Below, one piece after another: positions 1-64,000 of a stretch of 64,000 bases of DNA. Source of the stretch: the human T2T-CHM13v2.0 reference genome, Homo sapiens; the NCBI RefSeq assembly GCF_009914755.1, contig NC_060940.1, one strand, 5' to 3'. A program made the position numbers and the translations under genes. Each line of letters begins with the position of its first letter. Positions within the stretch are counted from its first letter, which is position 1. The notes beneath the pieces were generated by a model, which ran no database searches, had not been told where the DNA came from, and was given only the letters and a program-made list of their open reading frames with translations.

Positions 1-357
1 TGACCGCCCTCTACAGGAGTGGGGGAATGGCACAGTAGTTGCATCCATAAAGCACTTTTTCCTTGAACCCCTTCTCATCTATTTATTTATTTAGTTTTAG
101 AGACTGAGTCTTGCTCTGTTGCCCAAGTTGCAGTGCAGTGGCACAATTGTAGCTCACTGCAGCCTTAAAGTCACGGCTCAAGCGATCCTCCCACCTCAGC
201 TTCCTGAGTAGCTGGGACTACAGGTGCTCGCCTCTACACCCAGCTGATTTTTTAATTTTTTGTAGAGACAAGGTCTGGCTGTGTTGCCCAGGCTGGTCTC
301 AAACTCCTGGCCTCAAGCAATCATCCTGCCTCAGCCTCCCAAGTAGCTAGGGCTTTA

Positions 358-900
<543 letters not shown>

Positions 901-2557
901 TTAACATAATCATAGTCTTTCATGCCTGTTCTGCTTACCATGTGTCTGATATTGTGCTTAGTCCCAGCCCTAGTCATCTACAGAACTCAGGCTCCAGAGC
1001 CAGACCTCCTGGGTTAAAATCCTGCCTCTGCCACTTTCTTGCCTCTGCCACTTTCTTGCTGTGTGACCTTGGGCCAAGTTACTTAACCTCTCTGTGCTTC
1101 AAATGACTCATCTGTAAACTGGGATGATTCTAGTAGTACCTAACTCATAGGGCTGCTGTGAGGATTAAATACAACCCACACATAGACGGTGACAGAACAA
1201 TGTAAGGATAAATGTTGGCCACTTACGTATTACAATGACTTCCATTTTATAGCTGAGGAAACTGAGTCAGGCTCAGGGAAATTCATAACCCATCCAATGA
1301 CATAGAACTATCCTTCCTGTTCCAGCGTCTGCTCATTTATTTTCATTTCCCTCTTAATTCATGCCCCCCTCATTGTACCCCCTAATTCAATCATCAGCCT
1401 CTATCTAGGGTCCCTGCTTTCTGTGTCTGGGGCTCCCACATCTGCTGCTTCCAGAAGGTTCTCCCTCTTTCTCACTTCCCAAACTTGAGGAGCTCCCAGT
1501 GACCTTGGAAATAGATCTTTTTCTTTGACTGTTCCTGTTGTTTTCTCCAATTACTAACACAATACTCATGCAAATTATTTTAAAAATTTATTTATAAAAA
1601 TATTTTCATAGAAGGTGAAAAACTCTGCTAATTCACCCTCTGGTGATAACTGCTGCTTGGAGTTTCATGTGTGTTATTCCAGATTTCTCCCTCTCCTCCT
1701 GGGTGTAATAATACAGATTATTTTTACTTATCTTTTAAAAAGATGTGACCGTGCTATTCATACTGTGTGCAATTCACAGGAGACAATTTTCAAGATTTCA
1801 CTTATTTTTTGAAAAAGTTACACTGCCACGTGGTATAAAACCCCAAAGAGACCAGGCACAGTGGCTTGTAATCCCAGAACCTTGGGAGGCTGAGGCGGGA
1901 GGATCGCTTGAGATCAGGAGTTCGAGACCAGCCTAGGCAACATAGGGAGACCACCCCCCGATCTCGACAAAAAAGAGAAATTAGGTGGGCATAGTGGTGA
2001 GTTCCTGTAGTCCCAGAGCCTTGGGAAGCTGAGGCAGGAGGATCGCTTGAGGCCAGGAGTTCGAGACCAGCCTAGGCAACATAGGGAGACCCCATCTTGA
2101 CAAAAAAGAGAAACTAGGTGGGCATAGTGGTGAGTTCCTGTAGTCCCAGCTGCTCAGGAGGCTGAGGCTTAGGCAAGAGGATCGTTTGAGCCCAGCCTGG
2201 GTGACAAAGCAAGGCTCTATCTCTAAAAAAGAAAAATGGAAAAAATCCAAAGGATATCTAAGCAAATACTGAAAAGTATCTCCCTCCATATCTATCTCCA
2301 GCCACCCAGTTTCTCACTCTGGAAGCAACCAGTATTGCCAACTTATTGTCTACCTGCAGACAAGAAACGTATAATTACAGTTTATAGGGCATATATGTGT
2401 CATAAACCGAAATATGTAAAAATATGGTATAGTTTCTAGAAGAGGAGAAACAGAGGGGAGAAAACTCTATTAGAGAAAATGTTGAGTTGCTGATTTCCTT
2501 GTCCCACGCAATGGAGAGCGAGGAGACACTGTCCATGGAACTAGGTAACATTTAGAG

Positions 2558-2797
2558 CAGTGGTTCTCAGGGGGAGGCAGTTTTGCCTCCCAGGGGATAT
2601 TTGCCCATTCCTGAAGACATTTTTGGTTGTCGTAGCTTGCAGATGGGGTGGGGTTGGGGTGTCCTCCTGGTATCTAATAGATAGAAGCCGGACATACTGC
2701 TAAACACCCTACAATGCACAGAGCAGTCCCCCCAGCTCCCCACAACAGGCAGTTGTCTGGCCCCAAATGACAGTACTGCCAAGGTTGAGAAATCCTG
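2558..2797 (+). mobile_element. MER20-like hAT non-autonomous DNA transposon
   Basis: Begins CAGTGGTTCTCA and ends GGTTGAGAAATCCTG (terminal inverted repeats). Related copies lie at ~10406-10620 (-), ~14840-15052 (-), ~49387-49600 (-) and 57656-57874 (+). Confidence 0.8.
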
Positions 2798-4011
2798 ACT
2801 TATAGCTACAAAAGAATCAAAATCACTGCTTTGACTTCTTGCCAGGAGCTCGTTTGGCGCAGCTCCACAATGATTGGCAGGCAGAACCGCACGATCCAGG
2901 TGTTCCTAGAGTCAAATGCTGCCAGGTACTGCCCTTTCACCCCAGTAATGACAGCTCTTGGGGCAAACCAAACTGTCTTCTTGGAAACCACCACCCTCCT
3001 CCTCTCATTTCCTCTGATCATACAATTTATAACTCAGGTCTCTTCCACAGGAGAAAATTCCATTTCTCCATTGGAAAGCCACTGTTTTGCATTTAGTGCT
3101 AATACATCAAAGATTGGGGCTGGGTGCAGTGGCTCATGCCTGTAATCCCAACACCTTGGGAAGCCAAGGTGGGATGATCACTTGAGCCCAGTAGTTTGAG
3201 ACAAGCCTGGGCAACGTAGAGAGACCCCATATCTATAAAAATTTAAAATGTTAGCCAAATGTGGTGGTACATACCTGTAGTCTCACCTCCTTGGGAGGCT
3301 GAGTGAGGCAGGAGGATTGCTTGAGCCCAACAGTCAGAGGCTGCAGTGAGCTATGATTGCACCACTGCATTCCAGCCTTGGTTGACAAAGCAAGAGCCTG
3401 TCTCAAAGGAAAAAAAAAAAAAAGAGGAACGGTAACTATAGACCCCAATACTTTCTGTGAATTATAGAACTAGGACATTCTTTTTTTCTTTTAAATGATA
3501 CTCCCCCAAATGCAAATGCCATAGGAAACAGATTTTGTTTGTTCTGGTATTTGTAAAAATACAGAAATTTGATCCAGCCCTCAATTGTCTACCTCCTTCT
3601 TTATTTCTGTATGAATATAAAATCTCCTTCTCAGAGAAAACCCTTTGTGATGGATTAGCATCCCATCTGCTGGGGTTTATCCCTGGGAATGTGAGTCTTA
3701 GGTGGCTAGAAATAATCTTAGTCCAAACTTTCTCAAATGTTAACTGATGTAGCCCTTATCAACACTAGGAGGAGGGAGTGTATATAGTTCCCACTTTGTA
3801 GGTTAATGGGGAGGAAATTGAGGCTCAGAGGAGTTGAGACATTACAGTCTTAGAGTGCCAGAGTCAGCATTTGAATTCGAGTCAACTGTCTTGAAATGTG
3901 GGCTGGTTTTATACTGCCTGTCCTTTGTTTCCAGAAGGGACATGCCATTGGTGATCATAACTACAGAGTTAAACCTGTATGGTCCGCATGTTGCCAAAGG
4001 GGATGTATCTA

Positions 4012-4311
<300 letters not shown>

Positions 4312-4314
4312 TCA

Positions 4315-4345
<31 letters not shown>

Positions 4346-4479
4346 GAAAAACGTGTCCAGGCCAGGTGCAGTGGCTTACGCCTGTAATCTCAGCAGTTTT
4401 GGAGACCGAGATGGGTGGATCACTTGAGCTCAGGAGTTCAAGACCAGCCTGGGCAACACGACAGAACCCCAGCTCTTCA

Positions 4480-4751
<272 letters not shown>

Positions 4752-4999
4752 TCACACTCTAGGGTTAAAAAAAAAACACAAAACGAATCTATTTACTTCC
4801 TTATGGTGTCCAAGAAATAAAATAACCTCTAGAAAGGACTTTGATATTTTCATTGAGCTGATAACAAAAGAATATTAATGAGAGGGAGGAGTTAGGGCTT
4901 AGGAAGAAGGAAATGCACAACTTGGGACCTGAGTTAGGCCTTCATCGTCGCGGACTCAGTAGACAGAGGCCATAGGTGCAGCTGTGATGGTAGAGGTGG

Positions 5000-5220
5000 A
5001 AGACTGATTTGCATTTTCACCAGGTGAGACCTGGTTACTCATTGGTTGATGAGGAAAGAGATGATAGCCAGGGCGGCATAAAACGGCAATGAGCTCAGTA
5101 AACAACCCCCTTCCCGTGATCTTCGTGGCTTCCCGCCCAGACGTGTGACCAAGATAGCAAGGAGCAGTCTTTAAGGCGACACGGCAGAGAGGCAGAAAAA
5201 GATGGGCCTTACCGGTTAGT
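5000..5220 (+). promoter_or_regulatory. TMC5: Probable TMC5 upstream promoter (non-CpG-island)
   Basis: Unique sequence with locally raised CpG. Motifs: octamer ATTTGCAT 5007-5014, E-box CAGGTG 5021-5026, reverse CCAAT (ATTGG) 5041-5045, GC box GGGCGG 5071-5076, TATA-like CATAAAA 5077-5083, forkhead GTAAACA 5098-5104, GRHL-like TACCGGTT 5210-5217. A perfect donor follows at 5315/5316. Confidence 0.6.
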
Positions 5221-5315
5221 TAAGAAAAAAAGAGGACCTGTTGCCTGTCCCTCTAGCTTTGAACTACAAAGTGGAGGGGAAGTTTGTCTGGATTTTCCTG
5301 TAGAACTGAGGGCAG
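5110..5315 (+). other. TMC5: Probable non-coding first exon of TMC5 (5' boundary approximate)
   Basis: Ends at consensus donor CAG|GTAAGT (5315|5316). Start is inferred ~30 nt downstream of the TATA-like element. Confidence 0.6.
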
Positions 5316-6566
5316 GTAAGTGAAAGTGCTTTGAAGGAGGGGTGGGAGGTCATGGGAATAATGCGGAATGCTTGGGAACGTGTCAGCGAAGGAGGACGGA
5401 AACTGAGGCTGTCGTATTGCTTATTGCCAGACGAGGGTACAGAATTGAGGCACAACAGATGTTTGTTAGAGGAAAGAATGACCAGGGGAAATGGGAGGCA
5501 AGAGAGTGTTGATTATGAGAACAAGCCCTAGGGTTATCTGCTTGAGTTGGAATCTGGGCTTCCCCAGGTCTAACTGTGGGATTCTGGGTCAGTTATTGTA
5601 TGTTTCTGGCCTTGGTTTCCTTGTCTGTAGAATGGGTAGTATGCCAAAAGCTCCCACTTCCACAGGTGGATATCAGAGCTAATAAAATACGGTGCACGAC
5701 AAACACGCAATAAATGTGACCTCTATGTCTGGGGGTGTCTCCTGGAGCATCATGTTCTAGAAGAATGCTTTGTTGGATGAGTGAATTCAGGTGGTCTCTC
5801 CCAATGGTATTTCATTTTCTGAGATTTAAAAAAAAATCTATTTACTTCTTTATGGTGTTCAAGAAACAATAACTTCTCATTTTTCTCATTCTTCTCATCC
5901 TTCTCATTTTTCTCATCCTTCTCTTCTTCCTCTGATAAGTGATTTTTGTGTGTTTTTTTTTTTTTTCGAGACAATATCTCACTCTGTTGCCCAGGCTGGA
6001 GTACAGTGGTGAAATCATAGCTCACTGCAGCCTTGATCTCCTGGGCTCAAGCAATCCTCCTGCTTCAGCCTTCTGAGTAGCTGAGACTATAGGCACATGC
6101 CACCATGCCCGCCTACCTTTTATGATTTTTAGTAGAGACAAGGTCTGACTATATTGCCTAGGATGGTCTCAAACTCCTAAGCTCAAGCGATCCTTCTGCC
6201 TCAGCCTGCCAAAGTGCTGGCATTACAGGCATGAGCCACCATGCACTGCCAACAATGATGTTGTTGATGATGATGATCCAAGCCCAGCGTATGCAATCAG
6301 AGAGGTATGGGTTTGAATCCCATTCTGCCTCTGTTTAGCTGTGTGACCTTGAGTGAGTTACTTAACCTCTCTGGGTCTCAATGTAATCATAAAATGGGGA
6401 TAATAATACCTCCCCATAAAGTTGTTTGAGCATTCAGTTGCTGATACATGTGAAGGGCATAGCCCTGTGCCTAGCATGCATGTCAGCACTCAATAAATAG
6501 TGCTGTCTTCATGCTTATTACTGTTGTTATTATTATTATTAACTTATTATTATTGTTATTGTTTGA

Positions 6567-6933
<367 letters not shown>

Positions 6934-7429
6934 ACTAATGTTAAAAGTAGGGTTTATTGTCATACTTTGCCAGAAAAGGTCCTGTCCCCAGAAGACAGGG
7001 TCAAGTTCAAGCTATAGAGTATCTTCATAAACACTTAATGAATAACGCAATGAATCATATTTGCCAAGATTTTTCGGGATGACGTGGCAGGAGGTGACGC
7101 TATTATTGCTCAGGTTATTTCTAGTCACCCAACGTTCATCATTCCCAGAGATAAATCACAGCAGCTAGAATGCTAATCATCAGTTATGGTCATTTCTGCG
7201 AAGGCATTCATAGGGAAAGGAATATTTATAGGGAGTGTAGTGGTGTGATCATAGCTCATTGCAGCCTTGAACTTCTGGGCTTGAGTGATCCTCCTGCCTT
7301 AGCCTCCTAAGTAGCTGGGACTACAGGCGTGCACCACCATTAATGATTAAAAATCAACTAATTTTAGGCCAGGTGTGGTGGGTCACGTCTGTAATCCCAG
7401 CACTTTGGGAGGCCAAGGAGGGCAGATCA

Positions 7430-7820
<391 letters not shown>

Positions 7821-8485
7821 TAACGGCTGCATGCCACTGTGCTCAGCTAATTTTTAAAATTTTTTGTAGAGCCAGGGTCTTGCTATGTCACCTAAGCTGG
7901 TCTCCAACTCCTGGTTTCAAGCAATCCTCCTGCCTCAGCCTCCCAAAGCCCCAGGATTACAGGATTGAGCCATCTCGCCTGTCTGAACATAGGTATAATT
8001 TAAAAGAAAAAAAGACAGTCCTGTGTTTAGAATTCACCAGAAGAATTGGAAGCCCATAGTTACAGTTCCCAGCCTTTGATGTGTTAGCACCCACATCCAA
8101 AGCAAAATAGTGGCTTTCCAAAGGAGAAATGGAATTTTATCCTGTGTCAGAGACTTGAGTTATAAATTACACGATCAGAGGAAAGGACTTAAAATGAGAG
8201 GAGGTGAGTGGAGATCTCCAAGAAAATGGTTTAGGTCACCCCAAGAATTGTCATTCCTGAGGTGAGATAACAGGACCTGGCAGTATGAGACTCATGGACA
8301 CCTGGATCGCAAGGTTGTGTCTGTCAGTCAGTGTGGCACTGAGAAAGATCAGAGCTGGAGCCAAAAGCACAAAGCAGTAATTGTGATCCTGTCTGTTTTG
8401 AACATGTTGATTTTTTTTTCATCATGGGTTTTTTGCACTTATTTTTATTTTTAAAAGTATCACGTTAAAATATTATTTATTTTGA

Positions 8486-8815
8486 TGATATGGTGTGTCC
8501 CCACCCAAATCTCATCTTGAATTATAGCTCCCATAATCCCCACATGTCATGAGAGGGACGCTGTGGGAGGTAATTGAGTCATAGGGGTGGGTTTTTCCCA
8601 TGCTGTTCTCATGGGAACACGAGATCTGACGGTTTTATAAAGGGCAGTTCCCCTGCACACACGCTCTTGCCTGCTGCCATGTAAGATGTGCCTTTGCTCC
8701 TCCTTTGCCTTCTGCCATGATTGTGAGACCTCCCCAGCCATGTGGAACTGTGAGTCCATTAAACCTCTTTTTCTTTATAAATTACCTAGTCTCAGGTATG
8801 AAAATGGACGATACA
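8486..8815 (+). mobile_element. THE1-type (ERVL-MaLR) solo LTR nested in an older hAT-type MER element (~8329-8900)
   Basis: TGATATGG...CCCCACCCAAATCTCATCTTGAATT start, ...GATACA end, near-perfect 5-bp TSD TTTGA/CTTGA. Confidence 0.85.
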
Positions 8816-9233
8816 CTTGATTACTGGGATTTTTGGCCCCCTTTAAATTTGCACCTCAGCTCAGCACTTATCTTACTCCCTCACCCTAGTCCTGGCCCTG
8901 CTGCAAACAGCATTGAATCTAGAAACTTCCCAAGCTTGATGTCATACTTACCCAGCATGGGAGAAAAGGTAGCAGAATTCAAGAGGTGAATGTGGAACAA
9001 ATCAGAGTTGAAAAAAGAAAATTTGAGCCAGGTGTGGTTGGCATACACCTATAGTCACAGCTACTCAGGAGGCTGAGGCAGGAGGATGGCTTGGGCCTAG
9101 GAGGTTGCATCACTGCACTCTGGCCTGGATAACAGAGTGAGACTCCATCTCTTAAAAAAGAGAGAGAGAGGGCCGGGCGCGGTGGCTCACGCCTGTAATC
9201 CCAGTACTTTGGAAGGCCGAGGTGGGCGGATCA

Positions 9234-9413
<180 letters not shown>

Positions 9414-9971
9414 CTATACTCCAGCCCGGGCAACAGAGCTAGACTCCATTTCAAAAAAAAAAAAGAGAGAGAGAGAGAAGACAGAATTTGCTATGACTCA
9501 AAGATATTTAAAGGGGGGGAAAAGAGAGAGAGAAAGAATTTGCTTTTCTGCTTCCCTGAATGGGGTGAAAAGAGGGACATTTAGGATACTGTATTTCAAA
9601 GGAAACTCCAATGCCCTGCTTCCAAACCACTTTCCAGGTGTCTCCGTTTACTTAGGGACCTGGATTGCTCGAGAACCTCCATAATCATATGTTTGCATTT
9701 TTAAGTACTTACTTAATTTATCTTTTTTATTTGGAAATCACATTTTTTATTTTCAAAACATTGTAAGCAGCTGGGTATGGTGGCTCACGTCTGTTGTAGC
9801 CCAAGCACTTCGGGAGGCCAAGGTGGGAGGATCTCTTGAGCCCAGGCATTAGAAATCAGCCTGGGTGCAACAATGTCTCTACAAAAAAAATTTAAAAATA
9901 GGCCGGGCCCAGTGGCTCACCCCTGTCATCCCAGCACTTTGGGGGGCCGAGGTGGGTGGATCATGAGGTCA

Positions 9972-10181
<210 letters not shown>

Positions 10182-10829
10182 TTAAAAAATAAAAATTCAG
10201 CCAGTCGTGGTGGCATGTGCCTGTGTTGCCAGCTACTCACGAGGCTGAGGCAGGAGGATCGATGGAGCCCAGCAGTTAGAGGCTCCAGTGAACTGTGGTT
10301 GCACCGCTGCACTTACCCCTTCTCCTTTCTCTTCCTTCTCCCATTCTTTTCTCTCCCAATTTTGTTTCATTGTTTATAATTTGTTGTTTCCTTCATAGCG
10401 ATAAATCAAGATATCTCAACTTTTGTATGACTGACACATTGGACCAGATCATTCTTGGCTGTGGGGGCTGTCTTGTGCATTAGAGGATGGTTAACAGCAT
10501 CCCTGGCCTCCACCCACTAGATACCAGTAGCACACTCACTGCAGTTGTGACAACCAAAAGTTTGCCAGACTTTGCTCAGTGTCCCTTGAGGGCAAAATCA
10601 CTCTCAGTTGAGAACCACTGCCAATGATGATGTACTTACAGTTCCTTAAACTTGGACAGCGTCGCTGACTCTCCACTTCATAAGAGAAGGAATTTAGCAC
10701 CTCAACATTTTCCCCTAATAAAGTTCTACCCCCTGCATTTCCCCACTTCTAAAAATTATTTTTTACATATTGTGGTTTATAAGCTTGCGTTTTGTGTCTT
10801 ATAAACTACAATTATATGTTTCTTGCATT

Positions 10830-12400
<1,571 letters not shown>

Positions 12401-12933
12401 AAGTAGATTATAAAAGATGAAAACTACCTGGCTTCAAAGCTGTGGTTATGTGTGCATTAGAGAAGTTGACTTCCTAGAAAGGGACATCTAATTCTATGTC
12501 ACTTTATGTCACTTAATCTGAGCCATTGGTCCAGGTGAGTTGAGTTTGCTTTTTTTTTTTTTTTTTTTCCTGTGCACCCTTGACTGCTCACAGACAGGCC
12601 AGAGTTTAGTTTATTCATATCTGGTTCTGACTTTCTTTACAGCTTTTAGAGGATTGCTTGTTTTGGAGTTTCTATTTGTCTTTGTTTTTTTGTTGTTGAC
12701 AGAGAAAATATACACAGCTTTACTGTGTCTCTGAGATCACCCCAGTTCTTACTCATTCTCTTTGTTGGGTGGTATAATTTGGACCGACTGCTTTCTAGAG
12801 CTGGCGCACAGCTGTTATCCTGGGATTTCTTTCCATTGTCTCTTGAATATCATTTCTCCCTTTCTCTCAAATACCTTCTTCATCTTGCTTTAGCTTTTCC
12901 TCAAGCAATTTATTTTTTTATTTATTGAGATAG

Positions 12934-13293
<360 letters not shown>

Positions 13294-14368
13294 TAAGTTG
13301 TTTTGTTATCACTGATTTCTATTTGTGTTTTGCTGTCTGCAAATCCAAGCAATAATACTTGGGTTGTGTTATATAATACTTGTTTAACTAAGCATTATAG
13401 GACTATTATAAGAATCCGAATTAGTCTTATAAAGAGCTACGCTTCTGACCTCCAAGGTGGATCCAGAAGGAGGTTCTTTTTCCTCTAAAAGAGGGAGACT
13501 TGATGCAGACCCATACATGCAGGGTGCATAAAAGTCACCCCAGCTTCATTGCCTCCTGCCACCTTTCCCAGACCCGGTGGTAGAGAATAGGGAGGATCCC
13601 TAGCCAAAGGGAGCATTAAACTTTATCATTTTTCACTGTTCCTGGCAGGATTCTGAGCACACTGACAGTGGGGAAGGGAAGAGGACAGGTTTCTGTAGCC
13701 TACGGGTCTCCAGTAAGCAGCATCCTTTCTTGTTGGATAGCAGAGGAGCCCACTCCTAGTAGATCTCAGTGGGTGCAAGAGCCAGGATGTGCACCTTGAC
13801 TTGTCTCCATCTGTCCCAGAGACGGGCGTCCTCCTTCTTCTGGGTTGGGATCCAGCCATCCAGCCAAGCAAGAAGGGGGAAACTGCTGAAGCACAAGTAA
13901 CCCACAAACCCACTTTTTGTTTTGTTTTGCTTTAAAAAGCAATTTAATCATCTTAAAACATTTTTTATTGCTTCTCTTTTCTTTTTTAAATGCTCACCTT
14001 CTCTGTGATGGTAACAAATCAACTTTTTTCTTCCCTCCTCTCTCCCTGCTCCTCGCTGGCTGATCTGCAGTGATTCTTAAACTTTGGCGCATAAAGGAAT
14101 CACTTGGGAAACCCGATAAAAAGCTAAATTCCCAGGTCCCACTTGAGGTTTAGTGAATGAAAACTTCTGGGAATGGGACCTGGGCTGGGGTGGTCTTCCT
14201 GGGACTGATGGGGTTTTAGCACAGAACTTCTAGTGCCAAAACTGGGGAAGTCCTGGGCACACTGGGACAAGCTGGTCACCTGAGGATCCATGTGCCCCCC
14301 TCTCCAGCAGGCTCCCAGGTGACTTTCATGGGCACCCAAGCTTGATGTTGTCAGATGCACCCTCATCA

Positions 14369-14509
<141 letters not shown>

Positions 14510-15952
14510 TTAAAATTAAATTTAATAGTTGGGCACAGTAGCTCACACCTATAATCCCAGCTACTCAAGAGGCTGAGACGCAGGAATCACTTGAGTCCAG
14601 GAGTTCGAGGCTGCAGTGAGCTATCATCGTGCCACTGCACACCAGCCTGAGTGACAAAACGAGACCCTGTCTCTGAAAGAAGAAAAATAAATAAACAATT
14701 TAGTTTCTCAATCTAGTTCCCGAGCTGGCCATATTTGAAGTGTTCCATAGCTACATGTGGCTAGTGGCTGCCATATTGGACATGCATGTAGAGAACCATT
14801 CCATCGGCATAGAAAGTTCTGTTGGACAGCCTTGCCCTAGATCAAGTTTTGTCAACTTTGGCACTCTTGGCATTTGGGGCCAAATAATTTTCTATTGTGG
14901 GGAGGCCAGTCTTGTACATTTTAGGATGTTTAGCAGCTACCTACTAGATGCCAATGTCACACCCCCTGCTACAGTTGTGACAAACCAAAATGTCTCCACA
15001 CATTGCCAAATGTGCTCTCAGAGGCAAAGTCGCCCCCACTTGAGAACCACTGCTCTAGATCCATAGTTTCTGCCACTCTCTTTCTTAAATAGAATGAAAG
15101 CCAGCCGCACACTGCGTACTTCAAACAGAACATCAGCCCCTGAATGCAAACATTGTACTGCGATTCAATTGCATCGACCAGCTTTACATCTAAGGCCTGT
15201 GAGCTTCACCCACCTTGGGGACTGTCTTAGGAGAAGGAAAGTCTTGTTACAAAGTAGCATTAATCAAGTGGGCTTAGAGTTATAGTTAGGGTAAAACTGC
15301 TGGGAGGGGTTTAGTCCATGAACTTCCTTCCAAGAAAGGATCGTGGTAAAAGAGGAGGAATCTTAGCTAGCGGAAAGAGATTTGATAGGCTTCAAACATC
15401 CATGTAAAATAAAATAATCTTCTCATTCTAGCTTTTTTAAAAACAAATTTTACTTGTGAAGATTAATTGGTGACTTGTGAAGATTAATTGGTGACATTTG
15501 CCAACTCTTTCTTCTCAAATTTCCCAATTCTTTTTTTTTTTTTTTTTTGAGACAGCATCTTGCTCTGTTGCCCAGGCTGGAGTACAGTGGCATGATCATA
15601 GCTCATTGCAGCCTCGAACTCCCAGCCTCAAACGATTGCGCTGGCTTAGACTCTGAAAGTACTGCGATTACAAGCTTGAGCCACCTCACTCAGCCCCAAT
15701 TCTCATTTAAAAAATACATTAGAACTCATGTTAATTCAGTGTTATAAGACGCATTTGTTACTTCAGTAGTAAACACTATACCTTAGACCATTTCCTTGAA
15801 GGATTTTTTGCCATGTTTAGGTGATGACTTTCAAGTGATTAAAATTCATTTTTCTTTTTCTAGCTTCTGACTCTTTCTCACTCATTTAACAAGCTAAAAA
15901 TCTTACATTCTCTTTACCTTACCTTTCCTTGAGAATTGAATAAATATCTTGA

Positions 15953-16369
<417 letters not shown>

Positions 16370-17634
16370 TAGGTTTGATCTTGCTGTCTTGAAACCACAG
16401 ACCTTATTTTCTAAGCATAGACCTCATTTTCTTAGGCTCCAAGGAGTCTAAGTGTATGGCTGTGAATGTGCCTGACACTCTGAAAAGCCAACATGGATCT
16501 CAATACTAACAAATGTTTATTTACAGGAAGGCTTTGTTAATTGAGTGATGGAAGCTATTGCTCTCACTTGCTATTTAGAGACTATTGACATTACCTTTAT
16601 TTCCTGGTCCTAAACATTACACACTGCAGATAAAGGAGTTCCTGGCATTTATTTGTCATGGCATCGAGGCTGACAGCCAAAGTAATCATTACACTAATAC
16701 ACATTCCCAGAAAGAGCAATCAAGAGCAGGCAAGCAAACGAAATCAATGTCTCTGCTGAAATGTGCCTGTGTGTGAGCGTCCCATGACCTGGTGCTCTGG
16801 CAACCACTCGTCCATGTGTGGGGGCCATCATCCTTGTGTTGGAGTTGTCTGTCCAAGATCAGGTGCCTGCAAAAAGAATGGGAGCTTCCAGAACCGCTAA
16901 TGTGAAACTTTGGTTGAAATGAGGTGCCTGGGAATGAGCGATTTCTTCTTTTTTAAATTCTTTTTCATAGCCTTTCAAGAATTTTTAGAATTAGCCAGTC
17001 TTGAACTCCTGACCTCAGGTGATCCACCTGCCTCGGCCTCCCAAAGTACTGGGATTACGGCGGGAATCACTGTGCCTGGCCCAAAGTTCCCCTTTTTATA
17101 AGGACACCAGTCATGTTGCATTAGGTCCCACCCCAGTGAACTTATTTTAACTTGATTACCTCCACCGAGATCCTACTTAGAAATCAGGTCACATTCTGAA
17201 GTACTGCGGACTGGGACTTGAACATACCTTTTTGAGGGGATGCAACTCAACTCATAACAGTGGTCACGGTATGAACAGCATATGCCCTGGAAAGTCACAC
17301 ACCACATTTACGATAGTGGCACCTTCCAGACAGGGAAGAGGACACTGGAAAATTGGATTAGGAAGAGGTATTAGAGAGCTTCACCAGAAATGTTTTATTT
17401 CCTTAAGAAAACAAATGCAAGTCTGGAATTCATATGAAAAAGATTAGTATGAGTTAATATTTGACCTTTTCTTCTCTATGCTTCACTGTAGTCTAATGTT
17501 TCAAGTTTTTAAGAGAAGAGAAAACAGGAAGCCATTTGAGGCAGTGTTTTCTGCTTCCAAATGCACAGGATTGGGTTGTACAGTATGAGCCCATCTTTTA
17601 TGGAAGTTTAAGTCCTCTGTCTTCTGATTTTCAG

Positions 17635-17862
17635 GACATGAGGCTCTGCCTGCAGTCAGCAACTTGGAATATTCAGACTTCAGACCAGCATCACAGATTA
17701 TAACCCTCCGTAAATCATCTGCATCCCAGCTCCCATCAAAAGCCAGCCTGAAGGACCCATGGACACGTGACTCCAGTGTTCTCAACAACATCTTAAGATC
17801 AAGTTGGTTTGCACAACATTTGCATCTACTTGGGACAAAGCAAGAACAATAAGGGCAAAAAA
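17635..17862 (+). other. TMC5: TMC5 5'UTR exon (228 nt)
   Basis: Acceptor cctctgtcttctgattttcag|G at 17634|17635 and donor AAA|GTAAGT at 17862|17863, in unique sequence between the promoter and the first coding exon. Confidence 0.7.
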
Positions 17863-18076
17863 GTAAGTTTTCATACAGCTGAATTTATTCGGTTAAATAA
17901 ACTACCCTTCTTTTTGAGATGGGGTCTCCCTCTCTTTTTTTTAAGTCCATAAAATGTTTTATGAGATAATGGTGATAGTCAATTGTGATAGCTGCCATTG
18001 CCTTTAATATCCTTAGATGGCAAAACAGAATTTTATTGGGACTAATTTCTTTCCTTCTCTCCACTCTCTGCAATAA

Positions 18077-18253
<177 letters not shown>

Positions 18254-18459
18254 TAAAAATTATTTGGTCTGTTTTAAGTCAAATAAATGATGGTTCATTG
18301 GAACTAGTTAAAAACTTCTGTAGAATCATTTTCATAATTTTAACTGTGGGTCTTAAGTATGTAGGGATCTTACATTATTTACAGGATCATCACTAGCATA
18401 TAGAACATTGATTTCATTTATGTTAAGAGGTTAATCATGGGTTTTCATGACAAAGTTCA

Positions 18460-18874
<415 letters not shown>

Positions 18875-20039
18875 TCAATTTGCTGTTTTGTAAGGCCCTG
18901 GTTTCTCTTTCCTGTCTTTCAGGTAATAAATGGCCTCAATTAGAAAAATTAACCTTTGGACAATTCACAGGCTTCATGATCACATGTTCTAGCCAGGCCC
19001 AGGGCAGGAGATGGGAAAAGGAGATTAAAGATAAGAATCACAGCTGGCCATCTTCTGCTGGCACCTGTAGATCTAAAGCATTCTTTGTGACGGTTCCATG
19101 GTATTCCACTGTGCAGATGTCCTGTGACTGATTCAGCCCATCCCCTGTTGATGAATTTTTGAATTGCTCCCAGTTTTTTGTCATTATACACAAAGCTTGG
19201 CCTGACAATCCTTAGCAATTCTGGCTGAGTGTCTGGGTTTCGTGAGATCATTTTGGTGGTGCAGAACAGAACTCGTGGGTGGCTGGCCTGGCCTTATGTT
19301 AGCTTGAGGCGGGGAGAAGTGGGAGGCGGCAGAGAGCCAGGTAAATAGCTTGACTGTGACCTCATCCATATTCTAGGATGTAATTGATCCCTAGAAGATT
19401 TCTGAATTAGCTGAATGACAAACACAAGATACTTAGATGACCCATTCGAACCAGGAAGCCTTGCAACATCAAGTAAGGAGTCCTCAATTAACAGCCTTAG
19501 AAGACATGTCATTGCTTGGGCATGTGATTGAAAACCATTCAAATGGTGAAGTGAGAAACCCTAAATGGGATATGGAAAGGAGGAATTGAAATAGATGGTT
19601 CAATAGCCCTTATTGAGGAGGTGCTAGAGAAACAAAAACCAGGAAGAAAGAAAGTAGGATAGTACCCTCTTTGTGCTTTTTCCAAGGCAACAGGAAACAG
19701 TATCATTCCTTTGAACCTGCAGCATACCTCATTTACTCCTCTAATAGTTAACAGGAAGCTAAGGATAAGGTTCTCAGAAGGCCACTCCCACTTCATGTGA
19801 CATCAGTGTGAGAGACTATTTCCTTATGGCCATTTCCTCCTCTCTCTTTCCCAATCCTTTTCTGTGGGTTTAGCTCTTTGTTTGTTTAGGTATTTGTTGC
19901 AGTGCAGGTGGTATGGTTACAGCATTTGTTCCCAACTGTGAAACAGATGTGCAATACACAAGCTCTTGTCAAATGGCAATGGAACAGAGAACTGTCCAAC
20001 AGACTTGAAGCTAATTGTTGGCTGATCACATATAACATC

Positions 20040-20300
20040 CATCTTTCTATCTATCTATCATCTATCTACCCATCTGTCTATTTATCTGTCTATCTAATCT
20101 ATGTGTGTTTTTGTATGTGTGTTCTATGAATGTGTATATATAATGTATATTATATGTGTAGATCTATTATATATGTAGATATGAATAAATATATACATAA
20201 ATTGTATGGATATCTTTGTGTGTATATACATATAATATACACATATAATACACATATACGCATACAACATGAAGTTATATACATACATACATATATATAA
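20040..20300. repeat. Degenerate (TCTA)n/(TA)n/(TACA)n low-complexity tract
   Basis: Visible directly. Confidence 0.85.
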
Positions 20301-21053
20301 ATTTGTCAAAGATTCAAAACAAAGACCAAAATGATTTGTATCAGTCAGGCTAGTCTAAACTCTGCTGCATCAAAATAACACTATCTCAAAATCTAAATGT
20401 CTTAAAACATAAAGGTTTGTTTCTTGCTCATGAAAAGCTACTGTGGGTAGGTGCAGGTGGGCTGTGAGCCATGCAGTCATGCAGGAACCCGGGCTGGTGA
20501 CTGGGTCCCCTTTGGGAATATCACTGGTTCCCATGGCAGTGGAAGGGGAGCTAGAGGGTCTCATTTTGGCTTTTGAATGCTTTCTCTTGGAAGTGACACA
20601 GTCACTTATGCTCACAGCCCACTGGCCAAAGATAGCCATATGCGATTGTCTTCCTGCATCACAATGACCTGGAGGGGACTCCAGAGTCTCTCCCCAACTC
20701 CACTCCTGCAGCCCCTCTTGGAGTTAGAGCTTCTGAGTGCTTTGTTTGCTGGTGACCCTGAGTCCTGGCTTTCATTACATTGTTATTCGATCCCTTTGAA
20801 AGAGTTCTCATGATAAATTATTTTCAGAAATTGATCTTGGGAGGAAGTGTAGTCCTCTTGAAAAACTGGTATACTTCCTTTTTATTCCCACACATAGTGA
20901 GTATTAGATAACTTGTCATGATTCCCTTTTAGTCTTGGCTAATAAGAAGCTCAGGGCAAAATTTAGTTCTCAGTTACAGTCACTATGTTGGCCTGGGAAT
21001 TTTGCAGGATTGCTCCTTCCTCTACCTGATTATAAGACATTTCCTATTTCTTT

Positions 21054-21916
<863 letters not shown>

Positions 21917-22493
21917 TAAATATAATATCACATAATAGCTTCCATTCAGTGACTGCTTCCTTGATGTTGGCCACCTTCTGTGCCTTATCTTGTTCATTCC
22001 TTACAACAATCCTATGAGATATTATTGTCAGTATTGTATGGTTGAGGAAACAGACTCAGAGGGGTTAAGTGACTTGCCCAAGTCCACACAGCCAGCAAAC
22101 GGAAAGTAAGCCCAGTTCTGACACCAAGGGCTGGGTTCCCAACCACTTTCATTTCATAGCATCACATAGACAGATGATTCCATTCAGGTAACGTATATTC
22201 ACCTAGAAGACCTGTCTTCACGTAGGTTTTGTTTTCATTGGTTCCGATTTTCTTTGATTTATGTATAAGAAAATTGGAAATATTTGTGAGCCAAAACCCT
22301 ACCGCTTTTTTCAACTGGTATAATGGCTCCTGGGAGAATCGGAAGGTTTTATGTTACAGCTTCTGATTTCTCATTTTCTTTTTAAAATTTAGGAGTATAG
22401 ACCAGGCGCAGTGGCTCACACCTGTAATCCCAGCACTTTGGGACGCCAAGGCGGGTGGATCATGAGGTCAGGAGATTGAGACCATCCTGGCTA

Positions 22494-23160
<667 letters not shown>

Positions 23161-25589
23161 TTTCTGGCCAGGCACGGTGGCTCACGTCTGTAATCCTAGC
23201 ACTTTGGGAGGCCGAGGTAGGTGTTTCACCTGAGGTCAGGAGTTCGAGACCAGTCTGGCCAACATGAGGAAACCCCCTCTCTACTAAAAATGCAAAAATT
23301 AGCAGGGCATGGTGGCGGGCACCTGTAATCCCAGCTCCTCGGGAGGCTGAGGCAGAGAATTGCTTGAACCCGGGGATGGGGGTGCGGAAGTTGTGGTGAG
23401 CCAAGATGGCGTCACTTAACTCCAGCCTGGGTGAAAGAGCAAAAGTTCGTCTCAAAAAGAAAAAAAAAAAAAAAAAAAAAAAAGAAAGGAAAAAGAAAAA
23501 GAAAAACAGTTTCCGTGAACATTTTTCTTATCTTTTGGTAGAAATACTCATTTATTTTGGGCCAATACAGCTGTATCTGTTTTCAATTTCTTGAATTTAC
23601 TAGGCATCGTTCAGCTGGTTAGATGTAATAGCTTTGGGCTTTGTTAGGCTATGGAAGTTTCTGGAGCATAAATGTAACTTTCTAGTCTTAGAATACAAGT
23701 AAACAAATGCGATAATTTTTCTTGTTAGGAAAAGTAATTTGCAATGAAGCACAGCATTTAGTCTTCTTAGCACTACAGACAGTTTGTATAGGTGTTCTTA
23801 TTTGCAAAACTGGCATATTTGTCAGAATTCTTTTTTTTCATTTGCAAATGACAGACACCCAACTCAAACCAGCTTTAGTCAAAAAGAGAATGTAATGACT
23901 CAAGTATCCAGCTGCCTTCAGGTTTGGCTGGATTCAGGTGTTTAAATGATGTCATCAACATCTGACAATGTCATCAACATCTGGCTCCTCTTTCTGTTTA
24001 TCTCTTGGTTCTGTTCTCCTCCCTGTTAGCATCACTCTTAGGCCCTTCTCTACTGGTGACCACTGGCAGCTTCAGGTTTAAAATTTCCTAACTTTGGCCG
24101 GTTGCAGTGGCTAACACCTGTAATCCTAGCACTTTGGGAGGCCGAGATCAGATTGCTTGAGCTCAGGAGTTTGAAACCAGCCTGGGCAACATAGAGAAAC
24201 CCTGTCTCTATAAAAATACAAAAATTAACCAGGCATAGTGGTGCACACCTGTAGTCCCAGCTACTCAGAATGCTGAGGGAGGAGGCTCACCTACGCTTGG
24301 GAGGTCGAGGTTGCATCGAGCTGTGATCATGCCACTGCACTCTAGCCTGGACGGCAGAGTGAGACCCTGTCTCAAAAAATAAAATAAAGTAAAATTTCCT
24401 AGCTCCAAGGCCGGCAGAAGGCAGAGCTTCTCTCTTCCCTACAGTTCTGATAAAACTCCCAGAATTGAATCTCACTGGCTTTAACTGGGTTGTATGCTCT
24501 GACAGAATCACTGTCTCCAGGAAGAAAATAATTCTGATGGGTCATATTCCACACCTGGCCCACAGGGACTGACTGTGTGGGAGAGGTGTTACCCAGGGAA
24601 AAGTGTTAACCACAAAAGCGAGAAATGGATGCTGTGCAGGGACACAATAATGAAACACAGATGTCAACTATGCTGAGAAATTTGGATGTGGGTTGGCACA
24701 CGGACATTCTGAGACTGTAGGTGTTGGCAGAAAGTTAATATTATCGTAGCTCTGATTACTCAAGTCTAACCCTTGTCATTTACATAGAGATAAACTTGTA
24801 AAAGTTGGCTGAGCTTTAAAAATGTTCTACTTCCTTATTTCAAAAATATTGCCGTTCATCTCATCATGCTGGCTTGAAACTGTAGAGATATGCTTGACTT
24901 TTATTTTCCTTCTCATCCTTTCCCTACTGGATCAGCCAACAAATCCTATTGATTCTTTCTTTAAATTTTCTGCCCTACTAATTACTCTTTTTCTCTATTC
25001 CCTCTGACATGACATTGGAAGCTCCAGGCTTATGTATATATTCTATCCCCTTAGCCACCCCAGTGAAATAAGAGCACCTCTTTCCCAGTAAGCCTTGTCC
25101 TGGTCCTGGAGGACTGACTGGGTTTACATGCCCATTCTTGAGCCAAACTCTGTGGCCAGGGGGATGGTGGACACCTGAGTCATGTGACCATCCTGACCAG
25201 CCAGTCAGGAGTACAGTCAGCCCTTCCTGAATCACCTGGACCAAGAGCGAGGGAGAGTAGGCAAGTAAAAACAACAGGTATCCAACACACTTAGAAATGA
25301 AAACTGGAGGCCAGGTGCAGTGGCTTACGCCTGTAATCCCAGCACTTTGGGAGGCTGAGGCAGGAGGATCACTTGAGCTCAGGAGTTCAAGATCAGCCTG
25401 GGCAACAACATAGGGAGACCCCATCTCTACAGAAAATGAAAAAATTAGGACCACAAGATGCATGCTTGTGGTCCTAGCTACTCAGGAGGCTGAGATGGGA
25501 GGATCGCTTGAGTCCCAAGAGATCGAGGCTGCAGTGAGCTATGATTGTACCATTGTACTACAGCCTGGGTGACAGAGTGACACCCTGTC

Positions 25590-25921
<332 letters not shown>

Positions 25922-26006
25922 TTAGGCTACAGAGTGAGACTCCATCTCAAAAAAAGAAAAACGAAAAGAAAAGAAAATTAAAACTGCATCACCTCTTATT
26001 TCAAAG

Positions 26007-26408
26007 TGTTAAAAGAAAAACTTTAGACAAACTAGAGGTAACAGGGTTTAATCAAACAAAGAATGATTTGCTAATGGGACAGCCTCCCCAGCCAGAATAG
26101 GTTCTGAGGGACTTAGGTGCTGCCACATGCTGGGTCAAAGAAGATTTATGGACAAGAAAAGGAAGATGACATAGAAAAAATGGAAGTGAGGTTCAGGAGC
26201 AATGGATTGGTTACAGCTCAGCATTTGCCTTATTTGAACACAGTTTGAACAATTGGTTGCCTGTGATTGGCCAAAATTCAGTGATTGGTACAAGAGTAGG
26301 TTATAGTCTGTTGACACCTCTTAGTTAGGTCACAGTTCATTATGTACAGAGAAATCTTTAGGCCAAACTTAAAATATGTTAGGAGGTAGCTTTGGGCTAA
26401 ATTTGACA
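26007..26408 (-). mobile_element. MER57-family (ERV1) solo LTR
   Basis: TG...CA termini, perfect 4-bp TSD AAAG (26003-26006 and 26409-26412), several GATTGG boxes, MER57-like GCCCAAAGCTACCTCCTAACATATTTTAAGTTTGGCCTAAAG on the minus strand. Confidence 0.8.
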
Positions 26409-27240
26409 AAAGTATGCTGTGGTCTGTGGATCAGAGCTGGTGGAGCTCATAAAATCTTATTTTCAAACTGGAAGGGGTCATAGCAATTGTCTACTTACCC
26501 TAGTCCTCTAGTTTCCATTAACCATTCTTCTTTTATGCACTTATATTAATTTATGCTTTGAACCCTAGAACCTCAAGTGTAATCAAAAAGCACAAAAAGT
26601 CCTTGTTTCTTTCAATCCTTTGGTTCACTAGTCCCCTCCCCCATAACCAAGGGAATATATTGTTCAAGATGAAAGCTTAGTTGCATGTGTTAAAGACCAC
26701 AAAAACAGTGGTTTAAACAAGATAATTTTATTTCTCTCTCACATAATAGTCTTAGCTGATACAATGGCTGTGCTCTGTGAAGTCACCAGCAACCCAGCAT
26801 CCTTTCCTCTGTTGTGCATTTATCCCAAATGCAGGTCTTGGCTTTGTGTGCATGACCCAAGATGGTGCACCGTCATTTCCGCATTCCAGCCCAGAGGAAG
26901 CAAGATGGAGAAAGGGAGAAATAACCTCTTTCCTCTAACAGCACAGCTGGGAAGTTGTGTGTATCACTGCTGCTCTCATCCCATTGACCATCCTCATGTT
27001 CATACCTTGGTGCAAGAGAATCTAGAAACATAGTCTTTATTCTAGGCAGTTGTGTACCTGACTACGAACAAAAGGAGAACAGATACTGGAAGATAACCAG
27101 CAATCTCTGCAGGGAAGAAAGGGAAAAAAATCTGACTTTTTCTTTTCTTCTTGTTTTTCAGGTGAAAAAAAAAAAAGATCCCTGAGTAATTGCAAATGCT
27201 GGGACAGTTTACCACTCCAGGGTGAAGAGTCCATACCAAC

Positions 27241-28028
27241 ATGTCTGCCTACTACAGGAATAACTGGTCTGAGGAAGACCCAGATTACCCTGACTATTCA
27301 GGGTCTCAGAACCGTACGCAGGGGTATTTGAAAACTCAAGGTTATCCAGATGTTCCAGGTCCTCTGAACAATCCAGACTACCCCGGCACCAGGAGCAATC
27401 CATACTCTGTAGCCTCCAGAACACGTCCAGACTATCCTGGGTCTCTGGCAGAACCAAATTATCCTAGATCTCTGAGTAATCCAGACTATTCTGGCACCAG
27501 AAGCAATGCATACTCTGCAGCCTCTAGAACAAGCCCAGACCATCCTACCTCTCTACCAGAGCCAGATTATAGTGAATTTCAGAGTCATCCCTACCACCGA
27601 GCATCATCCAGACAACCAGACTACCCTGGATCTCAACGAAATCCTGATTTTGCAGGCTCCAGCAGCAGTGGAAACTATGCAGGCTCCAGAACACATCCAG
27701 ATCATTTTGGCTCCTTAGAACCGGACTACCCTGGAGCTCAGAGCAACTCTGATCATCCTGGACCCAGAGCCAATTTGAACCATCCAGGATCCAGAAAGAA
27801 TCTGGAACATACAAGTTTTAGAATCAATCCATACGCAGACTCTCTGGGAAAGCCTGATTATCCAGGCGCTGACATTCAACCTAACTCTCCACCCTTTTTT
27901 GGGGAGCCAGACTATCCCAGTGCTGAGGACAATCAGAACTTGCCAAGCACTTGGAGAGAACCTGATTATTCAGATGCTGAGAATGGTCATGATTATGGCT
28001 CTTCTGAGACCCCAAAGATGACCAGGGG
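27241..28028 (+). CDS. TMC5: TMC5 long-isoform first coding exon (exon starts 27162; MSAYYRNNWSEEDPDY...PKMTRG), PDY-repeat N-terminus
   Basis: Strong acceptor tttttcttttcttcttgtttttcag at 27161, ATG in ccaacATG context, 788 coding nt, donor GG|GTAAGT (phase 2) joining in frame to 31271. Protein recognised as the TMC5 N-terminus. Confidence 0.95.
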
Positions 28029-28410
28029 GTAAGTTCAGATATATATCCCTTCACTGGGAGTGGATGCTGAGTGCTGAATCATTAAGTCAATGGAATTTGG
28101 TTGGTGTGGTTTAGATTAGGGATATATATGACGGTTTCTATGACCTGAAGTTGTGGTGAAATGCGCATACCTATCTGTAGACCTTACCTGGGCCATGGAC
28201 TCTCAGTTTGAGGCTTCAAGCCCTTACTTGAACTTAATCTTTCACCATCTCTTCCTTGGATCACCTTCCCATTATCCCACCTCTTCCTAATTCAATCCCT
28301 GTAAGACATCTAGATCCACACTGTTTTGACCCTGCTACGTAGCCAACAAGGTTAAGACTTGACGCTCATAAATCCAAACACTTTAATTAAAATTACATCA
28401 ACAGTGATGA

Positions 28411-28734
<324 letters not shown>

Positions 28735-28962
28735 TAGTCTTGAAGAAGGCTCCCAGCTGCTGGGATTATAGGCATGAGCCACCATGCCCGGCCATGTTTG
28801 CACCACTTCTGATTTTTACACTTTTATTTCTATTTTACTGAGATTATCAGAATTGATGACTTTTCACCAAAACTTTACTGCAGATTTGATTCACTGATTA
28901 TCTGCACTATTTTAATCTAATTTTATCAATTATAGTTTTCACCATTTTCAGTATTCCTTTAA

Positions 28963-29319
<357 letters not shown>

Positions 29320-29407
29320 TAGCAAGTCCAGTTTTTCCAGGTTTAGATTCTGTAGATCTAAATTTTGTCTAAAAGATTTTGATCTTCTGTCAATTTTTGT
29401 TCCTTGA

Positions 29408-29833
<426 letters not shown>

Positions 29834-30852
29834 TGATTTTTTAAAGTCAGTTTGTGGTTTAATCAGTAACAATGTTTGTCATGTGAAGTTGTAACCAATA
29901 TGAGTTTGATTTTGCATTTACTGTTTCTACTAGTAATATTTATGAATTTGATAAAAAACTGGTGGCTTGTATTTATCTCTAGGAACAAGGATATAGGACT
30001 TGGGCGTGCAGCAGTCCTGATGTCTTTAGAACCCAAATAGTAGGGTTAACAGGACCAGGTGAAAATGTCCTCCTTGGTCTTATCACCCACTGCCTGATTC
30101 ATCATTCCAAAGCCCACCTTTGATCCTATCACTCCTTTGCTTTTCATCGTCCATGGGTCCCCATAACCTTTGGAGAAAGGCCACCCAACTTCACTTATAG
30201 AATGTTTATGAATAAGGATACGTCGTGTTAATGTAAGATGCCAGCCAAAGACCAGCCTGACTGATCTCCTCTTAAGTCTCCTGTCTGCCCCCTGCCTTGA
30301 CCTTATACTCTAGGTCAGTGGTTCTTGACTTTGGCTGATCCTTAGCATTACCCAGTTATCTGGGGAACTTTAAAAATAATACAGATGCCTCAGTCAAACC
30401 TTCAGAACTTCTGATTCAATTCTCCAGGACAAGGCTTGGGAAGTGGTATATGTAGTAAATTGAGAATCATTACTCATCAGTTGATTTTCATAGCATTTCC
30501 TTTATATATTCAGCACTTTCTGGCCTCACACCTTTTTTTATGCTGTTCTTCATCCTTGGAATGCCCTCCCTTTATGTATGAATGTGTCTTCTCAATCCCT
30601 GCTCAGATGTATCTTTTCCATGCAGATTTCTCCCAAAACTCTCAGCAAGAATTATCTTTCCTCCGAACTCCTTGGGCCTGTCTTCAGATACTCACCAGTT
30701 TCTACTTGTAGTATAATTGCTCATAGCTGTGTCTAAGAAGCTGTACCAACTTGTACTGTGAGCTTCTTGAGGGCAGGTACCCCATGTTTTCCTCTTTGTA
30801 TTCTCACCTTCTAGCCCATGCCTAACTCAGGGTTGGCATTTAGTCTGCATTT

Positions 30853-31218
30853 GTGGAATGGAATGGAATGGATGGATGGATGAATACATTAATGAATGGA
30901 TGGATACATGGATGGATAGATGAATACATGGACGGATAGATGGATGGATGAATGTATGTATGGTTGGATGGATGGATGGTAAATGGATGGATGGATAAAT
31001 GGATGGATGAATACATGAATGAATGGATGGGTACATGGATGGATGGATGAACAGATGAATCAATGGATGGATGAATGGATGGATGGATGGATAAATGGAT
31101 GGATAAATACATGATTGAATGGATGGATACATGGATGGATGGATGGATGGATGGATAAACGGATGGATAAATAAATGGATGAATACATGATTGAATGGAT
31201 GGATGGATGGATGGATGA
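30853..31218 (+). repeat. (TGGA)n/(TGAA)n compound repeat, ~365 bp
   Basis: Visible directly; follows an L2-like 3' end. Confidence 0.95.
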
Positions 31219-31270
31219 CAATCCTTACTATACTCTTGGTTGGATAGTGATCCATCATTTTGGATTTTAG

Positions 31271-31440
31271 GGTGCTCAGCAGAACATCTTCAATCCAGCC
31301 CTCATTTCGTCACAGGAGTGATGACCCCGTGGGCAGTCTTTGGGGAGAGAATGATTACCCTGAAGGCATTGAAATGGCATCCATGGAGATGGCAAACTCA
31401 TATGGCCACTCTCTGCCAGGTGCTCCTGGAAGTGGCTATG
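31271..31440 (+). CDS. TMC5: TMC5 coding exon ([12 protein letters not shown]...APGSGY)
   Basis: ttttag|G acceptor, ATG|GTAAGC donor, 170 nt, phase 2 to phase 1, open frame. Confidence 0.93.
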
Positions 31441-33204
31441 GTAAGCATTTGTTAAGCCAGGATCATATCCTGGGAAAAAACTAAAATCACTGGATTTAGG
31501 GGTGCAATCATTAAGGAGACTTGGCAATAGGAGAATTGGTGTATCCTTCCAATCTCAGAGACCCTTTTTTTTACATACAAAAGTTGAGAATTCAGTGTTT
31601 AGAGAAGCCAAGTTAATTGTCATCAATTATAAAAAAAATGCTAGGTAAGAGTTGTGGAAAATGGGGACCTGTGCACTCTGTTCCTACCAGAGTTGGTGAA
31701 GCTCAGTCCATGGTGGTTATGTGGCAATGTGGGCTCAATGTGGCAAGATCTTCATATTTTTCAGAAGCCGTGTATTTGGGGTTTTATGTGAAACCTGATG
31801 TTGATCTGTTCCAAAATAATTTTTAAAAGTAAAAACAGTGAGCTGGGCAAACAAAACCACATTTTTTGTTAGCTGCCAGTGGCCACCTGTAGTTTAGCAT
31901 ATCCTAAAGGCATTCAGGCAATCAGCACGTATGTGTTCAGAACCTACTGGGGGAAAAGGGAGTTAAGAGGTAGCTCTGCCCTCATGTTATTTAAAGCCTA
32001 AATAGGTCAACAAAAGTGCCACATCAAGACTAAAGAAAAGGCTGGGTGTGGTGGCTCACGCCTGTAATCCCAGCACTTGGGAGGTCGAGGCGGGCAGATC
32101 ACCTGAGGTCAGGAGTTCGAGACCAGCCTGGCCAACATGGTGAAACCCCGTCTCTACTAAAAATACAAAAATTAGCCAGGCATAGTGGAGGGCACCTGTA
32201 ATGCCATACTCGGGAGGCTAAGGCAGAAGAATCACTTGAACCCAGGAGGCGGAGGTTGCAGTGAGCCAAGATCGCACCACTGTACTCCAGCCTGGGCAGT
32301 AGAGCGAGACTCTGTTAAAAACAAACAAAAAAAAGACTAAAGAAAGTTAGCAAGCAAACTATTAATATTTGAAAAATCATGTTGTCCTCATAATTTGTTG
32401 TGTGTATAGATAAGATGCTTAGCTCCAGGAGGCAAAGGAAATTCTAAACAGTTTTTTTTTTTTTTAAGACAGTGTCCTGCTCTGTCACCCAGGCTGATCA
32501 TAGCTCACTGCAGCCTCAAACTCCTAGGCTCAAGCAATCCTCCCACCTCAGCCTACCCAGTAGCAGGGACTACAGTTGCATGCCACCATGCCTGGCACTT
32601 TTTTTATGCTTGAGAAAGATGGGGTCTTGCTATGTTGCCTGGGCTGGCCTTGAACTCCTGGCTTCAAGCAATCCTCCAGTCTCGGCCTCCCAAAGTGCTG
32701 GGATTACAGGCTTGAGCCTGGGCCAATTCTGAACAGTTCTTACTTTCTAGGAGGAAAAAGAGACATGTTCCAGGAAGCCGTTTGATGGCACAAGAGAAAA
32801 AAAAAATCCAGGCCATGTTAAAGGAATTTGGAACCTGTGGAAGTCAGAAAAGGGAGAAGGTGTTCAGCCAATAAGAAGAGAACAAGAGACCCAAGTGCTG
32901 GGAGGTGCAGATGGAGGATTGATGAGCCTTGAGGAGTAGATGGGGCAGGTCTGGAAGAAGGCAGAGAGGAGGGGACAGGATGCATAGCCATGTACTAATG
33001 AAAACACTGACTGTTAACACATAGAAAATTTTCATTCCGGGCCTAATTTTAAAAATTAGCTGGGCGTGGTGGCACACACCTGGGGTCCCAGCTACTTGGG
33101 AGATTGACACAGGAGGATCACTTGAGCCTGGGAGGTTGAGGCTGCCGTGAGCCATGACTGTACCACTGCACTCTGGCCTGAGTGACAAAGCGAGACCCTG
33201 TCGC

Positions 33205-33347
33205 AAAAAAAGAAAGGACCGGACAGGACAGGACAGGAAAGGAAGGGAGTGGAGGGGAGGGGAGGGGAGGGGAAGAGTTGGGGGGAGGTGGAGGGGGAGA
33301 GAGGGAAGGAAGGAAGGAAGGGAGGAAGGAAGGAAAAAGAAAAGAGA
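33205..33347 (+). repeat. Polypurine tract (GGACA)n(GGGGA)n(GGAA)n
   Basis: Visible directly; expanded Alu tail. Confidence 0.9.
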
Positions 33348-35090
33348 ATATTCCTTTGGGAGCACAGACATCAGATAGCCCAGGGCTATTCCAAACCTTT
33401 ATTCCAAGCATTCCTCCACAGGGGCAATAGAAATCCCAAGGGGGGAATATCTGCTCTTGAAAGGCCAGAAAAAAATCTCACTCTTGATGTATAAAGCAGG
33501 GATACACATGTAGTACACAAACGGATACAGTATATCTTTGGTATTAAAACTTCTTAGAGGACGGCAATGAGGAAAAAATGTCTCCCCTGCTTAAGGGGCT
33601 GATAATGAAACAAGATTGAGACATACTGTGCTACTCCAGTGCAAGTGGAACGTATAACTGCAAGCAAATCTTGAGTGTTTCCTATGCCCTGGAGTCTCTG
33701 TCCAGCACTTGACTTTTATTATCTCATTTAATCTGTACAACTGCCTTTCAGGCAGGCACTGCCACTCTCCCTGTTTTAACAGATGGGAAAACTAAGACTT
33801 AGAAATAAATATGCACAAGGTCACTCACTTACTAAATTGACAGAGCCAGGATTGAATCCCGTCTCTCTACCCAAAACCTGACCTCTTATTTACCCTGCAT
33901 TACTGCTAGGTTGAATCAGGGCAAATACAAACAGATTCCTGACCACAAAGCTCTATAGAACATTGGAAGATAAAATACTTAAAAAACAAAAAAAGCAGGT
34001 CAGTATAGCTCACTTCTCTGGGATCTTTTGTAGGGCAAAGTTTGCAGCCCTTGGCAATCACTTGTCCAGTGTCACCCCATCCTGATAAAGTGTTCACTCC
34101 TTAAGGAGAACCTGTATTCATCTATGTACCCTCCAAGGCTCTAGGTGCTCTTCCTAGTGTCACAGTGCCTGGCCCACAGTAGGTGCTTGAAAAATATTAA
34201 CTGAGTTAATAACAACAACAACAACAACAACTATAAGAGTTGTATCAGCTAGCTATTGCCACAGGAATGCTGCATAACAAACAACTCCAAAAATCCAGAG
34301 TCGTACAATAAACAAGCATTTTCTTCTTACGGGTCTGCAAGGTTGGTTGGCATTTGGCTGAACTACGCTGAGTTTGTTGTGCTTGGCTCTACGTCATGGG
34401 TTCTATTTAGTTCTAGTGTCCCTCTTCTTGGACCAGTGAGTGACCTAGGGCAATGTCTTCCCATGCCGTAAGCTGAAAGTGCTCAAAATGGCAAGCAGAA
34501 ACACACGGTATCTTTAAAAGCCTTGGCTTGGAACTGGCACACTGTCACTTCTGTCATATTCCATTGTTCAAAGCAAGTCACACGACTAAGCCCAATATCA
34601 ATGGAGGTAGTCAAGGTAGGGGAAATGTAATATTTGCTGAATAACAATTAATCTACTATAACAGTTAATATATATTAGAGTTTAATATGTTCGAGGATTA
34701 TTTAATCATTTCACATGTGTTCACTGATTCAATTCCCACAACAATCCTATGTGAAGGTCCTATTATTATCCCTATTTATTTATTTATTTTTCAGACAAAA
34801 TGCCCGCTCTTTAGTGCAGGCTGGAGTGCAGTGGTGCAATCTCAGCTCACTGCAGCCTTTACCTCCTGAGTGGCTGGGACTACAGGCACACTACTACCAT
34901 GCCCAGCCAATTTTTTTATTTTTTGTAGAGACAGGGTTATGCCATGTTGCCCAAGCTGGTCTCAAACTCCTGTGCTCAAGCGACTGTCCCACTTTGGCCT
35001 CCCAAAGTGCCGAAATTACAGGCATACACCACCACACCTAGCCTGTTATCCCTATTTTAGAGACTAAGATATTGAAGCTCAGAGATGCTA

Positions 35091-35384
<294 letters not shown>

Positions 35385-35486
35385 TTAGAGTGCAGTTTAT
35401 ATAGTCAAACAAAGTATTATTTTGTAAAACTTGCTTTTCAGTTCTATATGTATAGGTGTGTCCTGGATCTCAGTGCAACCATTATT

Positions 35487-35521
35487 TACACACACACGCA
35501 CACACACACACACACACACAC
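35487..35521 (+). repeat. Interrupted (CA)n microsatellite
   Basis: Visible directly. Confidence 0.95.
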
Positions 35522-35811
35522 TTTTTTACTGGGCTCCATGACTCAAGCCTGTAATCCCAACACTTTGAGAGGCCAAGGCTGGCAGATTGTTTGAGCCGCC
35601 CAGAAGTTCGAGACCAGCCTGGATAACATGGTGAAACCCCCTCTCTACAAAAAATACAAAATATTAGCCAGGCATGGTGGTGCATGCTTGTAGTCCCAGC
35701 TACTCAGGAGGCTGAGATGGAAGGATTGCTTGAGCCTGGGAGGTCAAAGCTGCAGTGAGCTGAAATCGCACCACTGCACTCCAGCCTAGGTGACAGAGTG
35801 AGAACCTGTCT

Positions 35812-36055
35812 TAAAATATATATTAATATATATATTTAATGTAATTTTTTATATTATATATTATATTAAAATATATATTTATAGATAATATATATTATAT
35901 TTTAATATATTATATTTATTTTTATATTATATAACATATAAAATATAGATTACATGTAACATATAAAAATAAATATATTAGAAATACAAAAAATATATAA
36001 AATATATAGTATAAAATATATATTTATTTTTATATCATGTAGTTTATATGTATTT
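35812..36055. repeat. AT-rich low-complexity spacer between tail-to-tail Alus
   Basis: Visible directly. Confidence 0.9.
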
Positions 36056-36738
36056 TTTTCTTTTTTTTTTTTTTTTGAGTCAGAGTCTCGCTCTGTTGCC
36101 CAAGCTGGTGTGCAGTGGCGCGATCTCGGCTCACTGCAAGCTCCACCTCCTGGGTTCATGCCATTCTGCCCCAGCCTCCCGAGTAGCTGGGACTACAGGC
36201 GCCCGCCACTACACCCGGCTAATTTTTTTGTATTTTTTTAGTAGGGACGGGGTTAGCCAGGATGGTCTCGATCTCCTGACCTCGTGATCCACCTGTCTCG
36301 GCCTCCCAAAGTGCTGGGATTACAGGCGTGAGCCACTGTGCCCGGCCACATATACATATATTTTTAGAGACAGGGTCTCATTATGTTGCCCAGGATGGTC
36401 TTGAACTTTTGGGCTCAAGTAATCCTCCCACCATGGCTTCCCAAAGCACTGGGATTACAGGCGTGAGCTACCTCACCTTGCCAACAATTATTTTTAACTA
36501 TGGCTTAGTCAAATGAAAAACCATTGATCTAGGCTGATTATATTTAACAGCACTGTTTTTGTATTTTTGTCCTAGTTTCCACCCAAGTTCTTAATCAGTA
36601 GTCTGTTAGAACCTCAAAGACCAGGTCTCAGTCTTATTAGCCGTTACGAACCACTATTAGCACATCATAACTATTGCATGCCAGGAATGTCTAGTGTGGT
36701 GAGACTAATCGGCAATGTCTCCTTCCTCTTCCCTCCAG

Positions 36739-36828
36739 TGAACCCTGCTTATGTAGGTGAAAGTGGTCCTGTCCATGCTTATGGAAACCCACCATTGTCT
36801 GAATGTGATTGGCACAAGTCACCCCAAG
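36739..36828 (+). CDS. TMC5: TMC5 coding exon (VNPAYVGESGPVHAYGNPPLSECDWHKSPQ), symmetric 90 nt
   Basis: ccttcctcttccctccag acceptor, AAG|GTAAGT donor, phase 1-1. Confidence 0.92.
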
Positions 36829-36833
36829 GTAAG

Positions 36834-37202
36834 TGATATGGTTTGGCTCTGTGTCCCCACCCAACTCTCATTTCAAATTGTAATCCCCATGTGTCGGGGG
36901 AGAGACCTGGTGGGAGGTGATTGGATCATGGGGGTGGTTTCCCCCATGCTGTTCTCATGATATTGAGGGAGTTCCCTTGAAATCTGATGGTTTAAAAGTG
37001 ACAGCTTCCCCTGCACCCACTCTCTCTCCTGCCCCCATGTAAGATGTGCCCTTCTTTCCCCTATGCCTTCCACCACGTTTGTAAGTTTCCTGAGAAATGC
37101 CCCCCAGCCATGAGGAACTGTAAGACAATTAAACCTCTTTTGTCTATAAATTATGCAGTCTCAGGCAGTATTTTTATAGCAGTGTGAAAACAGACTAATA
37201 CA
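36834..37202 (+). mobile_element. Full-length THE1 (THE1D/MSTA-like, ERVL-MaLR) solo LTR, sense to TMC5
   Basis: TGATATGGTTTGGCTCTGTGTCCCCACCCAA start, GACTAATACA end, perfect 5-bp TSD GTAAG (36829-36833 and 37203-37207), ATTAAA at 37128-37133. Confidence 0.92.
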
Positions 37203-38116
37203 GTAAGACTTAAAGGACAGTGACCAAAAAGTCAACCCTGGAGAAGGAACATGTCCAAGACAATCTACCCATTGCCATTTCCTTTGACCTCCAGTGTGGT
37301 TACTGATGCAGAACCTGCTTAACATATCATAATGGAGTTTTCTTTTAGATGTATAGTTTGTTGTCTTCTGGGGATCAGGGTGTCTTCATTAGGAATCTTC
37401 TGGTTGCAAGTGACAGAAACCCAACTCAAACAGGCATTAGCCCAGGGGGAATTCATTGGCTCATGTGGTAGAAGCGTATGGGGGAAACTTAAAGAAATGA
37501 AAGTAGAAGTATTAGTACCTTCCAGCACCTAGTACAGTGCCTGGCACGTAGTAGGTATTTTAGGGATATTTGTTAGATTAATTTGTTGAATGAGTACAGA
37601 AATCAGGACCTCAGTCTGACGTCAGGGAACTCAATGTCACCTGGACTCTGGTTTCCCATCCATTTCTCATCTTTGTAAAACTTGCTTTTCAGTTCTGTAT
37701 GTATAGGTATGTCCTGGATCCTCAGCACCTCTTTAAGTTAGACCTCATTCATCTCCGTCAGAGTCAGGACTTGTCCACAGGCCAGAGAACACGGCCAATA
37801 GCAGGCCCACGTGAGCCCTCTGCTTAGCCACCTCATTAGGAAGTCTTGCTTCCTCCCTGGGTCCATCTCTAATGCGGGGGAAGGACTCTGGCCAGTCTAA
37901 CTGGAGCACATGCCTACACTTGAGCCAATCATTTTTACCACAAGGGACAAGACTGGGTCACCTGTCTATTCTGTGGCTAATGCCTGTGTTGGTGGGGACA
38001 AGATGCATTGATCAAAGTTTTTGTGAATATTCATATAATTATTATGATAATGGAGTGTGGAAGCAGTCAGACTGGTGAAAGATAGAAGGCGCTGCAATCA
38101 GTTAGGAAGCTCTCTA

Positions 38117-38377
<261 letters not shown>

Positions 38378-38719
38378 CTAGACTAGGGAGTGCTGGAGCC
38401 ACAAGGCAAATCTGTGAGCAACAAGGAATAAAGTAATGAGGTCCTCTATACAATGATGCGTGTGGAGAGAAGCCACTTAGAACTCTCACCTTTCAGCCCC
38501 ATCGCCTATAAGATAACCGTTAGCCTCATCCTTCAAGAGATGTATGCCTTTTCAGGGAGGGTTAGATATTGCTACTTGGAAGGGAAAACCGTTGGGATAT
38601 AAATGATCACACTGTCTATTTGGTCCCCACTGGGGCACAGAATGGCTTTAATTATCAGGGAGAATAAATATGTTTAAATGTTATGACTGCTCTGTCTTGC
38701 CAGCATGAGGTTTGGAGAC

Positions 38720-40227
<1,508 letters not shown>

Positions 40228-40786
40228 GGAACCCTGGTAGAAGAGGAGTCCCCAAAAGGCAGAGAGTAGTAAAGAAATAGAGGACCAAAAGATGAACCTG
40301 GCTGTCTTCATCATTTTGCTTTGTGTTGAATCTGATTCACAAACCACATGCAATTAAATAATAGCCCAGGCTGGGTGCACTGGCTCACACCTGTAATCCC
40401 AGGACTTCTGGAGGCTGAGGCAGGTAGATCACTTGAGTTCAGAGGTTTAAGAACAGCCTGAGCAACACAGTGAAACCCCATCTCTATGAAAAATAGAAAA
40501 TTTGGCCAAGCATGGTAGCTCATGCTTGTAATCCCAGCACTTTGGGAGGCCTAGGCGGGTGGATCACTTGAGGTCAGGAGTTTGAGACCAGCCTGCCCAA
40601 CATGGTGAAACTCCGTCTCTGCTAAAAATACAAAAGTTAGCTGGGCATGGTGGTACATGCCTGTGATCCCAGCTACTCAGGAGGCTCAGGCTGGAGAATC
40701 ACTTGAACCCGGGAGGCGGAGGTTGCCGTGAGCTGAGATCATGCCACTGCACTCCAGCCTGGGCAACAGAATGAGACTCTGTCTCA

Positions 40787-41023
<237 letters not shown>

Positions 41024-41232
41024 TTATGCTGTGTCCCTAGGAAGCACCTGCCACATAGTGTGCGTGCTTATATTCATTCATTTATGAATGAATATTTTGA
41101 GATGGAATCTCACTATATTGCTCCGACTGTTCTCAAATTCCTGGGCTCAAGCAATCCTCCCGCCTCAGCCTCCCAAGTAGCTGAGAATACAGGTGTGAGC
41201 CACCACCTCAGTTGGCAAGAATGAATGAATGA

Positions 41233-41546
<314 letters not shown>

Positions 41547-42443
41547 TGAATGAATGATATACCAGCCTCTTGTTACAGGAAGGGGCCAGAGTGAAATGAC
41601 TAAGAGTTCTGCTTTGGGTTCAGAGCAATCCGGATTTGACCCCAGCTCTACTGCTTGCTGGTTTTGTGACAAATTATTTCATGAAGCATCAGTTTTCTTA
41701 GCTATAAAATGGGGTTGATTTTAATATCTACTTCATAGCGTAAATGTTGTGCTCTATTTAAAGTACTTGGCCTGCAGTAATGGCAGGTATCATTACTGTT
41801 AATTATCACTGTTGGGAGAAGGAATACATGGGTTCTAGTTCAATTTTGACATTTAATGAAAGTGTGATGAGGAGGAACAGTGTCCGTTCAGCTCTCTGCA
41901 CCTCAATTTCTACAACTATTAAATAAACAACTAGGCCTAGGTGATTTGAAATTAGATCTATTGGATAGGAATTGTGTTTATGTGCCTGGCACTGGAACAG
42001 AAATGTGGCTTAGCAATAAAGGGGTTTATTTTTCTCATGTACTGAGAAGTGTGGGTTAGGTGCAATGGTTCACACCTGTAATCCCAGCACTCTGGGAAGC
42101 CAAGGTGGGAGAATTGCTTGAAACCAGGGGTTCGAGACCAGCCTGGACAACAAAGTGAGACCCTATGTCTTTAAAAAAAAACAAATAGCTGGGCATGGTG
42201 GTGCCCCTGTGGTCCCAGATACTCAGGAGGCTGAAGCAGGAGGATTACTTGATCCCAGGAGGTCAAGGCTGCAGTGAGTTATGATCACACTACTGCACTC
42301 CAGCCTGGGAAACAGAGCAAGACCTCATCTCTAAAAAAAAAAGTTTAAAAATTTGTACTTTTTTTTACATGCGGTGGCTCATGCCTGTAATCTCAGCACT
42401 TTGGGAGGCTGAGGCAGGCGAATCACTTGAGGTCAGGAGTTCA

Positions 42444-42716
<273 letters not shown>

Positions 42717-43216
42717 TCAAGGACTGAAGCCCCTTCTGCAGCCTTTTTCTCTACCATCCTTAGCAGGTGAACGTTCGTTCTCTTCTTTTCAAAATGTCTG
42801 GAGGAAGACTGGTGAAGGGCAAATTGTGAACCCAGGCAAACTGTCCCCTTAGAAAGAGCATTCCTGGAAGCCACAAGTCTCATTGGCTAAAACTGAGTCA
42901 CAGGCCCACCCTTAGCCGCAAAGAACACTGGGAGACTTTGAGCCCTATGTCTGCACAGGAAATGGAGCTTTTGCTGGTGTGAGAAAGAAGAAGATTAGAG
43001 ACTGAGAGCCAGACAAATAGCAGAGTCCACTACCTAAGGCATCAGGAGATAATAATTGTATCACTGTAAACCCATGTGGATTTCTACAGGCAGATAAAAC
43101 TACAGATATAAAATATAAGTTCAGCCAGGTGCTGTGTCTCACGCCTGTAATCCCAGCACTTTGGGAGGCCGAGGCAGGAGGATCACGAGGTCAGGAGATC
43201 GAGACCATCCTGGCTA

Positions 43217-43519
<303 letters not shown>

Positions 43520-43549
43520 CTAAATTATAAAAAAAAATCTTGCCCTTTG

Positions 43550-43903
43550 ACTATGAGTCATTTAGAAAAATATCTTCCTTCTGTTTCTAGAATCCCATTG
43601 TCTTAAATGAAAGATTCTGTTTTCGATTTCTTGCCTAGCTACCAAGACAGAATTCTCTGCAGGAAAACACTCCTTCTCCTGAGAAAACTCCTCAGGGGTT
43701 AGATGCAGGGAGTTATGTTGTGATTTGTGTAGGGGTGGCTTTGGTGAGCTCATCCTGGCATTTTAAAAATAATGTGAATGGTGTATCCCTTTGTGATCAT
43801 CATCACTTTTTCCCTGCGAGTCCCAATCAATGCGGGTGTGACTGCTGTATGAAGTCTCAGGAAGCCCACCCCAGTGGAGAAGAAGGCTTGCAGGAGGCAG
43901 GAG
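43550..43903 (+). promoter_or_regulatory. TMC5: Probable internal TMC5 promoter and 5'UTR for the short isoform
   Basis: Unique sequence upstream of ATG 43904 with AP-1 TGAGTCA 43554-43560, KLF-type AGGGGTGG 43731-43738 and GGGTGTG 43834-43840, CCAAT 43823-43827. Confidence 0.55.
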
Positions 43904-44213
43904 ATGCTGTCCGATGACCACGTGAATGAAATCATCATACAGGTTGAGAATGTTTCCTCTGGGGTCCAAAGCCACCCATCCTCAAATCAGATTTTTCAAG
44001 AAAAGGTGCTGCTAGACTCAAGCATCAACATGGTTTTGTCAATATCTGACATTGATGTGATAGACTCTCAGACAGTCAGCAAAAGGAATGACCAAAAGGG
44101 TAACCAGGTGCTGCGGTTTTCAACATCTTTGAATGAGTCGATGTCTCAGACCCTTCATAGCCTAGAATGCATGGGCATAGACACTCCTGGTTCTTCACAT
44201 GAAACTGTTCAAG
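43904..44213 (+). CDS. TMC5: TMC5 alternative first coding exon (MLSDDHVNEIIIQVENV...SSHETVQ)
   Basis: 310-nt non-repeat open frame ending at AAG|GTAGTG in phase 1, matching the phase-1 acceptor at 47430. Recognised as the N-terminus of the shorter TMC5 isoform. Confidence 0.88.
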
Positions 44214-44904
44214 GTAGTGAAATGCTGGGGAAGAGAAGTAGGGGAGTAGGAAAAAAGGCTTCCTCGTTGTCCACAGCATATTTTACTTTTTAGATATCAA
44301 GTGGGGCCAGGCGTGGTGGCTCACACCTATAATCCTACGGCTTTGGGAGGCCAAGATAAGAGGAACACTTGAGCCCAGGTGTTCGAGACTAGCCTGGGCA
44401 ACAAAGGGAGACCTCATTGCTACAAAAAAATTTAAAAAATAATAACCAGGCATGATGGTGCACACCTGTGGTCCCAGCTACTCAGGAGGCTAAGGTGGGA
44501 AGATCACTTGAGCCTAGGAGTTGGAGGCTGCAGCAAGCTCTGATGGCACCACTGCAACCCAGCCTGGGTGACAGAGTAAGATCCTGTCTCTAAAAGAAGG
44601 ACATTGAGTAATATGGAAGGGCGGAAGGTTTTGTGGTTGAACTAAGGAAGCCAAGGACAAAGGAAGGGATCAATTTAAGACATCCCTAACAAGAGCTTAT
44701 TTTTATCAAGCTTATTTTGTGTGCCTTGTGCTCTGCAGAGCACCTGCTTTTTGTTATCCATCGAATTTTTATGTACTCCCTGCACTCCACACCTTTGAGG
44801 TGGCATTTCCGTTTGCTTGATGAGGAAACTGAAGCTCAGATAAATTTAGTGACCTGGAAGATCTGGGGCCCAAATACAGGTCTATCTGATTCCCAAGACT
44901 ACAT

Positions 44905-44940
<36 letters not shown>

Positions 44941-44941
44941 A

Positions 44942-45043
<102 letters not shown>

Positions 45044-45412
45044 TGAGTAGCTGGGATTACAGGTGCATGTCACCACACCCATCTAATTTTTGTATTTTTA
45101 GTAGAGATGGGGTTTTACCATGTTGGCCAACCTTGTCTCGAACTCCTGGCCTCAGGTGATCTGCCCACCTTGACTTCCCAAAGTGCTGGGATGGATTACG
45201 GGTGTAAGCCACCACATCCAGCCTCAAGCCTGCATCCTTAATCGCTACACTGTCTCACTTTGGGCTAATTCCTCCTCACCCTGGTCAGGCAACAGATAGG
45301 ATGTCTCTTGTTGGCAAGATCATCAGGAAACCAGATCTTAGCTGAGACCTTCCAGCCTCTCTGCTCCTGAGGCCAATGGAGATGCTGTTTCTTTTAATTT
45401 AATTTAATTTAA

Positions 45413-46060
<648 letters not shown>

Positions 46061-47429
46061 TAACCCTGTGCTGTGACCAAGGAGCCAGCTTGCTCCCTCT
46101 GTCCCTCAGCCACCCTCGGCACGGTATCGCTGCCCCGCCTGCTGGCTTCTTTGCTACAGGATAGCAATAGCACTTCTCACATCACATGCAGACACAACAA
46201 TAATCAGAGGAAGAGACATCTGTCTTTTTCTTGTTTTTTGCTTTTTTTTTTTTTGAGAAGGAAGAAATATTTTCCGAGAAATTTCTCAGCACACACCTCT
46301 CAGAGGACATTGGCTAATGCTGTGTCACATGCCTGTGCTTAAACCAGTCACCTGCAAGGGGACAGGACCGTGAGGATTGGTTCACTCAGACTAAAACTTG
46401 CTCTTTGGGCCTAGAGATAGGCTCCACCTCAAGGAAGCTCAGGGCCATGTGAGGGAGGCAGGTAGATTCCTAAACACAATTGGAATTCCATTAACAAGGA
46501 GGAAATGAATTTGGGGTAGACAATAGCATCTGCCACATTGACTGCAAATGTGAATATGAGTTAGCAGGAGAAAAGGAGGGTGTACTTCTAGGAAGGTGGA
46601 AGGGCATTCAGCGATAGTCAAGGAATGTGAGAAGTCTCTTGAACCTGGGGTCAGGGGCAAAAGGAAGTGATGTGGGATATTAAAGCAAGAGAGCCAGGCG
46701 TGGTGGCTCACACCTGTAATCCTAGCAGTTTGGGAGGCTGAGGTGAGAAATCTCTTGAGGTCAGAAGTTTGAGACCACCTTGGGCAACATAGCAAGACCC
46801 CATCTCTACAAATAATAATTTTAAAAAATTAGCTGGTTGTCGTGGTGTGTGCCTGTAGTCCCAGCTACTCTGGAGGCTGAGGTGGGAGGATCGCTTGAGC
46901 CCAGGAGTTCAAGACCAGCCTGGGCAATGTAGTGAGACCTCAGCTTTACAAAAAAATAAAAAAATTAGCCAGACATGGTGGTGCATTGTGGTAATCACAA
47001 CACTTTGGGAGGCTGAGGTGGGAGGATCGCTTAAGTCCAGGAGATCAGTGTTGCAGTGGGCTGTGATTGTGCCACTGCACTCTAGCCTGGGTGACACAGC
47101 AAGATCCTGTCTCAAAAAAAAAAAAAAAAAAAATAGAAGAGGTAGGGTGACCAAACACGCAGGATCTTATTGACTTTGCTAAATGTTTTTTGTTACAGGA
47201 AAGAGAAAAACACTGAATTGGAATAAAGTGCAGCCATTATTCATTTGCTCTCACTTTGAGCTTTAACACATATATGTGTTTTTTTTGTTGTTTTCCTTTG
47301 TGATCTTTGAGATCCCCAACTCCATAAACTTCTTCCCTTGTGTTACGTGCTCTGACTTCAGCACCACATTTCAGTGTTACGATTCTGTTAAAGAAAAAAG
47401 AAATTAAATTCCATTAATTTCTTTCATAG

Positions 47430-47529
47430 GACAGAAGTTAATCGCATCCCTTATACCCATGACATCCAGAGACAGAATTAAAGCCATCAGGAACCAGCCA
47501 AGGACCATGGAAGAGAAAAGGAACCTTAG
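47430..47529 (+). CDS. TMC5: TMC5 first shared coding exon (GQKLIASLIPMTSRDRIKAIRNQPRTMEEKRNLR)
   Basis: tttctttcatag acceptor, TAG|GTATGG donor, 100 nt, phase 1 to 2. The sequence resembles the IR.xP.xM.EK motif of TMC proteins. Confidence 0.93.
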
Positions 47530-47639
47530 GTATGGACCAAAGGCTTTTCTTCTTTCTCAGATTTCATGCGAACCTCAATCCTCTACTTTTGCCCCATCTC
47601 AAAAAGATAAGAAATAAATAAGCACAATAGAAGAGACAA

Positions 47640-48480
<841 letters not shown>

Positions 48481-48507
48481 TAAAGATCAGACTAGTGCAG
48501 TGGCTCA

Positions 48508-48783
<276 letters not shown>

Positions 48784-49602
48784 CTAAAATAAAAAAGAAA
48801 AAATACATAAAGACCTTAGGAGTTTTATAAGCTCAGGAATTCAAAACCCGAGGGTAAGGGCTGTTTTAGCCTTCAGAGTTTACATTAATTGTTGCTTAAT
48901 CTTTTTTTTTCTTTTTTTCAATTTGATATAGTTGGCAGAAACTAGTAGAGTGGATGCAACAACAATTACTAGTAAGTGATTCATGGATGTAGGATTTTCT
49001 GAGGTTTCAAAGACAAATTTCAAATCCTGGCAGGGTGGAATAGATTTGTCAACAAGTAAATTACAAATGGCAGAAAGTAAATCAGGCCAAGTCAAAATAG
49101 AGATTGCAATGGGAGGACCAGAAAGGTCTGCCCTCCCTGACTTTGCTGGGGAAAAATGGAGAGAGGGGGCATTTGAGCTGGGCCTTGAAAGACAATTGAC
49201 CATGACATTGGGATGGGCCTTCGAGGTGGACCAAAGAAAGCTAGGAAAGAACCAGAACAAAGCAGATGTGGTGAGTTCATGGAAGGGTAAGGAGACCAAC
49301 TGTGACTGTGTCTTTCTGAAAACACTTCCATTTTGAACTCTGTATGGCTGCCTCTGTCACTGAATATGGGCTCCAAAGACCTTATAGCAAGATTTCTTAA
49401 TATCAGTACAAGTAACATCTGAGGGCTGGATCTTTCTCTGTTGTGGGGGCTGTTTTGTTCATTGTAGGGTGTGTAGCAGCATCTCTGATCTCTATGTACT
49501 TGATGCCAATATCACCCCCTCTCCACTCCTTAGTTTCACAACCAGAAAAGTTTCCAGACATTGCCAATTGTGTGGGGGCAAAATCCCCCTAGGTTGAGAA
49601 TG

Positions 49603-50169
<567 letters not shown>

Positions 50170-50474
50170 TCATAGCTCACTGCAGTCTCAAACTTTTGGG
50201 CCCAAGTAATCCCCCCACCACAGCCTCTGGAGTAGCTGGGACTATACAGGCAGGCACTACCAACACACCCAGCTATTTTTTGTTAATTTTTTTCTTAATA
50301 GAGACAAGGTCCCACTATTTTGCTCAGGCTGGTCTTGAACTCCTGGCCTCAGTGATCCTCTTGCCTCAGCTTCCGAAGTGTTGGGATTACAGGCATGAGC
50401 CACCATGTAACTATTTTTTGAATGAATGAGTTGCAACATTTGTATCTCTCATTTTCTCTTGCTGTTCCCTACAG

Positions 50475-50562
50475 GAAAATAGTTGACAAAGAAAAAAGCA
50501 AACAGACCCATCGTATCCTTCAGCTCAATTGCTGTATTCAGTGTCTGAACTCCATTTCCCGG
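50475..50562 (+). CDS. TMC5: TMC5 coding exon (KIVDKEKSKQTHRILQLNCCIQCLNSISR)
   Basis: ctcttgctgttccctacag acceptor, CGG|GTAAGT donor, 88 nt, phase 2 to 0. Confidence 0.93.
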
Positions 50563-50970
50563 GTAAGTCAGTAAAACAGGCACAGCAAGAGGGTGAAAAC
50601 AGGGAGGGAGGAGAGTGAGGATGAAAGGGGACTCAGGGGGAAGATGAACCAAAAATCAGAGCAATTTCATTGCCCAGAGCCAACGGTTAGTACAGGTGTG
50701 GAAAAGCGAGGTGGGCATGGGGAAGAACTAAGAGGTTGCTGAGTTCATTGGCCAACTTGGCCATTGTGAGTGGCACCTTCAACAGCAAACCTGGGAAGGT
50801 CATAATAGCTCCACCTTAGAGTTGACATAACATTTGTAAACATGCCTAGCATGGTGCCTGCACTTAACAATACTCCAGACATGGTGGCTGTTTCTGTTAT
50901 TATGGCACCTGCTCAGTCGATATTTGTTGAGTCAACAGCAAGCCACACCTGCTTTGAATCCTGATTCCAG

Positions 50971-51219
50971 GATTATCGGAGATCCAAGAACAGCCTGTCG
51001 GAAATTCTGAATTCCATCAGCCTGTGGCAGAAGACGCTGAAGATCATTGGAGGCAAGTTTGGAACCAGCGTCCTCTCCTATTTCAACTTTCTGAGATGGC
51101 TTTTGAAGTTCAACATTTTCTCATTCATCCTGAACTTCAGCTTCATCATAATCCCTCAGTTTACCGTGGCCAAAAAGAACACCCTCCAGTTCACTGGGCT
51201 GGAGTTTTTCACTGGGGTG
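50971..51219 (+). CDS. TMC5: TMC5 coding exon with TMC signature LWQKTLKIIGGKFGTSVLSYFNFLRWLLKFN and first TM helix
   Basis: ctgattccag acceptor, GTG|GTAAGT donor, 249 nt, phase 0-0. Contains the FG..V.SYF.FLRW motif typical of the TMC family. Confidence 0.96.
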
Positions 51220-51324
51220 GTAAGTCCTCCACTTCCCCTACCCCAAGTGCACCAATCACCTCGGAAACCCAGGGACGTGCCTTGCCGGTCACCCACTCAC
51301 ACCTCTCATTTTGCCTGGGGGTCA

Positions 51325-51627
<303 letters not shown>

Positions 51628-52164
51628 TCAATCAATCAATAAAGTGTTTTCCTGCAAAGTAACATACACACATCGTAGTAGAATTTCTGTCTCCAGAGGC
51701 AACCATCTTGAACAGTTTGTTTTTATCCACACACTTTTTTGGCAAACATATGGACACTTCTGTGCACGTACAGAGGCATTCTTTTCTTTTCTTACAAAAG
51801 ATGAATTATTCATTGTATATTATCTACAACTTGCTTTTTTTTTACTTAGCAATATGTGGTGGGCATTTTCTTGTGTTGGTGTTTATAGATCTATGTTTTC
51901 TTTCTTTTTAATTTTTATTTCTACAAAATACAATGTTCCTTTTGAAAAATTCCTACTATAGAAGAAAACTAAGAGAAAGTTCATTTTATATTTTTTTCTT
52001 TGTCCAACTCCCCATTTTGAGATATATCTTTGTAGACTGTTTTTTTCTTCCTGTACAAACGTTGATAGATACATACTTGATAAAAAAAAAACCAAATAGA
52101 TGACAGGCACATAGATTATTATGCTTTTAAAAATAAACAGAGGATAGGATTGTACTATAAGCCC

Positions 52165-52196
52165 TTCTTTCTTTCTTTTCTTTTCCTTTCCTTTTG

Positions 52197-52264
<68 letters not shown>

Positions 52265-52312
52265 TTCCTTCCTTCCTTCCTTCCTTCCTTCCTCCCTCCC
52301 TCCCTCCCTTCC
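52165..52312 (+). repeat. (TTTC)n(CCTT)n(CCCT)n polypyrimidine microsatellite
   Basis: Visible directly. Confidence 0.95.
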
Positions 52313-53256
52313 TGGACCCCAAAATGTCTTTCATAACTTGCTTATTCAGACTAGGATTCAGTCAACAATCAGATTTTACATTCTGTGTCCGCCCCCGCCT
52401 TAAATCTCTATTAATCTAAAATAATCAGCCGGGTACGGTGGCTCACTCCTGTAATCCCAGCACTTTGGGAGGCCGAGGCGGGTGGATCACTTGAAGTCAG
52501 AAGTTGGAGACCAGCCTGGCCAACATGGCAAAACCCCATCTCTACTTAAAATACAAAAATTAGCCGGATGTGGTGGCAGAAGCCTGTAATCCCCACTACT
52601 AGGCAAGCTGAGGCAGGGAGAATTGCTTGAACCCGGGAGGTTGCAGTGAGCTGAGATCTTGCCATTGCACTCCAGCCTGAGTGACAGAGCGAGACTCCAT
52701 CTCAAAAAAATAAATAAATAAATAAATAATCTCCCCAGCCCAGCCCCTTTTTTCTTGACATTGGCTTATTGCAGAAATTGGGCCTACTGCTATGTAGATT
52801 CCAACATCCTACCTTCTGGAATTGTCTGATGATTTCCTAGTGGTTTCTAGAATTTGTTTCTCTGGCTTCTTATTTCCTGTGCACTGAAATGTAGGCCTAT
52901 AGGCTTGATTCGTTTCCTATTAAGCATGTTTAGCCATAATACTGGTGACAGAGGCACATAATACTGGTGAAACGAGAGGCCTGGCTGTCGTGTTCTTGCT
53001 GATGTTTCACTTGATCACTGGGCCAGGTGGTAACAGCTCAATGTCTCCATTGTAAAGTTACACTGGATTTCTTTTCAAGTCTGAGAGCCCAGTGACACAA
53101 TGTCCAAATTCTCAGTGCCCCTTTCCTGGAAAACAAAATGTCTAAACTGACTGGCCCAGGCTTCTTGTATTCAGGAGAGGTCAACTCTCATGACCATAAT
53201 CGTTTACCTTTTTTTTCAGGAGATCCACCTGACCTATGGTTTATTGTACCTTTCAG

Positions 53257-53408
53257 GGTTATTTTAGGGACACAGTGATGTACTATGGCTTTTACACCAA
53301 TTCCACCATCCAGCACGGGAACAGCGGGGCATCCTACAACATGCAGCTGGCCTACATCTTCACAATCGGAGCATGCTTGACCACCTGCTTCTTCAGTTTG
53401 CTGTTCAG
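53257..53408 (+). CDS. TMC5: TMC5 coding exon ([18 protein letters not shown]...[24 protein letters not shown]), extracellular loop plus TM2
   Basis: tacctttcag acceptor, CAG|GTATGG donor, 152 nt, phase 0 to 2. TMC-like YG.Y and Y.M.LAY motifs and an N-S-T sequon. Confidence 0.95.
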
Positions 53409-53551
53409 GTATGGAAGCATCTACATTTCCTGATTCTGAGGGTCATGTTAGATTTCAGCAAAAATCCAAGAAATTCAAAAATTACCCAGGTAACAGTTTC
53501 TCTGCAGTCCTCTCCTCTCCTCTCCTCTCTTTTCTTTTCTTTCTTAGATAG

Positions 53552-53875
<324 letters not shown>

Positions 53876-54100
53876 TAAAAATAGGAGCTTGGACAGAGGA
53901 AGAGAGGTTTTTCTGTGCTTTTAAAGAAATTGGTCAGCCTGATAATAAGGGTGCAGTTACCCCAGCAATGATATGAAGGGAAGAACATGATAGATAACTA
54001 TCAGAGAGGAGGTACAAATGGAAAATACACATATGAAAGGCTGGGCACGGTGCTCATGCCTGTAATCTTAGCACTCTGGGAGTCTGATGCAGGCTGATCA

Positions 54101-55069
<969 letters not shown>

Positions 55070-55276
55070 CCTGACTGCCAGCATACTAATTCAAACTAAA
55101 GTGAGATTTTGTTTTGTTCTGTCAAAGTAGGAAATGATTTTATTATTATTATTATTATTAATATTTTGAGACAGAGTCTTGCTCTGTCACCCAGGCTGGA
55201 GTGCAGTGGTGTGATCTTGGCTCATTGCAACCTCCGCTTCTCGGGTTCAAGTGATTCTCCTGTCTCAGCCTCCTGA

Positions 55277-55606
<330 letters not shown>

Positions 55607-55626
55607 TAAGCACTGCATAGACTCTT

Positions 55627-56299
<673 letters not shown>

Positions 56300-56338
56300 G
56301 GGTGGATTACTTGAGGTCAGGAGTTCAAGACCAGCCTA

Positions 56339-56578
<240 letters not shown>

Positions 56579-56855
56579 CTACAGATATGGAAACTGAGGC
56601 TGAGAATCAGAACCATTCACAAGACAAAAATCCCCCAGTTGGCAGATCCAGGGTTGCAAGCCAGGCCTGTGCAGCCCCAAAACCAGTGCTTGTTTAACCA
56701 CTGTGTGGTGACCACACCGCTCCAGGCCAACAGCTTGGGGCTAAGTCTTCACGTTGCCTTTCACCATTAATAATAGGGCTGCCCTTTGTTGAAGCCCTGC
56801 ACTCCCAGTGACGGCCATAATAACCTTCAGGTGTTCTGCTTTCTGCCTTCTCTAG

Positions 56856-57658
<803 letters not shown>

Positions 57659-58041
57659 TGATTTTCAACCCAGAGAAATCTGGCCCCTCAGGGGGACATT
57701 TGACAACCTCTAGAGACTTTTTTGATTGTTACAATTGGGAAGAGGGGTGCTCTTGGTATCTAGTGGGTAAGAGGCCAGTGATGCTGCTAAAAATCCTACA
57801 ATGCGTAGAACAGCACCTGCAGCAGAGAATTATGCAGCCCACCATGTCAGTAGTGCAGAGGTTGAGAAACCCTGGTCTATAGACACAAACTTATTAAAAA
57901 AAAAAAAAAAAAAAAAAAAAGCAGCTGGGCATGGTGGCTCATGCCTCTAATCCCAGCAATTTGGGAGGACGAGGCAGGCATATCATGAGGTCAGGAGTTC
58001 ACGACCAGCTTGGCCAACATGATGAAACCCCATCTCTACTA

Positions 58042-58331
<290 letters not shown>

Positions 58332-58773
58332 TCACTGCAGTGTCGACCTCCTGGGATCCAGTTAGCCTCTCCCACCTCAGCCTGCTGAGTAGTGGGGACT
58401 ATGGGTGCACACCACCATGCCCAACTAATTTTTAAATTTTTTGTAGAGAGAGAATCTCACTATGTTGCCCAGGCTGGTCTTGAACTCCTGGGCTCAAGTG
58501 ATCCTCCCACCTCGGCCTCCCAACATGCTGGAAATTCAGGTGTGAGCCACCAAACCCAGCCAAATAAAGGGGCTTCAACAAGAGGGTTGCAGATGTGAGC
58601 TTCTTTCTCAGTGTAGATACCCAACCTTATTCTTCAAGAAAGAATTTTGTGACCTCAGTGTGCTTTTCTTAAGAACATGGTCCCGATCTATTAATTCCAA
58701 CTGTTTCTGAAAGATGGAAGCAGTGTTTGGAGATTCTTGGCCCATTTCAGAGTCCTCTATGGGTCTCCCATAA

Positions 58774-59232
<459 letters not shown>

Positions 59233-59258
59233 TAAACTTGACTTTCTTATGTTTCTAG

Positions 59259-59414
59259 GAGAACCTGTCAGAGCTCCGTCAGGAGAATTCCAAGTTGACG
59301 TTCAATCAGCTGCTGACCCGCTTCTCTGCCTACATGGTAGCCTGGGTTGTCTCTACAGGAGTGGCCATAGCCTGCTGTGCAGCCGTTTATTACCTGGCTG
59401 AGTACAACTTAGAG
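59259..59414 (+). CDS. TMC5: TMC5 coding exon ([13 protein letters not shown]...[29 protein letters not shown]), TM3
   Basis: cttatgtttctag acceptor, GAG|GTAACC donor, 156 nt, phase 0-0, hydrophobic helix. Absent from the ORF track. Confidence 0.94.
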
Positions 59415-60083
59415 GTAACCAACACCAGGGTCCAGGGCAGAGAGAACCAGGTGAAGGGATGAGATGCTGGAGGGGAAGGGTGGTGTGCAGCCTACGGTTC
59501 AACCCAGGATCTATGGCCAGCAGCATCAGCACTAGCAGAGAACTTGTTAAAAATGCAGGGGTGAGGCACAGTGGCTTACACCTGTAATCCCAACACTCTG
59601 GGAGGCCGAGGCAGGAGGATCACCTGAAACCCAGGAGTTCGAGACCAGCCTGGGCAACATGGAGACTTCATCGCTAAAAAAATTTTAAAAATTAGCCTGT
59701 CACGGTGGTGTGCACCTGTAGTTCTGGCTACAGTGGTGGTCATTCATTGGTGACTACAGTTTCACATGAATGGAGCTCAGCTGTGTCGTTTCACAGCCCT
59801 GGGGCCAGGCCTTGCCTTGTTTGATCTCAGTTAATTCTTGCAACATCTCTATGAGTCATGTGATCATCTCTCCATTGTACAGATGGAGAAAAGGGGCTCA
59901 GAGAAGCTAAGGATCTGGCCCCAGACCTTGCAGCTTACGTGTGGGGAGGGAGCCGCATTGGAACCCAGGTTACCCTGGCTCCAAAACTACCACCAAAAAT
60001 GCAAGTGGTGCTTTTGAACCATCCAGAGGTAGACGGAGGTAGGGTGAGGCCATGCAGGGAGGATATGGGAATGTGAGATATCA

Positions 60084-60632
<549 letters not shown>

Positions 60633-61288
60633 TTATGCTAAACAGGAGGGAGCACATCCTCATTGCCCTGGGCATCTTGGTAAAAAAGGGAAAGCCACAG
60701 AATGATTGTTCGAGCTCAGGCTCCTGAGTCAGATGCACCTAGGCTCCAATCTGCCACTTCCTTGCTGGGTGACCCTGGGCAAGTGTCTTCCCCTCCCTGA
60801 GCCTCAGTTTGCTTGGCACGGGGTAAGGAAATTAATGGTAGCTTAACAAAATAGTTAACCTAGCCGGGCGCGATGGCTCATGCCTGTAATCCCAACACCT
60901 TGGGAGGCCGAGGTGGATGGATCACCTGAGGTCGGGAGTTAGAGACCAGCCTGGCCAACATGGGGAAACCCCATCTCTACTAAAAATACAAAAATTAGCT
61001 GGGTATGTTGGTGCGTGCCTGTAATCCCAGCTACTCTGGAGGCTGAGGCAGGAGAACCACTTGAACCGAGGAAGTGGAAGTTTCAGTGAGCTGAGATCGC
61101 GCCACTGCAGTCCAGCCTGGGCAACACGGTGAGACTCCATCTCAAAAAAATTAAAATAAATAAATAGATAAATAGTTAACCGCAGAGGAGCTACTTCTCG
61201 GGTTTTCTATCATGGGAGACTTTTGAGTGAAGCAGAAAGGGGTACAGTGTACAAGTCAGCCCTCCGTTCTCTCCCCCATCCCCTGCAG

Positions 61289-61440
61289 TTCCTGAAGACA
61301 CACAGTAACCCTGGGGCGGTGCTGTTACTGCCTTTCGTTGTGTCCTGCATTAATCTGGCCGTGCCATGCATCTACTCCATGTTCAGGCTTGTGGAGAGGT
61401 ACGAGATGCCACGGCACGAAGTCTACGTTCTCCTGATCCG
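61289..61440 (+). CDS. TMC5: TMC5 coding exon (FLKTHSNPGAVLLLPFVVSCINLAVPCIYSMFRLVERYEMPRHEVYVLLIR), TM4; gene continues beyond window
   Basis: ctcccccatcccctgcag acceptor, CCG|GTAGGT donor, 152 nt, phase 0 to 2. TMC-like E.Y..PR motif. Confidence 0.95.
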
Positions 61441-61514
61441 GTAGGTGATGTGTCGCGCCCAACACCAGCCTCTATTTCCACAGAGAGAAGTGGGATGGCA
61501 GCTAGAAAGGATTA

Positions 61515-61727
<213 letters not shown>

Positions 61728-62287
61728 CTACTCAGGAGGCTGAGGTGAGAGGATCACTTGATCCCAGGAGTTTGAGCTTACCTATGATTGCACCACTGCA
61801 CTCCAGCCTGCGTGACAGAGCAAGACCCTGTCTTAAACAACAACAAAAGAGTGAAGTGTGTTTGTGTGGTGTGGGCTTTTGCTCAAAGTCATGGCTTGAT
61901 TGCTTTCCTAATTGCTACCAGCAGGGGATTGATGTAGTTCTCAAGTATGGGATGTACAGATGGGCAGGCAGTGCACGCACAAAGGCTCCTGGGCTGAGGA
62001 CGGGACTGAAATCATCCAGCGTTCCCCTTAGTCAAGCTGTGAGTCCTGGTACCCACTGCCTCAGGCGGGAGGAAGGGCCCATTTTTGTAATTCCACCACC
62101 CAAACAAAGGTGGGAGGAGTGCTTTGGGCAACTCACTGGCACCCATGGGGTGCCTTTTTGTGATTCCCACAAAGGCATCATACGTGCTAGAAGTGATCCC
62201 AGAGTTTTGATACACAAAGCCTGGAACTGCCCAAATTTTGTCCCTCTAGTTTCTTCCCTGACTCGTTCCTGGTTATGGTGGGGTTTA

Positions 62288-62659
<372 letters not shown>

Positions 62660-64000
62660 TTACCACGGTCTGTGAGATCCGGCTCCCGGCCAGCGCTCCA
62701 GCCTCATTTTCTCCCCATCCTTCCTGCTCACTGCCTGTCCCCGTCACAGACCTCCTAAGCGTTCACAAATATGCCAAACCATATTCCCACCTCTGGACCT
62801 TTGCATGGGCCTGGAATGTTCTTCCCACACATGACCACATGGCTTGCTTCTTGACTGCATTTTGCGTTCTTCAAACATCACCCTCGTGTTGCACTCTTCC
62901 TTGCACACCCCATTAAAAATAACAGCTCCCTACCACCTTTTCTCCTCTGCAGTATAATTTTCTTTCTTTTTTTTTTTTTTTTTTTTGAGATGGATTCTCA
63001 CTCTGTCGCCCAGGCTGGAGTGCGGTGGCATGATCTCTGCAGTATAATTTTCTTACCACTTCCTGACATATTTGTATTTATTTATTATCTTCCTCTCCCA
63101 CAGTTTATGGGGAAATCTTTGCCTTGTTCACAGTGTCTGGGATATCATAGGTGTCCAAGAATGATTGGTGAATGAATAAGCAAATTGGTCAGTCAGTTGA
63201 TTATATCCAATTCATATTATGAAAATTCCAGCCAGGTGCAGTGGCTCGTGCCTGTAATCCTAGCACTTTGGGTGGCCAAGGTGGGAGGATTGCTTGAGCC
63301 CAGGAGTTCAAGACCAGCCTTGGCAACATGGTGAGACTCCATTTCTATAAATATTTAAAAATTAGTCAGGCATGGTGGATTGCACCTGTAGTCCCAGCTA
63401 CTCAGGTGGCTGAGGTGGGAGAAGTGCTTGAGCCCGGGAGGTCAAGGCTGCAGTGAGCCATGACCACACCACTGCACTCCAGTTTGGGTAACAGAGTGAG
63501 ACCCTGTCGGAAGAAAGAAAGAGAGAAAGAGAGAGAGAGAAAGAAAGAAAGAAAACTCTGACTATATTCCTATGCCCTCATTATTCCCCACATCCCAGCC
63601 ACCGATCCATGGTGCCACTTTTAAAAGTTTGTATAGAAGGGGAAATGTTAGGTCTCACTGCACCCCATAACCTTGCGTATTGAGTATGATGGGCATAAAA
63701 TACCATCTACTAGATGATGGAATTGTAAAGACTGAGGGGGATGATTCAATAAAGAGGTTGGCAGTGTACGCTGGGTCAGCACCCAATAAACATTATGTAC
63801 ATTTACTATCATTATAATGGGAAGTGAAATCAGATCATTTGGAGATGCAACAAAAGAGAATGTATCAGTCAGAATAAGTTAGGTTATACTGCAGTAACAA
63901 CCCCCCAGATCTCAGTGGCTTCGAACACAAAGGTTTATTTCTTGCTCGTGTTATATACACAGTGTGGATTAGCAGGAGGGACCTTCTTATGTTAGTTACT

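What the first reader, a model, noticed from the sequence alone, without database searches (positions are those of the whole stretch)
36826..37208. THE1 LTR inserted exactly into a TMC5 splice donor; the TSD is the donor core GTAAG
Seen: the exon ends CAAG|GTAAG (36829-36833), the LTR starts at intron position +6 (TGATATGG, 36834), ends ...CTAATACA (37202) and is followed by a second GTAAG (37203-37207). Established: MaLR LTRs make 5-bp TSDs. Inference: the ancestral donor was AAG|GTAAGA. The LTR's first T converted it to the perfect AAG|GTAAGT, and a second donor-like ACA|GTAAGA was created at the far end. A retroelement landing inside a splice site and improving its U1 match is unusual.
Basis: partly seen in the sequence, partly recalled or inferred. 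Interest (0 to 1): 0.7.

Follow-up and report, generated by a model that had tools for sequence, protein, structure and literature searches.

The report
Old LTR lodged inside TMC5 splice donor
An ancient, harmless retroviral-type repeat end (a solo LTR about 40 million years old) sits five bases into a TMC5 intron, having copied the core of the splice signal when it landed, and the gene still splices normally: a neat but ordinary example of what a splice donor can tolerate.

Summary
The coding exon ends at 36828. GTAAG (36829-36833) is followed by a full-length 369-bp LTR (36834-37202, TG...CA, sense strand) and a second GTAAG (37203-37207). Genome-wide relatives stop matching at exactly these ends. 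They also carry 5-bp flanking duplications (8 of 29 perfect, against 0 at shifted offsets). The GTAAG pair is therefore a true target-site duplication. The element is a solo LTR of the simian-specific MaLR group, THE1-type. It is nearest to print-named THE1D copies and is not THE1A or THE1B, but the subfamily is not settled because it lies at the MSTA/THE1D transition. Divergence gives about 40 My (29-58 My), which fits print (simians only, more than 40 My). The LTR's first bases extend U1 pairing from 7 to 9 contiguous pairs (-9.5 to -11.4 kcal/mol). The far-end GTAAG is weak (-4.5). Read-through meets an in-frame stop at once. All four RefSeq mRNAs that contain the exon use the upstream donor. 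The ancestral +6 A and the age of the exon are inferred, because no outgroup genomes were available. Repeats abutting donors are rare but known (21 of 9479 donors on chr16; Zhang et al. 2011). This is a tolerated insertion, with no evidence of selection.

The parts
36739..36828 (+). TMC5 coding exon (90 nt), fifth exon of the RefSeq 'select' mRNA NM_001261841.2. It ends one base into a codon.
   Evidence: RefSeq table. Its translation is open. CDS length up to the exon end is 1048 nt, mod 3 = 1.
36826..36836 (+). The working 5' splice site, positions -3 to +8 (AAG|GTAAGTGA). Positions -3 to +5 are host DNA and +6 to +8 are the first three LTR bases.
   Evidence: Used by 4 of 5 RefSeq mRNAs. 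It forms 8 Watson-Crick pairs plus 1 G-U in register with the U1 5' end read from locus L031, a run of 9 with duplex energy -11.4 kcal/mol. That ties for second strongest of the 13 annotated donors in the window.
36829..36833 (+). Left copy of the 5-bp target-site duplication (GTAAG), which is intron positions +1 to +5.
36834..37202 (+). Solo LTR, 369 bp, TG...CA, of a simian-specific MaLR. It is THE1-type and nearest to THE1D. It lies in the sense orientation to TMC5 and is full length relative to its relatives. No inner sequence is attached.
   Evidence: relatives align across bases 1-369; naming; age.
36834..36836 (+). TGA in the TMC5 reading frame, formed by the first three LTR bases. Any transcript that skips the donor terminates three codons after the exon.
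   Evidence: TGA is shared by 26 of 29 relatives at this position, so it came with the LTR.
37128..37133 (+). ATTAAA hexamer of the LTR on the sense strand of TMC5 (a poly(A)-signal type; that role is recalled, not tested).
   Evidence: identical in 25 of 29 relatives. No RefSeq transcript ends here.
37203..37207 (+). Right copy of the target-site duplication (GTAAG). With its context ACA|GTAAGACT it is a weak donor-like site.
   Evidence: One search gives 5 contiguous U1 pairs and -4.5 kcal/mol. Using it would add 374 nt (mod 3 = 2) behind an in-frame stop. No annotated transcript uses it.
37208..47429 (+). The rest of the host intron (the whole intron 36829-47429 is 10,601 nt, GT...AG). Its first base, A at 37208, is the inferred pre-insertion +6. 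The alternative first exon 43658-44213 of NM_024780.5 lies inside it.

Best explanation
About 40 million years ago, in an ancestral simian, a MaLR retrotransposon of the THE1 group (nearest THE1D) integrated in the sense orientation into the 5' splice site of a TMC5 coding exon. The staggered cut spanned intron positions +1 to +5, so repair duplicated GTAAG on both sides.

The left copy stayed joined to the exon, so positions -3 to +5 of the donor were untouched. The element's own first bases (T, G) took positions +6 and +7, where they pair with U1 better than the former A and C did. The right copy ended up behind the element's ...ACA, a poor exon-side context, and is not used. Later the two LTRs recombined, leaving the 369-bp solo LTR.

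Splicing went on from the old donor and the LTR is removed with the 10.6-kb intron. The insertion was tolerated because a donor needs only about the first six intron bases; it need not have been favoured.

Shown here: the ends, the duplication, the family-level identity, the approximate age, the U1 pairing values and the annotated use of the donor. Inferred: the pre-insertion sequence, the existence of the exon at the time of insertion, the full-length intermediate and neutrality.
For: - **Sequence and ends.** In one search, 18 of 39 hits start exactly at 36834 and 15 of 39 end exactly at 37202. In one search, all 29 relatives align to both ends.
- **The 5-bp duplication is a family trait.** 8 of 29 relatives have a perfect one and 13 of 29 are within one mismatch at offset 0, against 0 perfect at eight shifted offsets.
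- **It is a solo LTR.** Host duplication lies directly on both sides. About 8 of the 29 relatives are instead joined to inner sequence on one side.
- **T at +6 came with the element.** T is the first base in 28 of 29 relatives.
- **U1 pairing.** Current donor: run of 9, -11.4 kcal/mol. Computed empty site: run of 7, -9.5. Far end: run of 5, -4.5.
- **Donor use.** 4 of 5 RefSeq mRNAs use the donor and none uses the far end.
- **Family.** K2P to print-named copies is 0.274 for THE1D, 0.304 for THE1C-region copies, 0.306 for THE1B, 0.349 for MSTA-region 400-423-bp copies and 0.39 for THE1A.
- **Age.** The three-point terminal branch is 0.088. The LTR-to-kin median of 0.179 equals the kin-to-kin median of 0.180, so the pattern is star-like.
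- **Print.** THE1A-D, MSTA and MSTB occur in simians only and are absent from tarsier, mouse lemur and bushbaby (PMC10735291, sections 3-4 read). THE1B entered about 50 My ago (PMC6166974, passages). TEs within 20 bp of exons are biased to the donor side because the donor core is about 6 intron bases (PMC3088655, abstract and passages).
Against: - No outgroup or other primate genome could be read, so neither the empty site nor the ancestral A at +6 was observed.
- The one protein search aimed at orthologues found nothing (71 candidates, none at E <= 0.001, and only proteins of 144-459 aa could be seen). The age of the exon is therefore untested.
- Subfamily placement is weak (27 of 100 bootstraps for the main topology). 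The LTR and all 29 relatives lack a 9-nt stretch that both print-named THE1D copies have.
- The relatives are the best 29 loci out of 6036 first-look candidates, so they are a biased sample for dating.
- The substitution rate used (2.2e-9 per site per year) is recalled, not taken from a call.
- Use of the donor rests on annotation alone; no expression data were seen.
Confidence: 0.85

Rival explanations
1. The exon, or its use of this donor, is younger than the LTR. The element landed in plain intronic DNA that happened to read AAGGTAAGA. Only afterwards, perhaps helped by the T at +6, was the upstream 90 nt recruited as an exon.
For: No orthologue evidence for the exon could be obtained (one search was blank). 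The N-terminal part of TMC5 is repeat-rich, low-complexity sequence, a kind that often evolves fast. The LTR strengthens the site.
Against: The computed empty-site donor already pairs with U1 over 7 contiguous positions (-9.5 kcal/mol). That would rank about sixth among the 13 annotated donors of the window. A 9-mer that good lying by chance exactly at the end of an in-frame 90-nt open stretch is unlikely. The exon is coding in all four long mRNAs.
Confidence: 0.07
2. The insertion was favoured rather than merely tolerated. Stronger U1 pairing, G-triplets brought close to the donor and an immediate in-frame stop raised or secured inclusion of the exon in simians.
For: In one search, U1 pairing rises by 1.9 kcal/mol and two more paired positions. 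In one search there are 6 GGG starts in the first 100 nt after +5 now, against 0 in the host flank that formerly lay there; that such runs enhance splicing is recalled, not tested. In some searches the in-frame TGA is native to the LTR. Sense-oriented solo LTRs this close to exons are scarce: 101 within 0-200 bp of an exon in human introns (PMC3088655, passage).
Against: The old donor was already good. Nothing here measures inclusion. Scarcity near exons is explained in print by purifying selection against most insertions, which predicts a few neutral survivors exactly where the donor core ends.
Confidence: 0.05
3. The two GTAAGs match by chance, so there is no meaningful duplication. Alternatively, the true LTR ends lie elsewhere and the element merely abuts the donor.
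For: The soft-mask stretches overshoot both ends by 6-7 nt. GTAAG also occurs three times inside the LTR, so the word is not rare locally.
Against: The ends are fixed by 39 independent genome hits and 29 aligned relatives that start TG in 26 and end CA in 24. A chance 5-mer match is 1 in 1024. The family shows 5-bp duplications at exactly this offset and at no other.
Confidence: 0.03

Closest known systems
THE1D LTRs named in print (the placental IL2RB promoter, PMC13313205; the LTR 20 kb upstream of WNT5A, PMC6558280)
   Same: Same MaLR architecture: TG...CA ends, about 370 bp, alignable across the whole length. They are the nearest print-named class (mean K2P 0.274). Like them, and unlike THE1A and THE1B, the TMC5 LTR keeps the 9 nt at LTR coordinates 250-258.
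   Different: Both named THE1D copies carry an extra 9-12 nt after LTR coordinate 46. The TMC5 LTR and all 29 of its closest relatives lack it. Those copies act as promoters at gene starts, whereas this one is an intronic passenger with no annotated transcript start.
MSTA, the predecessor family of THE1 in the succession model of Zuo 2023 (PMC10735291)
   Same: Simian-only MaLR LTR with the same ends. Like the copies found upstream of genes listed as MSTA-associated (PMC4419796), the TMC5 LTR lacks the 9-nt stretch at coordinate 46.
   Different: Those copies carry 15-36 extra nt after LTR coordinate 271, and three of them 24-26 extra nt near coordinate 104. The TMC5 LTR and its relatives lack both. 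K2P is 0.349 to the 400-423-bp group and 0.268 to the 374-385-bp group. The labels of these copies are inferred from a gene list, not from coordinates.
Transposable elements within 20 bp of exons (Zhang, Romanish and Mager 2011, PMC3088655)
   Same: This is the same phenomenon. The few fixed TEs that lie very close to exons lie mostly on the donor side, because only about six intron bases are needed there. This LTR starts at +6.
   Different: Here the integration cut lay inside the donor itself, so the duplication copies GTAAG and the element supplies +6 and +7. It is also sense-oriented, which that paper finds to be the more harmful orientation for LTRs. I saw no such case described in the passages I read; the paper's supplements were not open.
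Disease-causing intronic TE insertions near splice sites (summarised in PMC3088655)
   Same: A retroelement within a few bases of an exon boundary.
   Different: Those insertions disrupt splicing and lie mostly near acceptors. This one is fixed in the reference, old, and leaves the annotated splice intact.

Membership tests
ERVL-MaLR LTR (THE1/MST group) | The LTR begins TG and ends CA | tested here: met
   Relatives start TG in 26 of 29 and end CA in 24 of 29.
ERVL-MaLR LTR (THE1/MST group) | 5-bp target-site duplication | tested here: met
   GTAAG lies on both sides. Among relatives, 8 of 29 have a perfect duplication and 13 of 29 are within one mismatch at offset 0, with 0 perfect at eight other offsets.
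ERVL-MaLR LTR (THE1/MST group) | Full-length similarity to thousands of dispersed copies | tested here: met
   6036 first-look candidates, 40 scored, 39 non-self at 82-86% identity over the whole LTR, on many chromosomes.
THE1 (subfamilies A-D) | Closer to print-named THE1 copies than to MST copies | tested here: inconclusive
   K2P is 0.274 to THE1D and 0.349 to the MSTA-region 400-423-bp copies, but 0.268 to an unlabelled 374-385-bp group found in MSTA-listed regions. Bootstrap support is 27 of 100. Indel characters are intermediate.
THE1A / THE1B | THE1A carries the deletions that print gives against THE1B (226_235del and 303_312delinsTT). A and B copies lack 9 nt at LTR coordinates 250-258. 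| tested here: not met
   The TMC5 LTR keeps all three stretches. The named THE1A copy lacks 10 nt and 8 nt at the matching places, and A and B copies lack the 9 nt (print PMC10735291 section 4).
THE1 (subfamilies A-D) | Pairing with the THE1-type inner sequence | not tested
This copy is a solo LTR with no inner part.
Simian-specific insertion | Present at the orthologous site in simians and absent in tarsier, strepsirrhines and non-primates | not testable with these tools
   No primate or mammalian genome other than this reference was available. Family-level distribution comes from print only (PMC10735291).
Solo LTR | A single LTR flanked directly by its duplication, with no inner sequence and no partner LTR nearby | tested here: met
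   The only other related pieces in the window lie 28 kb and 12 kb away, are about 71% identical and are partial.
Functional U2-type 5' splice site | GT at the exon end, pairing with the U1 5' end, and use in transcripts | tested here: met
   Annotated in 4 of 5 mRNAs with 9 contiguous pairs to U1. Use rests on RefSeq annotation; no expression data were seen.

The most novel reading that the evidence does not exclude
The LTR did more than survive. It supplied +6 T and +7 G, six G-triplets within 100 nt and an immediate in-frame stop. This may have changed how firmly this 90-nt coding exon is included in simian TMC5, shifting the balance between the long isoforms and the short isoform that starts inside the same intron. 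That would be a case of a retroelement tuning a splice site from within it.
Probability: 0.08. Interest if true: 0.5.

Novelty: new member of a known kind. Interest (0 to 1): 0.3.

Why it matters
This is a clean natural example of how little intron a splice donor needs. A retroelement cut into positions +1 to +5, and the gene was left intact because the duplication restored those five bases next to the exon. It marks the inner edge of the hazardous zone described for intronic TEs, and it gives a dated marker (simian, about 40 My) in TMC5. If outgroups show that exon inclusion differs with and without the LTR, it would become an example of a splice site strengthened by an insertion. As it stands it is a tidy curiosity and not a new mechanism.

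Tried and rejected
**Orthologue proteins.** The search for homologous proteins with the first coding exon (262 aa) gave 71 candidates and none at E <= 0.001. 826 sample-only candidates were left out by the tool. Full-length TMC5 (about 1000 aa) lies outside the length range for any single-exon query, and joined exons may not be typed, so the age of the exon was not tested.

**Census of other donor-adjacent repeats.** I wanted the sequence of the other 20 chr16 donors that have a mask starting at +1 to +6, to see how many have a duplication covering the GT.

**Subfamily naming.**
- An NJ tree with 100 bootstraps did not resolve the subfamily.
- The THE1C and MSTA labels rest on gene lists ('within 10 kb upstream', PMC4419796), not on coordinates, so some labelled copies may be other MaLRs.
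- One of the 17 regions (PAMR1) had no related copy.
- The first three WNT5A stretches also had none. The copy was then found at the annotated gene start.
- IL23R and THOC5 start regions gave no copy.
- Supplementary figures of Zuo 2023, which show the diagnostic features of the subfamilies, were closed.

**Soft-mask edges.** I rejected these as a guide to the LTR ends because they are nameless and overshoot.

**Splice scoring.** MaxEntScan and SpliceAI were not available, so U1 duplex energy and in-register pair counts were used instead.

**Print searches.** These cover the held library only.
- TMC5+THE1: 0 papers.
- TMC5+LTR+splice donor: 0 papers.
- 'Target site duplication' + 'splice donor site' + 'LTR insertion': 2 papers, judged unrelated from their titles and abstract starts.

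**Failed script.** One search was an unfinished script that printed only the LTR length and ends.

Full report
**What is in the sequence.**
- The window reads ...CACCCCAAG | GTAAG | TGATATGG...CTAATACA | GTAAG | ACTTAAAGG.
- The exon ends at 36828. The first GTAAG is 36829-36833, the repeat is 36834-37202 (369 bp), and the second GTAAG is 37203-37207.
- RefSeq has five TMC5 mRNAs. Four of them, including the 'select' NM_001261841.2, contain exon 36739-36828 and splice it to 47430. The fifth starts at 43658 inside that intron. None extends past 36828.
- The intron is 10,601 nt, GT...AG.
- No enhancer, silencer or other functional element is listed between 35500 and 38500, only nameless mask stretches.

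**Are the LTR ends right?**
- I searched the LTR with 100 nt of flank on each side against the whole genome. There were 6036 first-look candidates, of which 40 were scored and 39 were non-self, at 82-86% identity.
- Eighteen of the 39 start exactly at 36834 and 25 within one base of it. Fifteen end exactly at 37202 and 27 within one base. The rest scatter by a few bases, as expected from chance extension.
- In local alignments, all 29 fetched relatives (L002-L030) cover the LTR to or near both ends. They begin TG in 26 and end CA in 24.
- The RefSeq soft mask (36828-36968 and 37075-37209) overshoots and carries no names, so I did not use it.

**Is GTAAG a target-site duplication?**
- For the 29 relatives I compared the 5-mer before the LTR with 5-mers after it at nine offsets.
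- At offset 0, eight are identical and thirteen are within one mismatch. At the eight other offsets none is identical and at most one is within one mismatch.
- About eight of the remaining relatives are joined to inner sequence on one side (shared flanks), so they cannot show a duplication around a single LTR.
- A 5-bp duplication is therefore a measured property of this family. The pair at TMC5 is one, and it cannot be extended (G at 36828 against A at 37202).
- The LTR is solo. Host duplication touches both ends, and the only other related pieces in the window are partial and about 71% identical (8494-8796 and 49603-49811).

**Family.**
- No repeat library was at hand, so I named the LTR from copies that print names. 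In each case I found the related copy at the stated place in this genome.

| Label | Where the copy lies | Source of the label |
|---|---|---|
| THE1A | Start of SQOR | PMC10735291 |
| THE1B | Upstream of CRH and of TNFRSF11A | PMC6166974, PMC6558280 |
| THE1D | Annotated starts of IL2RB and WNT5A | PMC13313205, PMC6558280 |
| THE1C- or MSTA-associated | Within 10 kb upstream of listed genes | PMC4419796 |

- Mean K2P distances from the TMC5 LTR are as follows.

| Class | Mean K2P |
|---|---|
| Unlabelled 374-385-bp group from MSTA-listed regions | 0.268 |
| THE1D | 0.274 |
| THE1C-region | 0.304 |
| THE1B | 0.306 |
| 400-423-bp MSTA-region copies | 0.349 |
| THE1A | 0.39 |

- In an NJ tree the LTR and its 29 relatives form their own cluster at the base of the THE1 D/C/B/A radiation. 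Only 27 of 100 bootstraps give that topology. The relatives were also chosen as best hits, which favours such a cluster.
- Indels give an ordered series:
  - MSTA-region copies have 15-36 extra nt after LTR coordinate 271.
  - The TMC5 LTR and all 29 relatives have neither that stretch nor the 9-12 nt after coordinate 46, which both THE1D copies, the CRH THE1B copy and the THE1A copy carry.
  - THE1A and THE1B copies lack 9 nt at coordinates 250-258.
  - The THE1A copy also lacks 10 nt and 8 nt at the places where print gives 226_235del and 303_312delinsTT (PMC10735291, section 4).
- The element is thus a simian-type MaLR LTR of THE1 grade. It is nearest THE1D, certainly not A or B, and it lies structurally between MSTA-type and the named THE1D copies.
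- The supplement of Zuo 2023 that shows the diagnostic features was closed.

**Age.**
- Pairwise K2P between the LTR and its relatives (median 0.179) equals that among the relatives (median 0.180 over 406 pairs). This is a star-like pattern.
- The three-point estimate of the LTR's own branch is 0.088, against a median of 0.091 and a range of 0.060-0.117 for the relatives.
- At a recalled neutral rate of 2.2e-9 per site per year this gives about 40 My, and 29-58 My for rates of 3.0e-9 to 1.5e-9.
- Only 2 CpG remain, against 12 GpC.
- Print agrees. THE1A-D, MSTA and MSTB are found in simians only, so they are younger than the split from tarsiers (within 70 My), and they are called more than 40 My old (PMC10735291, sections 3-4; PMC10204343, abstract passage). 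THE1B is put at about 50 My (PMC6166974, passage).
- Whether the insertion predates the split of New World and Old World monkeys cannot be told from this.

**The splice site.**
- I read the U1 5' end from a U1 gene found with the Rfam model. I then scored sites from -3 to +8.

| Site | Sequence | In-register pairing | Duplex energy (kcal/mol) |
|---|---|---|---|
| Present donor | AAG\|GTAAGTGA | 8 Watson-Crick + 1 G-U, run of 9 | -11.4 |
| Computed empty site | AAG\|GTAAGACT | Run of 7 | -9.5 |
| Far-end site | ACA\|GTAAGACT | Run of 5 | -4.5 |

- The present donor ties for second strongest of the 13 annotated donors in the window. The empty-site value would rank about sixth of 13.
- The old donor was therefore already good, and the LTR added two paired positions. 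T as the first LTR base (28 of 29 relatives) and TGA as its first three bases (26 of 29) are native to the family, so they arrived with the insertion.
- In the TMC5 frame that TGA is a stop three codons after the exon. Use of the far-end site would add 374 nt, which is out of frame.
- The LTR also carries donor-like GTAAGs at 37039 and 37081 (each shared by 21 of 29 relatives) and at 37120 (3 of 29). An ATTAAA lies at 37128-37133 (25 of 29). No annotated transcript uses any of them.
- The first 100 nt after +5 now hold six GGG starts, against none in the former flank. That such runs help donors is recalled, not tested.
- It is also only a recalled idea that strong U1 binding suppresses nearby poly(A) sites, which could explain why a sense LTR is tolerated here.

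**How unusual is it?**
- On chr16, 21 of 9479 unique donors of NM_ transcripts (this one included) have a mask stretch starting at intron +1 to +6 while the exon is under 10% masked. Fourteen more have one starting at +7 to +10.
- These masks are nameless, at least 100 bp long and fuzzy at the edges, so this is an upper bound for true cases. I could not fetch the other 20 sites to check their duplications.
- Zhang, Romanish and Mager 2011 (PMC3088655, abstract and passages) report three relevant points:
  - TEs within 20 bp of exons lie mostly at donors because the donor core is about six intron bases.
  - LTRs are depleted within 2 kb of exons, and sense LTRs are the more harmful orientation.
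  - Only 101 sense solo LTRs of 200-600 bp lie within 200 bp of an exon in human introns.
- The TMC5 case is therefore an extreme member of a known, small class.
- I found no paper that mentions it (both 0 papers) and none on a duplication of a donor core by an LTR (two papers that look unrelated by title and abstract start). These searches cover only the held library.

**Verdict.** A THE1-grade MaLR integrated into positions +1 to +5 of a working TMC5 donor about 40 My ago. It duplicated GTAAG, left the donor intact, slightly improved it, and later collapsed to a solo LTR. The pre-insertion sequence and the age of the exon are inferences that need outgroup genomes. There is no evidence that the change was selected. 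Interest is modest.

Noticed in passing
window 8494-8796 (+) and 49603-49811 (-): Two more partial MaLR-type LTR pieces related to the TMC5 LTR (71.6% and 70.5% identity, covering LTR bases 17-332 and 149-369) lie in other TMC5 introns.
   Followed up: no
L025 (G000 chr1:61723482-61723855, + strand, inside PATJ): This relative has a one-mismatch 5-bp duplication, and the host bases right after the LTR read like a consensus splice donor. Exon tables for chr1 were not available, so I could not tell whether an exon ends there.
   Followed up: no
window 37120-37126 and 37203-37209: The same 7-mer occurs inside the LTR and at the far junction. The inner GTAAG there is shared by only 3 of 29 relatives, so it is a private change of this copy and the match is probably coincidence.
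   Followed up: partly
window 36828-36968 and 37075-37209: The RefSeq soft-mask stretches overshoot the LTR by 6-7 nt at both ends, which covers both GTAAG copies and the last exon base. About 106 nt in the middle of the LTR are not in any listed stretch of 100 nt or more.
   Followed up: no
window 27241-28026: The first coding exon of TMC5 encodes 262 aa of proline- and tyrosine-rich short repeats. A protein search limited to 144-459 aa found nothing at E <= 0.001.
   Followed up: partly
L040 (IL2RB), L061 (WNT5A), L043 (SQOR): The RefSeq gene starts of IL2RB, WNT5A and SQOR in this assembly fall inside MaLR LTR copies. This agrees with print that LTR-initiated transcripts exist for these genes.
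   Followed up: partly
L034-L061, named LTR copies: The indel differences among single named copies reproduce the order MSTA-type, THE1D/C, THE1B, THE1A. They also reproduce the two THE1A deletions given in Zuo 2023. The closest relatives of the TMC5 LTR form a structurally distinct type, lacking both the stretch at coordinate 46 and that at 271, which none of the print-named classes matched cleanly.
   Followed up: partly
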